In this document: positions 1 to 64,000 of the stretch, one piece after another | How the letters are laid out: each line of letters opens with the position of its first letter | How positions within the stretch are numbered: position 1 is the first letter of the stretch | Notes under the pieces: model-generated | Seen by the model: only the letters and a program-made list of their open reading frames with translations | Told to the model about the DNA's origin: nothing | Databases searched by the model: none | Translations under genes and position numbers: made by a program | DNA from: Promethearchaeota archaeon | GTDB lineage: Archaea; Asgardarchaeota; Lokiarchaeia; Sigyniarchaeales; SOKP01 | Assembly (NCBI GenBank): GCA_016840085.1 | Contig: JAEOTA010000054.1 | Location: 104,327-168,326 of the forward strand | Reading direction: 5' to 3' | DNA: 64,000 nucleotides

Positions 1-513
1 AATGTACCAGGGAGTGAGGAGTGTTATTTCTTGGTAATTGACTTGTCCTGTACAAGAATTCCTCCAAATAATCTTACTATTGATCCTCTAGATACAAATA
101 TTATAAAAAAATATCAAGAAAACATAAAAAATTTTTATTTTGATTATGATAAAATCATCGAAGTAGAGAGTAAAACTATTATACAAACAATCTTATTGGA
201 TAAAGATGTATTTACATTGATTAAAACATTAAGAGAAAGGAATCTTTCTGTAAATGAATGTTTAAATATTTTAAACAATAAAGAAGGATTATTTAACGAG
301 CTTTTAAATAAAAAGTTTATTTATGAAGCAAAAGGACTAGTTTTTATTTTCTCAGATGTTCGGTTTATTAAATTTATACCTTACTATATTATTGAAAAAT
401 TAATAGAGCGGTATAGAAACCAAGATATATCTCTAAATGAATATTTAACACACTTAAAATTATTGACTGAACAATTAGATATACACCCTTTTCTCGATTA
501 TGAAATAGTGTAA
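1..513 (+). CDS. Hypothetical protein, 5'-truncated by window edge
   Basis: Frame 1 is open from base 1 (NVPGSEECYFLVIDL...) to TAA at 511-513; no recognisable motif. Confidence 0.7.
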   Translation, partial: NVPGSEECYFLVIDLSCTRIPPNNLTIDPLDTNIIKKYQENIKNFYFDYDKIIEVESKTIIQTILLDKDVFTLIKTLRERNLSVNECLNILNNKEGLFNELLNKKFIYEAKGLVFIFSDVRFIKFIPYYIIEKLIERYRNQDISLNEYLTHLKLLTEQLDIHPFLDYEIV

Positions 514-610
514 AAATTTCTGATTTTATTAAATAAAATCATAAAATGATTTATATTATTACTTAATATCAAATTGAGATTCAACACTTTTTCAAAGGAA
601 TCCATGAATT

Positions 611-1318
611 TTATTCTTTTAACCCAAAATAGAATAACCAAGCAGAGAGAGCCATTGCAGATCTAACAAATATTAAGGTTACACCAGGAGAAAATAAACC
701 GTCTAATATGGCTCCGATAATGTATATAAAAGCTCCTAAAGATATTAAAAAAAACTTTCTCCTTATTATTCCAGTAGCTTGAATACTTTTTCTTAAAAAT
801 CCAAATCCAAGAAAAATTAATAATGATAGTAAAAATATCAAGGCTGCTATACCAGTTATTGAAGTAAAAACAAGATTATCATTAATTAAATCTCCTCCGG
901 GAGTTGAAGGATTATCGTATGTGACGGAACCTGATAGATCTATAAAAAGAAATAATTCGAAAATTATGCCTAAAACTAAATAAATTGAAAAAATATACCA
1001 TTTTTTCTTCGGTGTTATAAGTATAGCACCAATATACATAGCAAATAGGACCGCTCCAGGAAACCACATCCAATTTATAAGACCTATTATTCCAAACGAA
1101 TTATCTACATTGTCTTCAGTTAAAAGGATTGTAAAAAAATCTAAAACATCTCCTGTATAAACAAGACCAGCAAAAATATATATTAGACCCAAATATAATA
1201 TAAGATTTGAATGTTTTATTCTTGATTTAATAACAAAAAATAATCCAAAGAGAATTGAAAAAACAAAAACGCCTGATGCTGTAATCCCACTTAACCAACC
1301 TATATAAGAAAGTGTGAT
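611..1318 (-). CDS. Multi-pass (about 7 TM) membrane protein; probable non-canonical ATC start at 1318
   Basis: ORF-track frame stays open 42 codons upstream of 1192 and encodes another TM helix (YIGWLSGITASGVFVFSILFGLFFVI); AGGTGA SD-like site at 1330-1325, 6 nt before ATC; in-frame TGA at 1327-1325. Confidence 0.7.
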   Translation of the reverse strand: MTLSYIGWLSGITASGVFVFSILFGLFFVIKSRIKHSNLILYLGLIYIFAGLVYTGDVLDFFTILLTEDNVDNSFGIIGLINWMWFPGAVLFAMYIGAILITPKKKWYIFSIYLVLGIIFELFLFIDLSGSVTYDNPSTPGGDLINDNLVFTSITGIAALIFLLSLLIFLGFGFLRKSIQATGIIRRKFFLISLGAFIYIIGAILDGLFSPGVTLIFVRSAMALSAWLFYFGLKE

Positions 1319-1548
1319 AAAAATTCACCTTTTGAAGATATATTTATTATTCAATACCTGTTGTTTTTTTAGAGTTTATAAATATTTTGAGTTCTAACTT
1401 AAATTAGATATAAAGGTAATTTTTATACATGACCAAATTTACTAATGTCTATCTAATCATAATGAGAAAACGATCCAAATAGTAAAAAGAAATAAGTCTT
1501 GAAAATATCGTATTATAATAAATAGGAAATATGGAAAAATAACTAAAA

Positions 1549-2241
1549 TTAGATAGTTAAGATCGAAGTATCTGAAATCTTTTTATCAACTGGTGCCTTT
1601 CCATCTCCATAAATATGATATAATGCAGTTCTTCGTGCAATTTCATAAAAACTACGATAGATGTCCTTTTCTTGATTAAATAATGCGCAGGTTTTATAAA
1701 CTAATGGATTCCAAATATATAAGTCATTTTTAGCCTTATACCATAGTTTCTCATTTTTTAAAATCTGGATAAAATCTTCATCACTAATTACATCTTTAAG
1801 ATCTTGTTTATTCAGCATAATTATAAAAGGGATGTCTTTAATTAGCCGATTTTTTGTTATACTTTTTAATTCTAATAGAAATTCTATATTATCCTCAAAA
1901 AATCTAATTTGGGAGTCCACTACAAAAATGACAGCATCAGTTTCAGCATCAAGCATATTAAAGACTTTAATTCTAAGTGGAGTAAAACCTTTTTGACCTG
2001 CCACTGTATAAACTCTATAATACACCTTTTTATGTTTCTTTGATTGAAAAATCCCTCTATCAAAATAGAGTGTAGCACCACTTGCTCTATCTATTTTTTT
2101 TAAATCACCAACAGGAATAATTTCTCTTGTACCTTCTTTTGTTAATTTATAAAGTGTATTTAGTATGGTAGTTTTACCTGATCTTGCCATGCCATAATAT
2201 ACTATCTTTAAATAGATGTTACCCTCTTTGTATTGAACCAT
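1549..2241 (-). CDS. Small GTPase, MglA/Arf-like
   Basis: KIVYYG-MARSGKTT P-loop, TLYFD, TVAGQ (MglA-type G3), NKQD G4. Confidence 0.85.
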   Translation of the reverse strand: MVQYKEGNIYLKIVYYGMARSGKTTILNTLYKLTKEGTREIIPVGDLKKIDRASGATLYFDRGIFQSKKHKKVYYRVYTVAGQKGFTPLRIKVFNMLDAETDAVIFVVDSQIRFFEDNIEFLLELKSITKNRLIKDIPFIIMLNKQDLKDVISDEDFIQILKNEKLWYKAKNDLYIWNPLVYKTCALFNQEKDIYRSFYEIARRTALYHIYGDGKAPVDKKISDTSILTI

Positions 2242-2470
2242 TAAAAAAACTCCAAACTTTTTGCAGAATTCGATTAAATATATATACTTTTCTTTATCTT
2301 TAATTATTTCACTTAAATTGATTTACCTAAGAATATATATACTAATTTTCAAAATTAAAGATTTTGCATTTTTAATTATTTTTATAAATAATAATTTTTT
2401 TTTACAATGAACAATGATTCTCACATAGATTAAGAAGTTAATTAATAAAAAGCTAAAAAAAATCGAACTC

Positions 2471-2989
2471 ATGGATGAATATACCGACTCTGACTGGAAC
2501 TGGGATTTTTATGAAGAATTGGTAGATGACGTAGAGGAAAACAAAAACATTATTGCATGCTGGGATTGTGGTAAATGCGTAGGAGAATGTCCTGCTTCTA
2601 AGATTTCTAATTTTAACATAAGAAAGATTATTCAAAAGGTTCTAAAAGGAGATAAGAGCGTATTGAAGGATTCTGACATCTGGTTTTGCTTCTTATGCGA
2701 GCGATGTAAAAAAGTTTGTCCGAAAGAGAAAATCAATATACCATTACTTATTTTAAATTTAAGAAACGAATCATTTAAGAAAGGATATGGGCCTAAATAT
2801 AACGATCTTACCAAATATGTAGAAATGTCAGAAAAGTTTCTAACAAACGGAACTGTTTTAGATAAACCTTTAGGTGAGAAGCTTCCTCAAGATCGTATTG
2901 ATGAGTTAAATGCAATTTGTGATTTTGCTCGAGTAAAATATGTTTTTAAAGCCAGTAAAAATAAAAAGAAAAAAAGAAAAAATAAATAA
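2471..2989 (+). CDS. hdrC: Heterodisulfide reductase subunit C-like 2[4Fe-4S] protein
   Basis: CWDCGKCVGECP and IWFCFLCERCKKVCP; directly upstream of hdrB. Confidence 0.85.
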   Translation: MDEYTDSDWNWDFYEELVDDVEENKNIIACWDCGKCVGECPASKISNFNIRKIIQKVLKGDKSVLKDSDIWFCFLCERCKKVCPKEKINIPLLILNLRNESFKKGYGPKYNDLTKYVEMSEKFLTNGTVLDKPLGEKLPQDRIDELNAICDFARVKYVFKASKNKKKKRKNK

Positions 2990-3017
2990 CTAACAATTTA
3001 AGATAGAATAAATTATA

Positions 3018-4031
3018 ATGGAAGCTCAAAATTTAGCGTTAGATTTAGAAAAAATTGAGAAAGACTACCCCGAAAATCCTATAGAATTTTTTAGGGGAAA
3101 GAGACTATGTTTATTTAAAGCATGTCTAGAGGCTTACTTCCCTGGTGTCAGATGGGGTATTCAAGATTTATTAGAAGACTTAGATTTAGAAGTCACCACC
3201 TGCGCTAGTCAATCTTGTTGTAGTGGAACATTTTTCCAACGGAATTTAATTACAAGAGCGCAATTTGCAGCAATAAATGAAAGAAATCTTAACGAAATGA
3301 ATCGTCAGGCAGATATTGTTTTGTTTAGTTGTAATGGATGTTATAATTCCGTTTTAAGAGGTCGAGATTTTTTAAAAGTCCCAGAAGTTAAAAAAAAAAC
3401 ACAAGATATTTTAAATAATTTAAAAAAAAAGGATTTAGGGGAAAATTATCCTAGAAAATATAATGTTCTGGGTAATCCAAAAATAAAAGTTATACATGAC
3501 TTAGACTTCTTATATTTAATAAAAAATAATGTGCTTGATTCCCTTAAATTTGATTTGAAGGGTCTCAAAGTAGCTGCACATTATGGATGTCATTACTTAA
3601 ATTTAGAAAGGGATAAAAAGTCAATTGAAAGTTATATAAAGGATAAAACCAAACTAGATGAATTTATAACTTTATTTGGTGGCATTCCTTTAGATTACCA
3701 GGAAAAAGATGAATGTTGTGGATGGGGGGCATCTCAGATTGTATTGCATCCAGAGGAGGCTTTAAAAGTTACTTATAAAAAATTGAAAAGTGCTGAAAAT
3801 GTCGGAGCAGATTTTCTATTAATGCCCTGTCCAACTTGTTTATACACACTTAGTAAACCGGAATTTAGAAATGAGATTAATACCTTATTTAACGAAAAAT
3901 TGGATATCCCTACTATTCATATAAATGAATTGATTGCAATATTAAGAGGATGTGAAGAAGAACGATGTATTACTCTAAGAAGAAGAACTCCACGTCTGGA
4001 TGAAATATTTGAAATTATTACACGAGAGTAA
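3018..4031 (+). CDS. hdrB: Heterodisulfide reductase subunit B-like (CCG domains)
   Basis: SCCSG, CNGC, HYGCH, ECCGWG, CPTC cysteine pattern. Confidence 0.85.
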   Translation: MEAQNLALDLEKIEKDYPENPIEFFRGKRLCLFKACLEAYFPGVRWGIQDLLEDLDLEVTTCASQSCCSGTFFQRNLITRAQFAAINERNLNEMNRQADIVLFSCNGCYNSVLRGRDFLKVPEVKKKTQDILNNLKKKDLGENYPRKYNVLGNPKIKVIHDLDFLYLIKNNVLDSLKFDLKGLKVAAHYGCHYLNLERDKKSIESYIKDKTKLDEFITLFGGIPLDYQEKDECCGWGASQIVLHPEEALKVTYKKLKSAENVGADFLLMPCPTCLYTLSKPEFRNEINTLFNEKLDIPTIHINELIAILRGCEEERCITLRRRTPRLDEIFEIITRE

Positions 4032-4063
4032 TAAAAAAATTAATTCTATTAATATAAATATGG

Positions 4064-4459
4064 TTACATTTCTTCTATTGCAAATCGGGGGCAACTATCC
4101 AGGCATAGCAGACAGCCTATACACTTCTCATAAGAGAATTCTAATCTTTCTTCTTCATCAAAATGTAACGCATCAGTCGGACATAATGAAATACAAGCTC
4201 CACAATCAATGCAGTTTTCAATATTAACTATTACTCGACCTTTTTTATTTACAACTATATTATTTTGTTTCAACGATTCTGTTATCGTTTTTATTTTCTC
4301 TTCTGGAATATCCAATAATAGATTTACACCATCCGAACCTGTAGTAAACTTTAAAATATTAAAGGTAATATCGTGTCTTAAGATTTCATTTACTATTTTA
4401 GAGTAATCATTGATGTTTTTTAGTAATCCAAAAGGTATTGAAACATTTATAATAGTCAA
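4064..4459 (-). CDS. NIL-domain ferredoxin, partner of aspartate-semialdehyde sulfurtransferase
   Basis: N-terminal NIL-like domain plus CIDCGACISLCP and CIGCLLCLDSCP; 1 bp from the DUF39-CBS gene. Confidence 0.85.
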   Translation of the reverse strand: MTIINVSIPFGLLKNINDYSKIVNEILRHDITFNILKFTTGSDGVNLLLDIPEEKIKTITESLKQNNIVVNKKGRVIVNIENCIDCGACISLCPTDALHFDEEERLEFSYEKCIGCLLCLDSCPRFAIEEM

Positions 4460-4460
4460 T

Positions 4461-5951
4461 TTACATCAACTCCTCCGAAGTTATTATCCCTGTTACTTTT
4501 TCATTATCATCTATAACAGGTAAAGCAGATATATTATGTTGTTTCATTTTTCTGGCAGCATTGCTTATTGGCTCGTCATCATATGTAGTGATTACGCGTT
4601 TAGTTATAATGGATGCTAAATCATGTGCATCTTCTGCTATAGCTCTAGTAATATCGAAGCTTGTTACAATACCTTTTAGGTGGTTTTCTTTATCTGTAAT
4701 AACGATATGATTAACATTTTCCTTAATTATCTTTTCAGCAACAATCTTAATATCACAATCTTCATAACAAATTTCCGCATCCTTTTTCAAATCTTTTACA
4801 AATTTTAATTTGGAAGTCATTTTCATAGGCTTAAAAACTGTATCTGTAGGTAATGTTTCAGCAGGGGGATTTAAGTAAAATATCCCCTCTTGAATCCATT
4901 TTTTAAGAGTTTCAGCAATTTTTCGAGCATAAAATAATGATGATAATGAAGAACATTTTACTTTATTATCATTTAATTCAATATATCCACTTTTTAATTC
5001 CTTATAGCTTATTTGCTTGATATTTGGTCTGTCTCTTCTTGGAACCCCATAATCTACTATTTCAGTTAGAATCTCTTCATCTCTAATTGCTGTCTTTTTA
5101 GCTAGTCCTTCATTTAAAATAGGAATAGGAATCCCAATTCCTACAAACATCGAGGTACCATATTTTTCATAGGTTACTCCACGCAAATATTCTGGTGTCA
5201 TTTGTTTTAGGTCTCCTTTCACAAATAATGTTCCGAGTCTATTAACTGGATTGTGCTGAGTTCCCTCTCCTATGACATAACCAATCCCTCCTCCTAAAAA
5301 TATCCTAGTACCTATCCCTATAGTTTCATAATCGGGGTCATTATTTAGTGGGCTTAAGCATCCTGCTCCAGAATAATGGGCATTCCCAAAATGAGGTAAT
5401 AATTTTCCCATATAAGTATACAAAGTTCTATCAGAACTATTGATTGCACAAACATATCTTTGATATGCATTTCGCGGATTACATAAAATTGCTTGATTTA
5501 AATCCTCAATTGAAAATTCTGTGTCAACTTCAGCTAAAGGATAACAATCTGTTGTATACGAATTACCTCTCAACCTTATATATTTTCCAGAAACTAAGTC
5601 TTCAATAACATGACCTCCGCCATATTCAAAAGGTCGGACATCTGCCATTCTAGTACATCCAATATAACAGTCTACAGCAGCATTCCCATGATATGCATGT
5701 ACGTCATTTAACCACATATGCTCAAACTTTATAGGAGGATCTGTATGACCAAAATTTAAGAATGCTCCACTTGAACACATAGGTCCAAATGTTCCCGTAG
5801 TTACCACGTCAACTTCTTCTGCTGCAACCTTAATCCCTTTTTGGTCCACAATTCTAATCATTTCTTCTGCAGTAACTACAATAGCATTGCCATTTTTAAT
5901 TTTTTTATTTATTTCAGAATAAGTTTTAGTCAAATTACCACCAATATTCAC
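4461..5951 (-). CDS. Homocysteine biosynthesis enzyme (L-aspartate semialdehyde sulfurtransferase, DUF39 + CBS pair)
   Basis: VDVVTTGTFGPMCSSGAFLNFGH signature and C-terminal CBS domains; real start may be the TTG near 5933 after GGTGG. Confidence 0.9.
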   Translation of the reverse strand: MNIGGNLTKTYSEINKKIKNGNAIVVTAEEMIRIVDQKGIKVAAEEVDVVTTGTFGPMCSSGAFLNFGHTDPPIKFEHMWLNDVHAYHGNAAVDCYIGCTRMADVRPFEYGGGHVIEDLVSGKYIRLRGNSYTTDCYPLAEVDTEFSIEDLNQAILCNPRNAYQRYVCAINSSDRTLYTYMGKLLPHFGNAHYSGAGCLSPLNNDPDYETIGIGTRIFLGGGIGYVIGEGTQHNPVNRLGTLFVKGDLKQMTPEYLRGVTYEKYGTSMFVGIGIPIPILNEGLAKKTAIRDEEILTEIVDYGVPRRDRPNIKQISYKELKSGYIELNDNKVKCSSLSSLFYARKIAETLKKWIQEGIFYLNPPAETLPTDTVFKPMKMTSKLKFVKDLKKDAEICYEDCDIKIVAEKIIKENVNHIVITDKENHLKGIVTSFDITRAIAEDAHDLASIITKRVITTYDDEPISNAARKMKQHNISALPVIDDNEKVTGIITSEELM

Positions 5952-6156
5952 AATTATTTATGGTCACATTTTCAATTTTATATGAGTATGATTAATTCAA
6001 AATAAATAGTATGTAAAATTTAAATATTTGATAGATAAAAAATGCATTAAATGCATACTCACAATATATAAAGTAAGTATAAACTCAAAATTTTCAGAAT
6101 CCTTTTTAGTTTTATTATGTTTTTTTCAATAATATCATACATAAAAAGAAATTTCT

Positions 6157-7074
6157 ATGGAAAAAGATACATTTCTTAGCCAGAGTTCAACCAAAAGTTT
6201 AATTGCTATAATTCTTTTAGTTTTAACTACTATTCTTTGGGGCTCATCATTTATTCTTACAAAATATATGACTGAAAATGTCCCCATTTTCCTTTTTCTT
6301 GGAATAAGGTTTTTAATTGCATTATTCGGATTCATACCATTTTTTCCTCATTTAAAAAATATTAATAAAAAAATTATTTTGATGGGTTTTATAACTGGAA
6401 TGCTCTATTTTTTTGGTATTGCGTTTCAAACATTTGGTCTTCAAACAACAACGGCTGGGAAAGCAGGTTTTATTACCGGATTAAGTACAGTTATAGTTCC
6501 TTTTATTACTTGGCTTGGATTTAAAAAACCCCTGAATAGAAGAGTTTGGGTTGCTGTAGCATTGTCTATGGTAGGTATGGCTTTCTTACTGCTAGAAGGT
6601 GAATCTGGATTCATCATTGGTGATATCTTAGTTTTAATCTGTGCTTTCTTCTGGGCAATTTATATTGTATTTAATGATAAATACGTAAGGCTAAGTGATG
6701 TATATCTTTATTCGATCATTCAAATCTCCGTCATCTCCGGAATAAGTTTTATTTGTTCTTTAGTTTTAGGAGAAAAGTATATTTGGACCTCAACCCAACC
6801 AACTTTCTGGCTTATAATGGTTTATATGGGAATCGGTATAATGACACTCACTATTTTATTCCAAAACTGGAGCCAACAATATCAAGAACCTGCTCAAACA
6901 GCAATAATATTTACTCTTGAACCTGTATTTGCAGCTTTATTTGGATTTCTTATTGGAAATGAAGTCCTTTCATTATATGCTTGGTTTGGCTGTGCGTTGA
7001 TTTTTATTGCAATCCTTATAACGGTCTTAAAAAATAAAAATAATTATGAGGAAAATAAGAGAGATTTACTTTAA
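6157..7074 (+). CDS. DMT/EamA family transporter
   Basis: LWGSSF...K, GLQTTTAGKAGFITGL, IFTLEPVFAALF; about 10 TM. Confidence 0.9.
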   Translation: MEKDTFLSQSSTKSLIAIILLVLTTILWGSSFILTKYMTENVPIFLFLGIRFLIALFGFIPFFPHLKNINKKIILMGFITGMLYFFGIAFQTFGLQTTTAGKAGFITGLSTVIVPFITWLGFKKPLNRRVWVAVALSMVGMAFLLLEGESGFIIGDILVLICAFFWAIYIVFNDKYVRLSDVYLYSIIQISVISGISFICSLVLGEKYIWTSTQPTFWLIMVYMGIGIMTLTILFQNWSQQYQEPAQTAIIFTLEPVFAALFGFLIGNEVLSLYAWFGCALIFIAILITVLKNKNNYEENKRDLL

Positions 7075-7286
7075 ATTTATCAACGAGTTTAAATTATCTT
7101 AGACTCTTCATTTTAACTCGTTTATTATATATTAAATAACTTAATCTGTGCGTAAATCTAAAAATTTTTACTTAAACAATCATTTAAATATCTAAAAATT
7201 TATTTCTTATAATATATAAGGGTTGTTTTTTGACAAATGGCTTTTTTTAGACAATTCAGAAAAGTCAAATACCTGTGATATTGATA

Positions 7287-7445
7287 ATGACCGCACCTAA
7301 ATTAAAACCAAAAGATCTTACTATTTGTTCCAAGTGTGGTAATGTAATGGTTGGAAGAACGATCCGTACCGTTAATAGTGGTAAAGTAGAACTTCAAAGG
7401 ATAAAGCAATGTATTGTATGCCGTTTCTGGGTATCCTTAGATTGA
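7287..7445 (+). CDS. 52-aa zinc-ribbon microprotein (absent from ORF track)
   Basis: MTAPKLKPKDLTICSKCGNVMVGRTIRTVNSGKVELQRIKQCIVCRFWVSLD*; two CxxC pairs. Confidence 0.8.
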   Translation: MTAPKLKPKDLTICSKCGNVMVGRTIRTVNSGKVELQRIKQCIVCRFWVSLD

Positions 7446-7689
7446 TTATTATTGGGTATTTTCTCAATAGACTTAATCAAATTGAACTTTATAAAATTTA
7501 AGACGATGAATAAACCTAAAAATAATAAGAGATTAATATTTGGTTTTGGAATAAGCCTTTATTTTAACTTTTATCAAAAAGTAACATAAATAATAAAAGA
7601 CATTAATGATTCGGTATAAAAAAGTTTGATTTAATTTCCATATTCATAAGCAGATTAAATGAGTTCATCGAATGTAGAAATTTTATAAA

Positions 7690-7849
7690 GAAAAGGGAAG
7701 GGAAAAAAGAAATCCGTGCTTAAGTAATAAAATCAGGGAGAGAATTAAACTCATTGAGTTTAATAGAGGGCGAATTTCGGTATACCTTCGAATCGAGATT
7801 GTATATATCCAATGTTTACACGAATTTTCTTGTAGTTAGGTTTCCCTTC
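7690..7849 (-). ncRNA. Candidate structured non-coding RNA of unknown family
   Basis: Terminal stem 7849-7841/7705-7697, second stem 7831-7818/7719-7707, hairpin 7764-7744; TTTATATA about 25 nt upstream on the minus strand; U-rich 3' end. Confidence 0.5.
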
Positions 7850-8023
7850 TTATACTTTATTAGGTTTTTTTTATATAAAAATTAATTGGTTATAAAATAT
7901 TATGTTCTTATATAACGAATTTACAGATTTGAAAGTTTTGAGTATTAACCGATTCCACATATATGACAAAATTACGTTTAACTTCTAGATTTAAATTATT
8001 GAAGTTTTAATGGGTTATCAAAC

Positions 8024-8830
8024 TTAATTCAATATATCTGAAATTCTTAATTTTAATCCATCTTCAGCAGCAATAATTTTTTTGATATTTGTGTTTTCTT
8101 TTAATTTTATCACTTGACTAGGCACATGGTTTTTTTTAGAGCGTGGACCATCCATAAATGATCCAAAATGCGTAATAATCAAGCCATCTAATGGTGGATT
8201 TATTTTATTTAAATATGGAATAACTTCATCAGTACATACATGCCTTTTACAGGTGACCGAATCAGGTCGTAAAAGATTGAGAATAAGAATGTTGACCTTG
8301 GAGAATTGTTCTGAAAAGCCCTTAAAAACCATAGTGTCACTCGTATAAGCTAGAGAATAATCTGTAAGATTAAACCTTATACCAAACCCTTCGTTATATG
8401 GAGAGTGAACGACCTTGGTACCGACTATCTCAACTCCTTTATATTGGAGCTTATCACCTGCTTTAAATCGTACAATCTTCTCAAGCATATTTAGATGATA
8501 TGTCTGGATCAGACTAATCACCTCATCATTAGTAATTAATATTCCCTTTTTATGATAAATATAGTTCTTATCATGTAATATTTCTCTTGAACTTTCAATA
8601 ACAGCACTAATATCATTATAATGGTCAACATGAGCATGGGATACGATGAAAAGCTCAGTTTTTACTGGATCTTCCATATATTGATTAATTCGTACTAAAG
8701 CTCCAGGTCCAGGATCTATATGCGCTTGTAAGTTATTAAATTTATATAAAAAACCACCAGTAGCACGGTGTTGAGTTCGTATATGATACCTTCCCCCCCC
8801 AGATCCCAGTATAATAAGTTCATCATTCAT
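8024..8830 (-). CDS. MBL-fold metallo-hydrolase
   Basis: LGSGGGR, IDPGPG, SHAHVDH, YTSDT, ITHFG. Confidence 0.9.
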   Translation of the reverse strand: MNDELIILGSGGGRYHIRTQHRATGGFLYKFNNLQAHIDPGPGALVRINQYMEDPVKTELFIVSHAHVDHYNDISAVIESSREILHDKNYIYHKKGILITNDEVISLIQTYHLNMLEKIVRFKAGDKLQYKGVEIVGTKVVHSPYNEGFGIRFNLTDYSLAYTSDTMVFKGFSEQFSKVNILILNLLRPDSVTCKRHVCTDEVIPYLNKINPPLDGLIITHFGSFMDGPRSKKNHVPSQVIKLKENTNIKKIIAAEDGLKLRISDILN

Positions 8831-8856
8831 GATTTTTTGATTTATTTTTTATGAAC

Positions 8857-9390
8857 TTAATACTTACTTATATTAACTAGTTTTCTAGCTAAAACTACAA
8901 ATGGTTCCTCTACATTATAACCAGATTTAGCTGAAGTTTTTACATAGTCAATCATATTAAAAGCATTTTTAATATGAAGAGCACTTTCATCATCAACAGC
9001 GATAAAATCTTCTAAATCGTTTTTTGCTCCCACTAATACGATTGGTAAGTTGATATCATGAAGTCTTGCAATGTTTACCCATTCAAGGATATCTCCAATT
9101 TTAGGCATTTTTGTCATATCAAATAATAGAAGTGCGCCTCGTGCTCCCATAACGTAGCTTTCGAGGAGATATCTGAATCTCTTTTGGCCTCCTAGATCCC
9201 AAAGTTGCAAGGAGCAATGGAAATCATCAAAAACAACCTCTTTAATAAAAAATTCAACTCCTATTGTCATTATTGTGCTTTCATCGAAAAAACCATCTAC
9301 ATATCTTCTTAATAAGCTTGTCTTGCCCGCTCCTCCCTCTCCTGTCACTAAAATTTTAAATAAAAAATTACGCATGTGTTTTCCTAGCAA
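8857..9390 (-). CDS. Rab/Ras-like small GTPase (likely start ATG 9375)
   Basis: GEGGAGKTS, TIGVEF, WDLGGQ, AKND, TSAK; no C-terminal prenylation Cys. Confidence 0.92.
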   Translation of the reverse strand: MLGKHMRNFLFKILVTGEGGAGKTSLLRRYVDGFFDESTIMTIGVEFFIKEVVFDDFHCSLQLWDLGGQKRFRYLLESYVMGARGALLLFDMTKMPKIGDILEWVNIARLHDINLPIVLVGAKNDLEDFIAVDDESALHIKNAFNMIDYVKTSAKSGYNVEEPFVVLARKLVNISKY

Positions 9391-9534
9391 TGAATTATGA
9401 ATAAGTCTATAATAAGTGATAAATGAAAAAACATCTATTTATTTTAACATATAAAAATATACTTCAATTTTAAATTCACCATATTTGGTACATATTCTAA
9501 TGGAAAAAGATTTTTGTAGTTTTATTTATTACAT

Positions 9535-11805
9535 TTAATACAATTTTTTCTTAAGGTTTAGTTCTTGATTTAATATGTTATCAATTTTCTTGAAAATTAG
9601 TTTTAATTTTATTGATAAGATATTTTGAACTTTAAGTTTAGAAATTTTAATCTTGTCATTTTCAGATATCTCCTTGATTACTTGTATGGTTATTTCTTGT
9701 CCTTTTTTACCTAACTCTACTAATTTTTGATGGTTAGGAGACCTCGAATTAAATTTTCTAATAGGTATATCTAATGGAAGTTTAAAAATATGTCTTGAAC
9801 TTTTCATTATTTTGACTTGTCTAGTAAAAAAGTTTGAATTCAAGATTGCCGACAAATAATAAGCTTCATCAAGGTTATTAGCATCATAAAAACTTAAATC
9901 CCCCGTTATTAAGAAATTTCCTTGTATAACAGCAGCGTTTAGTGTAGAACCTGAATTGTTATAAACTACTTTGATTTTAGATAGTTGTCTTGAATTTATT
10001 AATTTCCCCCATCTGTCCAAATTTTCCATTAAGGATTTATGTTTAGTTGTGACTTTTTTTTTCTCCAAATATATGTTATTAATTTTATCATAGAATTTTT
10101 TAGCGTTTTTTGGTAAATCTGCATAATTATAGTTTAAATTTCCTTTTGAAAGTGGAAGAAACACTTGATAATAGTCATAAATGATAAATTTCACTAATTC
10201 TGTACTTTTCACCGCATTAAAAATATATTCCTTTTCAACAATCTCTCCTTTAAATTCTCTTTTAATCCAAGGAGGTTTTGCTTTTTTAAAAATTCTATCA
10301 TCAGGATTGATCTTTACATGCCTCTCATTGATATTTTCAGGTGTAATAAAAATTAAATTTCTAGGGTTGAGATCTGCTCCCTTATGAAATAAATCCTTAT
10401 AATATCCTTTTTTAGAAACGATTAACTTCTTACTTTCTTCAATTGATACAAATTTTTTAGTGAATAATCTATTATTTTTTTTTTCTACTCCATATGGAAT
10501 GAGAGTTCTTTTATCTTTTATCTCTAAATCAACCTGACTAAAATAGTCAAGGATCGATTCTTCATCTTTTATAGAATATTGTAAGGTTGGAATCTTCAGA
10601 TTTAGGGAATCTTGAAGGTTATTTGATTTTTGGGCAAATAAGCAAATAAAATCAATATTAAAGATTCTTTCGATATTCTTATTAAATTCCCATATCCTGA
10701 TATTCATAAACCCCTCAAAATTACGGAACCGAGAAGTGTGAGAACCTGTAATTACTCCTTTAGTAATTACAAAGAATATTTTTCCCTTATCTTTTAGATA
10801 TAGGTTGGCTGACTGGTAGAAGAATATAGAAGATATCTCAATATTTAAAATATTTTTTGGCAGAGGTTTGATGTTTAATTGATCAGCCAACTTTTTTACT
10901 TTTTCTTGATATTCTATCGATTGAATATCACTATAAGTGTACCATGGTGGATTTCCAATAACTAGATCAAAACAATTAGCAAATTTATTATGATTGGGGA
11001 ATATTGAATCAAGTTTAAATAAATTAACTTTTATATCATGTATTAAATCTCTTAACAAATATAAAAGGTTAATTTTTGTAAGGTAAATAGATAAGGGATT
11101 TATGTCAAAACCGTATAGATTATTAAGTGCCATTATTTTTTGTTCATTACTTTTATTTGAGGCAAGTATGACTTTAACAATTTCTATCAAGAAATTTCCT
11201 GTTCCACAGCAAGGATCCAAAACATTTTCACCAATTATATACGTTGTTTCAACCATTTTTTTGACTAAGAAAGGTGGAGTATAATATTCACCAGTTTTAT
11301 GGCGAATTAATGGAGAAATAAAGTTTTGAATGAAATAATCAAAAAAAAACTCAGGATCAATTTTTAAATTTGATAGGTGATAATATAGTTTCTTAATAAG
11401 TTCATTAAATGCATTTATATCCTTTTCGATAGAAAGTGTTAAAATTGGTTCGAAATAATTAAATTCAAAAATTTTAATATTCTTATAGCTAGCTTCTACT
11501 TCTTCTATAATTTTCTTGTATTTTTCTATAGGATTATTCTGTTTAAATAAATAAGATTCATTTTTTAGAATATACTTTGAAATCAATTCAAGACTTAATA
11601 AGTAAAGTAAAGATAAAGCAATATATAGCCGTATATTTACATATTCATTCCCGTATATATCTTTAAAATCTTGAATCCATTGCTTGAATCCAATATTGTT
11701 ATTAATCTCATTTTTGATTAAGATTTTTTCTAAATTTTTAATTCTATTAACTATAACTTGTAAATCCAAATTCTTATAGTTATTTATGGATAAATTATCG
11801 ACCAA
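9535..11805 (-). CDS. N6-adenine DNA methyltransferase (gamma class) with C-terminal target-recognition region
   Basis: GEYYTP, VLDPCCGTGNF, GFDINP, VIGNPPW. Confidence 0.88.
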   Translation of the reverse strand: MVDNLSINNYKNLDLQVIVNRIKNLEKILIKNEINNNIGFKQWIQDFKDIYGNEYVNIRLYIALSLLYLLSLELISKYILKNESYLFKQNNPIEKYKKIIEEVEASYKNIKIFEFNYFEPILTLSIEKDINAFNELIKKLYYHLSNLKIDPEFFFDYFIQNFISPLIRHKTGEYYTPPFLVKKMVETTYIIGENVLDPCCGTGNFLIEIVKVILASNKSNEQKIMALNNLYGFDINPLSIYLTKINLLYLLRDLIHDIKVNLFKLDSIFPNHNKFANCFDLVIGNPPWYTYSDIQSIEYQEKVKKLADQLNIKPLPKNILNIEISSIFFYQSANLYLKDKGKIFFVITKGVITGSHTSRFRNFEGFMNIRIWEFNKNIERIFNIDFICLFAQKSNNLQDSLNLKIPTLQYSIKDEESILDYFSQVDLEIKDKRTLIPYGVEKKNNRLFTKKFVSIEESKKLIVSKKGYYKDLFHKGADLNPRNLIFITPENINERHVKINPDDRIFKKAKPPWIKREFKGEIVEKEYIFNAVKSTELVKFIIYDYYQVFLPLSKGNLNYNYADLPKNAKKFYDKINNIYLEKKKVTTKHKSLMENLDRWGKLINSRQLSKIKVVYNNSGSTLNAAVIQGNFLITGDLSFYDANNLDEAYYLSAILNSNFFTRQVKIMKSSRHIFKLPLDIPIRKFNSRSPNHQKLVELGKKGQEITIQVIKEISENDKIKISKLKVQNILSIKLKLIFKKIDNILNQELNLKKKLY

Positions 11806-11920
11806 AAACTAAAACTCCTCTTTCATTATTGCCTAACATAATCAATGAATTAATATTTAAATATTAATTAAATATTTCAATATTATTTATTAGTCAAAAA
11901 TTAATTGAAGAATCTCAATT

Positions 11921-12508
11921 TTGACATCAACAGAAATCAAGCTTTCCAAGAAACTTGAGAATGGAATTGAATTTTCTTGCCAGATGTGTGGTTCTTGTTG
12001 CAGGGGATTAAACGAAGGCGAAGTATATTTATATAAGGATGATATCCTTAGATTAGCTAATTTTTTAAATCTAAAGGATAAAAGCGGTTTAAGAGAATTT
12101 GCAAAAAAATATCTTAAAATTATTAATACATCTTTTTATTGGAAAGAACCAAAAGCACAAAGAGGAAAAACATATAAATTTAAAACACTTGCTTTCAAAT
12201 TTACAGGAGAGGATGAGCGTTGCCATTTCTTAGTGGATAATTCATGTAGGGTTCATGAACATAGACCATTCCAATGTAGGTGTTTTCCTTTTTGGCAAAT
12301 GATGGTCTCAAGTAGAAAGAATTTCATAGATTATACAAAGAAATGCAAAGGTCTACAAATTTCAAAAGGTAGATTTTATTCAAAACAGGAAATATTGAGT
12401 TGGGCAAAAGCAGAAAATAAAATAGAAAAAAATTTCTTTTTAGAAATGAAGAAAAACAATTTTGATATTTTTAAAGTCTATCCTTTTTTATCAAAAGAAA
12501 AACTCTAA
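11921..12508 (+). CDS. YkgJ/UPF0153 cysteine-cluster protein
   Basis: FSCQMCGSCC ... CHFL...CRVHEHRPFQCRCFPFW. Confidence 0.9.
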   Translation: MTSTEIKLSKKLENGIEFSCQMCGSCCRGLNEGEVYLYKDDILRLANFLNLKDKSGLREFAKKYLKIINTSFYWKEPKAQRGKTYKFKTLAFKFTGEDERCHFLVDNSCRVHEHRPFQCRCFPFWQMMVSSRKNFIDYTKKCKGLQISKGRFYSKQEILSWAKAENKIEKNFFLEMKKNNFDIFKVYPFLSKEKL

Positions 12509-12522
12509 AAGGAGGAATATTT

Positions 12523-12903
12523 ATGCCAAAAGGGCTAATTATAATGAAGTATAATAATAGAAGCGGAATAGACATAAAAGCCAGTTTTCCACAGGAAGAA
12601 TTGGATATAAATAGTGGAACTCTAATGAATATTTTTAGTCTACATGAATTTAGCAAACAAGCAGGAATAGCAAGCTTGACAGTAGGAGATATAAATATAG
12701 TAACTTATTATACTGGGGTAGATATGGATTATTTTATTATACTTTTATTAAATGTGCTTGAGAATCCAGAGGATTATGAAGAAGGTTTACAGGAAATTTC
12801 TCAAATAATATTAAAAAATTTAGAAGAAGATAGATATTTAAATATGCTACCTTCTCTTTTTAAACAAATATCTGAAAATCCAAAGAAGAAAGAAAAGGAT
12901 TAA
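12523..12903 (+). CDS. Longin/uDENN-like small alpha/beta protein
   Basis: GLIIMKYNNRSGIDIKASFP N-terminus and beta-beta-alpha-beta-beta-beta-alpha pattern; AGGAGG SD. Confidence 0.55.
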   Translation: MPKGLIIMKYNNRSGIDIKASFPQEELDINSGTLMNIFSLHEFSKQAGIASLTVGDINIVTYYTGVDMDYFIILLLNVLENPEDYEEGLQEISQIILKNLEEDRYLNMLPSLFKQISENPKKKEKD

Positions 12904-13035
12904 CTTTAAAATTTTATTTTTTAATATTGTAAGATTCTATTAATTAATTGTTAATTTTTATTACGAATAATTATTAAAATAGAGACTTATTATAAGACAT
13001 AGAGAAATTCTCTATTATTAAATGAGGAAAGAAAT

Positions 13036-15435
13036 TTGAAAGTAGGATTATTTGTGTGCGATTGCGGGAAGAACATTTCGGGAGTAATTGATACTAAAAA
13101 ATTAATTGATAATTATTCAAATAATCCAGAGTATCCAGAAGTTTTTGTAATAGGAGATCAATATTTATGCTCAGAATTAGGCCTTAATAAGATAATTGAT
13201 GAGATTAAAGAGAAAAAAATTGATAGAGTAGTGATTGCTGCATGTTCATTTAAGCTACATGGATTAGTATTTCGTAAAACTATTGAAAAAGCGGGTATTA
13301 ATAGATTTTTAATATCTTTTGCGAATATTAGGGAGCAAAATTCATGGGTCCATGCAGATGATCCAGAAAAGGCAACAAGAAAAGCTATTGATCAAATTAA
13401 TATGAGTATAGAACAAGTTAAACTATTAGAGCCTTTAGAAGTTCAATATTCTGAAGTTGTTCCTTCTACTTTAATTGTAGGGGGTGGAATTGCAGGTATC
13501 AAAGCTGCCTTAGTAATCGCAGATGCGGGTTATAAAGTATATTTAGTAGAGAGGGAACCAACAATTGGAGGACATATGGCTCTATTCGATAAAACATTCC
13601 CTACTTTAGATTGTTCGATTTGTATTTTGGGCCCTTTGATGTCTGAGGTAAATGATAATCCAAATATAGAGCTTCTAACTTATTCTGAGCTAGAGAAAGT
13701 TGAAGGATATATTGGAAATTTTGATATTAAAATAAAGAAAAATCCTCGATTTATTAAAGAGGATGATTGTGTGGGGTGTATTGATATCTGTCGAGAAGTA
13801 TGTCCAATAGATATAGAAGATACTTTTTTTCCACGAAAAGCAATTGATGTTCCTTATCCTCAAGCCATTCCATTATACCCTAATATTTTAGAAGAATATT
13901 GTATAGGATGTAAAGCATGTGAACAAGCTTGTGATAGAGATGCAATTGATTTCAATCAGCCTCCTGAAATTATAGATATTCAAGTAGGATCAATTATAGT
14001 TGCTACTGGTTTAAAAACGTTTGATCCGTCTGTACTTGGAGAATATAATTATCAAAAACATCCAGACATTATAACTTCAATGGAAACGGAAAGGTTACTT
14101 AATAATGATGGTCCTACGCATGGGAAAATTATAAGACCTTCAAATGGTAAACCACCAAAAAAAGTCTCCTTTATTTTATGCGTGGGATCTCGCAATAAGC
14201 AAATACATCGTGAATATTGTAGTCAAGTGTGTTGTAATTCATCAATTAAACAAGCTGTTTTAATTAAAAAAGAACATCCCGAAACTGAAATCAATATATA
14301 TTATAATGACATTAGAGCTGTAAGTAAGAATTGTGAAGAATTTTATAATAGGGCTCGAGAAACATTTGGAATTAGATTTATAAAGAGTAATATCTCCGCA
14401 GTGTTAAAAAGTGACATATCAGACGAATTATTAGTAAGGGGAGAAGATATAATTGAAGATAAATTATTTGAAAATAAAACAGATTTAGTGATATTAGCAG
14501 TTGGTATTGAACCCGCCGAGGGTACTGATGAGCTAAGTATATTACTAAACATCTCCCAAGATCCTTATGGATTTCTATTAGAGAAGCATTTAAAAGTAAA
14601 ACCTTCTGAAAGTTCTGTTAATGGAATTTTCTTAGCTGGTGCAATTCAAGGACCAAAGGATATTCCTAACAGTATTGCCCAAGCTGAGAGTGCTGCTGCA
14701 AAATCAATTGCTTTAATTGCTAAAGGTCAAGTAGAACTTGAACCCCACGTAGTAATTTTTTATCCTGATAAATGCAATCTCTGTAGATTATGTGAGAACA
14801 TTTGTATGTTTAATGCTTTAAGTATTGAAGGTGATCAATTAAAAATTACTCAAGTTAATTGTACAGGCTGCGGAGCTTGTGCTGCTATGTGTCCTGAAGA
14901 CGCTCTTTATATTCCAGGATTTACTAAAGCACAAATATCTACGCAAATACAGACAGTGTTAAAGAAAAAAAGTGAATCACCTTTAATTCTTGCTTATTTA
15001 TGTAACTGGTGCTCATATTTAGGAGCTGATCTAGCTGGAACAAGTAAATTGACATATCCTACTAATGTAAGGATAATTCATGTAATGTGTACGGCTATGC
15101 TTAATCCATCTTTAATTTTTGAAAGTTTTTTTTATGGAGCTGATGGAGTTCTTATTGCGGGGTGTTATCCTCAAGATTGTCATTACCAAGAGGGGTTTAA
15201 TAAGGCTAGAATTAGATATGAAAGTATTAAAGAGATGTTAATAGAAGCGGGTATAAATGAACAACGGTTAAAAATCACTAGTATTTCTGCTGGAGAAGGG
15301 GAAAAATTTGCTCGGACTATTGCAGAATTTAAGGAAGAATTAAATAATTTAGGGTCAATTCAGCCAAATGAATATTCAAAATCTATTGCATATAAAGAAG
15401 AAGTGAAAGATAAAGCAAGATTGGATGAAATATAA
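13036..15435 (+). CDS. hdrA: Heterodisulfide reductase subunit A fused to MvhD
   Basis: VGLFVCDCG, NIREQNSW, GGGIAG, DKTFPTLDCSICIL, CVGSR, YCSQVCC; C-terminal CNWCSYLGAD...VMCT...DGVLIAGC...CHY (MvhD). Confidence 0.93.
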   Translation: MKVGLFVCDCGKNISGVIDTKKLIDNYSNNPEYPEVFVIGDQYLCSELGLNKIIDEIKEKKIDRVVIAACSFKLHGLVFRKTIEKAGINRFLISFANIREQNSWVHADDPEKATRKAIDQINMSIEQVKLLEPLEVQYSEVVPSTLIVGGGIAGIKAALVIADAGYKVYLVEREPTIGGHMALFDKTFPTLDCSICILGPLMSEVNDNPNIELLTYSELEKVEGYIGNFDIKIKKNPRFIKEDDCVGCIDICREVCPIDIEDTFFPRKAIDVPYPQAIPLYPNILEEYCIGCKACEQACDRDAIDFNQPPEIIDIQVGSIIVATGLKTFDPSVLGEYNYQKHPDIITSMETERLLNNDGPTHGKIIRPSNGKPPKKVSFILCVGSRNKQIHREYCSQVCCNSSIKQAVLIKKEHPETEINIYYNDIRAVSKNCEEFYNRARETFGIRFIKSNISAVLKSDISDELLVRGEDIIEDKLFENKTDLVILAVGIEPAEGTDELSILLNISQDPYGFLLEKHLKVKPSESSVNGIFLAGAIQGPKDIPNSIAQAESAAAKSIALIAKGQVELEPHVVIFYPDKCNLCRLCENICMFNALSIEGDQLKITQVNCTGCGACAAMCPEDALYIPGFTKAQISTQIQTVLKKKSESPLILAYLCNWCSYLGADLAGTSKLTYPTNVRIIHVMCTAMLNPSLIFESFFYGADGVLIAGCYPQDCHYQEGFNKARIRYESIKEMLIEAGINEQRLKITSISAGEGEKFARTIAEFKEELNNLGSIQPNEYSKSIAYKEEVKDKARLDEI

Positions 15436-15592
15436 AATCTTAAGAAATGAAAATGATATTATAATTTCAATATCTATTACATATGAATATAATTTTTTTA
15501 TTGGTATTTCTCTTATTATTTTTAGTAATGGTGAATATTATAATTATATCTAATGAAAATTCAAATTCAAATTTCCTAATAGTGAATCTTCT

Positions 15593-16879
15593 ATGAAAGT
15601 GAGAGCAATAACGATTGGAAATATTATACCCTTCTTATATAAAAATGAAACAATTTTATCTTTCTTACAAGAGAACCTGAATAGTTTCTCAGCTTTAAAT
15701 AATGAATTAATTCATGCGTTAGAACAAATTGGAATAAGTGTTGAAACCAAACGATTTTGTTCTCAACCACTTTTCAGTTTTGATAATAAACTTTTTTATG
15801 AAAAAAATTTAAAAGAGACTCTTGTAGAAATTACCAATCAGTTAAGTTTTTTACAAGATATTCTCAAAGATTACGAATTTGACTACTTTGCATGTTGTAT
15901 GATGCGAGGAGATCAAATTCAGGAGTTAGGGATTTTCGAAAAATTATTGTTAAGTGAAGTTTCAAATTTTATAAAAAATACAGATATCTTTTTTACTTCA
16001 TTACCAGTTGCCTCTACACAAGAAGGAATCAATATTACCGCATTAAAATCTGGTGCTAAAATAATAAAGCAACTTTCAGAACCAGATCCATTTAAAAATT
16101 TAAATTTTTGTGTATCTGCCAATGTGGGTCCAAATTATCCATTTTTCCCTGCAGCATATCATTTTTCAGACAAACCAGCATTTTCTCTTGCTTTAGAAAT
16201 GGCAGACGAAGTAATAGATGCTATAGAAAACTCAAATAGTTTAAAGGACGCTCAATTTAATTTATTAGCAAAGTTTAATAAAATCTATGACGATATAACA
16301 AAAATTTGCGAGAAAATTGGACGAAATTTCGATATAGAATTTAAAGGAATAGATCTTTCTCCTGCACCCTTTCCGGAAATAGAAAAAAGTATTGGTACTG
16401 CCATAGAAAAATTAGGTGTTGAGTATTTTGGAGCTATTGGTACACTTACTGGAGTTGCGTTAATAAAAAACTCTATACCCGTTGATAAAGAAAAAGTGAT
16501 AGGATTTTCTGGTTTTATGCAGCCTGTGTTAGAAGACTTCATTTTATCTAAAAGATTGGCTGAAAATAAATTCAACTTAGATTCACTTCTATTATATTCC
16601 ACTATGTGTGGTACTGGTCTTGATGTTGTTCCATTACCAGGTGATATTACTGAACAAGAGTTGTTTTATATTTTACTAGATATATGTACTATTTCTGTCA
16701 CTTTAAACAAGCCCTTAACAGCTAGGTTAATGCCAATACCCGGAAGAGACATTGGTGATGATGTTGAGTTTGATTTTGAGTATTTTGCACCTTCAAAGAT
16801 TATTAACTTTCGAAGGCTAACTGGCGAAAATAAAAATGATTTATTTAATAGTAATGAAAAGACAATAAAATTCTTCTAA
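15593..16879 (+). CDS. DUF711 family protein
   Basis: MKVRAITIG, PFFPAAYH, GIDLSPAP, GFSGFMQPVLED, CGTGLDVVPLPG, KPLTARLMP. Confidence 0.85.
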   Translation: MKVRAITIGNIIPFLYKNETILSFLQENLNSFSALNNELIHALEQIGISVETKRFCSQPLFSFDNKLFYEKNLKETLVEITNQLSFLQDILKDYEFDYFACCMMRGDQIQELGIFEKLLLSEVSNFIKNTDIFFTSLPVASTQEGINITALKSGAKIIKQLSEPDPFKNLNFCVSANVGPNYPFFPAAYHFSDKPAFSLALEMADEVIDAIENSNSLKDAQFNLLAKFNKIYDDITKICEKIGRNFDIEFKGIDLSPAPFPEIEKSIGTAIEKLGVEYFGAIGTLTGVALIKNSIPVDKEKVIGFSGFMQPVLEDFILSKRLAENKFNLDSLLLYSTMCGTGLDVVPLPGDITEQELFYILLDICTISVTLNKPLTARLMPIPGRDIGDDVEFDFEYFAPSKIINFRRLTGENKNDLFNSNEKTIKFF

Positions 16880-16956
16880 TAAAATTTTTTAGAAGACTTA
16901 TCTAATTATCTTGTGAAGAGTTATTAATTTTGGAATAAAAAAATCCAAATTAAATA

Positions 16957-17403
16957 ATGAACAATAGAAGAAAAATAAAAAGTTTAAAATTCTTCAATGA
17001 GGCTGCTGAATATCTTGATAAATTCAATACTAAAGATATTCTATTAAATGAAGGATTTGTAGGAAATAGATCCAATACAAATTACCTCAGAGATGAAATG
17101 TTAATTGAATTAAGTAATCTGAGGAATATTATAGCAAACAATCCAGATTTAAAAATAGAATCATTAACAAAAGCAGAAAAGGAAACTTTTTTTGAATTTG
17201 TTAAGTTCTATCACTTATGTCCAATATGTGGAAATCAAAATCATTATTTTAATTTAAAGCAACTCTTTTTTGACGAAGAGAAACAAGCTCTTAAACAAGA
17301 ATTAATACGATTAATGAAGTATAAAAACAAGAAATTAAAGAAGTTTAATCTCAATTTAGGAGTTCCCTGTTGTGATTGCTACAAAAAAATAATATCTGAA
17401 TAA
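16957..17403 (+). CDS. Hypothetical Zn-binding protein
   Basis: CPICG and PCCDC motifs. Confidence 0.7.
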   Translation: MNNRRKIKSLKFFNEAAEYLDKFNTKDILLNEGFVGNRSNTNYLRDEMLIELSNLRNIIANNPDLKIESLTKAEKETFFEFVKFYHLCPICGNQNHYFNLKQLFFDEEKQALKQELIRLMKYKNKKLKKFNLNLGVPCCDCYKKIISE

Positions 17404-17416
17404 TAAGATTATCTAA

Positions 17417-17749
17417 TTATTTTAAATAATCAACTACTTGTCCACTTTGAGTAATCTCGTAATAGATATTGTTTTCCTCTTCGATTTTTTTAATACAAAA
17501 AGCTTTGATTAAGTAATCCATATTATAATTAAGTGAAGACTCATCATTAATTACGGATTTATCTAAAAGAGCTTTAAGTAAATTCTCTTTAGAGATTTTT
17601 TTAACCCTATTAACTAGAATTAAGATTTTGCGTCGAATTGGATGATTTACGGCTTTAAGATATAAGGAGTGTAAGTATCTTGTGCCTTCTACAGTTTTCC
17701 CATATTCTTCCATTGATTTATAGTTTTTAAAATCGAATTCATCAGGCAT
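17417..17749 (-). CDS. Winged-helix (ArsR-like) DNA-binding protein
   Basis: KAVNHPIRRKIL ... LNYNMDYL ... YYEITQSG. Confidence 0.75.
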   Translation of the reverse strand: MPDEFDFKNYKSMEEYGKTVEGTRYLHSLYLKAVNHPIRRKILILVNRVKKISKENLLKALLDKSVINDESSLNYNMDYLIKAFCIKKIEEENNIYYEITQSGQVVDYLK

Positions 17750-18060
17750 AGTTCTGTAAAATCTTCTTAAAAAAAAAAATTTTTCTATTCAGATTATATT
17801 TTGTATTATTCCAATCTGCAATTTCTTGTATTGAGAAATCTTTTAGTTAGAATTTCTCAAAAATTCTAATACTTATTTTTAGTTTCGGGCATAGAGGCTC
17901 GATGCGAAGAATACTCTCTTAATTTTCGATAAACGTTAACAGTCTGACTTAACATTTTCCAGATTAAATAATTCTAGTGAAATTTCTTTCTGTATGAAAA
18001 TTATAATATATTTATATACAAACTTGAATTATTGTATAATTGGACAAGAGAGGCGATTAA

Positions 18061-20508
18061 ATGAAAAAAAAAATTAAATTATTTTTAATTCCCTTAGTCT
18101 TTTTTCTAATCATTTTAGTAGCATTAGGAGGAAATATTCGTCACCCATTTGGACTGCAACCTAAAATTGCAGCTCCTGGCGATGTATGGTTTGGTACTGT
18201 GACTGATAAGGAGGTAGGAGATATTTTTGAAACGGATATCTATGTTGACACCGGAAATCAAAAAATTGCTGCATATGGAATTGATATCACCTACAATCAG
18301 AATGTAATAGTAGTTGAAACTTCGATTGGCACTTCAGGGGTTGAAGCAGGTGCTGACGGATTTGTTACAGCAGTAGATGCGAATACTCCGGGGGTGATTA
18401 CCATACTGGGATTTGATGTGGTGGGTACAGGACCAGGTTCTCAATTGCATCTTCTTAGAATCTGGTGGGAAGCAATAGCATTAGGTACAAGTCCTTTAGA
18501 TATCAGTATTGATGCTCTAGTTGATGAAAATAATATAGATATAGGTACACCAACAGGTATAGATGGAAGCGTAGAAGTAGTTGAGGATGTGACAATTGGC
18601 AATGTATGGTTTGGTACTGTGACTGATAAGGAGGTAGGAAATATTTTTGAAACGGCTCTCTATGTTGACACTGGCATTCAATTATTAGCCTGGTATTCAA
18701 TTTATATCGCCTACAATCAGAATGTAATAATAGTTGATACCTCGGTAGGTAATAATGGAGTTGAGGTAGGTGCTGATGGATTTGTTACAGATGTAAATGT
18801 AGATACTCCAGGGGTGATTGAAATATGGGGAATTGATCCCGTGGGTAGAGGACCAGGTTCTCAATTGCATCTTCTTAATATCACGTGGATAGCAGTAGCA
18901 GTAGGTACTAGCCCTTTAGATATCATTATTGATACTCTAGTTGATATTTACGGTTATGTAATAGGTACACCAACAGATATAGATGGAAGCGTAGTAGTAG
19001 TTGAGGATGTGACAATTGGCGATGTATGGATAGGTTCTGTTCCAACTAAGGATGTAGGAGCTATTTTTGAAACACAAATCTACGTTAACACAGGAAGTCA
19101 AAAAATAGCTGCTTATGGAATTGATATTGCCTACAATCAGAATGTAATAGTAGTTGATACTTCTGTAGGAAATAATGGGGTTGAAGCAGGTGCTGATGGA
19201 TTTGTTTCAGCAGTAGATGTCAATACTCCTGGAGTAATTATTATAAGTGGATTTGATCTGGCGGGTACAGGACCAGGTTCTCAACTGCATCTTCTTAATA
19301 TCACGTGGATAGCAGTAGCCGTAGGTACTAGTTTTTTAGATATCACTGTTGATGCTCTATTGGACCCAGATACTAATGTAATAGGCACACCAACAGGTAT
19401 AGATGGAAGCGTGGTAGTTGAAGATTTGACAATTGGCGATGTATGGGTAGGTTCTGTGCCAACTAAGGATGTAGGAGATATTTTTGAAACGCAAATCTAT
19501 GTTGACACAGGAACACAAGAAATAGCCACATATGGAATTGATATCGGTTACAATCAGAATGTAATAGTAGTTGATACTTCTGTAGGAAATAATGGGATTG
19601 AAGCAGGTGCTGATGGATTTGTATCAACTGTAGATGTCAATACTCCTGGGATGATTAGTATAAGTGGATTTGATGCGACGCGTACAGGACCAGGTTCTCA
19701 ATTGCATCTTCTTAATATCACGTGGATAGCAGTAGCGGTAGGTACTAGTCCTTTAGATATCACTGTTGATGCTCTAATGGATCCAGATACTAATGTAATA
19801 GGCAACCCAACAGGTATAGACGGAAGTATATATATAACAGAACATATTGCTCCTCTGATAACAATTAATGTTCCTTCTAACAACACATATCATAGTAAAC
19901 CACCTACAATTCAAGTAATTATATATGATTTAAGCGAAATAAATACAACCTGGTACACCGTCCCTGGATGCGGTGAAAGTAAAACTTTTAGTGGCAGTTC
20001 TATCGATTTTGATGTTAATCTGTGGAATGATCAAGAAGAAGGTTTAGTTTTAATCAGGATATTTGCTAACGATTCAATAGGAAATCTAGGTCAAACCGAT
20101 TTAATAATAATAAAAGATGCTTTTAAACCATCCATTAGAGTCACTTCTCCATTAGATGGAGATGTATTTGGAGAAGATGCTCCTGAATTTAATATAACTG
20201 TTTCAGATTTACATCTTGATATCCTCTATTATACAATTAATGATTCAGCCATCAAATATTTTGTCTCTTTTACATCCGGAACAAATCTTATTGCCATTAA
20301 CGAGTCAGTATGGGACGCACTTCCAGAAGGTCAGGTATTAATCAGATTCTTCATAAATGATACCGCAGGTAACATAAATGACGTTGGTGTGGTCTTAAAG
20401 AAACAAATTCCTTCAAGAGCTCCAGCCATCCCCGGATATAATATATTTATATTTCTATTTATTGGAACAACAGCTATAATAATATTATTTTTTCGAAAAA
20501 GGAAATAA
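18061..20508 (+). CDS. Surface protein with four cohesin-like domains, two Ig-like domains and IPGY-TM-basic sorting signal
   Basis: Signal peptide; 4 repeats GDIFETxIYVDTG...AYGIDIxYNQNVI...GSQLHLLxIxWxA...GTSPLDI...DGSV; C-terminal IPGYNIFIFL...RKRK. Confidence 0.8.
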   Translation: MKKKIKLFLIPLVFFLIILVALGGNIRHPFGLQPKIAAPGDVWFGTVTDKEVGDIFETDIYVDTGNQKIAAYGIDITYNQNVIVVETSIGTSGVEAGADGFVTAVDANTPGVITILGFDVVGTGPGSQLHLLRIWWEAIALGTSPLDISIDALVDENNIDIGTPTGIDGSVEVVEDVTIGNVWFGTVTDKEVGNIFETALYVDTGIQLLAWYSIYIAYNQNVIIVDTSVGNNGVEVGADGFVTDVNVDTPGVIEIWGIDPVGRGPGSQLHLLNITWIAVAVGTSPLDIIIDTLVDIYGYVIGTPTDIDGSVVVVEDVTIGDVWIGSVPTKDVGAIFETQIYVNTGSQKIAAYGIDIAYNQNVIVVDTSVGNNGVEAGADGFVSAVDVNTPGVIIISGFDLAGTGPGSQLHLLNITWIAVAVGTSFLDITVDALLDPDTNVIGTPTGIDGSVVVEDLTIGDVWVGSVPTKDVGDIFETQIYVDTGTQEIATYGIDIGYNQNVIVVDTSVGNNGIEAGADGFVSTVDVNTPGMISISGFDATRTGPGSQLHLLNITWIAVAVGTSPLDITVDALMDPDTNVIGNPTGIDGSIYITEHIAPLITINVPSNNTYHSKPPTIQVIIYDLSEINTTWYTVPGCGESKTFSGSSIDFDVNLWNDQEEGLVLIRIFANDSIGNLGQTDLIIIKDAFKPSIRVTSPLDGDVFGEDAPEFNITVSDLHLDILYYTINDSAIKYFVSFTSGTNLIAINESVWDALPEGQVLIRFFINDTAGNINDVGVVLKKQIPSRAPAIPGYNIFIFLFIGTTAIIILFFRKRK
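18178..19835 (+). repeat. Four intragenic direct repeats of about 420 nt (cohesin-like modules)
   Basis: Units start near 18178, 18598, 19018 and 19435 and share near-identical DNA blocks such as GGACCAGGTTCTCAAYTGCATCTTCTT. Confidence 0.9.
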
Positions 20509-20727
20509 CATAAGAATTAAAAAATTCTTTTCAAATTTAGAGTTCTGGAATACTATTATTTTGTGTGGGCCTAGGTATATCCCCTGACAAAATATATAAA
20601 TCCAAATTTAAGAAAAGAGATGCTTCTTAATAAAAAAACTTCCTTTAAAGTGCAAGTAGTTTTTATATATTAGTACCAAATTTTTTATGAGTATCCTTAT
20701 AATTAAAAGCGTGTAAGAAGATAAGAA

Positions 20728-21027
20728 ATGATGGAAAAAACGACAAAAACGGAAATACCTAGCCCTTTAGATGATGAAAAGATTAATTTGATATGTAATA
20801 AAGAAAAAGTAGCTAATAAAATTGAAAGTTTATGGAGTAATAGATCCGCTCATGAACGAAATAATAAATTTGGAACTAAACGATTAATAATCAAGCTAGA
20901 GACTTCAGGCATAGAGAAAAAAAGGATTTCATTAAAATTGGAAAGTACTAATTCGGATGTGAATTCTAATAATTATCATCTTCTTTCTGAACTTTTAAAA
21001 GAATTTTTTAAAGTTAATCAAGACTAA
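20728..21027 (+). CDS. Hypothetical protein
   Basis: 99-aa ORF with a downstream T-tract; no motif recognised. Confidence 0.55.
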   Translation: MMEKTTKTEIPSPLDDEKINLICNKEKVANKIESLWSNRSAHERNNKFGTKRLIIKLETSGIEKKRISLKLESTNSDVNSNNYHLLSELLKEFFKVNQD

Positions 21028-21147
21028 TAAAAAATTTATTTTTTTCTGATATTATCATAATTCATAGGTAAGTCCTATAAGAGAAAAATATATTATTTTA
21101 AGACTCTTATTTTTTCATTAATCTAAATATAAAATTAATATAATCTG

Positions 21148-22221
21148 ATGAGTTATAAAATGAATTTTGATGACATTAAAAATTTACTTGGATCTGAAGC
21201 TGATAGTCTTTTAAATCACACTTGCACAGGAATTCCAAATAAGATGATACATATTCCAGGACCAGATTTCATTGAAAGAGTTATGGAGCATAGCGATCGG
21301 AATAATTTAGTTCTAAACAACATGAATAGATTATTTAATCAACGAGGTCGATTAGCAGGAACGGGTTACCTTTCAGTATTGCCTGTAGATCAAGGCATTG
21401 AACATACAGCATCCGCTAGTTTTGCTGTAAACCCGTTATATTTTGATCCTGAAAATATTGTCAAATTAGCTATTGATGGAGGGTGTAATGCATTTGTGTC
21501 TACATTAGGAGTGTTAGGCTCTATTTCACGGAGATATGCGAGAAAAATACCATTTATTGTAAAAATAAATCATAATGAATTATTAACTAAACCAGCTCTT
21601 TCAGACCAAACTTTGTTTGCGAATGTAGACCAAGCATGGTTAATGGGTGCTGCGGGGGTAGGCGCAACTATATATTTTGGGTCTAAAGAATCTAGACGGC
21701 AGATTCAAGAAATAAGTGAATCTTTTAGATATGCTCACGAGTTAGGACTAGTTTGCGTTCTTTGGTGTTATTTAAGAAATAAAGAAGAATTTATCAAAGA
21801 AGGAAAGGACTATCATACAGCTTGTGATCTAGAAAGTCAAGCAAACCACCTTGGAGTAACTATTGAGGCGGATATAATTAAACAAAAAATTGCCACTTTA
21901 AATAGAGGATTTCTTGATTTAAACTTTGGTAAGACGGATAAATTAGTTTATGACAAATTGGCACCAGATAATGCAATTGATTGGAATAGATATCAAGTTG
22001 CAAACTGTTATATGGGAAGAATAGGACTTATTAATTCTGGAGGGGAGTCTGGCGGGAATGACCTGCAGGATGCGGTCAAAGCAGCAGTTATTAATAAGCG
22101 TTCAGGCGGAACGGGTTTAATTTTAGGAAGAAAGGCATTTAAAAAACCTACTCTCAAAGGAATTGAAATTTTAAATGCTGTCCAAGATGTTTATTTATGT
22201 AAGGAAATTACGATTGCATGA
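21148..22221 (+). CDS. fbaB: Class I fructose-bisphosphate aldolase (DhnA/FbaB type)
   Basis: [51 protein letters not shown]. Confidence 0.95.
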
Positions 22222-22327
22222 ATAAATTTTATTATCTTTTTTTTCTTTTTTTTATCACAAGTAAATTATATTTAAAAATATTAAATTCATTATTCAACTA
22301 AACAAATAATTATCTCTAACATTTATT

Positions 22328-22891
22328 ATGGGAAAAGATAAAAAATTAAGACCGGATCCTAATCTTAATCCTTATAGAGTAAAACAAGGAACTCCCCCTC
22401 CAACAAAAGGTTTTATTGATTTTAATACTCAAAGAGTATGTCCTAGCTGCGGTAAAGCAATCAAGATGTCCTATAATTTCTGTAAATATTGTGGAGTCGA
22501 TTTGAGCGCAATAGAACCTATTGGTATGGATGAAATCTCAAAACAGTTGGCAATTACAGCAGTAACCGATCCTAGTCCTGAAGTTAGAAAAGAAGCTGTT
22601 GATACATTAGGAGATTTTGGAGATAATAGAGTATTAGGTGTGTTAACATATGTTATGCTAAATGATCCTGATGAAAATGTTAGAATGGAAGCTACTGATG
22701 AATTAGGTGATCTTCATCACCCGTATAGTATGGATGCCTTAGCTAAAGCCTTAAAAGATGAAAGTCCACTTGTAAGAAAAGAAGCTATCGAGGGATTAAA
22801 AAAGATTAAAAAAAAGACCAAACCCAAAGAAGAAATCAAGGGTAAACCTGAAGAAAGGGGAGAAGAAAAAGAAAATAAGACTGAATTCTAA
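22328..22891 (+). CDS. Zinc-ribbon + HEAT (PBS-lyase-like) repeat protein
   Basis: CPSCG...FCKYCG; repeats DPSPEVRKEAVDTLG, DPDENVRMEATDELG, DESPLVRKEAIEGL. Confidence 0.85.
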   Translation: MGKDKKLRPDPNLNPYRVKQGTPPPTKGFIDFNTQRVCPSCGKAIKMSYNFCKYCGVDLSAIEPIGMDEISKQLAITAVTDPSPEVRKEAVDTLGDFGDNRVLGVLTYVMLNDPDENVRMEATDELGDLHHPYSMDALAKALKDESPLVRKEAIEGLKKIKKKTKPKEEIKGKPEERGEEKENKTEF

Positions 22892-22937
22892 ATTTCATAT
22901 AATTTTTTATTTTAGGAAATAATTATTTCCTAGATTT

Positions 22938-23972
22938 CTAGTCTTCTTTACTAGGAATCTTAGGTAATTGTCTTCTATTTGTACTTTTAGGTTTTGTCTC
23001 TCTTCTTTCAGGCTTTTTTTCTTCTGTCTTCATTGAAGCAGGCTTGGGTGGCATTGGTGTCATTGAAGGCTTCTTTTTTGGAGCTGGTTTCGATGTTGCT
23101 GGTTTTTTCTTAGGAGCTGGTTTTATTGTTGGTGTTTTTTCCTTTTCTAATACTTCTAAAGCCTCAACGATTCCATTTTTCTCATCAAAATATACTCTTA
23201 GAATGTGATTATCTAATTCCATTATGTTTTTTGGAACTTTTTTAACGGATTCCCATTCAGTCTCTTCTATATCTTCTCCAAAGACTTTAGCACTTTTAGA
23301 GATAGCCGCAAAAAGTGTATGACCTAAAATTAAATTTAATCGCTTTAAATTTTCAGGAACCTCTGTTTTTAGAATTTTTTCTTTGATTTTTTCTTGCCGT
23401 TCCTCTGATAAGCCTACTGAGGACATAGCCATCTGAAGTTTTTGATATTGTGTTCTAGCCTTCGGAGTAAGTCCACCTGTAGTAAAAGATGACATTACCA
23501 CTTTTTCACCTGTATCTTGTAGTGCGGGGGAGAAATATTCCTCTTTACTTTGTTTTTGATCTCTTGCAATGATGGTAGATTTCGACACTACTCCTCTATC
23601 ACGGTCAATATTACGTACATATCTCATATCTTCGAGCCTCTCAGTTACTTCCATCGAATCTAGTTGAAATGCATCCAAAAACTCTACAGGTTCGTCTCCT
23701 GCATCAACTGATACTATTTTACACCGATGGTATCTTGAATCTTTCCTAAGATCTTCTTGAAGAGCTTGTGCAACTCTGGAACTAATAAATCTTTTACGAA
23801 CAGGACTTTTTCCGCCTTTCCAAATAAAAATTCGTCTTAAGTCTTCTCGGACTATTACAAGAACTTGTTCAGGGTGTAAATTAGATTCAAGCTCATCTTG
23901 AGGTATATTTAATTCTCTCTTTTCACCAGAGTTATCCAATTCATAGACCATGAAGGTTTCAATTTCAGTCAT
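22938..23972 (-). CDS. Single gelsolin-domain protein with long C-terminal extension
   Basis: LHPEQVLVIV...RIFIWKGGKSPVRKRF...VDAGDEPVEFLDAF resembles a gelsolin repeat; Pro/Lys-rich tail. Confidence 0.75.
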   Translation of the reverse strand: MTEIETFMVYELDNSGEKRELNIPQDELESNLHPEQVLVIVREDLRRIFIWKGGKSPVRKRFISSRVAQALQEDLRKDSRYHRCKIVSVDAGDEPVEFLDAFQLDSMEVTERLEDMRYVRNIDRDRGVVSKSTIIARDQKQSKEEYFSPALQDTGEKVVMSSFTTGGLTPKARTQYQKLQMAMSSVGLSEERQEKIKEKILKTEVPENLKRLNLILGHTLFAAISKSAKVFGEDIEETEWESVKKVPKNIMELDNHILRVYFDEKNGIVEALEVLEKEKTPTIKPAPKKKPATSKPAPKKKPSMTPMPPKPASMKTEEKKPERRETKPKSTNRRQLPKIPSKED

Positions 23973-24229
23973 TTTTATAAAATGAAAATATTAATCAAAC
24001 AATATAAATTCTTTAAGAAATAAATTTAAATTTTTATAAAATAACTCGAATTTTCTTTTCAAACATTCTTTTTTAAAGAAAATATTAAATTACATTAATA
24101 AAAATATTTTGGAAAATAAAATTTAAAAAAATAATTAGAAATAATGCTTATTTCAATTAATGAAATAATTTATTTCAATCCATCAATTTATTTATAAGTT
24201 TCCTAAATGTTTCTTAATGATTCAATTAA

Positions 24230-24952
24230 TTAGCGATCATGAAGAACGTTATCTATTGAAAGAACAAAACCTAAAAGAATTCTCCTGTCTGTTACATTAT
24301 CAAGTATTCGTAAAGCGTAAGTATCTTTAAAATCGAACAACCCACCAAGAAACATATCTCTCCATCTATCTGCTTTTTCTATTTCAGCAACAACATTTCC
24401 AGTTGTTACATCATATACTTTGAAACTAAAACCCATAAATTTACCTTGAGCCCTAAACCATTGATTCCCTTCAGGATCTTCAAGATAAAATACAGGTCTG
24501 AATAATGACAGGATTTTTTTCTTAATTCTGGCTATCATTTGTCCATCTGGTGTTTTCAAATCTTGCGCTCCTCGGGCTGATATGATTTTAGAGTGAATTG
24601 TAGCTACAACGGTGCCGTCAAGTTCTCGTAATTCAACTCTACGCCTAATACTTAAGATAATTCGTTTCATTCTTCCAATCGGTTGGTTTTTCTCGTCTAA
24701 AATGTCACCGGAGCCCCAGTCCCAATATTTTTCTTTTAATATGTAGTAGTTCCGGTTAATATCGAATAAACCTCCTGATCGACTATAAGGTTCCATACCT
24801 GTCGCTGGTCCAGTTGTAGGGGCAACTGAAGCAGGTGCACTTTGTCGCGCACTAGCCGGTATCGGTGAACCACATTTCTCACAGAAGTTTTGAGATAGAT
24901 CTTTTATTTCGGCCCCACAGTTATTACAAAATCTATTTGACATTTTTTCCAC
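24230..24952 (-). CDS. Zinc-ribbon + LURP-one/scramblase (tubby C-like) domain protein
   Basis: FCNNCG...FCEKCG, Pro/Ala linker, then repeated beta strands, GKFMGFSFKV, terminal helix RRILLGFVLSID. Confidence 0.8.
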   Translation of the reverse strand: MEKMSNRFCNNCGAEIKDLSQNFCEKCGSPIPASARQSAPASVAPTTGPATGMEPYSRSGGLFDINRNYYILKEKYWDWGSGDILDEKNQPIGRMKRIILSIRRRVELRELDGTVVATIHSKIISARGAQDLKTPDGQMIARIKKKILSLFRPVFYLEDPEGNQWFRAQGKFMGFSFKVYDVTTGNVVAEIEKADRWRDMFLGGLFDFKDTYALRILDNVTDRRILLGFVLSIDNVLHDR

Positions 24953-25100
24953 CTTTCTTTTTTTAAATATTTTTATACTAAAAATGGTAACTTGTTGTTA
25001 TAAATTTTAGGATTCAAGACATTTAATTTTTTTCTCATAGAAATGTTTTAATTGAATAAGGTTTAATTAATATTAAATTAAAAATACATTTAAAAGAGAA

Positions 25101-25856
25101 ATGTCTTCAATTCCCAAGCTCCTAAAATTAAAGGATTATGTAACTCTTATAGGCACTTCACTGGGAATTATAGCTTTAGTTTGTGCTTGTATAGGCAGCC
25201 GTGAATTTTTATCCTTAGGTTTTTTTTTAATTTCAATTGCCCTCGGAGTTGACTTAATAGATGGTTATATCGCTCGTAAAACAAATACTGTAAATGAGAT
25301 TGGAAGAGAATTGGATTCATTAAGCGATTCTTTAACTTTTGGGATAACTCCCGCAATTTTAACCTTCCAAGCTTTTAAAACTGGGGGAATTATTGATATT
25401 TTTATTATTATTGGTGCAATATGTTTTGCTTTAGGAGCAATTCTGCGTTTAGCACGATTTAACATTTCTGAAGTTTCAGGATATACAGGTGTTCCAACTC
25501 CTGTCAGTGCTTTATTAATAATTGCTTATTTCTATGCTAATTACTTCTATGCATTTGCTATGGGTGATTTTCTAGAAATAGCGTCTTATTTGATACCTTT
25601 GGTAATGATTTTAATTGGATGGTTTAACATTACTACTTACATAGGTTTTGGTGAAAAAGATAAGTCTATATACTTATCTTTTATAATTCTTGCCCCTCTT
25701 TGTCCAATTTTAGGAATAATTGGCATTTTAAATCCTAATTTTCTAATTTCAATTATCGTGTCAATTTTCTTTTTATGTTCTTTTCTATTAGGGATTGCAA
25801 TTTTTATTAGAGGATTTTTTCTTCACTTTAAAAAAAAAAGGCGAAACCTAAGATAA
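25101..25856 (+). CDS. CDP-alcohol phosphatidyltransferase, PssA/archaetidylserine synthase-like
   Basis: DLIDGYIARK...GRELDSLSDSLTFGITP, LRLARFN, GVPTP. Confidence 0.88.
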   Translation: MSSIPKLLKLKDYVTLIGTSLGIIALVCACIGSREFLSLGFFLISIALGVDLIDGYIARKTNTVNEIGRELDSLSDSLTFGITPAILTFQAFKTGGIIDIFIIIGAICFALGAILRLARFNISEVSGYTGVPTPVSALLIIAYFYANYFYAFAMGDFLEIASYLIPLVMILIGWFNITTYIGFGEKDKSIYLSFIILAPLCPILGIIGILNPNFLISIIVSIFFLCSFLLGIAIFIRGFFLHFKKKRRNLR

Positions 25857-25890
25857 AATTTTAGTACCATGGCCTTGTTTTGGACTATTT

Positions 25891-27882
25891 CTATACCAAT
25901 TTTTTTTTCCAGGTTTCAATAGCTTCTATAATTTCATTTTTATCGATTTCAGCTAAAAGATCATAGACTTCCTTGTATTTATTTATGAAACTCCTTAACT
26001 TGTGTAGGGTCACGGAAAACCCACGCTTTTCTAGGACAAGATCAGCAATTTTTTGCAACTCTTTGCTAAAATCTTCTCCTTTAATATTATTTAATTTCTG
26101 AATTAAATTATTAAAAGCGTCATTTATTAATATGCCAACTTCATCTCCGGCCTTAGGAACTTTAGGTGATGTGGAGTTAATTTGTTCTTGTAGTTTTTGC
26201 GTTAGATCAGTTATTTGTTCAGCTGGTTTATGAGTATCATCAGATTTTATTTTTAGTGTATTAGAAACTATTTGACTTTGAGGTAATTTGATTTCTTCAA
26301 TTCTTTCAAATACTTGAGCTTGTGTCTTGCTAACTTTTTGTGGTTCCTTTTTAATTTCAGATGTCGGACGAGTTATTGGTTTAACTATACTTATTGTTTT
26401 TTTAGCTGTTGCAGGAGTACTTGAAATTTTGGCTTTTTGAGAAGCATAAACTGTATCACTATATGCATCTTCCCAAGTTGACTTTATAATTGAATCTAAT
26501 AAATTTATAAAGGGTTTATAATTACTTCCCATGCCTATAAAGTCATTCAACGGATTATTAGTATCATTTTGGATAATACCAATAGCTATTTGATTATTAT
26601 CCCCTTTTAAAGCTATTAAATTCTCATTTTGATTAACTCTATATGTGATATTGGCTATATCTTTAAACTTTTTGACGAGACTATTTGTATGGGGTTCTGA
26701 AGAAGCAATTCGAATTTTTAAATCTTTAGGGATATTATCAAATTGTTCTACTGCTAAATGATTTTCAAGTGTTGGAATGATGATAATGAGATTTTTTTTA
26801 GAATTAGTTATAAATTTCTGTATTTCTTCATTTATTTTTATCCTACTATTTATTACCCAAATATTATTAATTACAGGTTTATCTTTAGAACTAATATCGT
26901 GAAAATATTTTTTCATAACCTCTTCAACGGGTTTATTCAAACTAGAAATTTGATTTACAGAATCTTGAATTATTGTGTTTAAATTTTCTGCGACTTTTAT
27001 CTCAAGGTTCTTTAGGCTTGCAGAAATATCATCCTTATTCTCAGAGATCATCTCATATATATTATTCATTTTATTTTCGAAATTAGTTATCATGTTAAGT
27101 AGGATCATTTTAAAATCATTACGATACTGAAATGTTGTGTCTATTAACTCACCTAAAGGTTTTATAGACTTATCAAATTCTTTTTCTATTAATTCGTGCA
27201 AATTATTTGTAAATTTTCCAATAATTCTATCCATTTGTTCTTTAAATATGTGGTCAACAACAGATATTACTTCTTGTTTATGCTTTTTGAATTCAAGCTC
27301 ATCAAGTTTAGTAATTATATCAGTTTTAATATTGGTAATTGTTTTCAGTAAATTTGCAAATTGAGTTTGAGTAATTGATTTAATATTTTGGTGTAAATCA
27401 GATACTTCTTCTCTAACTTTAGTTAAAGCCTCCATTCCTTCAACAATATCTTCTATCTCTTGTTTCTGAATAATAATATCCTCATCAATATCTTTTCTGA
27501 ACTCTTGAAAAGCACTAACAATCGCATCTAAATTGATAGTATCATTTTGCTGAAAAATCTGATTCACTGATTTTATCATTAATTCTTGAATTAAATCTTT
27601 AATATTAGATAAGCTCGAGTCAATATTTTCATAATAATTTAATATTGGAAGAATTGGAGGAATTGCTAAATAATGTACTAGAACTTCGGGTCTTTCAGAT
27701 ACTAGTCGAATTAATAAACCTCCATTAACAAGTTGATTCAAACTTTCTTCAAATTCTTCAAGGGTTGCACTAGATACTATTGCACTTAACTCATAATATG
27801 TTAATGGAGTTTTTCCCAAAGATTTAAGATAAATTTCTATTGCATAGTTAGATAACTGAATTTTTCTTAAAAAATCCTCCAT
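25891..27882 (-). CDS. TrmB-like HTH + long coiled coil + PLD-like domain protein
   Basis: N-terminal LSNYAIEIYL...YLAIPP (TrmB HTH-like), about 250 aa helical region, ITNSKKNLIIIIP PLD-like start. Confidence 0.6.
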   Translation of the reverse strand: MEDFLRKIQLSNYAIEIYLKSLGKTPLTYYELSAIVSSATLEEFEESLNQLVNGGLLIRLVSERPEVLVHYLAIPPILPILNYYENIDSSLSNIKDLIQELMIKSVNQIFQQNDTINLDAIVSAFQEFRKDIDEDIIIQKQEIEDIVEGMEALTKVREEVSDLHQNIKSITQTQFANLLKTITNIKTDIITKLDELEFKKHKQEVISVVDHIFKEQMDRIIGKFTNNLHELIEKEFDKSIKPLGELIDTTFQYRNDFKMILLNMITNFENKMNNIYEMISENKDDISASLKNLEIKVAENLNTIIQDSVNQISSLNKPVEEVMKKYFHDISSKDKPVINNIWVINSRIKINEEIQKFITNSKKNLIIIIPTLENHLAVEQFDNIPKDLKIRIASSEPHTNSLVKKFKDIANITYRVNQNENLIALKGDNNQIAIGIIQNDTNNPLNDFIGMGSNYKPFINLLDSIIKSTWEDAYSDTVYASQKAKISSTPATAKKTISIVKPITRPTSEIKKEPQKVSKTQAQVFERIEEIKLPQSQIVSNTLKIKSDDTHKPAEQITDLTQKLQEQINSTSPKVPKAGDEVGILINDAFNNLIQKLNNIKGEDFSKELQKIADLVLEKRGFSVTLHKLRSFINKYKEVYDLLAEIDKNEIIEAIETWKKKLV

Positions 27883-28049
27883 CCACTTTCCACCAACTAG
27901 AATCTCAAATTTATGCTTGTTATATTTATGCGTATGTTATTTTTATTTGTATTTATTTATTTGTATTTCTAAAAAAAATATATAAGGAAGTTCTCTTATT
28001 ATGATTAATAATACAGTAATAGTTACTCATCGAAATTGGACAATCAGAT

Positions 28050-29264
28050 GTGAGGAGATTGAAGGAGGATATCTATTTTTACTTAGATTTAACCAAGGAT
28101 TTGCTAAAAAAGAAAGAAATTATAAAAGCTATTAAATATTACATTGAGGAAAAAAATAAGATTAATATAAAAGGCCATTATTCTATTCTCATTTTCCAAG
28201 AAGAAGGTAATCCAATATTCATTACTGATAAAAAAGATGCAAATATTATCGCTAATTCTATTGAAGAAAATTGGAAATTTAGACTAAAAAAGCAGAGTTA
28301 TTTTGAAAATGGCTTGTTTTATATATTTTCTTATATAGCTGAAACTGTAAGAAAAAAATCAAAATACAATAGGATTATAATAATAACAGATACCCCATCT
28401 GATTTATCTGAAGATTATCAAGAAGCTCTATTTAATTTGGTATCAAAAATAAAAAATTTCCCTACTTTTATTGACATTATTCGCATTTCTGAAGGCGATA
28501 CAAGATTTTTCAGTGATGACGTTAAATTGAACATGTTAGCCGCTGATACGAAGGGATCTATCGTTTATATTCAAGATAGAAAAGAGTTTTCTGATAGAAT
28601 TAAGAAGTTAGTAAAATCTAAACAATTCATCAGTACTTTTGTTGATAAACCAGATATAATTAAAATAAGTAAAGAAGATTATGTGTTTTATAATCATTTG
28701 GCAAAATCATTGAAAAAACCAGAAGACGCACAGGGATTAAAATGTTATCTTTGTAATGAAGAAGTATGTCCGATATGTACAGATGTCTATGATATTCCAT
28801 TAATATGCGAGGATTGTAATTCAAGTTTTCACCATTGCTGTATTACAAACCATGTTATAAATCATAACGTAGGTATACCAAATATTTTTCGTTGTCCTGG
28901 TCCATCTTGTGATGTCCTATTAAAAATTGATGAGGATGAGATTATTGAAGTATCTGGTGAAGTAGAGGTGAGTTCTGTGAAAGATTATATGGCAAAAGAA
29001 GTTCTTCAAAAGATCACTAAGGAACGCCCTAAAGTAAAGCCATTACCGGTATCAACACAAATGATAGAACAAACTAAAGATAAAAGAATAGATACAGTAC
29101 CAGTTACTAGCTATAGTACAGCAGAAAAAAATAATAAAACTGTAAGAGTTGGAGGCTTTTTTGGTAAAATGTATACTGTAAAGAAAGTCAGTGATAAAAT
29201 TGTTTATGAAAAACTGACAAAAGCAACTAGTTTTAAACCAAATAATGATATGTCAGAGAAATAG
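28050..29264 (+). CDS. vWA-like + C4HC3-type Zn-finger protein (paralog 1)
   Basis: RIIIITD, FIDIIRI, DTKG vWA-like elements; CYLC-CPIC-CEDC-HHCC-CPGPSC. Confidence 0.7.
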   Translation: MRRLKEDIYFYLDLTKDLLKKKEIIKAIKYYIEEKNKINIKGHYSILIFQEEGNPIFITDKKDANIIANSIEENWKFRLKKQSYFENGLFYIFSYIAETVRKKSKYNRIIIITDTPSDLSEDYQEALFNLVSKIKNFPTFIDIIRISEGDTRFFSDDVKLNMLAADTKGSIVYIQDRKEFSDRIKKLVKSKQFISTFVDKPDIIKISKEDYVFYNHLAKSLKKPEDAQGLKCYLCNEEVCPICTDVYDIPLICEDCNSSFHHCCITNHVINHNVGIPNIFRCPGPSCDVLLKIDEDEIIEVSGEVEVSSVKDYMAKEVLQKITKERPKVKPLPVSTQMIEQTKDKRIDTVPVTSYSTAEKNNKTVRVGGFFGKMYTVKKVSDKIVYEKLTKATSFKPNNDMSEK

Positions 29265-29508
29265 GAAATCCTCCTTGCCTGCTATTTTGTACAAATGAGA
29301 TATCTATATTGGAGTTATTTTCAATATTAATGAGAAGTAGAACCAACAATTATAACATCTTTATAACATAAATAATTAAAAAAAACACTACTAAATTAAG
29401 TATAACGGATTTGAGAAATATAAATAAAAATAAATAGCAATTCTAATATTATTCTTTTAAATTTTTACGAGATTTTTTATAAACTTAAACATTGAATTTG
29501 ATAGCAAG

Positions 29509-30834
29509 ATGTTAACAAGATCAGATGCAGTAAATTCAGAGGAATTCATATTCTATTTAGATTTAATTGGAGATTTTACGAAGAAAAAGACTTTAATAAA
29601 AGCAATTAACACTTTCATCAAAGAAAAAGACAAATTTAATGCTTTAAGCTCATATGGATTAGTAATTTTTCAAAAAGATGAAAATCCTGTAAACGTATAT
29701 GATTTGAAAGATTCAAAAACCGTTTTAAATACAATTAATGATGTGTGGGATACTCGAGAAACTGAGCAAAGCTATTTAGAAAATGGCTTATATGAAATTC
29801 TTGCTTACATTTTTAGAAAAAGTAGAGAAACAAGAAAAAATTATCGCGTAATTATTATTTCAGATACTCCTAGTAAATTACCAGAAGATTACTACAATGC
29901 TCTTTATGATTTACTTATTAAAGCTAAGAAATTTTTTGCTTTTATTGATATAATTCGCGTTGGTATAGAGAAATTTTATGAAGATGATGTAAAATTAAAA
30001 GTTATATCTAGTGAGACTCGAGGAGGGATGTTTTATTGTCAAGATGAAAAGTTATTGCAAAATATCTTAGGTTCTTTGGTTCAAAATAAGAGAGAATTTA
30101 AAGTTATTAAAACAGAAGAATCTGATCAGATTTTGGAAGAAGACAAGGTTTTTTATGAACGTTTAGCAGTCGATTTAATCAGCCTTTCTTCTGAAGATGA
30201 AGAGATATGTACTATTTGTGAACAAGAATTATGTCCAATCTGTGAAGCCCATTCTGATGAAATACATAAATGTTTTAATTGTGGTGCTAAATTTCATAGT
30301 TGTTGCGCAGCCAAATATTCACTTGCTAAAAATATAGGATTTAAGCATATATTTCGATGCCCTCAATGTGATACATTATTAAAGTTAGATGAAGAATTCG
30401 TTAATATGGTCTATGAAGAAGATTTAGAAGAGGAATTATCAGATATAGACCTAACCGTGATGGAAATGGAGAAACCATACGAAGAAGACCTTGAACAAGA
30501 AGAAGTTATAGAAGACCTTGAGGTTGAAGAGCAAATAGTAAAACAAGAAGAACTAAGTTCAAAAATATCAGAACTTCATCCCCCTCCCGAAACGATAAAA
30601 AAAGTTAAGGTTGGAGGTTTTTTCGGTAAAGAAATCGAAATAAAAATGAAAAAGGACGCAACTTCGCACACAGAAGTCCCAGTAGCAATTAAAGAACCAG
30701 AAGAACCTATCTCTATTACATCTCTAAGTCCACCCAGGAAAAAAACAACAAGGACAATAAAACTATGTAGAATATGTGGGACTACGCTCCAAAATGCTAC
30801 TATTTGCCCCACATGTGGCGCAAAACTAGATTAA
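29509..30834 (+). CDS. vWA-like + C4HC3-type Zn-finger + C-terminal Zn ribbon protein (paralog 2)
   Basis: Colinear with paralog 1; CTIC-CPIC-CFNC-HSCC-CPQC; terminal CRICG...CPTCG. Confidence 0.7.
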   Translation: MLTRSDAVNSEEFIFYLDLIGDFTKKKTLIKAINTFIKEKDKFNALSSYGLVIFQKDENPVNVYDLKDSKTVLNTINDVWDTRETEQSYLENGLYEILAYIFRKSRETRKNYRVIIISDTPSKLPEDYYNALYDLLIKAKKFFAFIDIIRVGIEKFYEDDVKLKVISSETRGGMFYCQDEKLLQNILGSLVQNKREFKVIKTEESDQILEEDKVFYERLAVDLISLSSEDEEICTICEQELCPICEAHSDEIHKCFNCGAKFHSCCAAKYSLAKNIGFKHIFRCPQCDTLLKLDEEFVNMVYEEDLEEELSDIDLTVMEMEKPYEEDLEQEEVIEDLEVEEQIVKQEELSSKISELHPPPETIKKVKVGGFFGKEIEIKMKKDATSHTEVPVAIKEPEEPISITSLSPPRKKTTRTIKLCRICGTTLQNATICPTCGAKLD

Positions 30835-30851
30835 ATAATGATATTTAATTT

Positions 30852-31403
30852 TCAAATTTTTAAATCTTCGACGAGAATAATTCCTGAAACATTTGTTTCT
30901 TTTACAGCACTAAATCCTTTTTTCTTTAAGCTCGTAACTTCTTTTAGATACGTTAAAATTTCATTTATTTTCTCTTTAGGAAAATCATTCAAGGTCAAAC
31001 TAAACTTTTTCTCAGAATCATTCCGAATAAAGAGAAATTGATAAATTACATAAGGATTAACCTCTAACTTTTTCAATCGTACTTCAATCTTATCAATTTC
31101 AAACCAAGAAATTCGAAATTTTGGTTCTCGAGGTAATAAAATTTCAATTTCATAATTAGATATAGTAAATTTTCTGAGTCTTCCAGGAGCTTTTGTTACA
31201 ACATAATAAGAATAAGCAAAAAATATAAAAATAACTCCTAAACTTAATAATGTGTTTATAAGAGCTCCAGGAATTAAAAACGTGAAAGTAACAATCAATA
31301 TAATTAATATCGAAATACAAAATATAACAATTGAACAAGGGATAGTGAATTTATGAAATTTTTCACCTGAGAAATCAACTACTTCAATATTATCAGAGTC
31401 CAT
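30852..31403 (-). CDS. 2-TM membrane protein with PH-like soluble domain
   Basis: Two TM helices followed by beta-rich ISWFEIDKIEV pattern. Confidence 0.6.
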   Translation of the reverse strand: MDSDNIEVVDFSGEKFHKFTIPCSIVIFCISILIILIVTFTFLIPGALINTLLSLGVIFIFFAYSYYVVTKAPGRLRKFTISNYEIEILLPREPKFRISWFEIDKIEVRLKKLEVNPYVIYQFLFIRNDSEKKFSLTLNDFPKEKINEILTYLKEVTSLKKKGFSAVKETNVSGIILVEDLKI

Positions 31404-31514
31404 ATCTCAAAGTTAGTTTAATTTAATATACATTTAAACTTTAATATTAAATATTATGTTTGTAAAGATATTAAATTAGACTAGAAAATAATAGATAATT
31501 TCATAGTGAAATAA

Positions 31515-32300
31515 ATGGCAATAATCATTCGAGATATGACTAAAGATGATGAATATTATGTTAGTACCTGTACTCATGTGAATGAGAATAACATTGAACG
31601 TGAAGAATCTGCTCTGCGTCGCATATCTTGGCTTCGAAGTATGAAAAAATACGGTTTAAAGGTTAAAGTTGCTTTATTAGATGATGTGCATGCTGGTTTT
31701 TTATATCTAATGCCTATTGAAATAAATCCATGGCAAATTCAAGGTAAAAATTTAATGGTATTCCCTTGTTTAGTTTCACAATCTAAATTTTCCCAAAGCG
31801 GTGTAGGGAAGAAATTGATTAAAGCAGCAGAGGAAGAAACCCTTTATCAGAAACGTAAAGGGATTGTAACGATTGGATATTTCTGGGATTTTTGGTTTAT
31901 GCCCGCTAAATATTTTCTTAAACTTGGTTTTAAGGTAGCAGCAAAAAAGGGTGAGGAAGCAATTTTATGGAAAAAACTCAATCATACAGCTAAACCTCCA
32001 CGATTTAGAGCAGAATCCTATAAATATCACCCAATTAAAGGGAAGGTTATAATAGATCTGTTTTGGAATACTTTCTGTTTAACTAGTGATGTCGAAGCCC
32101 AAAGAGTGCGAGAAATAGTTATGGAATTCGGAGATGATGTCAACTTAAATGAATATTCGGCAGATAATATTAAGATATTGCAGAAATATGGCATCTCTCG
32201 GAGAATATATGTTAATGGCAAAATAATCGAAGTAGGCCCAGAAATTGAAAAAGATAGGTTAAGGCAAGAAATAAAAAATGCTCAGATTAAAGTAAAATAA
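31515..32300 (+). CDS. GNAT acetyltransferase with C-terminal thioredoxin-like (YoaP-like) domain
   Basis: FSQSGVGKKLI acetyl-CoA motif, YFLKLGF; C-terminal YGISRRIYVNG. Confidence 0.75.
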   Translation: MAIIIRDMTKDDEYYVSTCTHVNENNIEREESALRRISWLRSMKKYGLKVKVALLDDVHAGFLYLMPIEINPWQIQGKNLMVFPCLVSQSKFSQSGVGKKLIKAAEEETLYQKRKGIVTIGYFWDFWFMPAKYFLKLGFKVAAKKGEEAILWKKLNHTAKPPRFRAESYKYHPIKGKVIIDLFWNTFCLTSDVEAQRVREIVMEFGDDVNLNEYSADNIKILQKYGISRRIYVNGKIIEVGPEIEKDRLRQEIKNAQIKVK

Positions 32301-32362
32301 TTTTTAAATAAAATTAAAATTTTTAAAGAACAACTATAAAAGAAAGATATTTGATGGTTTAA

Positions 32363-33703
32363 ATGTTCATAAAAGAAGAATTACAGTTCTACGAGAAAAA
32401 TAGGCCTAAATCAAAAGAAATTTGGAAAAAAGCACTTGAGACCTTACCAGGAGGGATATCTCATAATATTCGAACTTTTGGATTGCATTTAATAGGAGGC
32501 TTCCCAGTATTTATTAATTCTGGTGATGGCCCAAATCTTAAGGATATAGACGACAATGAATATATTGATTGTTGGTGCGGTCATTTCGCTATGATCTTAG
32601 GACATAATCCTCCTGAAATTAGAGAAAGAGTTAAAGAATATTTAGCATATGGATGGCATTTTGGAACGAATACAGAATACCAAGTTAAACTTGCAGAAAC
32701 TATAATTAAGAGTAATCCTGGAATTGAAAAAATTAGATTTTGTGTCACTGGGACAGAAGCCACAATGTATGCTTCTCGGTTAGCTCGAGCTTTCACTAAA
32801 AAGAGACTTATAGCAAAAGCTAAAGCAGGATGGCATGGTGCAAATGATACTTTATCCTATGATATAGGAGGGTTAAAAAGTGTAGAACTATCCCCGGGGC
32901 TACTCAAAGCTGAACAAGCAGGTATCAAAACATTTGAGATCAACAGTGAAGAAATATTTCATATTATAAAGGAAAATTCTAATGAATTAGCTGCGATAAT
33001 TTTAGAACCTGTGTTAGGAGGTGGTGGAGGATTTCCTGCTGATCCAGAATATTTAAAAAGATTAAGAGAGGAAACGGAGAGAAATGGCATTCTTCTTATT
33101 TTTGACGAGGTGATAACAGGATATCGTTTTACCAACAGCTTATTTCAGAATGAATTAGGAGTAATCCCTGATTTAACAACTATGGGGAAAATTGTAGGTG
33201 GTGGATTTCCGATTGGTGCTATAGGTGGACGTAAAGAAATTATCGATCAGTCTAGTCCCGATGCGGTTAATCAAGTGTTAATTGGGGGTGGAACTTTTTC
33301 TGGATATCCACTTAGTATGATAGCAGGTTTAAAAACGTTAGAAATATTAAATAACTCGCAAAAGGAATATTCGCGAATAGGTCAAGAGGGTGATAGATTA
33401 TTGAATAATCTAAATCAATTTTTCAATGAAGAAAAACTAAAGATTATTGCTAAAGGACATAAATCAATAATAATGCTTCATGCCCTTACTAAATGGATTG
33501 AACAACCTACAATGCGAGAAATTTTTGAATTTAAGGATAGAAAACGAGAAGCACTACTCCAATTAGCTCTTTTTAATCGAAATATATCAGGGTTACATGG
33601 CTTAGGTTCCATTTCAATGGCTCATACTCATGAAAATGTAGCTAAAATACAAGAGGTTGTAGAAAAAATTGCACATCCCGTTTCACAATCAGAATTTAAT
33701 TAA
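32363..33703 (+). CDS. Class III PLP aminotransferase (glutamate-1-semialdehyde aminomutase-like)
   Basis: RFCVTGTEATM, IILEPV, LIFDEVITGYR, MGKIVGGGFPIG, GGTFSG. Confidence 0.88.
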   Translation: MFIKEELQFYEKNRPKSKEIWKKALETLPGGISHNIRTFGLHLIGGFPVFINSGDGPNLKDIDDNEYIDCWCGHFAMILGHNPPEIRERVKEYLAYGWHFGTNTEYQVKLAETIIKSNPGIEKIRFCVTGTEATMYASRLARAFTKKRLIAKAKAGWHGANDTLSYDIGGLKSVELSPGLLKAEQAGIKTFEINSEEIFHIIKENSNELAAIILEPVLGGGGGFPADPEYLKRLREETERNGILLIFDEVITGYRFTNSLFQNELGVIPDLTTMGKIVGGGFPIGAIGGRKEIIDQSSPDAVNQVLIGGGTFSGYPLSMIAGLKTLEILNNSQKEYSRIGQEGDRLLNNLNQFFNEEKLKIIAKGHKSIIMLHALTKWIEQPTMREIFEFKDRKREALLQLALFNRNISGLHGLGSISMAHTHENVAKIQEVVEKIAHPVSQSEFN

Positions 33704-33727
33704 ATTTAACTAAAAAAGGTAGATAAA

Positions 33728-34759
33728 ATGAATAAACCATTTGATGTTATACAAGTAGGGTTAGGGCCAATGGGAAGAATTATTGCTAAGCTCCTTATAC
33801 AACGTAAAAATATTAATCTTGAGGGTGTTGTTGATATTAACCCTCAATTTATAGGAAAAAAGTTAAATGAAATTTTAGACATAGAAGAACAATCTAATCT
33901 TATAATTGAATCTGATTTGGATAATATTATTTCTAGTGAAAAGGTTGATGTAATCTTTATAGCGACATCTTCTTCCTTGGAAAAAGTAATTCCAATAATT
34001 AAAAGAGCAATTAAATCAGGAAGTAATGTTATTTCGATATGTGAAGAATTATCTTATCCATTTCAATTTTATCCTAAGCTTTCTGAAGACATAGATAAAT
34101 TAGCAAAATCTAATAATGTTACAGTAGTTGGAACAGGAATTAATCCGGGATATCTTATGGATTTATTGCCTATTGTCATTACTGCACCATGTCAGAAGGT
34201 AAAGTCAATAAAAGTAACAAGAATGATGAATTCTGATAAAAGAAGAGAATCATTCCAACGAAAAATAGGTACTGGCTTAACTTCTGAAGAATTTCATCAA
34301 AAAATTAATAATAAAGAGATTACTGGTCATGTTGGGCTAAAAGAATCTATTCAAATGATTATTGCAGCACTTGGTATTCAATATGATGAACTCATCGAAA
34401 TCCCTCCTGAAGAAATAATAACTGAGAAGGAATTCATAACGTCTTATGGAGTTATTGTTCCAGAAGGATATGTTTGTGGCTTACAGAGTAAAGCAATGGC
34501 GAAAAAGGAAGGTAAAGAAATTATCTTATTAGATTTTATAGCTTATGCTGGTGACCATGAAGAATATGATAGCATAGAGATAGAAGGAGTACCATCCATA
34601 CATCAAAAAATTATTGGTGGCGTTCATGGTGATTTAGGTACTGCAGCAGTGGTTGCTAATTTGATTCCAAAAGTCATAGATGCGAAAGCAGGGCTATTAA
34701 CAATGAAAGATCTTCCTGTGTCTTGTTATACTGGAAATATCTGGAAAAATAATACTTAA
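33728..34759 (+). CDS. 2,4-diaminopentanoate dehydrogenase/DapB-like NAD(P) oxidoreductase
   Basis: VGLGPMG, NVISICEELSYP, GTGINPGYLMD, GHVGLKES, GGVHGD. Confidence 0.8.
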   Translation: MNKPFDVIQVGLGPMGRIIAKLLIQRKNINLEGVVDINPQFIGKKLNEILDIEEQSNLIIESDLDNIISSEKVDVIFIATSSSLEKVIPIIKRAIKSGSNVISICEELSYPFQFYPKLSEDIDKLAKSNNVTVVGTGINPGYLMDLLPIVITAPCQKVKSIKVTRMMNSDKRRESFQRKIGTGLTSEEFHQKINNKEITGHVGLKESIQMIIAALGIQYDELIEIPPEEIITEKEFITSYGVIVPEGYVCGLQSKAMAKKEGKEIILLDFIAYAGDHEEYDSIEIEGVPSIHQKIIGGVHGDLGTAAVVANLIPKVIDAKAGLLTMKDLPVSCYTGNIWKNNT

Positions 34760-35183
34760 TTTTAAAAAAATTAATAGAAAAAATTTTAAATTTTTTAGAA
34801 AACTGATAGGAAAGTAAAGTTCAATAGAAGGAATTGAGTTTGAGAAATAAAATTTTACATTTGCTAATATTTTTAAAATTTATAAATTTTAAATAGTAAA
34901 ACAATTTAATAAACAATATTAGAAATTTTAATTTAGAAAATTATTTGCGTATTTATCATCTTTAAATGGCGAAAAAAATGAAAAATAAAAAAAATCTGAG
35001 TTTAATAATATTACTTTTATTATTTCTTCAATCTTTTATCGTATAATCTACTTTAATTTTAATAATAAAGAGGGAAATGAAGTAAAAAATATCGATCTGG
35101 GATTATCTGATATTATTATAGGAAATTATACCGTTCCAGGAGTCTCAGTATCGATTCCTTCACATCAATTAATTAAAATAGGC

Positions 35184-38100
35184 ATGCTTGGTGATTTGGA
35201 GCATGTCACTGGAGATCATAATTGGAAAGGAGCATTACTGGCTGCAGAGGAAATTAACGAAGCAGGTGGAATTGATATTTATGGTAATGGTACAAATCAT
35301 TATATAGGATTAGCTGCTGAGGATACAGATGAAGCTAATGAAACATTGGTTGTATCTAAGGGAGTAGCTGCTGCAAATAGAATGATATCGTATAATGATC
35401 CACATTTCATTATAGGTGGCTTTCGAAATGAATCTGTTTCAGCATATCTTGAGCCTGTTATGGACGCCCAAATCCCATTCTTAGGTACTGGTATTGCAGA
35501 TAATGAATTTTGCCAAAAAGTTAATGATTCATATAATAGATATAAATATATCTTTCGTGTTATGCCAATGAATTCGACTTCACTCGGTGTAGCAATCCTT
35601 TATTATATTGGGCATCTTACTCAAGGTCTAAGTGTGCAATATGGTGGAACACTGAATAAAGTTGCTATTCTTCGAGAAGATTTACCTTGGACGGAAGGAT
35701 TAAGTTTCATGCTTAATTATTATTTACCAGATTGGTTTCTAACGGTTGAAGAAGAAATTGCCTTTCCTATAGATGCAACTGAAGAAGATTTTAATATTTA
35801 TTGGAACACTATCGACAGTGCAGGGGTCCAATTAACAATTCCAATTGTCTCAAGCCGTGCTGCGATAACAATGGTAAAATCTTATAGAGAAAATAAACCT
35901 AAATGCCTTTTAGCTGGTATAAATGTATTAGCCCAATTAGATTCTTATTGGGATGATACTGAAGGAGCGTGTCAATATGAAATCTTAATGCAAGCTATTC
36001 ATCGAACCGATAAAACTCCTAAAACAATTCCATTTTGGGATAGTTTTGTAGAAAAATATAATATCGAACCATATTATATTGGGGTTGGATCCTATGATGC
36101 TGTTAGATTGTTGGCAAATGTTAGTGATAGTATTAACTCTTTTAATTCAGATGATATTGTTATTGCGTTGGAGGAATTTAATCAAACTAACTCTTTTATC
36201 GGTGTTAGTTGTAATATAGCTTTTACTAATGCTCATGATTTAGTAGAAGGATATCCTTACGCTTTTACTCTTTTTTGTCAATGGCAATTAGACGGGAGTA
36301 AAGTTGTGGTCCGTTCATATGTTCCTTCGCCAAATCCAGGTTATTACCCTACTTCTCTTGCAACGGGGCCTATTTCCGTTCCATATTGGGGTATTAATAA
36401 TCTTGTAGCAGCACAGGATTTACCAGGAAATTTTTCATTAGATAGTACTGCTGAAAGTCCTGATCCCGATGGATCTTTCAATCTGACATGGTCAAATTCT
36501 GTAGGGGCAGATAATTATTCCGTATACCTCTATGATAAACCTATTACATATATAAATAAAAGCCTTACCTTACTCGCTAATCAAAATGCAACAACTCCAT
36601 TTTCAATATCCGGTTTAGAAAGTGGTGATTATTTTTTTGTTGTAGTAGCTTACAATGAAACAGGTGAAACATTATCAAATAATGTTAACGTAACCGTAGA
36701 ACTCCCTGGACCGGGTGCTTTTACACTAACTAGTGATGCTGACTCCCCAGATATCGATGGTGCTTTTAATTTAACATGGACAGCTTCAGATGGAGCAGAT
36801 AATTATTCCGTATTTTCATATAATAGATTTATAACTTGGATTAATGATAGTACTACAATATATGCTAATCAATCTGCGATACCACCATTTCCAATTATAG
36901 AATTGGAATCTGGCGATTATTATTTTGTTGTAGTCGCTTACAACGAAGCAGGAGATACTCTGTCGAATAATCTCTATGTTAAAGTAGATCCTAGTGGTTA
37001 TTGGATATTAAATCCATTAATTATTGATGATACGGGTACAGGAGATTATACCTGGTCGCAAGTTGCTACTCAACCATGGTGCAGTGGTTCTGGAACCTCA
37101 GTTAATCCATATATACTTGAAACTCTTAAAATTGATGGTAAAAATTCTGAGAATTGTATTATTATAAGGAATTCTAAAATTTATTTTACAATAAAGGATA
37201 GTGTCTTATATAATTCTGGTTCTAATTCCAACCATGGTGGTCTGAAACTAGTATCTGTTTCAAATGGAGAATTGATCTCTAATAACTGCTCTCGGAATAA
37301 TGCCAATGGGATTATTTTAGATTCTTGTCATGATATTGATATGTCGGTAAACTCAGTGAGTCAAAATGAGTTGAGTGGGATACTACTTATTAATAGTACT
37401 AATATCAACATCAAGAATAATAATGAGACAATTAATCAAAACAAACTCTATGGAATTTATTTAGATAATAGTCATAATAATGATATTACGGGAAATACAA
37501 TAAATTATAATCGAATTGGAATTTATTTTTATGAATCTAACTATAATACCATAGCAAATAATGATTTAAGATATAATGATAAACCTTATGAAGAAGTTGA
37601 TTGTGTTGGAAATACCTTCGAAAATAACCTTGGTATAAGAAGGGAAACTCCATTTCCTTTTGACATCTTATTAATTATTCTTATAGTAGTGATTGCTATT
37701 GTTGGAGTGATAGCTGCTGCGTTAATAGTAAAGAAAAGAATATCAATGCCAGAGAAGAAGGAAAAAGAAATAAGTGAGTCCAAAAAACAAAAAATTAGAA
37801 GGAAGCTTGAAGAAAAATTAAATTTTGTTGATCATCTCATAAAGGAAAATAAGATAAAATTAGCTTATAAAAATTTAGGAAAAGTAAAAGATACAGCGGA
37901 TCAATATGAATTCTTCGATATTTTTAATAAAGCGAATGAAAAAGTCGAAATTTGTAAGGAAGTAGAAGCAGGAATTTATAAAGAAGTGAAAAAAGAAGAT
38001 ATAGTTTTACCTAGAGTAGCTCAAGTGGAGGAAAAAGTAAAAGAAGAAAAAGAAATTATACCAGTAATAGAAAAAAGAAAAGAATTCAATATATTTCTCA

Positions 38101-38477
38101 GTTATTCTACATTAGACTCAATTCGTTTTCAAATAGACAAAATCGCTAAAAATTTAGAAAAATTTCCAGAAATAAAAAAAGTATATTATTATAGTAAAGA
38201 TAGTGGTCAAAATATAGTGGAATATATGGAAGAGACATTAAGTGTGTGTAATATCTTTGTTTTATTTTGTACTAAGCACTCTAAGAAATCAAAAGCTGTT
38301 GAAGGGGAGTGGCAATCAGCTTACCAATTAGTTAAGAAAAACATAATGAAAATTATACCTGTTTATGAAGATGAAGAAGATGTACCCATCTTATTAATTC
38401 CTATGTTGAATGTCAGATATGATAAAGAGGATTTTAATGGATTTATAAACAAACTGTACCAAGAAATTTTAAGATAA
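35184..38477 (+). CDS. Single-pass receptor-like protein: branched-chain amino acid-binding (Venus flytrap) domain, 2 FN3-like repeats, beta-helix, TM, cytoplasmic TIR domain; N-terminus frameshifted (true start near 34966/34978)
   Basis: KIGMLG...GALLAAEEINEAGGI, YDAVRLLA; FN3-like FNLTW repeats; NosD-like GIxL repeats; TM near 37665-37730; IFLSYS...FVLFCTKHSKKSKAVEGEW...IIPV TIR. Confidence 0.85.
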   Translation: MLGDLEHVTGDHNWKGALLAAEEINEAGGIDIYGNGTNHYIGLAAEDTDEANETLVVSKGVAAANRMISYNDPHFIIGGFRNESVSAYLEPVMDAQIPFLGTGIADNEFCQKVNDSYNRYKYIFRVMPMNSTSLGVAILYYIGHLTQGLSVQYGGTLNKVAILREDLPWTEGLSFMLNYYLPDWFLTVEEEIAFPIDATEEDFNIYWNTIDSAGVQLTIPIVSSRAAITMVKSYRENKPKCLLAGINVLAQLDSYWDDTEGACQYEILMQAIHRTDKTPKTIPFWDSFVEKYNIEPYYIGVGSYDAVRLLANVSDSINSFNSDDIVIALEEFNQTNSFIGVSCNIAFTNAHDLVEGYPYAFTLFCQWQLDGSKVVVRSYVPSPNPGYYPTSLATGPISVPYWGINNLVAAQDLPGNFSLDSTAESPDPDGSFNLTWSNSVGADNYSVYLYDKPITYINKSLTLLANQNATTPFSISGLESGDYFFVVVAYNETGETLSNNVNVTVELPGPGAFTLTSDADSPDIDGAFNLTWTASDGADNYSVFSYNRFITWINDSTTIYANQSAIPPFPIIELESGDYYFVVVAYNEAGDTLSNNLYVKVDPSGYWILNPLIIDDTGTGDYTWSQVATQPWCSGSGTSVNPYILETLKIDGKNSENCIIIRNSKIYFTIKDSVLYNSGSNSNHGGLKLVSVSNGELISNNCSRNNANGIILDSCHDIDMSVNSVSQNELSGILLINSTNINIKNNNETINQNKLYGIYLDNSHNNDITGNTINYNRIGIYFYESNYNTIANNDLRYNDKPYEEVDCVGNTFENNLGIRRETPFPFDILLIILIVVIAIVGVIAAALIVKKRISMPEKKEKEISESKKQKIRRKLEEKLNFVDHLIKENKIKLAYKNLGKVKDTADQYEFFDIFNKANEKVEICKEVEAGIYKEVKKEDIVLPRVAQVEEKVKEEKEIIPVIEKRKEFNIFLSYSTLDSIRFQIDKIAKNLEKFPEIKKVYYYSKDSGQNIVEYMEETLSVCNIFVLFCTKHSKKSKAVEGEWQSAYQLVKKNIMKIIPVYEDEEDVPILLIPMLNVRYDKEDFNGFINKLYQEILR

Positions 38478-38546
38478 AATATCTTTACTTTTTTTTTTCT
38501 CTAAAAATAGATGGTATAATTATTTTTTAATATATTCAAGAAATAA

Positions 38547-39533
38547 TTAGAGTACAGCATTTATAGGAAAATATAATATGATAGCGAGAAGTGCAGACAT
38601 AGGAAAGGTTAATAACCAAATTGCAACTATTTTCCAAATTCCTTTTTTCATTGGTGTATTACTCGCTTTTGATAATCCTACTAATGATGCCACAAGCAAA
38701 TGAGAACCAGAAAGAGGAATTTTTTGAATGGTTCCAATAAGCATGACGGCTGCAGTTGGCACTTGTACTGCAAATGCCGTACTTGGGCGAAGTTCAGTCA
38801 CTTTACCTAAGTTTTTAATAACAATTCTCCCTAAGACCACAATGCCAGCCGCTAAACCAAAACCCGTGATAATAAGTAACGCAGTTAGATTAATATCATC
38901 TCCAACTCCAACAACTATTCCAACTGCGTTAGAACAATCATTTCCCGCTCTAGAGAAGGCAGTAACACATATTACAATTAAAATTATATAGGTATATATA
39001 TTCTCTGATCTTTCATAGTCCTGGAATCCCTTTAAATGCTTAATTTTATGCTTGTGAAGTATCTTAACAACGAGAAATGTTACTAAAAATCCAACTATCG
39101 GAGATAATAACCACCATATACTCATTCCTAGTATTGTATCCCAATTTACACCACCTATACTTCCCAACATCACTCCTAATCCCATAATTCCTCCTATTGT
39201 AGAATGAGTTGATGATATTGGAAGTCCTAAAGCACTGGATAATATTAACCAAATAGCAGTTGAGATCAATATAGTCAAAACAACAGCATTCTGGCTAATA
39301 CCAGTAGTTTCATAATCTATTAAAAGGATCTTGTCACCTACTGATTTAGCAACTCCTTCTCCTAAAAATATAGCACCAGTGATAGCAAAAATCGCTGCTA
39401 AAATGAGAATTTGTTTCATATTAAGAATTCTTGATCCATATAGCGGAGCCATCGTTTCATCGTTAGCTCCGATGGCTATTGATATTACGATAGACATTAT
39501 TAGAAATATCATTATAATTACAGCAAGATCCAT
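38547..39533 (-). CDS. Inorganic phosphate transporter, PiT family
   Basis: GANDE, GLPISSTHS, AGNDCSNAVG, PLSGSH signatures. Confidence 0.9.
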   Translation of the reverse strand: MDLAVIIMIFLIMSIVISIAIGANDETMAPLYGSRILNMKQILILAAIFAITGAIFLGEGVAKSVGDKILLIDYETTGISQNAVVLTILISTAIWLILSSALGLPISSTHSTIGGIMGLGVMLGSIGGVNWDTILGMSIWWLLSPIVGFLVTFLVVKILHKHKIKHLKGFQDYERSENIYTYIILIVICVTAFSRAGNDCSNAVGIVVGVGDDINLTALLIITGFGLAAGIVVLGRIVIKNLGKVTELRPSTAFAVQVPTAAVMLIGTIQKIPLSGSHLLVASLVGLSKASNTPMKKGIWKIVAIWLLTFPMSALLAIILYFPINAVL

Positions 39534-39570
39534 TGTTATCTTTTCTCCCTTTGTTTTATTTTCTTGTTTT

Positions 39571-40227
39571 CTATTTGCTTGGATATTTTATAATTAAACT
39601 TCTAAGAAAATCACTAATTTCTTCAGCCCTTACGATCATATCAAATAATTTTATGCAAATTTTTGATGTTAGGTATACTTGAAGGGATTTTTCTTCTGAT
39701 TTTTGATATATCACTTCTAAGATATTGAATTTGGATTCACGAGCACGTCGCTTAAGAGTCTCAATATCGAATGACATTTGGTAAGCTGTTTTAAAATCTG
39801 TCTCCATAAGTCTTATCATTTCGATAAGATTTTTTATAGTCTCTTCACATATGTCATTTAATAATTTCAGATCCTCCTTGATATCATCATAAAGGTCAAA
39901 AGGATACACTTTCAAACTACGAGCAAGCTCTTCTGAGTTATCCGAGATAATATCTATATACTTAATTAATCTATAACGATCTTCAACTAAAAAAGGAAGA
40001 GCGCGTTTATCCGAATAAAGACTATTAATGTAATTTTCTTTTGCAATGTCAGCATTATGTTCAGATTGTACTACTTCTTCTAATTTGTTTTTATTTAGCT
40101 TTCCATCTATTAGATCATTAATACAATCATGGAGCAAGTGTGAGCCTTTCAAAACTTCTGTGTAGAATTCCTTCGCAGTATTTAATAATTTATTTTTCTT
40201 ATCTTGTTTTAATTTCATTTTATTCAC
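39571..40227 (-). CDS. DUF47 phosphate transport regulator (PhoU-like)
   Basis: EHNAD, LPFLVEDRYRL; adjacent to PiT. Confidence 0.85.
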   Translation of the reverse strand: MNKMKLKQDKKNKLLNTAKEFYTEVLKGSHLLHDCINDLIDGKLNKNKLEEVVQSEHNADIAKENYINSLYSDKRALPFLVEDRYRLIKYIDIISDNSEELARSLKVYPFDLYDDIKEDLKLLNDICEETIKNLIEMIRLMETDFKTAYQMSFDIETLKRRARESKFNILEVIYQKSEEKSLQVYLTSKICIKLFDMIVRAEEISDFLRSLIIKYPSK

Positions 40228-40417
40228 ATCAAGAATTAATTTTATAATATACGCCTAAAGGAATATAATAGTAATCATTAAGATTTAATTACATAAAAGT
40301 TTTTTAAAAATAACAATAATACATTTCTTCACTAAGTATCTCTCTGGTAGAACCATTTTTACTACAAAAATAGTATTCTGATTATTTTTAACAGACAGAA
40401 AAATTAGATCTAGTACC

Positions 40418-40978
40418 TTGCCCTATACTGAAATAAAATTTAGAGATATAATATTCGATCCAGAAGTTCAATCTTATTGTGTTAATTCCAATTTCAAGTG
40501 TCCTAATTATAATCATTCTTGGGCATGTCCTCCTGAAGCACCTTATCTTGAAAAGGAAGTTTCTACATTTAATAAATTCTTTCTTATTTATTATAAATGT
40601 GATTTAAATGAACATATAGAAAAAGAAAAATTGAAGCATCCTAACCAAAGTGAGAAAAGAATAAGAAACAAGCTTCTAATGACTAATTTTCTAAGAGATA
40701 AATTAGAACAGGAAATTTTTGAATTTCTTAACGAATTTCAAGACAATTATAAACAAAAATTTGTTTTATGGGATGGACATTGCCGAGTCTGTTATAATAT
40801 ACTAGATAAGGATTGCTCTTATGATAGTGGTGAACCATGTAGATATCTTGATAAAATAAGATATTCAATGGAAGCGGTAGGTATAGATGTTACTAAAACT
40901 GTAAGAAATGTGGATCTTGATATCGAATGGCCACCAATTAATTATATTTATCGATTTGGTTTAATATGTATTAAATAA
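40418..40978 (+). CDS. DUF2284 metal-binding protein
   Basis: CPNYNHSWACPP, GHCRVC...C...EPCRY, RYSMEAVGIDV. Confidence 0.88.
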   Translation: MPYTEIKFRDIIFDPEVQSYCVNSNFKCPNYNHSWACPPEAPYLEKEVSTFNKFFLIYYKCDLNEHIEKEKLKHPNQSEKRIRNKLLMTNFLRDKLEQEIFEFLNEFQDNYKQKFVLWDGHCRVCYNILDKDCSYDSGEPCRYLDKIRYSMEAVGIDVTKTVRNVDLDIEWPPINYIYRFGLICIK

Positions 40979-41061
40979 AAAATAGCTAAACTAGACTTTT
41001 TATGTAGAAAAATAAAAACTGGACTACAGTTTTTTTTTATTTATTATTATATTTTTTTCAT

Positions 41062-41589
41062 TTGAGGAAAAAAATTAGAATCATGGTTAACTGGACTCTT
41101 TTTCAAACTGGCTTTGATGTTTTTTGGGATGATCCAATTGGATGGTTTTTAAGCTTACCCTTATTTAGCCAAATATTAATTATTATTGGACTTATTGCAC
41201 TTACTATAGCTGCTCTCGTTTTAGTCTATTATATCTTAAAAGGTCTTGCTTATTTATTATATTATATCTTTAAAGGGTTATATTATCTTTTTAAAGGAAT
41301 TTTCCTTGGCTTCTATAAACTTTTTGAAGCATTTTATCATGCAATTTCAGGAAAACCCAAGAAAAATAGACAAGAAATATTACCTATTCCTGAAACCCCA
41401 CAATTTTCTCGAGAATATTTTCCAAATAGAAATAAACAGAATAAATTTAAGATTCCTAATTATTGCACCGAATGTGGACAAAAAATAACAGAATCTATGA
41501 ATTCCCTTCTAATTTCACGAGGTGTAGGTTATTGTTTTCATTGTGGTAAGGGGTTTAAGTTACAAATGACTTATAATTCTAATTTTTAA
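41062..41589 (+). CDS. Membrane-anchored zinc-ribbon protein (likely start ATG 41083)
   Basis: TM helix, amphipathic KGLxY repeats, YCTECG...YCFHCG. Confidence 0.75.
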   Translation: MRKKIRIMVNWTLFQTGFDVFWDDPIGWFLSLPLFSQILIIIGLIALTIAALVLVYYILKGLAYLLYYIFKGLYYLFKGIFLGFYKLFEAFYHAISGKPKKNRQEILPIPETPQFSREYFPNRNKQNKFKIPNYCTECGQKITESMNSLLISRGVGYCFHCGKGFKLQMTYNSNF

Positions 41590-41639
41590 TATTTCTTCTG
41601 GTTAGAAATTAAAGTAAAATTAAAAAAAAAAAGAATTAC

Positions 41640-42972
41640 TCAAAAGATATTATTATCTAAGACTATCGTTTCCTTCCTATCCGGACCAATAGATATCATA
41701 GCTATATCTACTTGAAGCTCTTCTCTGATTGCTTGAAGGTATATTTTCATGGTGTCTGGTAAAGTGTCATATCCTTTTTCTGAAATTTCTAACCACTTAT
41801 CTCTACTCCTTTCTTCCCATCCTTCAAATGATTTATAAATTGGTTGGCATTTTTCTATAATCTCATGCTGAATAGGCCAACTTTCGAGTGTTTCTCCATT
41901 TAGTTCATATGCAATACACATCTTAATGGTGGGTATTCCTTGCAGAGCATCCAATAAAGTTATGATAATCTTATCAATTCCATTTATCATTATCCCATAT
42001 TTAATATTAAAGAGATCAATCCATCCGACTCTGCGTGGTCTTCCTGTTACCGTACCGTATTCATGACCTTGTTCTCTAATTTTTTCAGCAGTATCATTAA
42101 ATAATTCAGTTGGGAATTTACCCTCTCCCACTCTAGAAGTGTATGCTTTAATTATACCAACTACTTTATTAATTTTTTTAGGAGGTATTCCTGTTCCAGC
42201 AGAAATTCCAAGGGCATTAGCATTTGAAGAGGTACCAAATGGGTAACAACCATGATCTATACATAAGAGATTGCCTTGAGCTCCCTCGAAAACAACTCTT
42301 TTACCGCTATCTATAGCCTTATTTAAGTAATATGCTGTATCGATTACATATGGTTTTAGTTGTTTACCATAAGACTTATATTCTTCATAAATAGATTCTA
42401 AATCAACGTTCCAGCTCGGATCGTAAACCTGTATTATATCTTTCTTAATTTTATATAATTTCTCTAATTTAGGTCTTAATACGTCAGGATTGATCAGATC
42501 ATAAATTCTTAATCCCCAACGAGCCGCTTTATCCGAATATGTTGGTCCAATTCCTCGTTTTGTTGTACCAGCCCTATATTCTCCCTTTGATTTTTCTTCT
42601 AAGCTATCCAACGTGCGATGGAATGGGAAAATAACGTGGGCAGTAGAGCTTAATTTCAAATTAATTTTTTTATTGAGCTTTTTTAAATTTTCAATTTCTT
42701 CAAGAAGAACTTTTGGATCGACCACACATCCATTTGCAATAACACATTCCTTTTCAAGTGGAGCACCACTGGGAATTAACTTGAATTTGTATTTAATTCC
42801 ATTTGCATTGATCGTATGGCCTGCATTATTTCCGCCATTGTATCTTACGACAACATCTGCTTTTTGGGCTAAGTAATCGACGAATTTACCTTTTCCTTCG
42901 TTTGGGGTTAGCATGCGATTTGCCTTGCTAAGCTCCCCAACTTAACCCCATAATTGCTATATTATTACTCAT
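41640..42972 (-). CDS. purA: Adenylosuccinate synthetase split by a 31-nt intron (exons 42972-42933 and 42901-41640; 433 aa spliced)
   Basis: Exon 1 MSNNIAIMGLSWG(D) joined to exon 2 EGKGK; RYNGGNNAGHT, GTTKRGIGP, FEGAQG, EYGTVTGRPRRVGW. Confidence 0.95.
42902..42932 (-). other. Putative BHB-type mRNA intron in purA (31 nt: CTTAGCAAGGCAAATCGCATGCTAACCCCAA)
   Basis: GGGG/CCCC 4-bp helix, AG^C and AA^A trinucleotides, TTAGCA/TGCTAA intron stem; removal gives GGA GAC GAA GGA AAA. Confidence 0.85.
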
Positions 42973-43197
42973 AAGTCATTTTCCATTTGACATTTTTTTA
43001 GAATTACATCATCTTATTTGATCCAAAAAAGATTATTACATACAATTTATAAAATTTTTGGTAGGTAAGAACGGACATAAAAATGATATGAAATGATTTT
43101 TATATTCGAATTTTCTTTAAAATTATATCCTTATTTTGATAAACCATTAATAACAATAAAACTCCTTTAAAAAAATTTCTTTTAAAATGCTGGAACT

Positions 43198-44118
43198 ATG
43201 CCGCAGAAAACAATTTTATTTGATCTCGCTCATAATGAAATGCTAAATATAGAGGATGCTGAATTTTCCGACTTTCTAAGTCTTTTGAAAAGAATGGACA
43301 TTAAGATAAAGAAAACTGAGAATGAGCATCTTAAAAAGAATATGTTAAGTAATGTTGATCTCTTAGTAATTGGCAATCCAATTGATGATTATTTTTCCAG
43401 TATTGAAGTTAAATATATTGTTGATTTTGTTCGAAGTGGAGGGGGATTGCTTCTTTTAAGTGAATATGGCGCGGACTACCTTCAAAAAACTAATTTAAAT
43501 GATATTTCAGGAAAATTTGGGATTCTTTTTGAAAAGAATATAATTAAAGAAAGTACTAGGGAGAATCAAAATATTTCTAGCATATTACATATTAATAAAT
43601 TTTCAAAACATCAAATCACTAAAAATCTAAGAGAAATTGTGGTAGGAGGGGCGTGCTCTCTCCTTTTAAGTAAAGATGCAAAACCAATATTTCAAATTAA
43701 TAAACAATATGTGTGGTCAGAAGTTTTTAATAGCAGTACTGAACAATGGATTAAAGATGAGGAAGAGACACAACAAATTATAGCAGCATTTACAGAATTT
43801 GGGCAAGGAAAGGTATTAGCTATTGGAGATATTGATGTATTTACAACTGATTCTAATATTGGAATTAATTCCTTGGATAATCAAAAATTTTTGCAAAATG
43901 CCATAAATTGGTTAATAGAGCCAGTAAAAGAACAAATGGTGATAAGTTTTTTACTTAATCAATTAGGTGATCTTCAGTATGAAATCAGAGAAACCAATAA
44001 AATATTAAATAACATTATTGAAACGATCACAATATTAGAAAAAAGAATAAGTTATTTAGAGAAAAACTCGAGTTTTCACAAAAAAAGTTTAAAAAATGAA
44101 AAGAATAGCGAAAAGTAA
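43198..44118 (+). CDS. GIFT-domain (IFT52/GldG/DUF4350-like) protein with C-terminal coiled coil
   Basis: TILFDLAHNE, DLLVIGNP, FVRSGGGLLLL, TNLN, GQGKVLAIGD, NQKFLQNAINWL; heptad tail. Confidence 0.75.
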   Translation: MPQKTILFDLAHNEMLNIEDAEFSDFLSLLKRMDIKIKKTENEHLKKNMLSNVDLLVIGNPIDDYFSSIEVKYIVDFVRSGGGLLLLSEYGADYLQKTNLNDISGKFGILFEKNIIKESTRENQNISSILHINKFSKHQITKNLREIVVGGACSLLLSKDAKPIFQINKQYVWSEVFNSSTEQWIKDEEETQQIIAAFTEFGQGKVLAIGDIDVFTTDSNIGINSLDNQKFLQNAINWLIEPVKEQMVISFLLNQLGDLQYEIRETNKILNNIIETITILEKRISYLEKNSSFHKKSLKNEKNSEK

Positions 44119-44120
44119 TC

Positions 44121-44654
44121 ATGGGAGAAGTCACTTATAAAATTGTCGTTTTTGGAAATGGTGGAGTAGGGAAAACTACTCTACTTCATCGTTATATAAC
44201 AGGGAAATTCTTTTTAGACACAAAAGTGACGATTGGTTTGGACATTGCGGTGAAATACCTGGAAATAGAAGGTATTAAGATTACGCTTCAGATATGGGAT
44301 TTCGGAGGTGAAGATCGGTTTAGATTCCTTTTACCTAATTATACCCGTGGTGCATTTGGAGGAATTTTCATGTATGATACTACACGACCTCATAGTTTAC
44401 GGAATATTGATGAGTGGTTAGAAATATTTAGAAGAGAACAAATTAAAAAATTTCATGCTCCATTAATATTAGTTGGAGGAAAGTCAGATCTTATAACAAG
44501 GAGATTAATTTCTGAAAAAGAAGCAAAAAAAGTAGCAAAATCCTATAAAATTTCTCATCACTTTGAATGTTCTGCTAAAACGGGTGAAAATGTAGAATTA
44601 ATATTTGATACTTTAATAAGAACAATTATGAGAAAAGCAAGTCTCCTTAAATAG
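44121..44654 (+). CDS. Rab-like small GTPase
   Basis: GNGGVGKTT, TIGLD, WDFGGEDRFR, GKSD, CSAK. Confidence 0.92.
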   Translation: MGEVTYKIVVFGNGGVGKTTLLHRYITGKFFLDTKVTIGLDIAVKYLEIEGIKITLQIWDFGGEDRFRFLLPNYTRGAFGGIFMYDTTRPHSLRNIDEWLEIFRREQIKKFHAPLILVGGKSDLITRRLISEKEAKKVAKSYKISHHFECSAKTGENVELIFDTLIRTIMRKASLLK

Positions 44655-44901
44655 AGTTTTTTGAATATATTTCAGATATCTATTTTATTTCACTACTATA
44701 TAGAAGATCTAAATGCTTAATTGCCATTTCTTGCGAAATATGATGATTCTTTAATTTTTCAGAAATAGTAGTTAGGAGATATCTAGGGGTAAATTTATTA
44801 ATAGTTATATCAAATAAAAGAGCATAATGATTTTTGCCCCTTACTTCAATTTCATCCACACAATTTATCTATATATTTCTACTGTAAAAAAAACCTTTTT
44901 C

Positions 44902-44916
44902 GAGTCAATATGACTC
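44902..44916. promoter_or_regulatory. Inverted repeat GAGTCA-ATA-TGACTC, possible operator upstream of abfD
   Basis: 6-3-6 perfect dyad about 115 nt before ATG 45031. Confidence 0.35.
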
Positions 44917-45030
44917 AAGTATTTATCTTTAAAATGTTAGATCTTAATTTGTATTAAGACTATTTTTAATAATTATGAGAACTTTACTTTTTTATTAACT
45001 TAATTTGAAAAGATTTAGGTATTTAAAAAA

Positions 45031-46476
45031 ATGCCATTAAAAACGCCGGAAGAATATTTAGAGAGTATTAAAAGACCTGTAAACTTATACATGTTTGGTG
45101 AAAAAGTAAAAGAGTTTTGGAATCACCCAATTATCAAACCTTCGATAAATACTGTTATGAAAATTTATGAATTAGCACAATTGGATGAATATAAGGACCT
45201 CATGACAGCAAAATCACATTTAACTGGTGAAACAATTAATCGATTCACTCACATTCATCAATCTATAGATGATTTAATTAAAAAAGTACAAATGCAAAGA
45301 TTACTTGGACAAAAAACTGCGTGTTGTTTTCAGAGATGTGTTGGTTTTGATACCGCTAATGCGTTATACAGTGTAACTTCCGAAATGGATAAAAAATATG
45401 GAACAGATTATCATAACCGATTCAAAAATTATTGGATTGAAGTACAAAATCAAGATTTAATGGTTGATGGGGCCATGACAGATACAAAAGGAGATCGAAG
45501 TAAAAGACCTAACCAACAATCAGATCTAGATGCATATTTGCATATTGTGGAAGAGAATGATGAGGGTATTGTCGTTCGAGGCGCAAAAGTCCATCAGACT
45601 GGATTTTTAAACTCTCATAGAGCCATTATTATGCCTACTCTTACTATACGTCCTGGAGAAGAAGAATACGCTGTTAGTTTCGGAATAGATACTAATGCTA
45701 AAGGAATCACTTTAGTATATGGAAGGCAATCATGTGATACTAGAAAAATGGAAAAAGGAAAATTAGATATTGGTAACTTTAAGTATGGAGGTCAAGAGAT
45801 ATTTGTAATCTTTGATAATGTGTTTGTTCCAAAAGATCAAATCTTTATGAAGGGTGAAATTGAATTTTCAGGAGAATTAGTCAACAGATTTGCTGGTTTT
45901 CATAGACAATCATATGGCGGGTGTAAAGTGGGAGTTGGAGATGTGCTCATTGGGGCAGCAGCTTTAATTTCAGAATATAATGGGACAGAAAGAGCGTCTC
46001 ACATTCGTGATAAACTTGTTGAGATGGTTCATTTAAACGAGACACTATATAGTTGTGGAATTGCATGTAGTTCTTTGGGTTTTCAAAGAGAAGCTGGAAA
46101 TTATGAAATGGATATGCTACTTGCAAATGTTTGTAAGCAAAATGTTACTCGATTTCCCTATGAAATAGGGAGATTAGCTGAAGATCTCGCCGGGGGATTA
46201 ATATGTACACTTCCTTCTGAAGCAGATTTCAAATCTGAGGAAATTGGTCACTTAATAAGCAAATATCTTTCCACATGTGAAGGAATAGGACCTGATGATC
46301 GTTATAAAGTTCTGCGCTTTATTGAAAATTTGACGATGGGCGTTGCTTCAGTAAGCTATCGGACGGAATCAATGCATGGAGCAGGAAGCCCTATGACGCA
46401 GAGAATTATGATTTCACGTCAAGCCAATCTGGAAGAAAAGAAGAAGCATGTAAAAAATATTCTTGATATTGATTAA
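45031..46476 (+). CDS. abfD: 4-hydroxybutyryl-CoA dehydratase / vinylacetyl-CoA isomerase
   Basis: CCFQRCVG, GAMTDTKGDRS, GAKVHQTG, FHRQSYGGCKVG, ESMHGAGSP. Confidence 0.9.
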   Translation: MPLKTPEEYLESIKRPVNLYMFGEKVKEFWNHPIIKPSINTVMKIYELAQLDEYKDLMTAKSHLTGETINRFTHIHQSIDDLIKKVQMQRLLGQKTACCFQRCVGFDTANALYSVTSEMDKKYGTDYHNRFKNYWIEVQNQDLMVDGAMTDTKGDRSKRPNQQSDLDAYLHIVEENDEGIVVRGAKVHQTGFLNSHRAIIMPTLTIRPGEEEYAVSFGIDTNAKGITLVYGRQSCDTRKMEKGKLDIGNFKYGGQEIFVIFDNVFVPKDQIFMKGEIEFSGELVNRFAGFHRQSYGGCKVGVGDVLIGAAALISEYNGTERASHIRDKLVEMVHLNETLYSCGIACSSLGFQREAGNYEMDMLLANVCKQNVTRFPYEIGRLAEDLAGGLICTLPSEADFKSEEIGHLISKYLSTCEGIGPDDRYKVLRFIENLTMGVASVSYRTESMHGAGSPMTQRIMISRQANLEEKKKHVKNILDID

Positions 46477-46561
46477 ATTGTAAATGTTATAAGAAAATTT
46501 TAAACGTACTATAATTTTAATCCAATTAAATAAATAATTCCATTTTCTAAATTGGTAAAAC

Positions 46562-47944
46562 ATGAGTGAGAAATCATTTGATGAGATATTTTCTGTTTTT
46601 GAAGAGGTTTGCAACAGCTATAAAAGGAGTAATCAATATTTTGACATTCTTTTTGATTCAGAATCATCTGCTCTTATTACAAAATCACGTACATCAGAAA
46701 ATATTGTTGTGAATGCAAAGAAATCGGGAATAGTTGCTAGAACATTTACAGGCATATGGAAAGAAATAACTTTAACTGAATTTTCAGGCATAAAAAAAAT
46801 CGAAGAAAAATTGCCTAGAGTTGCAAATATGGGTAAAAATCTTATGGAATTTGAAGGATGGAGTTTAAATGAAGAAATAAAGCCAAAAATTAATCCACTT
46901 GAAGTTCCAATTGATGAAAAAATCAAAAAAGTTAGAGATATTTATGACTATATGATGAAAACTGATGACCGAATAATTAATACGGAAGTTAAATACATGG
47001 AACAATTTACGGAACGAATTTTTTTTAATAATGAAGGATGTCAATTAAGGCAAGTCATCCCTAGATCAAAACTCTTTATTATTCCTGTAGCAAAAGAAGG
47101 AATTGTAGCAGACTATGATTATTACATTGATACTGGTGAAATTGGCTTTGAAATCTTTGATAAGATTGATAATGACACATTAGATAAAACTGCTGAAAAA
47201 TCTTTGGAGCTGCTCCAAGCAGTATTAGCACCTTCTGGAAAATATCCTGTCATTTTAGACCCTGGTATGACTGGAATAGTCGCACATGAAAGTTTTGGAC
47301 ATGGTCTTGAAGCAGATCAAGTTATGCGGGATAGAAGTTATTTGAAAGCGAAACTTAATCAACAAGTTGCATCTGAAATTTGTACAATCTGTGATTCACC
47401 TACAATTGATAATGCTTTTGGGACTTACTTTTTTGATGATGAGGGGATCAAAGCAAGTAAAAATCTATTGGTTAAAGATGGGATATTAAAAGATTTCATA
47501 TATGATAGAAGAACTGCTTCTGCGTTAAATGCCATCCCAAAAGGTAATGGGAGAAGGGAAAGTTTTGCTCATCCTGTTCACCCAAGAATGACAAATACTT
47601 ATTTTGAACCTGGTGATTATTCCCTAGAAGAAATGATTAAAGGAATCAAGTATGGTGTGTTTTTGGTTCATGAATATTTCGGTATGGAAGATCCACTTGG
47701 AGGAGGGATGCAAAACACTTCTAAGAAAGGCTATTTAATTGAGAATGGAGAAAAAACCAAGATATTAAAGGCGGTAACACTAAGTGGTCATGTATTGGAG
47801 ACATTACCCAAAATTGATGCAATTAGTAGGGGACCAATTGAAATAAATGGAGGGACATGTGGCAAAGGTGATGAAGATAATGTTCCTGTAGGGAGCGGAG
47901 GTACTTACGTTCGAATTAAAGAAGCATTAATTAGTCCAGGGTGA
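46562..47944 (+). CDS. tldD: TldD family metalloprotease
   Basis: AHESFGHGLEAD (HExxxH), DDEG, GNGRRES, PRMTNT, CGKG. Confidence 0.92.
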   Translation: MSEKSFDEIFSVFEEVCNSYKRSNQYFDILFDSESSALITKSRTSENIVVNAKKSGIVARTFTGIWKEITLTEFSGIKKIEEKLPRVANMGKNLMEFEGWSLNEEIKPKINPLEVPIDEKIKKVRDIYDYMMKTDDRIINTEVKYMEQFTERIFFNNEGCQLRQVIPRSKLFIIPVAKEGIVADYDYYIDTGEIGFEIFDKIDNDTLDKTAEKSLELLQAVLAPSGKYPVILDPGMTGIVAHESFGHGLEADQVMRDRSYLKAKLNQQVASEICTICDSPTIDNAFGTYFFDDEGIKASKNLLVKDGILKDFIYDRRTASALNAIPKGNGRRESFAHPVHPRMTNTYFEPGDYSLEEMIKGIKYGVFLVHEYFGMEDPLGGGMQNTSKKGYLIENGEKTKILKAVTLSGHVLETLPKIDAISRGPIEINGGTCGKGDEDNVPVGSGGTYVRIKEALISPG

Positions 47945-49281
47945 TATTAAAGATGACAAATGAAAAATTTGATTTAATTGAAGAAACTCTTAAAGCGAAA
48001 AATATTGAGGAATATGAAATTTATTTCATTGAAAAAGAATTCTATGAAACAATGTTCTTAAAAAGTGAACCAGAAGTAGAAAGAGAAATAGAAGATTTTG
48101 AGTATTTTATCCGAATCCTTACTCAAAAAGGAGATCAAACGGGAGTAGGTGTTGTTAAAGGAAATTCTATGGATTCTAAAGAATTAGGAAAAAATATAGA
48201 TACTTGCGTTTTGCTTTCTAAGAATAATATTACTTCAAAATATCGGTTTCCAGAAAAGAGACCAATTTCAAAAATTACTACAGCTGACAACGCTATATTG
48301 AAAGATCCGATTGGTATAAAAAATGATCTATGTGAAGAGCTAATAAGCCTAGTTAAAGAACAAAAAGGAGTAGTTCCAACTTTTGGTCGGTTAAGGTTAC
48401 ATATTAAAAATAGCTTGTTAAGAAATAGTAATGAAGTAAATCTTGATTCCACAAAAACATTCTTGTATGTAGAATATTCCTTAAAGGCACAAAGAAATGG
48501 GAAATTATCTGAATATTGGAACACAGAATATTTCAAAGAAAAAGAACATTTAAATTTTAAGAAAAGAGTGGTTGAATGGGCAAAAATTGCAAAAGATACT
48601 TTAATAGCAGAACCACCTAAACCTAATAAGGAAGCAATTGTTATATTTACACCTCATGTTTTAAAGGAAGCAATTATTCCCGTGATTGGATTTCATGCTT
48701 CAGGACAGTCTTTTAGCGAGGAGACTTCTGCTTACAATATAAATAATGAGGTGGCTTCTAAAGAAATCACAATTATAGATGATGGACTCCTTGAAGGCGG
48801 ATTAAGCTCTAACCCATGGGATGGTGAAGGAAATCCTCATCAGAAAACAGTAGTGATCAAAAATGGTATCTTCCAAAAACGATTGTATGATCAAAAATAT
48901 GCTAAAATAAACGGTGAAGATTCAACTGGAAACGGGATAAGAAGCAATTTTGGTGGAATTAATAATGGGATTAGCAATTTCCAAATTATTCCTGGAACCA
49001 CATCTTTAGATGATATGATTTCAGATATAAAAGAAGGTTATTATATAGAGAAATTTTCATGGTTGAACCCTGAAGAATTATCAGGATATTTCGGCGCAGA
49101 AATAAGAAATGGCTATTATATTAAAAATGGTGAATTTCAGAATCCAATAAAACTTGGAAATGTGAGTGGTAATGTTTTAGAAATGATGAAAAATTGTCTA
49201 CATATTTCAAAAGAAACAGAATTTTCAGAGAATTCTCTCTTTCCATATATGTGTTTCTCTAATTTAACCGTGTCATTTTAA
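47941..49281 (+). CDS. pmbA: TldE/PmbA family protein
   Basis: WDGEG, STGNG, SGN; lacks HExxxH; 4-bp overlap with tldD. Confidence 0.85.
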   Translation: MILKMTNEKFDLIEETLKAKNIEEYEIYFIEKEFYETMFLKSEPEVEREIEDFEYFIRILTQKGDQTGVGVVKGNSMDSKELGKNIDTCVLLSKNNITSKYRFPEKRPISKITTADNAILKDPIGIKNDLCEELISLVKEQKGVVPTFGRLRLHIKNSLLRNSNEVNLDSTKTFLYVEYSLKAQRNGKLSEYWNTEYFKEKEHLNFKKRVVEWAKIAKDTLIAEPPKPNKEAIVIFTPHVLKEAIIPVIGFHASGQSFSEETSAYNINNEVASKEITIIDDGLLEGGLSSNPWDGEGNPHQKTVVIKNGIFQKRLYDQKYAKINGEDSTGNGIRSNFGGINNGISNFQIIPGTTSLDDMISDIKEGYYIEKFSWLNPEELSGYFGAEIRNGYYIKNGEFQNPIKLGNVSGNVLEMMKNCLHISKETEFSENSLFPYMCFSNLTVSF

Positions 49282-49333
49282 AATTAATATTAATCTTTTT
49301 TATTTAAGACCTTAAAAAAAAGTAGAATAAGAA

Positions 49334-50563
49334 TTAATTATCTTTTTCAATCTCAACTTTAATTAAGTTGTAATTTCTTGTTCCTAAGCCTATTTCTTCA
49401 GCTGCTTTTAATTGTGTTTCCCAGTGTTTTGATTCTTTTCCATCTTGATTAAAATTCATCTCTCTGGACTGAGGATCATAACGAGGGATGTGTGAAAACC
49501 ATTCAAAAGGTCCTTGCATTGGTATATTTTTTACTTCCGAAAGAATTGAATGAGGGTTAATTGAAGATTTATGTATAAGATCTACGGTAGCTTGATCCAA
49601 GGCAACGGGATCTAAGGACGCTAAAACCCCAATATCTGGAACAAACGGGATGTCAGAACCTCCTGTACAATCACATTGATAGGTTATATCTATAGCAAAA
49701 TTAATGTAAAAAATCTTATCTTTTCCGAAATAATCTACTACTCCCTTGGCGTTGTCAACCATCTGAGTAATAAATTCAACACGCGGAACGTGACCTATAT
49801 TAATTACTTCATCTTTACATACAGAAGCACACATATAACAAAATTTACACAATTCTTCGTTAAAACTTAATTTATTGTCATCATCTTTGGTCAAAGCATG
49901 TGTAGGACATATATTAATACAATTCTTGCATTCAAGATTACAAGAATCAAAATTAAACTCGAAAGTTTTCCCTGTATGTGCTTCAACCTTACCTCCCTTA
50001 GAAACACATCCGATTCCAAGATTTTTTATTGAACCTCCGAAACCGGCACTTGCATGTCCTTTAAAATGAGTTGCCATAATCATATAATCAAATTTTCTTA
50101 AGCGTCCTGCTACTAACACTTCATTAAAACGTTTCCCATTAATCTTCTGAATTTCAATATCAGTTCCATCCTCCCCATCTAACATTAAAATTGGTGCTCC
50201 CATAGTTTCTTCTGTAAAACCATGAATTAAGGCAGTTTTTAAATATTCAGTTTCAGTTGCTCTACCCGAATATTCTGTATGAACCCCAGAGACACTTTCT
50301 GGTACACCCCATCCACATGATTCTGCTAAAGATGGAACAGCGCCTAAATCTTTAGTATAATCGCATAAAAATCGTAAATAACTTGGACGGAGATATCGAG
50401 TATTCTCTAATGCTCCAAAATGTGTCTTAATTACTATTTTATCGCCACTTTTAATCCTTTGCTCAATTCCAAGCTTCTTCAATGCTAATGGACCTTTAAA
50501 TTTACTCATACTTTGCTCATGAGAGTGAGTTCGAGCTGTAAAATAAAATACATCTGATTTCAT
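49334..50563 (-). CDS. DUF362 family Fe-S protein with ferredoxin insert
   Basis: IKTHFG, HFKGH...FGGSIKNLGIGC, two Cys clusters, CDC...DIGVLASLDPVALDQA. Confidence 0.88.
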   Translation of the reverse strand: MKSDVFYFTARTHSHEQSMSKFKGPLALKKLGIEQRIKSGDKIVIKTHFGALENTRYLRPSYLRFLCDYTKDLGAVPSLAESCGWGVPESVSGVHTEYSGRATETEYLKTALIHGFTEETMGAPILMLDGEDGTDIEIQKINGKRFNEVLVAGRLRKFDYMIMATHFKGHASAGFGGSIKNLGIGCVSKGGKVEAHTGKTFEFNFDSCNLECKNCINICPTHALTKDDDNKLSFNEELCKFCYMCASVCKDEVINIGHVPRVEFITQMVDNAKGVVDYFGKDKIFYINFAIDITYQCDCTGGSDIPFVPDIGVLASLDPVALDQATVDLIHKSSINPHSILSEVKNIPMQGPFEWFSHIPRYDPQSREMNFNQDGKESKHWETQLKAAEEIGLGTRNYNLIKVEIEKDN

Positions 50564-50719
50564 TTCTTTTCACTAATTAAAACTTCTCTATAATTCATGT
50601 AAATAATTAGGGTTTATAATTTAAGGCAAAAAATATTTTAACACTAATTAATTCTATTAATATAATAAATAAATACAATAATAACTCAGAAAAAAAAAGA
50701 AAAATAGGACGGTATTTTA

Positions 50720-50978
50720 ATGGCCCGCTGTCCAGAAAGTTTTTTTGTATACACAAATTAACATGGATTGCGGAGGGTTTATGAAATACCATTCAGCTAT
50801 AAAACAAGTCGTCTGCCAATCATGTGGACTTTCTTTAACGAGGCATGAATTAGATCGTTATTGGAAAAAGGTGAGGAATGAAAATATTTCGGAGGTAGAT
50901 GATACGCAGCAAAAGAAAAATCGACGTAAAGAATGGCTTGAATGGTATTCTTCTTCCAAATCTGATAAAGAATATTAA
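50720..50978 (+). CDS. Small Zn-ribbon protein split by a 31-nt intron (exons 50720-50737 and 50769-50978; 75 aa MARCPECGGFMKY...CQSCG...)
   Basis: Spliced product restores the CPECGG knuckle that pairs with CQSCG; unspliced frame stops at TAA 50759-50761. Confidence 0.8.
50738..50768 (+). other. Putative BHB-type mRNA intron (31 nt: AGTTTTTTTGTATACACAAATTAACATGGAT)
   Basis: h CTGT/GCGG; H CCAG/ATGG (3 WC + G.A); bulges AA^A and AT^T; intron stems GTT/AAC and TTTGT/ACAAA. Confidence 0.75.
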
Positions 50979-51052
50979 AAGTAGAAATTATAAAGAAATT
51001 CTACATAAAAAGAGAATTCTATTTAGAATAAGAAAAATTGAGTTATAATCTA

Positions 51053-52264
51053 TTAATTACCAAGCATTCTTTCAATAATATCTTCTAATAATTCTGCTAA
51101 TTTTTTTGCGGGAATATCTAATAAAGTAATTTCTAGATGCCTTCCTCGAGTAGCATCTTCAATTCTCACCGTTTTTGAAGCAATAATTTTAAGTTGGTTA
51201 AGTTGGCGTATATATTTTCTGAAACTCATTTTTACATGCGGTTCTACTAAATAACTCTCACATATTACCTTATATTCTTCGTACGCATCATCAACAAGAG
51301 TAAAAGGTGTATCGGAGTTTATCAATGATCTCGTAATTCCATACAAAGCTAACAGCTCTTGATCTTTTAATTCGTCAATTATATCATTTCTAAATGTAGG
51401 ATATACATCATCTGAAGCTTCTCTAATTATATCAGCTGTAATTAAGTTCAATTCTTCTTTATCGCAATATGACCCACTTTTTCTTAATATTTCAATTCCA
51501 TGTCTCATGTTTTTATGGTCCACAACTATCTGAGAAACCATAGTTAATAGTTCTTCATCAATAACATATTCTTTAAGTGCTAATTCGCTGCGGTATTTTA
51601 AAATTTGCATTGCTTCATCAAATTCATAGGGTTCAAGTTTAATTCTCTCGTTCAATCTGCTTAAAATTCTTTCATTTTCAATCCGCATCCAATCTTTACT
51701 TCTACAAATTAATAGCAATGATAATTTTGCGTTTTGATGTCCAAAAGTTTCTGCAATGTCAAGAAATGCTAAAACATCATCAGGATTTAAAAGATGAATC
51801 TCATCTATTATCAATAACATATAACCTTGTTCCCGAATTAGTTGGGAGAGAATTAACTTTAAGGCTTCGTCGTCGCTAAAGCCTCTACCGCTTCCATGCT
51901 GATATTTAGCGAGAAGCTCTCTGATTATCTTACTTTTAGAACGAAAATTGATACAATTATAATATTCAATGAAGAGATTTACATCTTTTTCAGTTGCAAT
52001 TGTTCTAAAATTTTTGCCGAAATATCTCGCAGTGCAAGTTTTTCCAACACCGCCTTTTCCCAAGATAAGACAATTTATAGAAGGCTGCTCTTCTTCTTCC
52101 AAAATTCTCCTATAATTAAAAATTAATGTTTTTAGAGCGTCATCTCGACAATATAACTTGTCCGGCACCCAACTTAAATCAAGAGTTCCAGACATTCGAA
52201 AAACTGATTTTTTCCCAAATTCCTTTCTAAAAGCATCCTCGTCCATAATAAATCGAGTAAGCAA
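51053..52264 (-). CDS. cdc6: Orc1/Cdc6 family AAA+ ATPase
   Basis: WVPDKLYCRD, GKGGVGKT, YYNC, LIIDEIH, RILSRL, C-terminal winged helix with RGR. Confidence 0.92.
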   Translation of the reverse strand: MLTRFIMDEDAFRKEFGKKSVFRMSGTLDLSWVPDKLYCRDDALKTLIFNYRRILEEEEQPSINCLILGKGGVGKTCTARYFGKNFRTIATEKDVNLFIEYYNCINFRSKSKIIRELLAKYQHGSGRGFSDDEALKLILSQLIREQGYMLLIIDEIHLLNPDDVLAFLDIAETFGHQNAKLSLLLICRSKDWMRIENERILSRLNERIKLEPYEFDEAMQILKYRSELALKEYVIDEELLTMVSQIVVDHKNMRHGIEILRKSGSYCDKEELNLITADIIREASDDVYPTFRNDIIDELKDQELLALYGITRSLINSDTPFTLVDDAYEEYKVICESYLVEPHVKMSFRKYIRQLNQLKIIASKTVRIEDATRGRHLEITLLDIPAKKLAELLEDIIERMLGN

Positions 52265-52388
52265 AATATATTTATTAATAAATAAGTAATAATGGCACAG
52301 ATTAGGTAAAAAGTTTATTATACTTATGAATTTATGTTTTTTAACTAATAAAATGATTATGTAATAAATAAAATATATACATTTACAT

Positions 52389-53306
52389 TTAATCCATTTT
52401 ATTTAAGGGATGCATCTGGGAGTATGCTTCTTTCAGCTTAGTTATATCATTTTTGGCGTAAATCCGTGTAGTATTTGGATTTGAATGGCCTAAAATATCT
52501 TGTAATTCGCTAATATCCATTCCTGAACGTCTAAGATGAGTTGCCCCCGTATGTCGGAATATGTGTGGGGTGACGATCTTAGAATCTGGAAACCCACATT
52601 TATCTTTTATGGATTTTATATCAGATTGAACAACGCGAGGATATAATTTCTGACTTCGAGTATTTACCAATAAATAATCTTCAGAATCGTAATAAATTCT
52701 GTCATTGAGAACATCCTTAATAAGTTCTAAAGTCCTGTGATCTACAGGCACTATCCTCTCTTTATTTCCTTTTCCGCGAAGTCTGATATATTCTTTCTCA
52801 AAATCAATATCTCGAATTTTAATGTTACATAACTCACTTACTCTTGCCATCGTCGAGTATAATAACCTTACAATTAAATAATAACGTTGGCTTTTACGAG
52901 AATTGAATAGCATTCTATCTTTTAATTTTTTAAAGATTAATTCTATATCAGACAAATCTAAAAATTTGGGTAAGCTTTCTTCAAGTTTAATCTTCGGTGT
53001 TTTAATCGTACTCATAGGATCTTTCGAAATGAATTCGTTAAGAACAAGAAATTTGAAAAATGAACGTAATGAAGCAATTTTTCGACTTATACCTTTTTTC
53101 GTGTAATTCATTTCATTTAACTTTTTCAAAAAAAATCGAATCTTTTGACGAATAAGCGGAGAATTTAATGAGAGATCTCCTATAATATTAATAAATTTCT
53201 GAAGATCATAACGATATGCTTTGATGGTTGAAGAAGAACAGCCCTCCTCGACTTCTTTGGCTATTAAGAAGTCTTCTATAAAATCAGAAATTTTAGAGGT
53301 TTCCAT
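52389..53306 (-). CDS. xerA: Tyrosine recombinase XerA/XerC-D family (likely start ATG 53306)
   Basis: TIKAYRYDL, LPKFL, ARVSEL, GKGNKER, HIFRH, LGH, TTRIY: R-K-H-R-H-Y catalytic set. Confidence 0.9.
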   Translation of the reverse strand: METSKISDFIEDFLIAKEVEEGCSSSTIKAYRYDLQKFINIIGDLSLNSPLIRQKIRFFLKKLNEMNYTKKGISRKIASLRSFFKFLVLNEFISKDPMSTIKTPKIKLEESLPKFLDLSDIELIFKKLKDRMLFNSRKSQRYYLIVRLLYSTMARVSELCNIKIRDIDFEKEYIRLRGKGNKERIVPVDHRTLELIKDVLNDRIYYDSEDYLLVNTRSQKLYPRVVQSDIKSIKDKCGFPDSKIVTPHIFRHTGATHLRRSGMDISELQDILGHSNPNTTRIYAKNDITKLKEAYSQMHPLNKMD

Positions 53307-53314
53307 AATAAGAG

Positions 53315-53336
53315 ATGTATTATCATGATAATACAT
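53315..53336. promoter_or_regulatory. Perfect 22-bp palindrome ATGTATTATCA|TGATAATACAT upstream of xerA
   Basis: Directly visible; ends 8 nt before the probable xerA start codon. Confidence 0.6.
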
Positions 53337-53417
53337 AATACACTGTAATATTCACATAATATCAGTTTCATTCCTTTTTCAAAGGGTGGATATATTTCAG
53401 AGAGGTGTTTATTTTGT

Positions 53418-54362
53418 TTATTTTGTCTGTCCTTCTCCATACCATCCTTTTTTAATAAATAAGTATGCATTCATCGCTGCTGTCGTTGCTTCCCCAACTG
53501 CCGTTGCTACCTGTCGTATTCCACCTGTTACATCTCCTGCTGCATAAATACCGGGAATATTAGTTTCTTGTTTCTCATTGACCTTAATATAATTATATTC
53601 ATCAGTATCAATACCTGCTTTTTTCGCTAATTCGCTCTGTGGCTCAACTCCTATTGCAACGAAGAGAGCTTTTATATTTATTTCAGTTATTTCGTCAGTT
53701 TCATGATTTTTAATTTTTAGCTTCCCTACTCTGTCTTCTTCTGCGATAATTTCTTCAATAGTGCTATTAAACATTTTTGTGACATTATTTAATGCCATAA
53801 CCTCATCTGCAATTGCTTTTTCTGCACGCATACGGTGACGTCTATGAATAAGATACACTTCTCTTGCAACACCTGAAAGATAAATTGCTTCTAGACCCGC
53901 TGCATTCCCACCACCAACCGTAGCAACTACCTGATTTCTAAATAAAGGACCGTCACAAGTAGCACAGTAAGAAATTCCATTACCTATTAATTCTATCTCA
54001 TTAGGTAATCCAAGTGTTTGATGTTTCGAACCAGTAGCAATTATGATGGCTTTTACTTTTATGTTACCTTTATATGTAGTTATGGTCATTTCTTTTGGAT
54101 TGATTGCTGAGATTTTTTCATAAAAAAAAGTAGCTCCCCAATTTTCCGCTTGATCCTTCATTTTTTCAGTTAATTCAAGACCGTTGATACTCTCGAATCC
54201 GGGATAATTTTCGATTTTGGGAGCTGTCCCGGCTAGCCCTCCAAAACTTTCACACTCATAGAGAATAGTCCTTAAACCCATTCTTCCACCATAAATTGCA
54301 GCTGTTAATCCTGCAGGTCCACCCCCAATGATTGCTAGATCTATATCATTTTTATCAGACAA
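53418..54362 (-). CDS. trxB: Thioredoxin reductase
   Basis: IIGGGPAG, IENYPG, SYCATCDG, GGGNAA, IHRR, AAGD. Confidence 0.95.
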   Translation of the reverse strand: MSDKNDIDLAIIGGGPAGLTAAIYGGRMGLRTILYECESFGGLAGTAPKIENYPGFESINGLELTEKMKDQAENWGATFFYEKISAINPKEMTITTYKGNIKVKAIIIATGSKHQTLGLPNEIELIGNGISYCATCDGPLFRNQVVATVGGGNAAGLEAIYLSGVAREVYLIHRRHRMRAEKAIADEVMALNNVTKMFNSTIEEIIAEEDRVGKLKIKNHETDEITEINIKALFVAIGVEPQSELAKKAGIDTDEYNYIKVNEKQETNIPGIYAAGDVTGGIRQVATAVGEATTAAMNAYLFIKKGWYGEGQTK

Positions 54363-54468
54363 TTTTAGTAACCCATACTTTGTAGCTTAATCCAACTTTA
54401 AACATAATAATCTTAATAATAGTATAAATTTTTTTCAAATTTATTTTGGATAAATAAATTCAATTTTT

Positions 54469-55413
54469 TTATTCTTTTTTTAATTGACGGAGATATTTGC
54501 AAGAGTTTATTCCCGCTCGTGCACCCTCTGCTGCAGCAAAAACTACTTGAAAAATTCCCCCCGTACAATCTCCAGCAGCATAAACTCCTTTAAGATTTGT
54601 TTTTTGTTCTTCATCAACTTTAATATTTCCCATATTATCTAATTCTACTCCCGCTTTTTTGAAAATTGAATTAGACGATATATGAGATAAAATAAATAAA
54701 CAACTTAATTCAAATTCCTTTATTTCTTCAATATTTTCTGATTCAGGCTTAGTAGACTTACATATAATTTTTTGAATGCTGCCTTCCGAATCTGGAACTA
54801 CTTCAATTACTTCCATATTTTCAAAAACTTCAATTCCAACTTCTTTAACGTCATATATCTTTTCAGGCAATTTTTCAATCCCAACTTTTGTGATTATTCG
54901 TACGATGCAACCCATTTGTTGTAATGCTAAAGCATCTTCTAACATTTCTTCGTCTGCACCATATAAATAAACAATTTTATCTTTATAGATCGGTCCATCA
55001 TATAATGCACCATAAGACACTCCATAACCAAGTAAAGAACTCTCACCCTTTATGATATCTTTTCTTTGACCTCCCCCTGTAGCTATAACCACCACGTCAG
55101 AAGTTATGTTAGCAGTTCGTGTAGATATCATATTAACTCCCATCCCTAGCATTAGTGAAATTACATCACCCTTGATTATACTTACATTCTCAGAATAACT
55201 CTCAGCATGATCTTTAAATTTTGCTAACAGATGTTTTCCCTTAATATCTATTTCTCCTGGCCAATTCTGTATTTCTTTTGCTTTTGCTAAAGCAGATAGC
55301 TCTTTGCCATCAAGAATGATAACATCTCTATTTGCTCGGGCACAATACACCCCAGCAGTTAATCCCGCTGGACCAGCACCAATGATTAAGACTTCACACT
55401 TTAATTCGTTCAT
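54469..55413 (-). CDS. TrxB-like flavoprotein lacking the redox CxxC
   Basis: IIGAGPAG, ATG and AAGD retained; SYGALYDG replaces SYCATCDG. Confidence 0.85.
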   Translation of the reverse strand: MNELKCEVLIIGAGPAGLTAGVYCARANRDVIILDGKELSALAKAKEIQNWPGEIDIKGKHLLAKFKDHAESYSENVSIIKGDVISLMLGMGVNMISTRTANITSDVVVIATGGGQRKDIIKGESSLLGYGVSYGALYDGPIYKDKIVYLYGADEEMLEDALALQQMGCIVRIITKVGIEKLPEKIYDVKEVGIEVFENMEVIEVVPDSEGSIQKIICKSTKPESENIEEIKEFELSCLFILSHISSNSIFKKAGVELDNMGNIKVDEEQKTNLKGVYAAGDCTGGIFQVVFAAAEGARAGINSCKYLRQLKKE

Positions 55414-55705
55414 AAAACTAACCTCTTTGAAGTATTGATTATTTTAAATGAAACCTTTAAAAGTTACTAACTCTCCAGTTACTAATTATAACAATTATTA
55501 TAATATAATTCTTAAATAAAATAGTAATACAATTAAAAAATCTCTTTCTACACAATCTTATAAAAATTTATTAAGTTCCTACATTCTTAGAAAAACATTT
55601 GAAAAAAAAATATTATCTTATGCTTTGAATAAAAAAGATTAAAAGAATTAAGAAATTCTAAGTTAATCTAAATAGAATTTCAATGAAATTTGAGAGTACT
55701 TAAAA

Positions 55706-56629
55706 TTAACTGATAAAATAAAATATCAGAGAAAATAATCCTAAAAAAATCATAGTTGCTCCCATTCCTCGCCCCATTGCTTTTGCTGAAAGTTTTTGTA
55801 CGAAGTTGGAAGTAATAATCCCCGTAAAAAAGGAACCTATACCAAGATAAAATACGAATTCCCAGTTAAAAAAAAATTGACCTTTAACTACGTATCCTAG
55901 TATTTGGTAAGTACTAAACGTAAAAATACACATAATAATACTTAAAATTAAAGCAGTTCCTACACTTTTCTTTAAAGGATAACCATATAATATAATTAAA
56001 ACTAATGTTATGATGAAACCTGAATTCGCACCAAACATCCCTGAATTAAGCCCTATTATAATTCCTAAAACCAGTGTTAATAGAAAGAATAATTTTGAAT
56101 AGGGCCTAATTACACTTTCTAATTGCTCCTCTTCAGTATTTAATCTATTATCTGGTGTTTTCTCAAAATTTTTTAAATTTACATTTTCTTTTTTATTATT
56201 CAAAAATCTCCTGGAAATTTTATGAACCATCTCTTTCAAGGTTTCAGACGTAGGAAATCCTTTAGAAAGAACAGTGGAACCTAAGAGAATAATAAAAACT
56301 GGTAAAAACCACCCGAAAATTATACTCAAAGGAGTTGACATTAAAAGTAGGACACCGAAAAAAGAAGCAACTAAAGAAACTACGATTAAAATAACAATAT
56401 TCTTATTTAAATAATATTGCTTTTTTCTTACATAATTAATTGCTACAGAAGTAGCGGCAATAAAGTCATTTATAACATTCACAGCTATTGCCAATAAAAC
56501 ATCTCCTGTAATTAAAAGTATAAGAGGAACTACGACTCCTTGACCAGTCTGCCCTACAAAACTCATACTAATTCCTACAAGAGCACCTATGAAAATCAAA
56601 AAAATTATATGATAAATTTCTAAAGCCAA
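55706..56629 (-). CDS. TauE/SafE sulfite exporter family membrane protein
   Basis: Two repeats GISMSFVGQTG-GVVVP and GLNSGMFGANSGFII; multiple TM. Confidence 0.8.
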   Translation of the reverse strand: MALEIYHIIFLIFIGALVGISMSFVGQTGQGVVVPLILLITGDVLLAIAVNVINDFIAATSVAINYVRKKQYYLNKNIVILIVVSLVASFFGVLLLMSTPLSIIFGWFLPVFIILLGSTVLSKGFPTSETLKEMVHKISRRFLNNKKENVNLKNFEKTPDNRLNTEEEQLESVIRPYSKLFFLLTLVLGIIIGLNSGMFGANSGFIITLVLIILYGYPLKKSVGTALILSIIMCIFTFSTYQILGYVVKGQFFFNWEFVFYLGIGSFFTGIITSNFVQKLSAKAMGRGMGATMIFLGLFSLIFYFIS

Positions 56630-56659
56630 AAATAATCAAACCTTTTTTTTTTAAGTTAC

Positions 56660-56848
56660 TTATTTGTTAACCACAATTGAAATAAATATACCATTAAAGT
56701 AGGTCTTGGCTGCTTTTACAATTTCTTTATTGTTTTGAAAAGACATCGCAGCTTTTTTGTAAAGCAACGCTGCCAAAATCCAATTGCAATTTCTCTCTTC
56801 AAGTTTTGCCTTTTCCAATAAAATCTCTTCACTTTCTTCTGAAAGCAT
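56660..56848 (-). pseudogene. Short TPR-like fragment, probable gene remnant
   Basis: 62 aa; KAKLEERNCNWILAALLYKKA is helical-repeat-like and ends abruptly. Confidence 0.4.
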
Positions 56849-57075
56849 TTAGTATCAATTTTTTCTTATATTTTGTTATATTTCGACCTTAACGCCTAAA
56901 ATTACTACCTTCGAATGATTAATAAACATCTTGTTCAATTTAAAATGTTTTACTTTTTCTTAGAAGAATGATCTATCTCCAATTCAAAATGTTTTAATGA
57001 TTTAGGAAATTTTGAGTGATATTATTATAAAGTTTATAAAAAATCTAAAAAAAAATAGAACTTAAGTGAAAAATT

Positions 57076-59208
57076 ATGGCTGTACCAATAATTTTAATTG
57101 TTGCATTAATAGCAGGGATTATTTCAATAGCAATGGCTATGTACTTTAGATACTTAGTCTTAAAGGAGGATCCTGGAAATGAAAGAATGCAGGAGGTCGC
57201 AGGATACATTGAAGAAGGCGCAAAAACATACTTAAAAGTTCAATATAAGATTTTAGGAATTTTTGTGGCAGTCCTTGCAGTTGCTATGCTATTTTTACCT
57301 TCTCCATTCGAAGAAAGCTATACATATACTAGGCTAGTTGCTGGAGCATTAAATTGGGAACAGATGGTTGCTTACATTATAGGCGCTATCGGATCAATGT
57401 TTGCAGGCTGGCTTGGGATGTACGTTGGTGTTAAAGCAAATACAAGAGCAGCTCAAGGTTGTACTGTTAGTACAAAAAAAGGATTTGACATAGCGTTTTT
57501 TGGAGGAACTGTCATGGGTCTTGCTGTAGTAGGAGTTGCTTTAATTGGTGTTTCAACTTTATATTGGATTGTGCCCGATCCTATGATTGTATTAGGTTTT
57601 AGTTTCGGTGCAAGTAGTGTGGCTTTGTTTATGAAGTGCGGCGGAGGCATATACACTAAAACTGCGGATGTTGGTGCTGATTTAGTAGGGAAGGCTGAAT
57701 ATGATCTTCCTGAAGATGATCCACGAAATCCCGCAACGATTGCTGATAATGTTGGCGATAATGTTGGTGACATTGCCGGCATGGGAAGCGATCTTTTTGA
57801 CTCATATGTAGCTTCCATCATAGCAGCAATGATTTTAGCCGCAACATTACCTAGTTTTGTAGATCTTGTCTTGGAGATGGATGAATATGCAAGGTTTGTA
57901 TTTACAGTTTTTCCTGTTGTATTATGTGGCGTTGGTTTAATAGCATCACTTCTTGGAATCTATATAATAAAATGGAAGGGATCTGATGATCCTGGTAAAG
58001 CTTTAAACACTGGAACTTATTTATCAACAATACTTTTTGCAGGATTAGCTGCTCTATTTACCTTAATAATGGTTGTTGGATTAACGGGAGAGCAAGCAAT
58101 AATGCTATGGAAATTATGTGGGTGTGCTGTTATTGGTCTTTTTGCAGGTATTGTACTTGGTTTTACGAGCGATTACTTTACTAGAGCTGATAGAAAGCCT
58201 ACAAGAAAAATGGCAGAAGCCGCCCAAGAGGGTCATGCTGTTGTTATACTGAGTGGTTTTTCATATGGATTATTAAGTGTAGTTCCACCAGCCATTGGAA
58301 TTATATTTGCTATGATATTTGCATATCTATTAGGTGGTGTTTTTGGGGTTGCAATTGCTGCCGTAGGAATGCTTGCGATAGTAGGAACTATCGTTTCTAA
58401 TGATGCTTATGGTCCTATTGTAGATAATGCAAGAGCTATAGCAGAACAAGGAGATCTTGGAGATGATATAATACGCACAGCAGATCATTTAGATTCAGCG
58501 GGTAATACTGCTAAAGCTATTACTAAAGGATTCGCTATAGGAGCTGCAAATTTAACAGTGCTTGCTTTGATGTTTTCATTTGCAACAGAGGCTAATGATA
58601 TTAATCCTGGGACTATTGATGTAATGGATCTTCTCACATTAAACGTATTAATTGGTGCTTTTATTGGGGTAGTTGTGCCCGCTTTATTCTCCGCATTATT
58701 AGTTATGGCAGTTCAAAGAAATGCTGCCAAAATGGTTGATGAAATCAGAAGACAATTCGAAGAGAATCCAAAAATATTAAAAGGAGAAGAAGCCGCCGAT
58801 TTTAGCAGAACTATTGATATTGCAACTAAGGGATCATTACGAGAATTGATAATCCCAAGTATTATTTCAATTGTCATTCCGATTACAGTTGGAATACTAT
58901 TTGGTGTTGCAGCACTAGGTGCATTCTTGGTAGGGGCTATTCTCTCAGGTTTTGTCTTCGCTATCTTTATGTCAAATAGCGGTGGGGCGTGGGACAACGC
59001 AAAGAAATGGATTGAAGATGGTAATCTCGGAGGAAAAGGCACTGATGTCCATAAAGCATCCATTACAGGCGATACAGTGGGCGATCCATTTAAAGATACC
59101 GCGGGACCAAGTATTAACACCTTATTAGTTGTGATGTCATTAACAGCATCTATCTTTCTAGGATTCTTAATGCTTTTTAGCGGTGGAGCAGGACTTCTTG
59201 TATTCTAA
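57076..59208 (+). CDS. hppA: Membrane-bound ion-translocating pyrophosphatase, predicted K+-independent H+-PPase
   Basis: GGGIYTKTADVGADLVGK, EDDPRNP, DNVGDNVGD, GNTAKAITKG (Lys at the K+-dependence position), GDTVGDPFKDT. Confidence 0.95.
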   Translation: MAVPIILIVALIAGIISIAMAMYFRYLVLKEDPGNERMQEVAGYIEEGAKTYLKVQYKILGIFVAVLAVAMLFLPSPFEESYTYTRLVAGALNWEQMVAYIIGAIGSMFAGWLGMYVGVKANTRAAQGCTVSTKKGFDIAFFGGTVMGLAVVGVALIGVSTLYWIVPDPMIVLGFSFGASSVALFMKCGGGIYTKTADVGADLVGKAEYDLPEDDPRNPATIADNVGDNVGDIAGMGSDLFDSYVASIIAAMILAATLPSFVDLVLEMDEYARFVFTVFPVVLCGVGLIASLLGIYIIKWKGSDDPGKALNTGTYLSTILFAGLAALFTLIMVVGLTGEQAIMLWKLCGCAVIGLFAGIVLGFTSDYFTRADRKPTRKMAEAAQEGHAVVILSGFSYGLLSVVPPAIGIIFAMIFAYLLGGVFGVAIAAVGMLAIVGTIVSNDAYGPIVDNARAIAEQGDLGDDIIRTADHLDSAGNTAKAITKGFAIGAANLTVLALMFSFATEANDINPGTIDVMDLLTLNVLIGAFIGVVVPALFSALLVMAVQRNAAKMVDEIRRQFEENPKILKGEEAADFSRTIDIATKGSLRELIIPSIISIVIPITVGILFGVAALGAFLVGAILSGFVFAIFMSNSGGAWDNAKKWIEDGNLGGKGTDVHKASITGDTVGDPFKDTAGPSINTLLVVMSLTASIFLGFLMLFSGGAGLLVF

Positions 59209-59300
59209 TTCAACATTAAAAAACTAAAATAGCAATAAAAATCTCTTCATTTTTTTTATATTTATCTTATTCTTATTGTATAAGTCTTAAAAGGGATCAA

Positions 59301-60092
59301 ATGATAAATAATATCTTAAAAGAAATATCTTCAAACTCTATTAATTCTTATATTGAGAAAGACTTAGATGATTTTTACGCTAAGTCATCTCAACATGCTA
59401 ATTTTAATTCTCGTTTAGAAGACAAAATAAGTTGGGTTTTTGCTAAGAATGCAGATTGGCCAAATTGTATCTTTAGAGCCAATTTAGTAGATTTAAATAT
59501 AGAAAATGAAATACTAGAAATAAAAAAGTTAATTCTGGAAGGTAAAGCACCTAATGGCTGGACAGTTGGACCCCTTACAAAACCCTCAAATTTGGGGCAT
59601 TTATTAGAGAAAAATGGTTTTTCAAATGTATATCAACAAGTAGGGATGGCAGTTGATCTAAAGAATATTAAAAATGAAATGATATATAATAATGATTTAG
59701 AAGTTGAGCTTGTAGATAATGAAGAATCCTTGGAACAATGGGCTAAAACTGTTTCATTAGTCTTTAGTGTAAAGGTAGATTTTGAATTACTTAAATTTTT
59801 GCGTCTACAACCTGAAGTGAAATTTTACATTGGTAATTTTGAAGGAAAAGTTATTTCAACTTTAATGTTATATCTTTCATCAGGTGTAGCAGGACTTCAT
59901 GCTGTATCCACTTTATCTGAATATCGAGGTAAAGGATTTGGGCTTATTATTAGTGGAAATGCATTATTAGATGCATATAAAATGGGATTTTATGTGGGAG
60001 TACTTCAAGCTTCAACATTAGGTGAAAGAGTTTATAAAAAATTAGGTTTTCAAAAATATTGTGATATAATTTCTTACGAATTAACTGAATAG
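59301..60092 (+). CDS. GNAT acetyltransferase
   Basis: AGLHAVSTLSEYRGKGFG, LQAS..GERVYKKLGF. Confidence 0.88.
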   Translation: MINNILKEISSNSINSYIEKDLDDFYAKSSQHANFNSRLEDKISWVFAKNADWPNCIFRANLVDLNIENEILEIKKLILEGKAPNGWTVGPLTKPSNLGHLLEKNGFSNVYQQVGMAVDLKNIKNEMIYNNDLEVELVDNEESLEQWAKTVSLVFSVKVDFELLKFLRLQPEVKFYIGNFEGKVISTLMLYLSSGVAGLHAVSTLSEYRGKGFGLIISGNALLDAYKMGFYVGVLQASTLGERVYKKLGFQKYCDIISYELTE

Positions 60093-60254
60093 ATTCCAAA
60101 TCTTTCTTATGTGTAGAAAAGAGATATTCCTCAATTTAAATTGAAATTTAATTATATTTTACTTTTCTGCACGCAAAAATGTAAATTCTTATAAATGTGT
60201 TAATAATAAAGTATTATAATAAAATCTAAAAAAAATTCTAAGGCGAAATTTAAA

Positions 60255-63200
60255 ATGAAATATGTGAAAAAAAAAATGAAATACAAAATTGTACTGATAG
60301 TTTACATATTGATTTTAGTAGCTATTCCTTTAAATCTTATAAGTACATCTTTTGTTTTAAGTAGCTACGAATCGGTTGATAAGGAAAACCCATACCCCTC
60401 TGATGCATTCACAATTACTCTAAACGGAAAGAACTATGTAGCTGAATATATAACACGAGAAAAAGTCGAGGAAATGAAGAAACAATACGAGCTAAGAGAT
60501 TCACACAAAGATTATAATCAAATTATCGATGGCCATGGAACTGGATATGCACCCCCCACACCAGAAGACCTTGAAAAATTAATTGGTAAAGTATCTATAT
60601 TAGGTATAATTCCTGAAGCTGGTTCTCCGAATTATGGGGCTTCTGCGGATATTTCAACAGAAATCTATTTCCCTGTAGTAGGGGATCAGGCTATGCAGGG
60701 TTCTTGTACAGCATGGGCGAATGCTTATTATGCATATGGATACATGGAAGCAAAAGACTATGGATGGGATGCAAGTTCCGGAAACACGGATTACTTATTA
60801 AGTCCAGCATGGGTTTATAATAAAGTCGCAGCTTATGATTATGGTTCTGCGCCTGTTGAAGTTGCTCAATTAATGCTGGATTGGGGAGTATCAACTTTAA
60901 GTACAATGCCATATAATGATATGGATGTTGACAGCTGGGGAGAAGAACCTGCATGGAGAGAAGCACCTTACCATAGACCTCTTATTTATAACCCAATTAT
61001 CTTTACAGGACCTGAAACAATAGATATAATTAAGGCTCTTCTCGATAGTGAAATTCCTGTTACATTTGGTATTGATGCATATCAATTTGATCCTGGATTT
61101 GCAGATGGTAATTATATAATTTCTTCCGATGAATATTATTACGATCCTGGCGATCTAAACCATGCTCAATGCTTTGTTGGATATGATGATTCAATAACAG
61201 ATGATGGCGATGTTGGGGCATTTAGAGTAGTGAATTCTTGGGGTCTTGGTTGGGGTGATAATGGGTATTATTGGCTGACTTATAATGCATTCATGGAATT
61301 TGGAGAAGATCCTTGGCAATCTATACTTTATTACGATGACAGAATAGATTATAACCCAAGTCTAATAGGCACATGGGAATTTAGTGCCGCACCTACTCGA
61401 ATGGATGATATAATTACATTAGGAGTAGGTCCACATGATTCACCTTTAGATACGACTATTCCGCTCTATGATAATGATGTAGTAAATTTATTTCCTGAAT
61501 TTATGGCTTTAGATATATCAGATTTTCAAACATATTATGATGTAGACCCTGATGTATTTTTCTTTTTAGATGTTGGGTCATCTACAACAACAGGCATAAT
61601 TTCTTCTTTTCTAGTTGAAAGATATATAGGAGGGACTTTAGTAGAAATTTCACCAGAATCTCTAGATACTCCCGCAAATACTCCAGGACATGTGAATTGC
61701 ACATTTAAAACTTTTGACCACGAGTTAAAAGTGTTGTTAGAACTTCCCACAAATCCTGAAATTGGTTATATTTACCCCGTTAAAGCAAGTGTTATCAACA
61801 TAGGTCTTAATGCTGAAACTGATGTTGGTCTGTCTTTATCTATTGATGGTGTTCTTAAAGATTCAATCATTATTCCTACTCTCACTGTTGGCGCAAGTGT
61901 AACAATTACCTATATGTGGATAGTAAATGAAGTTAAAACATTTACTTTTAATGCATACTCTCCTCCTGTATCTGGTGAGACCTACATTTCAAATAATAAT
62001 AAAACTATGCAGCTAAATATATTTCAGAATTATATAATGGTACCAGGTTATCCTTATAGTTGGATAGATGCGTCTGGTGGAACATTGTTACCTTTAGGTG
62101 ATGACGACTATGCTGCAATAGCTTTACCCTTTAGTTTTACTTTTTACGATCAAACATTTTCAACAGTATATTTAAGCGAAAATGGATATCTTAGTTTCAC
62201 TGATTCAACACCTGATGATTACTCTAACGATTTCATTCCTTCAGATGATATAGAGAATTATTACTTAATAGCTCCATTTTGGGATGATCTTTACATACCT
62301 GATGGAGGAGATATTTATGTACAATCATTTGGGACTTATTGGGTGGCAGAATGGCTAAATATATATCATTGGAATGATCCTTTAGTCGGATCTTTTGAAG
62401 TAATTTTATATAACACAGGTGAAATTGTGTTTAATTATGATTATCTTGACTACACTACTTCTGGTTATACATGCGGGTTAAATTTAGGTGTGGATACAGA
62501 TTATTATAATTCATATCAAGGATTAGACGATTCTACAGATAATTTTGCGATCCAATTTTATCAAGAACCTTTAGATTTCACTAATGACCTATGTGTTACT
62601 ATGGAAGTGCCTGAATCTCCTGAAATCGGTAATACTTACATTATTAATGCAACTGTTTTCAATACGGGAAATACTGTTGAGAATATTGTCGATTTGTTTC
62701 TGGAGCTTGATGAAGCAGTTGTGAATTCAACTACAATTCCAACTCTTTCTATTGGTGAAAGTGAAACCATTACTTATGAATGGACTCCAACTGGATATGG
62801 CTCCTATAATTTCACTGCTTGGGCTCCACCTGTATCTGGTGAAACCTTCTTAAGTAACAATATTGTAACTGAACTATTGCTCATTGTCGAAGTCCATTTA
62901 TTTGATACCATGTATATAGACTATGATTATTCTAATTATTACGGGGAATTTCATGATTTTACATTCTCATATTCTTATTATTCAGGAGATCTATTTTCTA
63001 ATATCTGGTTTATGGACGGTTCTCCAGCTACTTCATGGATAGTTGATAGCAAGACAAGAATTATGACGAATTCTATATTTGGAGATGGTACTCATACTTT
63101 TATATGGATCTTCACACATGTGAATCTCGGCGACGAAGTTTTGATAGTTACCGATATGCTTGGTGATCATGTTTACACTGTGGCAGATGAACAAACTTAT

Positions 63201-63848
63201 GATCTTCCTAATTTTGGTACTATAGATGTGTGGGTACTAGAAGATATAACTATACCCGGTAGTTTTGCCTGGTACGAAAAAACTACAGGAATATTAGTAA
63301 AGGGTAAATTCTACGATGGTACTGGTTATTGGTGGTTTGCATTAGATTGTACTGATACGAATGTCGAATTCCAGTATCCTCCTGATACATTTATACTTTC
63401 CAGTACTGCTGACGATCCTGATGATGATGGTGATTTTGATTTAACTTGGTCTACATCAGATTGGGCTAATACTTATACAGTATATGAATCATCAAGTTAT
63501 ATTACCGAAATTGACGGAGCTGTAACTCCTTTAATAGAAGACACAACAGATCTTGAATTTTCTTGTTCAGGCTATGATAGCGGTACATATTTCTTCATTG
63601 TTCAAGCTATGAATGAGTATGGAGAAATACTTTCAAATTGTTATGAAATCACTGTATCAATTCCTGCAAACGGAGAGGAAGAGGAAGAAGAGGAAGAAGA
63701 GGAAGAGGAAGAAGAGGAAGAGGAAGAAGAGGAGGAAGAAGGAGATGGTGCAATTCCAGGATATAGCTTATATATTCTTATAGCATCTATAGCACTTACA
63801 TCAATTCTCATTTGGAAAAAGCGATATAAACATACCAAAAATATGTAA
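60255..63848 (+). CDS. Secreted papain-like (C1A) cysteine peptidase with CARDB/Ig-like domains, FN3-like module, poly-Glu linker and IPGY-TM sorting signal
   Basis: DQAMQGSCTAW (Q/C), NHAQCFVGY (H), VNSWG (N); two CARDB-like NATVFNTG repeats; AIPGY + TM + basic tail. Confidence 0.9.
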   Translation: MKYVKKKMKYKIVLIVYILILVAIPLNLISTSFVLSSYESVDKENPYPSDAFTITLNGKNYVAEYITREKVEEMKKQYELRDSHKDYNQIIDGHGTGYAPPTPEDLEKLIGKVSILGIIPEAGSPNYGASADISTEIYFPVVGDQAMQGSCTAWANAYYAYGYMEAKDYGWDASSGNTDYLLSPAWVYNKVAAYDYGSAPVEVAQLMLDWGVSTLSTMPYNDMDVDSWGEEPAWREAPYHRPLIYNPIIFTGPETIDIIKALLDSEIPVTFGIDAYQFDPGFADGNYIISSDEYYYDPGDLNHAQCFVGYDDSITDDGDVGAFRVVNSWGLGWGDNGYYWLTYNAFMEFGEDPWQSILYYDDRIDYNPSLIGTWEFSAAPTRMDDIITLGVGPHDSPLDTTIPLYDNDVVNLFPEFMALDISDFQTYYDVDPDVFFFLDVGSSTTTGIISSFLVERYIGGTLVEISPESLDTPANTPGHVNCTFKTFDHELKVLLELPTNPEIGYIYPVKASVINIGLNAETDVGLSLSIDGVLKDSIIIPTLTVGASVTITYMWIVNEVKTFTFNAYSPPVSGETYISNNNKTMQLNIFQNYIMVPGYPYSWIDASGGTLLPLGDDDYAAIALPFSFTFYDQTFSTVYLSENGYLSFTDSTPDDYSNDFIPSDDIENYYLIAPFWDDLYIPDGGDIYVQSFGTYWVAEWLNIYHWNDPLVGSFEVILYNTGEIVFNYDYLDYTTSGYTCGLNLGVDTDYYNSYQGLDDSTDNFAIQFYQEPLDFTNDLCVTMEVPESPEIGNTYIINATVFNTGNTVENIVDLFLELDEAVVNSTTIPTLSIGESETITYEWTPTGYGSYNFTAWAPPVSGETFLSNNIVTELLLIVEVHLFDTMYIDYDYSNYYGEFHDFTFSYSYYSGDLFSNIWFMDGSPATSWIVDSKTRIMTNSIFGDGTHTFIWIFTHVNLGDEVLIVTDMLGDHVYTVADEQTYDLPNFGTIDVWVLEDITIPGSFAWYEKTTGILVKGKFYDGTGYWWFALDCTDTNVEFQYPPDTFILSSTADDPDDDGDFDLTWSTSDWANTYTVYESSSYITEIDGAVTPLIEDTTDLEFSCSGYDSGTYFFIVQAMNEYGEILSNCYEITVSIPANGEEEEEEEEEEEEEEEEEEEEEEGDGAIPGYSLYILIASIALTSILIWKKRYKHTKNM
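63675..63740 (+). repeat. GAR trinucleotide tract encoding 22 consecutive Glu
   Basis: 66 nt of GAG/GAA codons. Confidence 0.95.
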
Positions 63849-63919
63849 AACAAATTTTAAATTATTTAAATTCTCTTTTTTTTCTTAATTGACAATCCCC
63901 ACTCACTCGACAAAATTAT

Positions 63920-64000
63920 TTAGACCTCCTGTAACTGTCTAATATTTTCTTCAAAACGTGCGATGTTTCCAGTATCTTTTTCTCTAATCTTCCATGTTCG
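63920..64000 (-). CDS. 3' end of a CDS entering from beyond the window
   Basis: RTWKIREKDTGNIARFEENIRQLQEV* open to the window edge. Confidence 0.55.
   Translation of the reverse strand, partial: RTWKIREKDTGNIARFEENIRQLQEV

Follow-up and report, generated by a model that had tools for sequence, protein, structure and literature searches.

Can a TIR domain in an Asgard archaeon be governed from outside the cell, through a membrane receptor with a Toll-like layout? The question is raised by a gene on the forward strand of the 64,000-nucleotide stretch of Lokiarchaeia (Promethearchaeota) DNA analysed here, termed the window. The original prediction read this gene as a LivJ-type Venus-flytrap, two FN3-like repeats, a beta-helix, one transmembrane helix (TM), a helical linker and a C-terminal TIR domain, and Pfam and AlphaFold recover all of these elements where it had placed them. 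Within a long open frame (34989-38477), a spacer (35041-35168) leads into a flytrap ectodomain of the LivJ/HAAT type, PBP class I (35169-36398), identified by profile, AlphaFold model and Pfam (Peripla_BP_6, aa 10-340 of the window ORF, E 1.7e-15). Two FN3-like beta-sandwich repeats follow (36417-36995), clear in the model and matched weakly, below cut-off, by fn3 (aa 430-501); they share 193 of 281 bases with each other. A right-handed, NosD-like beta-helix stalk (36999-37649; NosD/Beta_helix, aa 656-815) completes the ectodomain. The TM (37674-37730) is the only hydrophobic segment of the ORF (aa 831-849), appears in the model, and runs into a basic stop-transfer stretch. Beyond it lie a TPR-like three-helix bundle (37776-37976), defined by the model and by comparison with relatives, which carry up to five copies or add a PCI winged helix after it; a charged, probably disordered spacer (37977-38084, pLDDT under 50); and the TIR domain (38085-38474; TIR_2, aa 970-1071, 1.4e-11).

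The flytrap and FN3 model (pLDDT 93) finds its best solved matches among LivJ-type binding proteins. The model of the TM, three helices and TIR (pLDDT 80) finds them among TIR domains, including Cat1 (Z 14.6, rmsd 1.8, 115 aligned residues) and SARM1 (Z 13.8, rmsd 2.8, 122 aligned). Profile and fold searches were needed for this assignment: a single-sequence PDB search with the TIR returned chance matches alone, and an ESM Atlas feature search gave nothing beyond weak, generic TIR matches.

The C-terminus is thus a TIR fold, and it is predicted to lie inside the cell. All 21 N-glycosylation sequons precede the TM and none follows it, and the positive-inside rule fits the predicted topology in 110 of the 117 TM-bearing family members. 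Intact members almost certainly have a signal peptide and a glycosylated ectodomain, cross the membrane once and hold the TIR in the cytoplasm. The proposal of a transmembrane TIR receptor in an Asgard archaeon therefore stands for the gene family; it probably does not hold for the window allele, which is frameshifted just after its signal peptide.

The gene start had been taken as 35184, and this position must be corrected. The ORF from 35184 lacks a signal peptide, its best 12-residue hydropathy being 0.41 against 2.2-3.3 in 12 orthologues. The true 5' end lies upstream in another frame (34966-35046, starting at ATG 34966 or 34978), where hydropathy reaches 2.84, inside the orthologue range, and the encoded N-terminus matches those of the 12 intact orthologues. 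DNA alignment to two orthologues locates a one-base loss near 35040 (35039-35041, position +/-3) that splits the signal peptide from the downstream frame. An assembly error was rejected as the cause, as two re-assembled contig sets, which may derive from the source samples, match the window at the break letter for letter and with no gap; the frameshift is confirmed for that population, the only one to give coverage of the site.

The orthologues are intact at the break and require no shift of frame there, so the window allele is probably a pseudogene. Judged from its sequence, it is very likely non-functional, and its product would probably not arrive at the surface. Continued expression of this one copy, through slippage at an A8 run (34987-34994) or initiation at the internal ATG 35184, is quite unlikely. 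The run does lie upstream of the break, no stop interrupts the downstream frame from 34989 on, and the other 3.4 kb are free of further lesions. However, the slipped product would have a weak hydrophobic core (1.67 vs 2.2-3.3 in orthologues), the product from ATG 35184 would have none, and A8/T8 runs occur at 0.66 per kb in this genome. A second TIR gene of the same genome is 5'-truncated, and two intact paralogues remain.

The window gene is a member of a large modular family, confined almost wholly to the Lokiarchaeia, in which one TIR is combined with many different ectodomains. Ectodomains are exchanged on a conserved TIR, and at the window locus this has happened between close strains. 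Beta-helices form the basis of 31 of 45 sampled ectodomains, the others including propeller, PKD and SBP_bac_5 types; some members have four TMs and almost no ectodomain, and others are soluble (LRR-TIR, GTPase-TIR and tandem TIR). One LRR-TIR, P0064, was considered as a literal Toll-like receptor and rejected, for it has no TM. Two unrelated solute-binding folds have been recruited onto the TIR, and a single origin of the flytrap-TIR combination was rejected by an AU test (p 2e-5; 62 rows, with two long-branch and 34 anchored rows left out, under a midpoint root only), which indicates that the two were joined more than once. The TIR tree, with few columns and many open forks, was used as a hint only. 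We found no published description of membrane TIR receptors in Asgard archaea, Lokiarchaeota or prokaryotes at large in a search that covered sources other than subscription journals, and the asCOG preprint makes no mention of TIR; the receptor family thus appears to be undescribed so far.

The flytrap is 42% identical to the binding protein of the genome's own LivKHMGF ABC transporter. As the original prediction held, no ABC permease or ATPase gene adjoins the window gene; the sole LivHM genes of the genome are found on a different contig, next to a binding protein of their own. Putative cleft residues (R81, W169, S223, N/D247, Q251 and Y298) are common to receptor flytraps and transporter binding proteins, and because of this match gating by a ligand is plausible, although most family members use other ectodomains. 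In LivJ, a canonical Ser/Thr pair binds the alpha-amino-acid group; the profile alignment puts Asn82 and Ala105 at these positions, in a register that is uncertain at <20% identity to solved proteins. Homologous flytraps sit mostly on anchored surface proteins without a tail (54 of 109). Taken together, we rate small-molecule gating by the flytrap as possible, at slightly less than an even chance. The number of FN3 and beta-helix spacers varies among relatives, a pattern more in keeping with clustering than with precise allostery; a homodimer prediction for the flytrap scored 0.00 and is uninformative in either direction.

The Glu expected of NAD-cleaving TIRs is indeed retained, as E1042 (38307-38309), which profile alignment matches to the Glu of solved bacterial TIRs, and 204 of the 209 TIRs in the family keep it. 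The dN/dS of the TIR (0.10-0.22) compares with 0.09-0.21 for housekeeping neighbours. The family TIR is likely to be an active NADase. Cyclic ADPR, the product suggested earlier, is unlikely: cyclisation requires an alphaC Trp (10.1101/2022.05.07.491051), and the family carries Ala, Ser or Pro at that position, Ala1038 (38295-38297) in the window gene. SPARTA, which also lacks this Trp, yields linear ADPR (10.1101/2023.07.14.549122). With the Trp replaced, linear ADP-ribose would be the likelier product.

A candidate reader of such a signal occurs in relatives. It joins a RelA/SpoT-like domain, whose site is partly degenerate, to TPRs and a SLOG domain of the Pfam family LSDAT_prok, which is homologous to MHR1/2, where TRPM2 binds ADPR (PMC13143021). 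The protein is single-copy in 15 of 154 genomes, all 15 of which carry a close clade of the TIR, and it is found in 0 of 120 genomes without that clade, a statistic that is overstated since related genomes are not independent. In 12 of the 15 a TIR gene or fragment lies no more than about 5 kb away from its gene. Nineteen genomes, many >95% complete, have the clade and no SLOG protein; the partnership is therefore not obligatory. The window genome (98.8% complete) is one of them; neither this partner there, nor an effector at the window locus or its orthologues, was found. Its four SIR2 proteins were considered as ThsA-like readers and set aside: at 831-1709 aa they are long, their ends are TPR-like, and none matched the SLOG profile. 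On balance, the SLOG protein is probably the reader of the TIR signal.

The explanation that we favour, to which we give an even chance, is a type-I Lokiarchaeia membrane receptor that passes an outside ligand on to NAD+ cleavage by the TIR and, in relatives, to a SLOG reader. The ligand would close the flytrap or cluster receptors, and either event would gather several TIRs, a requirement shared by every TIR NADase studied. The gathered TIRs would split NAD+ into nicotinamide and, in preference to a glycocyclic isomer, linear ADP-ribose or a conjugate of ADPR, and the single-copy RelA/SpoT-like-TPR-SLOG protein encoded beside the receptor would read this signal, so that many sensors converge on one reader in the manner of Thoeris. 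The fuller picture, an outside-in network of rapidly reshuffled single-pass receptors in which some flytraps are true small-molecule sensors, the TIRs are NADases and ADP-ribose is read by a TRPM-type SLOG, is offered more tentatively, as a rather unlikely whole.

The strongest competitor, still unlikely, is an antiviral guard or decoy: the ectodomains would be copies of host surface proteins to which viruses or rival cells attach, and clustering by a particle rather than by a metabolite would fire the TIR, draining NAD+ directly in a SPARTA-like abortive infection. It would account for the ectodomain dN/dS (0.29-0.39 for flytrap and beta-helix), which exceeds that of the transporter binding protein (0.21) and of housekeeping genes (0.09-0.21), and for an ectodomain swap at the window locus between close strains whose flanks are 90-94% identical. 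Copy numbers of 0 to 15 within one genus, broken alleles both here and in genome G102, the missing Trp shared with SPARTA and the frequency of tail-less versions of the same ectodomains point the same way. Yet the dN/dS is far below 1, the cleft of the flytrap shows conservation, the neighbours of the window gene are housekeeping genes that are syntenic across genomes, PADLOC gave no match for a defence system, and a dedicated SLOG partner suggests signalling instead of direct depletion.

It is improbable that the flytrap plays a passive part, as a stalk or adhesion module, with the TIR added to various surface glycoproteins to report envelope stress or cell-cell contact. The predominance of beta-helix ectodomains, the nearly bare four-TM members and the degenerate cleft of a second flytrap-TIR type would suit such a role, but type-1 flytraps retain a transporter-like cleft (W169 in 18/18, N/D247 in 18/18), and the repeated recruitment of flytraps, and of two unrelated solute-binding folds, argues against it. 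Least probable is a non-enzymatic scaffold like animal TLR/IL-1R, recruiting the soluble TIR proteins of the family as adaptors: MyD88, MAL and Hydra TRR-2 TIRs are tied among the top structural matches, but the catalytic Glu is nearly invariant, bacterial TIRs come first in the profile search, and the window genome's four TIRs are all membrane-type, with no soluble adaptor found there.

Like intact orthologues, animal Toll-like and IL-1 receptors are type-I proteins that have a signal peptide, a glycosylated ectodomain, a single membrane pass and a TIR fold in the cytoplasm, and like the Lokiarchaeia family they form expanded paralogues with variable ectodomains; IL-17 receptors, with an FN3 ectodomain and SEFIR tail, belong to the same comparison. 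TLRs bear LRRs and IL-1Rs Ig domains, whereas the archaeal receptor bears flytrap, FN3 and beta-helix, and its TIR keeps the catalytic Glu, unlike animal TLR TIRs, which lack enzymatic activity (PMC11249213). Since the family lies almost wholly within one Asgard class, the resemblance, which is limited to layout, is most simply explained by convergence. Thoeris types I and III (ThsB TIR sensors plus a SLOG-containing effector) share several TIR sensors with the catalytic Glu and one SLOG-bearing neighbour, and a NAD-derived signal is expected by this comparison (10.64898/2025.12.03.692087). The Lokiarchaeia sensors, however, are outward-facing membrane receptors; their SLOG is of the TRPM type, fused to RelA/SpoT-like and TPR domains rather than to SIR2; the cADPR-isomer types of Thoeris have an aromatic alphaC residue; and the Thoeris effector shares the operon, whereas here SLOG genes accompany other family loci. 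SPARTA TIR-APAZ and Cat1, NAD-depleting effectors that rank with the best structural matches, are soluble proteins; their trigger is nucleic acid or cyclic oligoadenylate and does not come from an extracellular domain. LivJ/HAAT proteins share the two-lobed fold and sequence family of the flytrap, which in the receptor is fused to stalk, TM and TIR. Class C GPCRs and receptor guanylyl cyclases also have Venus-flytrap heads, and the GABA-B ectodomain is among the structural matches. Receptor guanylyl cyclases even follow a single-pass flytrap-TM-enzyme plan; outputs in the two groups are 7TM or kinase-homology/cyclase, in contrast to the single TM and TIR of the archaeal receptor. In sequence, the flytrap lies much nearer to ABC binding proteins of its own archaeal lineage and was therefore recruited independently of those heads.

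To our knowledge, the prokaryotic TIR enzymes described so far are soluble proteins that detect infection from within the cell, and the membrane-spanning TIR receptors that we know of are those of animals and are non-enzymatic. If the proposed pathway is correct, it would be a signalling network not known in prokaryotes, in which a Toll-like layout was invented independently in archaea and coupled to a TRPM2-like ADPR signal. With this family it can be tested directly whether an extracellular cue can gate a TIR enzyme, and whether TIR signalling serves the sensing of nutrients or neighbours as well; the family also shows how domain shuffling can produce a Toll-like layout.

The open reading frame at 35184-38477 of the window encodes 1097 residues, along which Pfam places, in order, Peripla_BP_6, a weak fn3 match, NosD/beta-helix and TIR_2, with a single hydrophobic helix at residues 831-849. 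Alignment-based AlphaFold models show a two-lobed flytrap and two beta-sandwiches in the ectodomain (pLDDT 93) and, in the C-terminal part, the transmembrane helix (TM), a three-helix bundle, a disordered spacer and the TIR domain (pLDDT 80). The flytrap model matches LivJ-type binding proteins best and GABA-B ectodomains next. The TIR model superimposes on Cat1 (Z 14.6, rmsd 1.8, 115 aligned), C. elegans TIR-1, Hydra TRR-2, MyD88 and SARM1 are tied within 1 Z, and Foldseek ranks SPARTA first. These matches bear out the domain series of the original prediction, from flytrap through FN3, beta-helix, TM and linker to a C-terminal TIR fold. The 21 N-glycosylation sequons are all N-terminal to the TM, and Lys/Arg residues are commoner after the TM than before it in 110 of 117 TM-bearing relatives; from these distributions the TIR is predicted to be cytoplasmic, as proposed, and not outside the cell.

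The receptor flytrap shares 42% identity with the binding protein encoded in the genome's sole LivKHMGF operon. The survey of other outputs that the original prediction suggested covered 109 homologous flytraps, of which 54 are borne by anchored surface proteins without a tail and 22 by TIR receptors, while another 19 are plain binding proteins; the TIR was the only enzyme-like cytoplasmic output among them. TIR-linked flytraps fall at three positions among their homologues and a single clade of them is rejected (AU test, p 2e-5), which indicates that the flytrap-TIR join had more than one origin, or one origin followed by reshuffling. Putative cleft residues are common to type-1 receptor flytraps and transporter binding proteins and are degenerate in a second flytrap-TIR type; in the receptor flytrap, Asn and Ala probably occupy the canonical Ser/Thr positions for amino-acid binding. 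The second type (comparison loci L054:1132-6624 and L055:1103-6592) comprises SBP_bac_5, beta-helix, flytrap, TM, a more distant TIR (38% identity) and an extra 240-residue C-terminal domain without a Pfam match.

The named relatives belong to Promethearchaeota/Lokiarchaeia, and we found no paper describing this Lokiarchaeia TIR receptor family. Its TIR profile yields 190 clusters (50% identity, E under 1e-30), and a TM precedes the TIR in 117 of 192 members examined. Beta-helices predominate among the family ectodomains, which also include FG-GAP and other propellers, PKD and SBP_bac_5; soluble members bear LRR, Ras/Roc, PCI or TPR. Scoring five candidates per genome across 400 Asgard genomes gave matches in 80, 79 of them in the window's own class, and copy number within the genus ranges from 0 to 15. 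The window's genome has four TIR genes, all membrane-type: the frameshifted window receptor, an intact flytrap-TIR paralogue (contig C63), a beta-helix-TIR gene (C46) and a 5'-truncated gene (C82). Directly upstream of the C63 paralogue lies a tail-less flytrap-FN3-TM gene (L001:11592-13775), possibly a co-receptor, decoy or ectodomain donor; a ribonucleotide-reductase-like gene there (L001:13915-17652) appears, from its translation alone, to be interrupted by an intein carrying a homing-endonuclease-like insert. A 1197-residue surface protein of the window (60255-63845) has the receptor's FN3 module and ends in a Glu-rich tract and C-terminal anchor.

Glu1042 falls in the same alignment column as the Glu of solved bacterial TIRs, and Glu is kept at this position in 204 of 209 TIR domains. 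Four residues earlier stands Ala, Ser or Pro, not Trp; ADPR cyclisation by TIRs requires that Trp (10.1101/2022.05.07.491051), and SPARTA, with Gly there, produces linear ADPR (10.1101/2023.07.14.549122).

Clustering the neighbours of TIR receptors revealed a RelA_SpoT-TPR-LSDAT_prok protein of ~860 residues (the SLOG protein), a candidate reader of the TIR signal. Of 154 genomes of the order, 15 have its close clade, each as a single copy. The close TIR clade is present in all 15, and the SLOG protein in none of 120 genomes without that clade, kin not being independent; the corresponding counts within the genus are 12/0/8/33, with the same dependence among kin. In 12 of the 15 cases the SLOG gene and a TIR gene or fragment are no more than ~5 kb apart; of the remaining SLOG genes, one is at a contig end and two are on short contigs. 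LSDAT is the SLOG family whose homologue in TRPM2 is the ADPR-binding MHR1/2 region (PMC13143021); this relationship would fit a linear ADPR signal. The SLOG protein is missing from 19 TIR-bearing genomes, including the window's, where no LSDAT, RelA_SpoT or SLOG-protein profile match was found and the two genes that border the SLOG gene in relatives adjoin each other directly. A conserved 526-residue coiled-coil protein without a Pfam match (L091:67-1644, contig C37 of this genome) recurs beside TIR receptors and the SLOG gene in relatives; its gene stands at the contig start, so an upstream TIR gene could be missing from the assembly. A shorter (~670 residues) RelA/SpoT-like-SLOG family without the C-terminal domain (L074-L082) is found in further genomes of the family, most of which lack the close TIR clade.

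We give an even chance to a pathway in which ligand binding or clustering outside the cell would assemble the TIRs, the assembled TIRs would cleave NAD+ to an ADPR-type signal, and the SLOG protein, where present, would read it. Such a mode of working would resemble Thoeris, but the receptor locus has no effector and the TIR no cyclising Trp. A guard or decoy antiviral receptor that drains NAD+ is a possible but unlikely alternative, and a passive ectodomain reporting contact or stress is improbable. A TLR-like scaffold is very improbable. The Toll/IL-1R-like topology originally predicted holds for the layout but not for the ectodomain, which is not of TLR/IL-1R type, and animal TLR TIRs are non-enzymatic (PMC11249213), whereas the receptor TIR keeps enzyme-type features.

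Under the preferred reading, NAD+ cleavage by assembled TIRs, the pathway would be partly decayed in the window's genome. Hydropathy found no export signal in the frame 35184-38477 as given. A typical signal peptide is encoded at 34966-35046, a short frame differing from that of the remainder, which is open from 34989; 12 orthologues start with the same signal peptide, continuous with the spacer in one frame. Aligning the DNA with two orthologues locates the loss of one base between 35039 and 35040. Contigs of two runs, possibly the source samples, match the window gap-free here, which argues against an assembler slip though it does not show the allele to be general. Slippage at the A8 run would yield a far weaker hydrophobic core, and this genome (29.5% GC) has many runs of that kind. 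The window allele is probably non-functional, judging from its sequence.

The receptor slot, between aminotransferase/DAP_DH and PiT/DUF47 genes, has syntenic counterparts in at least five other genomes. Between two orthologous loci the aminotransferases are 94% identical (dS 0.15) and the TIRs 93%, the flytraps merely 61% (dS 0.84). Head-to-head with the receptor at orthologous loci (L058:4780-7575 and L059:4805-7561) is a divergent 918-931-residue surface protein with propeller-like repeats, acidic repeats and a C-terminal TM, swapped along with the flytrap (60% identity, dS 0.86) and missing from the window. The relative G102 has flanks 90-94% identical to the window's; its allele is a mosaic, itself frameshifted, behind a decayed TIR 3' remnant (L102:6769-6981). 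This remnant, closely resembling the window's TIR and followed by a duplicated DAP_DH gene end, is a trace of an earlier allele displaced at the slot. In another relative, G008, the slot has an additional 1790-residue beta-helix-TM-TIR gene and an LRR-PCI protein (L037:3846-11441); in L051 and L052, similar LRR proteins adjoin SBP_bac_5-TIR receptors. The window also encodes, at 28050-30834, a tandem pair of paralogues that combine a VWA-like domain with a Cys-rich zinc finger and are conserved upstream of the locus in relatives; at 43198-44654 it encodes an IFT52_GIFT-like protein, then a Rab-like small GTPase. Estimates of dN/dS, which do not demonstrate positive selection, are 0.32-0.39 (flytrap), 0.10-0.22 (TIR), 0.09-0.21 (housekeeping neighbours) and 0.21 (transporter binding protein). 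These comparisons indicate birth-and-death of the receptor locus with ectodomain exchange, a turnover that would be compatible with conflict-driven evolution.

What the first reader, a model, noticed from the sequence alone, without database searches (positions are those of the whole stretch)
42902..50768. Candidate system: BHB micro-introns in Asgard archaeal mRNAs (two independent 31-nt cases within 8 kb)
Seen: two unrelated genes on opposite strands (purA and a Zn-ribbon gene) each have a 31-nt insertion within 40 nt of the ATG. Each insertion carries an in-frame stop, shifts the frame and splits an essential motif. The insertions share no obvious sequence similarity but have the same geometry: 4-nt helix strand, 3-nt bulge, intron stem-loop, complementary helix strand, 3-nt bulge. 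In both, the junction that restores the protein lies exactly after bulge nucleotide 2 on both strands. Known: this is the cleavage rule of the archaeal tRNA splicing endonuclease EndA (ligation by RtcB), and the best-known mRNA case is crenarchaeal cbf5. Inference: two hits in 64 kb suggest many genes in this genome need EndA/RtcB splicing and are mis-annotated as truncated. That would be a post-transcriptional control layer in the lineage closest to eukaryotes.
Basis: partly seen in the sequence, partly recalled or inferred. Interest (0 to 1): 0.97.

Follow-up and report, generated by a model that had tools for sequence, protein, structure and literature searches.

The report
tRNA-type mini-introns in Asgard protein genes
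Two single-copy protein genes of this Lokiarchaeia-type Asgard archaeon (purA and a small zinc-ribbon gene) are each broken by a 31-base hairpin shaped like a tRNA intron, so their messenger RNAs almost certainly have to be cut and rejoined by the tRNA-splicing enzymes, something the searchable literature reports inside a coding sequence for only one archaeal gene (cbf5).

Summary
Observation confirmed. There are 31-nt inserts at window 42902-42932 (minus strand, purA) and 50738-50768 (plus strand, Zn-ribbon gene). Each carries an in-frame stop and shifts the frame.

- **Orthologs.** Same-genus orthologs either carry an insert at exactly the same site (purA: 19 distinct alleles; Zn-ribbon: 12) or lack it. 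The insert-free ones read exactly the predicted spliced sequence, WGDEGKGK and MARCPECGG.
- **Geometry.** Both inserts fit the bulge-helix-bulge pattern: a 4-nt helix, 3-nt bulges, and a cut after bulge nucleotide 2. purA fits perfectly and shows compensatory base changes. The Zn-ribbon insert fits with 3 of 4 central pairs.
- **Internal control.** A tRNA-Gly intron of 30 nt in the same genome has the same geometry.
- **Enzymes.** EndA, RtcB and Archease are all present.
- **Census.** A homology-only comparison with 2 Mb of a relative's genome found 7 such 30-31-nt introns in 6 genes: EF-2 (two), uS3, a Ras-like GTPase, an AMP-binding enzyme, a phosphorylase and the Zn-ribbon gene. That is about 0.6% of conserved genes.
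- **Missing evidence.** No RNA run holds this organism, so splicing is inferred, not observed. Any regulatory role is untested.

Earlier agents of this scan reported the same phenomenon in other Asgard genomes. I found no paper on it.

The parts
42933..42972 (-). purA exon 1 (ATG at 42972; 13 codons plus 1 nt; encodes MSNNIAIMGLSWG and the first base of Asp)
   Evidence: Conserved as an ATG-initiated exon in all 19 distinct intron-bearing alleles.
42902..42932 (-). purA BHB micro-intron, 31 nt. First base C at 42932; hairpin arms 42931-42926 and 42913-42908; central-helix strand CCCC 42907-42904; last two bases AA 42903-42902.
   Evidence: Covariation. Absent from 43 orthologs that read WGDEGKGK or YGDEGKGK.
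42933..42938 (-). Exon part of the 5' splice motif: central-helix strand GGGG (42938-42935) plus bulge nucleotides AG (42934-42933).
   Evidence: The Gly codon is always GGA in intron-bearing alleles but varies freely in intron-less ones.
41640..42901 (-). purA exon 2 (adenylosuccinate synthetase, Pfam PF00709 profile positions 10-416; includes the stop codon).
50720..50737 (+). Zn-ribbon gene exon 1 (MARCPE; holds the first Cys-Pro-x-Cys half-knuckle). Outer-helix strand CUGU 50728-50731; central-helix strand CCAG 50732-50735; bulge AA 50736-50737.
50738..50768 (+). Zn-ribbon gene BHB-like micro-intron, 31 nt. Central-helix strand AUGG 50763-50766; last two bases AU 50767-50768.
   Evidence: Absent from 11 same-genus orthologs that read ATG GCN CGN TGY CCN GAR TGY GGN GGN.
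50769..50978 (+). Zn-ribbon gene exon 2 (CGGFMKYHSAIKQVVCQSCG... to the stop). Outer-helix strand GCGG 50770-50773.
   Evidence: Zinc-ribbon profiles match from residue 1-4 of the intron-less ortholog, below curated cut-offs.

Best explanation
Both inserts are archaeal bulge-helix-bulge (BHB) introns sitting inside protein-coding sequence.

Proposed mechanism. After transcription, the last six exon-1 bases and the 3' end of the insert pair into a 4-bp helix flanked by two 3-nt bulges, closed by the intron hairpin. The tRNA-splicing endonuclease EndA cuts after the second nucleotide of each bulge. RtcB, helped by Archease, joins the exons, and the 31-nt intron is released, probably as a circle. 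Only the spliced mRNAs encode full PurA (P-loop GDEGKGK with the catalytic Asp) and the complete C4 zinc ribbon (CPEC...CQSC). Unspliced RNA yields 14- and 13-residue peptides.

Shown here: the inserts, their conserved position, the exact junction (from insert-free orthologs), the RNA geometry with covariation, the identical geometry of a tRNA intron in the same genome, the presence of the enzymes, and further cases genome-wide.

Inferred: that cleavage and ligation actually occur, and that EndA and RtcB perform them.

The introns look old and are repeatedly and precisely lost within the genus. I see no evidence that they regulate anything.
For: 1. Junction defined by orthologs. 43 purA orthologs without the insert read TGG GGN GAY GAR GG (WGDEGKGK, or YGDEGKGK in three). 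All 19 distinct insert-bearing alleles (30-32 nt) give ...GLSWGDEGKGK when cut by the rule. The 11 insert-free Zn-ribbon orthologs read MARCPECGG (MSRCPECGG in one), and 12 insert-bearing ones (28-31 nt) give the same.

2. Structure. On the purA alignment 89.7% of cells are paired, against 27-49% when the partners are slid. Six pairs have compensatory changes in 19 cells, and 0 of 500 shuffles reach the covariation score. For the Zn gene 86.5% are paired against 39% or less when slid.

3. Constraint on exon bases that form the motif. The Gly codon is GGA in 19 of 19 intron alleles, against T13/C10/G4/A6 at the third position in intron-less alleles. The Pro codon is CCA in 12 of 12 intron alleles, against CCT/CCA/CCG/CCC in intron-less ones.

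4. Homology-only census against 2.0 Mb of relative G006. This found 7 inserts of 30-31 nt in 6 genes. All obey the rule of a 4-nt helix, 3-nt bulges and a cut after nucleotide 2. 6 of 8 introns tested have 4/4 central pairs, against 9 of 176 shifted registers. Pfam profiles continue across the exons: AMP-binding 25-219 then 222-384, and Ras 1-34 then 38-157.

5. Internal control. tRNA-Gly(GCC) has a 30-nt intron at position 37/38 with UUGC CA|U ... GCAA UU|A.

6. Enzymes. There is one EndA gene. RtcB and Archease are adjacent.

7. Both genes are single-copy in the genome.

8. Literature. Asgard EndA is reported to carry the L1 insert associated with broad substrate specificity, that is relaxed BHB motifs (PMC5829648), and Asgard tRNA genes are heavily interrupted (PMC11291895; bioRxiv 10.64898/2026.10.13.758758).
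Against: No RNA evidence. No listed sequencing run holding this DNA is on record as RNA, so no spliced junction or excised circle has been seen.

The Zn-ribbon central helix always has one non-pair in the productive register. A competing fold absorbs the 3' bulge, and covariation there is weak (2 pairs, 4 cells).

Most of these mRNA introns, purA included, lack an outer helix closing the 3' bulge, so they are relaxed motifs. Only one EndA gene, most similar to the homotetrameric M. jannaschii enzyme, was found. I have not shown that this enzyme accepts relaxed motifs.

For the Zn-ribbon introns of most relatives the junction can slide by 1-2 nt without changing the product, so the 'nucleotide 2' rule is not uniquely determined there.
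Confidence: 0.88

Rival explanations
1. Translational bypassing (ribosome hopping, as in phage T4 gene 60 or yeast mitochondrial 'byps'). The ribosome would skip the 31 nt during translation, and the RNA would never be spliced.
For: The inserts are short hairpins with a stop codon close to the 5' junction, which superficially resembles bypass elements.
Against: No matched take-off and landing codons give the ortholog sequence. For purA, re-pairing of GGA with the next GGA would delete Asp-Glu-Gly from the P-loop, and re-pairing of GCU lands in a frame that runs into a stop (read from the sequence). Hopping gives no reason for a 4-bp helix between exon and intron with two 3-nt bulges at fixed distance. 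That geometry is found in 8 of 8 homology-defined introns and in a tRNA intron of the same genome.
Confidence: 0.03
2. The interrupted genes are decaying, or are expressed as N-terminally truncated proteins from internal start codons (MLTPNEGKGK... for PurA, MDCGG... for the Zn protein). The upstream exons would then be meaningless.
For: In this genome both inserts happen to contain an ATG in frame with exon 2, which is what an ORF caller would annotate.
Against: That ATG is absent from most other intron-bearing alleles. Exon 1 stays ATG-initiated, open and conserved in 19 of 19 purA alleles and 12 of 12 Zn alleles across diverged species. The truncated PurA would lack Trp-Gly-Asp of the P-loop and the truncated Zn protein would lack one Cys knuckle, both kept by every intron-less ortholog. 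Both genes are single-copy. EF-2 and uS3 carry the same kind of insert mid-gene, where no internal start could rescue them.
Confidence: 0.04
3. The inserts are removed, but by another route: a different nuclease and ligase pair, or excision at the DNA level in part of the population.
For: Nothing here shows which enzyme acts. Only one EndA subunit gene was found, and many of the motifs are relaxed.
Against: The geometry is the defining EndA substrate and is identical to that of tRNA introns in the same genome. DNA contigs from four samples show only the insert-bearing form for this organism. The one insert-free joint seen differs in its flanks and so belongs to a co-occurring relative.
Confidence: 0.04
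4. Assembly or sequencing artefact.
For: None found.
Against: Contigs of other samples cover both inserts with zero differences. There are 19 and 12 diverged alleles in other species' genomes at the same sites.
Confidence: 0.005

Closest known systems
BHB intron in the cbf5 pre-mRNA of Crenarchaeota (Watanabe 2002; Yokobori 2009, as cited in PMC7714728 and PMC6379350)
   Same: A tRNA-type bulge-helix-bulge intron inside a protein-coding sequence, removed by the splicing endonuclease and a ligase. It interrupts the reading frame.
   Different: cbf5 is one gene in another archaeal phylum. Here at least 9 introns in 8 unrelated genes of one genome were confirmed, all 30-31 nt, in an Asgard (Promethearchaeota) genus, and they are polymorphic for presence or absence among species. 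cbf5 splicing was shown experimentally. These introns have not been tested.
BHB intron in the 5' UTR of Haloferax volcanii HVO_1309 mRNA (PMC7714728)
   Same: A substrate of the archaeal splicing endonuclease located in an mRNA.
   Different: That intron lies in an untranslated region and does not interrupt a coding frame. It is a strict hBHBh' motif cut by an alpha2-type enzyme.
BHB introns of Asgard tRNA genes (PMC11291895; bioRxiv 10.64898/2026.10.13.758758; PMC5829648)
   Same: Same lineage, same motif and same presumed enzymes. The tRNA-Gly(GCC) intron of this genome has the same geometry and the same 30-nt length. The pattern of repeated gain or loss among relatives is also similar.
   Different: Those are in tRNA genes, and the papers do not mention mRNAs. 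In mRNAs the exon strand of the central helix is constrained by coding.
HAC1/XBP1 unconventional cytoplasmic mRNA splicing in eukaryotes (IRE1 plus tRNA ligase or RtcB; summarised in PMC4090602)
   Same: A short non-spliceosomal intron in an mRNA, cut by an endonuclease at stem-loop sites and sealed by the tRNA ligase. Splicing changes the reading frame.
   Different: The endonuclease is IRE1, not the tRNA-splicing endonuclease. It is a regulated stress switch in one mRNA. No regulation is shown here.
Programmed translational bypassing (T4 gene 60; mitochondrial byps)
   Same: Short hairpin inserts with stops inside coding sequence that do not appear in the protein.
   Different: Bypassing needs matched take-off and landing codons and leaves the RNA intact. 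Those codons are absent here, and the BHB geometry has no role in bypassing.

Membership tests
Archaeal BHB intron (EndA/RtcB-spliced) | Two 3-nt bulges on opposite strands separated by a 4-bp helix at the exon-intron boundaries (PMC6379350) | tested here: met
   purA: GGGG AG|C ... CCCC AA|A, 4/4 pairs, kept in 18 of 19 alleles. Zn gene: met only in relaxed form, 3 of 4 central pairs in all 12 alleles, plus a 4-bp outer helix.
Archaeal BHB intron (EndA/RtcB-spliced) | Cutting at the symmetric positions in the two bulges yields the functional product | tested here: met
   Cutting after bulge nucleotide 2 gives exactly the sequence of insert-free orthologs for purA (19 alleles), the Zn gene (12 alleles) and 6 further introns. 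The same rule reproduces the 37/38 junction of tRNA-Gly and tRNA-Ser in this genome.
Archaeal BHB intron (EndA/RtcB-spliced) | Structure maintained by compensatory substitutions | tested here: met
   purA: 6 pairs and 19 cells with changes on both sides; 0 of 500 shuffles reach the score. Zn gene: weak, 2 pairs and 4 cells.
Archaeal BHB intron (EndA/RtcB-spliced) | Genome encodes the splicing endonuclease and the 3'-phosphate RNA ligase | tested here: met
   EndA 202 aa with PF02778 and PF01974. RtcB 555 bits. Archease next to RtcB.
Archaeal BHB intron (EndA/RtcB-spliced) | Endonuclease of a type that accepts relaxed motifs ((alpha-beta)2 or epsilon2 with a specific loop) | tested here: inconclusive
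   Only one EndA gene was found, with no paralogue at E up to 10. The best solved match is the M. jannaschii alpha4 enzyme. The literature assigns Asgard an (alpha-beta)2 enzyme with the L1 loop (PMC5829648).
Archaeal BHB intron (EndA/RtcB-spliced) | Spliced junction and excised (circular) intron present in RNA | not testable with these tools
   No listed run that holds this DNA is on record as RNA.
Programmed translational bypass element | Matched take-off and landing codons flanking the skipped stretch that give the conserved protein | tested here: not met
   Read from the sequence. No pair of identical codons restores WGDEGKGK or CPECGG.
Self-splicing group I or group II intron | Ribozyme core of hundreds of nucleotides, detectable by Rfam models | tested here: not met
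   The inserts are 31 nt. There is no Rfam match anywhere in the window.

The most novel reading that the evidence does not exclude
This Lokiarchaeia-type genus, and by earlier notes of this scan several other Asgard classes, may run a standing mRNA-splicing regime on the tRNA-splicing machinery, covering core genes such as EF-2, uS3 and purA. In that reading the supply of EndA, RtcB and Archease gates translation capacity and nucleotide synthesis, as a prokaryotic counterpart of HAC1/XBP1-type unconventional splicing. The uniform 30-31-nt introns would be gained and precisely lost through an RNA-level route (reverse splicing plus reverse transcription), in the lineage closest to eukaryotes.
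Probability: 0.15. Interest if true: 0.92.

Novelty: new variant of a known kind. Interest (0 to 1): 0.8.

Why it matters
Papers I could search state that only one BHB intron inside a coding sequence is known in archaea (cbf5), plus one in a 5' UTR (PMC7714728).

Here an Asgard genus carries such introns in many unrelated genes, including essential single-copy ones, and they are polymorphic among species. This has three consequences.

1. Gene calls in these genomes are systematically wrong. Genes appear truncated, split or 'pseudo', and pangenome, metabolic and phylogenomic analyses of Asgard archaea inherit those errors.
2. Archaeal mRNA must sometimes be processed before translation, even though transcription and translation are coupled. 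That raises a concrete and testable question about timing.
3. It gives a tractable natural system for intron gain and loss in coding genes in the closest prokaryotic relatives of eukaryotes. Dozens of species pairs differ by a single intron.

Tried and rejected
RNA evidence. The look-up of sequencing runs listed no RNA holder for the 9.5-kb stretch. Expression and splicing could therefore not be examined.

Structure-only genome scans.
- Requiring a 4-bp central helix, 3-nt bulges and a hairpin of at least 4 bp gave 676,137 motifs.
- ORF-joining filters gave equal counts for the true cut and for cuts shifted by 1-2 nt (4211 against 4163-4343).
- There was no excess at 30-31 nt.
- In this 29.5% G+C genome such scans cannot see the introns above background. 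Only homology to insert-free relatives finds them.

False candidates from the homology screen. These were 12-27-nt 'inserts' just upstream of start codons, hits on antisense shadow frames (for example C9:138211 on the plus strand, which is the reverse strand of the real C9 intron), and weak N-terminal matches. All were rejected on inspection.

Other points:
- A second EndA subunit was not found with PF01974, PF02778 or the alpha protein itself.
- The introns are not a repeated mobile family: each is single-copy by blastn-short.
- The careful maximum-likelihood tree did not finish in time, so the quick tree was used.
- Marck and Grosjean 2003 could not be read. The 'cut after bulge nucleotide 2' rule therefore rests on my own knowledge plus the tRNA control.


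Full report
**What is in the window**

On the minus strand, an ATG at 42972 opens a 13-codon frame (MSNNIAIMGLSWG). It runs into a TAG two codons later. The long adenylosuccinate synthetase frame (Pfam PF00709, profile positions 10-416) resumes in another frame. Deleting exactly 42932-42902 (31 nt) joins them as ...LSWGDEGKGKFVDY, which restores the P-loop.

On the plus strand, an ATG at 50720 opens MARCPE and then runs into a stop. The frame CGGFMKYHSAIKQVVCQSCG... follows after 31 nt (50738-50768). Deleting those 31 nt gives MARCPECGG..., a complete four-cysteine zinc ribbon.

**Are the inserts real?**

Contigs from three other samples of the same study cover each insert with no differences. 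One contig in those samples joins 50698 to 50769 through different flanking letters that read ATGGCTCGCTGCCCTGAA. This is an insert-free allele of a co-occurring relative, not a variant of this organism.

Other species give the stronger evidence. Their records are titled Promethearchaeota, that is Lokiarchaeia-type MAGs. Of 71 purA loci, 28 carry an insert at this exact site. These make 19 distinct sequences of 30-32 nt. The other 43 have no insert and read TGG GGN GAY GAR GG. All purA genes from other families of the order are insert-free.

For the Zn-ribbon gene, 12 of 23 same-genus loci carry an insert of 28-31 nt at the same site. The other 11 read ATG GCN CGN TGY CCN GAR TGY GGN GGN. Both genes are single-copy in this genome.

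**Where is the junction, and is it a BHB?**

The insert-free orthologs fix the junction.

For purA it falls as GGGG AG|C - UUAGCA...UGCUAA - CCCC AA|A. That is a 4-bp helix between exon 1 and the 3' end of the insert, a 3-nt bulge on each strand, an intron hairpin, and both cuts after the second bulge nucleotide. All 19 alleles give ...GLSWGDEGKGK by this rule. All keep an ATG-initiated exon 1, and all are terminated by a stop if read unspliced.

On the alignment, 89.7% of cells pair, against 27-49% when the partners are slid. Six pairs carry compensatory changes, for example UA to AU and GC to AU. None of 500 shuffles reaches the covariation score.

Exon bases that belong to the motif are frozen only where the intron is present. 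The Gly codon is GGA in 19 of 19 intron alleles. Its third position is T13/C10/G4/A6 in intron-less alleles.

For the Zn gene the productive register is CCAG AA|A ... AUGG AU|U in this genome and CCAG AA|A ... CUGA AA|U in most relatives. There is a 4-bp outer helix, CUGY/GCGG. The central helix always has one non-pair. Covariation is weak. In the window's allele a competing 5-bp helix is the minimum-energy fold. The Pro codon is CCA in 12 of 12 intron alleles but varies in intron-less ones. So the Zn gene carries a relaxed BHB, while purA carries a canonical central motif without an outer helix.

**Internal control**

ARAGORN finds only 13 tRNAs in this 98.8%-complete genome, and 11 of them have introns. 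This fits published reports that Asgard tRNA genes are heavily interrupted and that standard tools miss many of them (PMC11291895; PMC5829648; bioRxiv 10.64898/2026.10.13.758758).

tRNA-Gly(GCC) has a 30-nt intron at position 37/38 laid out as ccagg UUGC CA|U ... GCAA UU|A ccugg. tRNA-Ser(GGA) has a 17-nt intron laid out as UUGG AG|C ... CCAG AA|A. The mRNA inserts therefore have the same geometry as bona fide tRNA introns of the same cell, and in one case the same length.

**Enzymes**

- One EndA gene: 202 aa, with both the N-terminal and the catalytic domain.
- One RtcB gene.
- An adjacent Archease gene.

No second EndA subunit was found. The closest solved structure is the homotetrameric M. 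jannaschii enzyme. The literature assigns Asgard archaea an (alpha-beta)2 enzyme with the L1 loop, which is associated with broad specificity (PMC5829648). The subunit question is open for this genome.

**Is it genome-wide?**

Structure-only scans fail in this AT-rich genome. I therefore fetched 2.0 Mb of a closed same-genus genome (G006) and searched its stop-to-stop frames against this genome with tblastn. I looked only for short extra DNA with stops or frame changes inside otherwise collinear alignments.

Among 1193 clean conserved frames this found 7 inserts in 6 genes:
- EF-2, two inserts (one splits AH|IDHGKT);
- ribosomal protein uS3;
- an AMP-binding enzyme;
- a Ras-family GTPase (split at TVGV|N);
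- a glycosyl-transferase-3-family phosphorylase;
- the Zn-ribbon gene.

All are 30 or 31 nt.

Only afterwards did I test geometry. All obey the rule. In shifted registers only 9 of 176 do. Pfam profiles run on across the exons.

In the reverse direction, G006 has one 30-nt BHB intron that this genome lacks. It lies in the orthologue of window 24233-24997.

Within the window itself, orthologues from five insert-poor relatives cover 45 kb and show only the two reported introns.

My estimate is about 0.6% of conserved genes, so a few dozen introns per genome. Each intron is single-copy, so this is not a repeat family.

**History**

On a quick purA tree the intron needs at least 6 changes, of which at least 4 are forced by well-supported branches. 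The intron sequences of distant clades still resemble each other. The likeliest history is one old gain followed by repeated precise losses, but this is inference.

Presence of the two window introns across genomes: both in 7, purA only in 2, Zn only in 4, neither in 8.

**Rivals**

- Translational bypassing lacks the required codon pairs and does not explain the geometry.
- Truncated proteins from internal ATGs are contradicted by conserved exon 1 and by the mid-gene introns in EF-2 and uS3.
- An assembly artefact is excluded.
- Which enzyme acts, and whether splicing is regulated, remain untested.

**Literature**

In the held library, a 2020 paper states that cbf5 is the only other BHB intron reported in an archaeal mRNA, besides its own 5'-UTR case (PMC7714728). 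Searches combining Asgard or Lokiarchaeota with BHB, intron and mRNA terms returned only tRNA, rRNA and group I/II intron papers. The library lacks most subscription journals.

Earlier agents of this scan reported the same kind of intron in other Asgard genomes, one of them with RNA support. I did not check those reports.

Noticed in passing
window 24233-24997 (minus strand): This gene (LURP-one-related domain plus a zinc ribbon) is uninterrupted here. Its orthologue in the closed relative G006 carries a 30-nt BHB intron (UGGG AU|A, 9-bp hairpin, CCUG AU|U) between ...KEKYWD and WGSG.... Intron presence and absence therefore goes both ways between species.
   Followed up: partly
G000 contig C4:14083-16404 (locus L251): EF-2 is cut into three exons by two 30-nt BHB introns (C4:16273-16302 and 16144-16173). 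The first splits the GTP-binding motif AH|IDHGKT.
   Followed up: yes
G000 contigs C85:142249-142278, C6:13999-14028, C24:30582-30611, C9:138211-138240, C19:6018-6047 (loci L252-L256): There are further 30-nt BHB introns in uS3, an AMP-binding enzyme, a Ras-family GTPase, a glycosyl-transferase-3-family phosphorylase and a ThiS-like protein. In the ThiS-like protein the intron precedes the last four codons, which carry the C-terminal Gly-Gly.
   Followed up: yes
G000 contig C78:52861-52890 and C4:202483-202512: The structure scan picked two more 30-nt candidates with long open frames on both sides (AUAU AG|A ... GUGU AA|A, and GACC AC|A ... GGUU AA|U). Neither was checked against orthologues.
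   Followed up: no
whole genome G000: ARAGORN finds only 13 tRNA genes in a 4.68-Mb genome that is 98.8% complete, and 11 of them have introns. Most tRNA genes are probably too interrupted to be recognised.
   Followed up: no
window 50698-50769, runs X2-X4: The same sediment samples hold a contig of a related organism with the insert-free allele of the Zn-ribbon gene (ATGGCTCGCTGCCCTGAA joined directly to TGCGG...). Intron-bearing and intron-free species therefore co-occur.
   Followed up: partly
window 43198-44654: A protein with a GIFT-type domain (IFT52_GIFT / ABC_transp_aux hits, E about 1e-9) sits directly upstream of a Ras-family small GTPase, with a 3-nt gap.
   Followed up: no
window 45031-49281 and 49334-52264: Neighbouring genes are an HpaB-family (4-hydroxyphenylacetate hydroxylase / 4-hydroxybutyryl-CoA dehydratase-like) enzyme, a PmbA/TldD pair, a DUF362 iron-sulfur protein and an Orc1/Cdc6 homologue.
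   Followed up: no
G000 contig C83:46122-47862: Archease and RtcB are immediate neighbours on opposite strands.
   Followed up: no

What the first reader, a model, noticed from the sequence alone, without database searches (positions are those of the whole stretch)
50720..50780. Second 31-nt BHB intron restores a CPECGG zinc knuckle in a small gene next to cdc6
ATG GCC CGC TGT CCA GAA|AGTTTTTTTGTATACACAAATTAACATGGAT|TGC GGA GGG. Unspliced it reads MARCPESFFVYTN*; spliced it reads MARCPECGGFMKY...VCQSCG, a complete C4 Zn ribbon. The ORF-track version has only three Cys. Fold: exon helix C50728-T50731 with G50770-G50773 (2 GC + 2 GU); central helix CCAG/ATGG with one G.A mismatch; bulges AA^A and AT^T; intron stems GTT/AAC and TTTGT/ACAAA with an ATAC loop. 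Nearby cuts would give CPDCGG, but the BHB register picks out CPECGG.
Basis: partly seen in the sequence, partly recalled or inferred. Interest (0 to 1): 0.88.

Follow-up and report, generated by a model that had tools for sequence, protein, structure and literature searches.

The report
tRNA-type mini-intron in Asgard zinc-ribbon gene
A 31-base insert shaped like the introns that archaea cut out of tRNAs splits the first zinc-binding motif of a small conserved gene in a Loki-type Asgard archaeon, and comparison with about 150 relatives shows that it very probably has to be spliced out of the messenger RNA, which the papers I could search report inside only one other archaeal coding sequence (cbf5).

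Summary
Observation confirmed; interpretation supported by comparative evidence, with no RNA evidence. The insert is 50738-50768. Of 44 genus orthologs, 29 read CPE-CGG without a break and 15 carry a 28-31-nt insert exactly between E6 and C7. All 15 form a relaxed bulge-helix-bulge (BHB) at that register; random 31-mers do so 1% of the time. Inserts of unrelated sequence sit at the same site in another genus and another order, and one lies 10 nt away; none is a multiple of 3. Exon 1 varies only synonymously and exon 2 has dN/dS 0.08, which argues against a pseudogene. Frameshifting and ribosome hopping fail across orthologs. RtcB and the EndA beta subunit are in this assembly. The catalytic alpha subunit was not found (its whole region is missing) but is in 51 of 54 congeners, with the loop that allows relaxed motifs. 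purA, EF-2 and uS3 of this genome carry similar 30-31-nt inserts. The scan found this same intron before in other genomes (e1-5591307, e1-5591311, e1-5590276). It works like the crenarchaeal cbf5 intron; spliced reads are still needed.

The parts
50720..50737 (+). Exon 1, six codons (MARCPE), carrying the first Cys of the first CxxC
   Evidence: same six residues in 15 of 15 insert-bearing congeners, with synonymous changes only
50738..50768 (+). 31-nt intervening sequence (predicted EndA intron), between codons 6 and 7; frameshifting, with a stop in the exon-1 frame
   Evidence: absent at exactly this point in 29 of 44 congeners
50769..50978 (+). Exon 2: CGG, rest of the zinc ribbon with second CxxC, then a long helix, stop
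50728..50731 (+). BHB exon helix, 5' strand (pairs with 50770-50773)
50732..50735 (+). BHB central helix, 5' strand CCAG (pairs with ATGG at 50763-50766, one G.A mismatch)
50736..50738 (+). 5' bulge AA^A, predicted cut after 50737
   Evidence: cut rule from PMC2738675
50739..50762 (+). Intron hairpin: GTT/AAC, internal loop, TTTGT/ACAAA, 4-nt loop
50767..50769 (+). 3' bulge AT^T, predicted cut after 50768
50711..50719 (+). Upstream segment that pairs with exon 2 (50782-50790) and extends the stem under the BHB; could instead be a Shine-Dalgarno-like motif
   Evidence: GGTA core in 15 of 15 insert-bearing and 10 of 29 intronless congeners
42902..42932 (-). Companion 31-nt BHB-type insert in the catalytic Asp codon of purA (separate gene, same phenomenon)
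   Evidence: insert in 16 of 30 congeners examined, central helix mostly 4 of 4
51053..52264 (-). Convergent cdc6/orc1-family gene (neighbour only)

Best explanation
The 31 bases are an mRNA intron removed by the tRNA-splicing machinery. The transcript folds into a long stem topped by a relaxed bulge-helix-bulge. The (alpha-beta)2 splicing endonuclease EndA cuts after the second base of each bulge (after 50737 and after 50768), and RtcB joins the exons. The mRNA then encodes a 75-aa TFIIB/TFS-type C4 zinc ribbon with a C-terminal helix, of a family conserved in Asgard, Bathyarchaeia and Nitrososphaerota, whose job is not established. Shown: the insert, its exact ends, the fold's feasibility, selection on both exons, and the enzymes in the genus. 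Inferred: transcription, cleavage, ligation and zinc binding. I think the intron is most likely a tolerated passenger that comes and goes at a site whose codons (CCA GAA) supply half of a BHB, rather than a regulatory switch.
For: Ortholog-fixed junction equals BHB cut sites. 15 of 15 congener inserts pass the BHB test versus about 1% of random 31-mers. The central helix is 3 of 4 in all 15, with the mismatch at opposite ends in the two sequence types: 12 C.A/G-C and 3 C-G/G.A. Inserts with unrelated inner sequence occur at the same site in another genus (central 4 of 4) and another order (3-4 of 4), and 10 nt downstream in a third genus (4 of 4). Exon 1 shows only synonymous change, and the two codons inside the motif are fixed (CCA GAA in 15 of 15 versus 14 of 29 without insert). 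Exon 2 dN/dS is 0.081 with insert and 0.078 without. One copy only in the genome. RtcB and EndA beta are present. EndA alpha is in 51 of 54 congeners, best matches the Aeropyrum pernix catalytic subunit (E 2e-32) and aligns through its specific loop. uS3, EF-2 and purA of this genome are broken by like inserts.
Against: No spliced RNA was seen here. The catalytic EndA subunit was not found in this assembly; 6-11 kb around it in two sister species also find no syntenic match, so an assembly gap is likely but not shown. The central helix is imperfect and the BHB is 0.5 kcal/mol above the minimum-energy fold. Classical covariation is weak: 1 pair with a two-sided change, not above shuffles. One distant insert (G070) fails my strict test on the intron helix.
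Confidence: 0.88

Rival explanations
1. No splicing: translation starts inside or after the insert (ATG at 50763 or 50781) and makes a shorter protein with two or three Cys.
For: The three closest inserts (type A) hold an in-frame ATG just before C7, and many database entries begin at MKY.
Against: The 12 type-B inserts have CTG there, not ATG. Exon 1 is kept at the amino-acid level with synonymous change only. All four Cys are invariant in 44 full-length homologs. The ATG is also the 3' strand of the central helix.
Confidence: 0.04
2. Translational recoding: a frameshift or polymerase slip at the T7 run, or ribosome hopping over the hairpin as in T4 gene 60.
For: This insert has seven T in a row and its +1 frame is open; 31 nt needs a net +1 shift.
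Against: In sister G024 the +1 frame has a stop. Type-B inserts have no T run and need +1 or +2. Read-through would put about 10 residues inside CxxC. Hopping needs matched take-off and landing codons (my knowledge of gene 60), but GAA would have to land on GAT, GAA, GTT, AAA or AAG in different genomes. It does not explain the BHB geometry.
Confidence: 0.04
3. Pseudogene: the gene is dead in the insert-bearing genomes.
For: The unspliced frame stops after 13 codons; the assembly lacks the catalytic EndA subunit.
Against: Exon 2 is open in all insert-bearing genomes and as constrained as in intronless ones (dN/dS 0.081 versus 0.078). Inserts persist over synonymous distances of pS about 0.3-0.6. 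The gene was matched in nearly all genomes of the class searched and there is no second copy.
Confidence: 0.02
4. EndA cuts the BHB, but mainly to destroy or throttle the mRNA; ligated product is a minor, regulated fraction.
For: The upstream segment and start codon sit in a long stem before and after splicing, which could tune translation. In Haloferax an EndA-cut 5' UTR intron affects expression (PMC7714728).
Against: Most relatives do without the insert; presence is patchy, with at least 7 changes on the tree, which fits a neutral passenger better than a needed switch. This is a variant of the best explanation, not exclusive of it.
Confidence: 0.1

Closest known systems
cbf5 pre-mRNA intron of Desulfurococcales and Sulfolobales (Watanabe 2002; Yoshinari 2006; Yokobori 2009, PMC2738675)
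   Same: Short insert (cbf5: 16-44 nt) in a coding sequence, splitting a key motif; relaxed BHB with cuts after the second bulge base; hetero-oligomeric EndA; patchy gain and loss at one fixed site; often missed by annotation.
   Different: Different gene and phylum; lengths here cluster at 28-31 nt; several genes per genome carry such inserts; cbf5 splicing is shown by cDNA and in vitro, this one is not.
BHB intron in the 5' UTR of HVO_1309, Haloferax volcanii (PMC7714728)
   Same: EndA-cut intron in an mRNA.
   Different: 46 nt, outside the reading frame, cut by a euryarchaeal enzyme; the protein can be read without removing it.
Non-canonical tRNA introns of Asgard archaea (PMC11291895; bioRxiv 10.64898/2026.10.13.758758)
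   Same: Same lineage group, same motif, repeated gains at re-used positions, route of arrival unknown, mostly (alpha-beta)2 EndA.
   Different: Those papers treat tRNA genes only; the preprint's text has no match for 'mRNA' or 'cbf5'.
HAC1/XBP1 unconventional mRNA intron (Ire1 cut, Trl1/RtcB ligation); from my own knowledge
   Same: Short frameshifting intron removed without a spliceosome and sealed by a tRNA ligase.
   Different: Cut by Ire1 at two stem-loops, not by EndA at a BHB; stress-regulated; no such regulation is shown here.

Membership tests
Archaeal BHB (EndA) mRNA intron, cbf5 type | Intervening sequence absent from orthologs at a precise point in a protein-coding gene | tested here: met
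   29 of 44 congeners contiguous at E6-C7
Archaeal BHB (EndA) mRNA intron, cbf5 type | Two 3-nt bulges separated by a 4-bp helix (strict or relaxed), ends after the second bulge base | tested here: met
   relaxed form here (3 of 4); 4 of 4 in G103 and G069
Archaeal BHB (EndA) mRNA intron, cbf5 type | Removal restores a conserved, selected reading frame | tested here: met
Archaeal BHB (EndA) mRNA intron, cbf5 type | Host has an EndA able to cut relaxed motifs ((alpha-beta)2 with the L1/CSL loop) and a ligase | tested here: inconclusive
   RtcB and beta subunit in this assembly; alpha with loop in 51 of 54 congeners, including both closest sisters, but not found in this assembly
Archaeal BHB (EndA) mRNA intron, cbf5 type | Spliced mRNA seen in the cell | not testable with these tools
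   no RNA holder listed, so no reads could be laid
Archaeal BHB (EndA) mRNA intron, cbf5 type | Cleavage by EndA in vitro at both bulges | not testable with these tools
   bench assay
Group I or II self-splicing intron | Ribozyme core of some hundreds of bases | tested here: not met
   31 nt; no Rfam match in 40000-54000 at E up to 1
Mobile element / MITE insertion | Other copies in the genome, terminal repeats, target duplication | tested here: not met
   no second copy within 7 mismatches; no exact target duplication at the ends
Translational bypass (T4 gene 60 type) | Matched take-off and landing codons | tested here: not met
   landing codon differs from GAA in 14 of 15
TFIIB/TFS-type C4 zinc ribbon (host protein) | CxxC-x(14-17)-CxxC with beta-hairpin fold | tested here: inconclusive
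   Four invariant Cys and predicted ribbon, but all Pfam and NCBIfam hits are below cut-off and the best PDB fold match is E 0.13 over 29 residues

The most novel reading that the evidence does not exclude
In Lokiarchaeia, EndA/RtcB splicing of mRNA is routine and needed for core genes (uS3, EF-2, purA, this zinc ribbon). Introns of about 30 nt arise again and again from new sequence at pre-adapted 'proto-BHB' codon sites such as CCA GAA, and are lost precisely. That would make an endonuclease-based mRNA intron system with ongoing turnover in the closest prokaryotic relatives of eukaryotes.
Probability: 0.55. Interest if true: 0.88.

Novelty: new member of a known kind. Interest (0 to 1): 0.72.

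Why it matters
In the papers I could search, splicing inside an archaeal coding sequence is documented only for cbf5, and the 2009 paper names other cases as predicted and unconfirmed. If this and the other inserts are spliced, archaeal mRNA splicing is a regular step of gene expression in Asgard archaea. That bears on how eukaryotic non-spliceosomal splicing (tRNA endonuclease, RtcB, XBP1/HAC1) may have started. It also means Asgard gene annotations are systematically truncated: about a third of the database entries for this family start after the first Cys pair. This locus is a clean test substrate: a 60-nt RNA, natural variants with perfect and imperfect central helices, and sister species with and without the intron, in which intron gain and loss can be studied.

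Tried and rejected
Search for RNA runs of 49300-53400: no RNA holder listed, so no reads were laid; this is no evidence either way. Looking for a spliced contig through protein records: no full-length database protein equals the spliced product of any insert-bearing genome, and four near ones came from contigs that run into both flanking genes or are labelled metagenomic and have intronless-type upstream sequence. I did not send the joined 75-aa protein to database tools because it has no reference; the intronless ortholog of G006 stood in for it. A de novo genome scan for BHB plus frame-joining gave 92 sites at 28-32 nt with no peak at 30-31, missed both known cases and had no null run: uninformative. 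The pairwise comparison used 1.6 Mb (about half) of G006 and cannot see introns shared by both genomes. Covariation statistics were not above shuffles. The link between insert and upstream helix is not significant on independent pairs (median p 0.25). No source for the insert was found in the genome. The sigma-70 promoter scan is not suited to archaea and was not used. Fold searches gave only generic zinc ribbons. Seven literature searches found no report of Asgard mRNA introns; the library lacks most subscription journals.

Full report
Observation. The sequence is as described. An ATG at 50720 opens six codons (MARCPE), 31 bases follow (50738-50768), and the frame that continues with CGG runs to a stop at 50978. 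Unspliced, translation ends after 13 codons. Spliced, it gives 75 residues with two CxxC pairs. Sliding the 31-nt cut by -1 to -4 gives CPDCGG and by +1 to +3 CPESGG; only register 0 gives CPECGG. The region folds much better than shuffles (-28.2 kcal/mol, z -4.1). The BHB conformer is not the minimum-energy structure but is 0.5 kcal/mol above it (0-3.1 in 15 congeners). A separate Logan assembly of SRR14699982 is identical over 941 bases, insert included.

Host. The genome has 4.68 Mb, 29.5% GC and is 98.8% complete. Close homologs are named Promethearchaeota or Lokiarchaeota by their sources, so this is a Loki-type Asgard archaeon. ARAGORN finds only 13 tRNA genes, most with introns, in line with the heavily interrupted tRNAs reported for other Asgard groups.

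Orthologs fix the junction. Exon 2 matched 44 of 48 congeners and most genomes of the order, class and phylum. Among 44 readable genus loci, including this one, 29 have CPE directly followed by CGG and 15 have an insert at exactly that point: 28 nt (4), 29 nt (7) or 31 nt (4). Here the insert's ends share no base with the flanks, so the ortholog codons GAA and TGC fix the junction uniquely, and it coincides with the cut sites predicted after the second base of each bulge (rule as in PMC2738675). A wider search gave four more inserts at the same site: one more congener (28 nt), one in another genus and two in another order (31 nt each). A further 31-nt insert lies 10 nt downstream in a third genus. 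None of these 20 is a multiple of three.

The motif is kept while the sequence is not. All 15 congener inserts pass a fixed BHB test (central helix at least 3 of 4, exon helix at least 3 of 4, first two intron pairs) at the ortholog-defined register. About 1% of shuffled inserts or random genomic 31-mers pass between the same exons. The 15 are kin, so this is not 15 independent trials. The central helix is always 3 of 4, but three genomes (type A, including this one) have the mismatch at the intron end (G.A) and twelve (type B) at the exon end (C.A). The inserts of G103, G069 and the shifted one of G131 have 4 of 4; G070 has 3 of 4 and fails my test on the intron helix. Inner sequences of the different types are not more alike than shuffles. 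Formal covariation is weak, because most pairs never vary.

Both exons are under selection. In insert-bearing genes exon 1 always encodes MARCPE; codons 2-4 vary synonymously, while codons 5-6, which form the central helix and bulge, are CCA GAA in 15 of 15 against 14 of 29 in intronless genes. Exon 2 has dN/dS 0.081 with insert and 0.078 without. The four Cys are invariant in 44 full-length homologs. There is one copy in the genome. This argues against a pseudogene and against a start inside the insert. Recoding also fails: the exon-2 frame through the insert is closed in two genomes, only type A has a T run, the needed shift is +1 or +2, and the last codon of the insert matches the take-off codon GAA in 1 of 15.

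History. On a tree from cdc6 and exon 2 (helix columns left out) presence of the insert changes at least 7 times, and a single clade of insert-bearers is rejected (p-AU 1.7e-85). Type A is one well-supported clade; type B is scattered. The tree cannot tell repeated gain from one gain and many precise losses, and short hairpins can diverge beyond recognition, so independent origin is likely for the distant orders but not shown. A GGTA-containing segment upstream of the ATG pairs with the KY codons of exon 2 in all 15 insert-bearers and in 10 of 29 intronless genes, most of the latter nested near insert-bearers. It may be a relic of lost introns or simply a ribosome-binding motif; the independent-pairs test is not significant.

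Machinery. RtcB is present. The one EndA gene found in this assembly lacks the His and the aromatic residue of the catalytic motifs when aligned to the Methanocaldococcus enzyme, so it is the structural beta subunit. Congeners have two paralogues (44 of 54 with both; alpha in 51 of 54, including sisters G024 and G048). The alpha subunit best matches the Aeropyrum pernix catalytic subunit (E 2e-32) and aligns through the specific loop with its Lys, which confers cleavage of relaxed motifs and is reported for Asgard enzymes (PMC5829648). Alpha was not found in this genome; 6-11 kb around it in the two sisters also have no syntenic match, which points to an assembly gap. This remains a hole in the evidence for this exact genome.

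Not an isolated case. purA, 8 kb away on the other strand, has a 31-nt insert in its catalytic Asp codon (42902-42932), present in 16 of 30 congeners, with a distribution different from the zinc-ribbon insert. Comparing about 1,000 genes with half of G006 gave six clean frame-breaking inserts of 28-31 nt (four here, including this one, and two in G006), five with a 4 of 4 central helix, whereas only one of 15 in-frame indels passed the BHB test. EF-2 has two 30-nt inserts with stops (central 4 of 4 each) and uS3 is split, its first insert (31 nt) being a full BHB. A cell whose only detected uS3 gene is split this way needs some means of removing such inserts.

The host protein. The intronless ortholog has no Pfam or NCBIfam hit above cut-off. 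The model (pLDDT 75) is a zinc ribbon followed by one long helix; the best solved-structure match is the ribbon of archaeal TFS4 at E 0.13. Look-alike clusters are in Promethearchaeota, Bathyarchaeia and Nitrososphaerota. My best guess is a small transcription-associated or nucleic-acid-binding factor; this is inference only. It lies convergent with cdc6 in the genus and in several other families of the order, which shows no functional link.

Comparison with what is known. It works like the cbf5 pre-mRNA intron of Crenarchaeota: small, relaxed BHB, motif-splitting, patchy, hetero-oligomeric EndA. A 2020 study calls cbf5 the only mRNA example besides its own 5' UTR intron in Haloferax. A 2026 preprint on Asgard tRNA introns reports repeated gains at BHB sites but does not treat mRNA. 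I found no paper on Asgard mRNA introns. Membership features testable from DNA are met; spliced RNA and cleavage are not testable here. The scan itself has noted this same intron in other genomes and many like it; those notes are leads, not support, and one reports an RNA-derived contig lacking such an intron in another gene, which I did not check.

Verdict. A real feature, very probably an EndA/RtcB-spliced mRNA intron (0.88). A new member of a known kind, but one that, with its neighbours, points to routine mRNA splicing in Asgard archaea. Interest 0.72.

Noticed in passing
window 42902-42932 (-): 31-nt BHB-type insert in the catalytic Asp codon of purA; in 16 of 30 congeners, distribution differs from the zinc-ribbon insert.
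   Followed up: partly
G000:C4:16273-16302 and 16144-16173 (-), locus L255: EF-2-family gene with two 30-nt in-frame inserts containing stops, central helices 4 of 4; removal restores the AH-IDHGKT motif and the following acidic motif.
   Followed up: partly
G000:C85:142161-142191 (+) and about 142250-142280, loci L259/L260: uS3 gene split by two inserts; the first (31 nt) is a full BHB, the register of the second (30 nt) is not settled.
   Followed up: partly
G000:C24:30582-30611 (+), C6:13999-14028 (-), C9:138211-138240 (-): Three further 30-nt stop-containing inserts with 4 of 4 central helices, absent in G006; genes not identified by a family search.
   Followed up: partly
G006:C1 near 1129379 (+) and 1621948 (-): 28-nt and 30-nt inserts with 4 of 4 central helices in G006 that this genome lacks; the first gene looks like ribosomal protein uL11 (from memory, not tested).
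   Followed up: no
L236 (G131) zinc-ribbon gene: A 31-nt insert in the same gene but 10 nt downstream, inside codon 10, with its own 4 of 4 central helix: a second intron position.
   Followed up: partly
window 50763-50765: The 3' strand of the central helix is an ATG in frame with exon 2 in all three type-A inserts and in G070, so unspliced RNA could give a three-Cys product.
   Followed up: no
G000:C79:3618-4223 (L081); L201, L202: Only the non-catalytic EndA subunit is in this assembly; the catalytic subunit and its neighbours were not found, probably an assembly gap.
   Followed up: partly
protein records P0014-P0092: About a third of database homologs are 62-67 aa and start after the first Cys pair, and a few carry a false N-terminus read through the insert: a systematic annotation error.
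   Followed up: partly
window 52389-53336 (-): Tyrosine recombinase (XerA-like) directly upstream of cdc6 on the same strand; followed upstream by two thioredoxin-reductase-like genes.
   Followed up: no
window 50811-50829 (+): Terminator-like hairpin with a T run inside exon 2, over the second CxxC codons; probably incidental.
   Followed up: no
whole genome G000: ARAGORN finds only 13 tRNA genes, most with introns, suggesting many multiply interrupted tRNA genes are missed.
   Followed up: no
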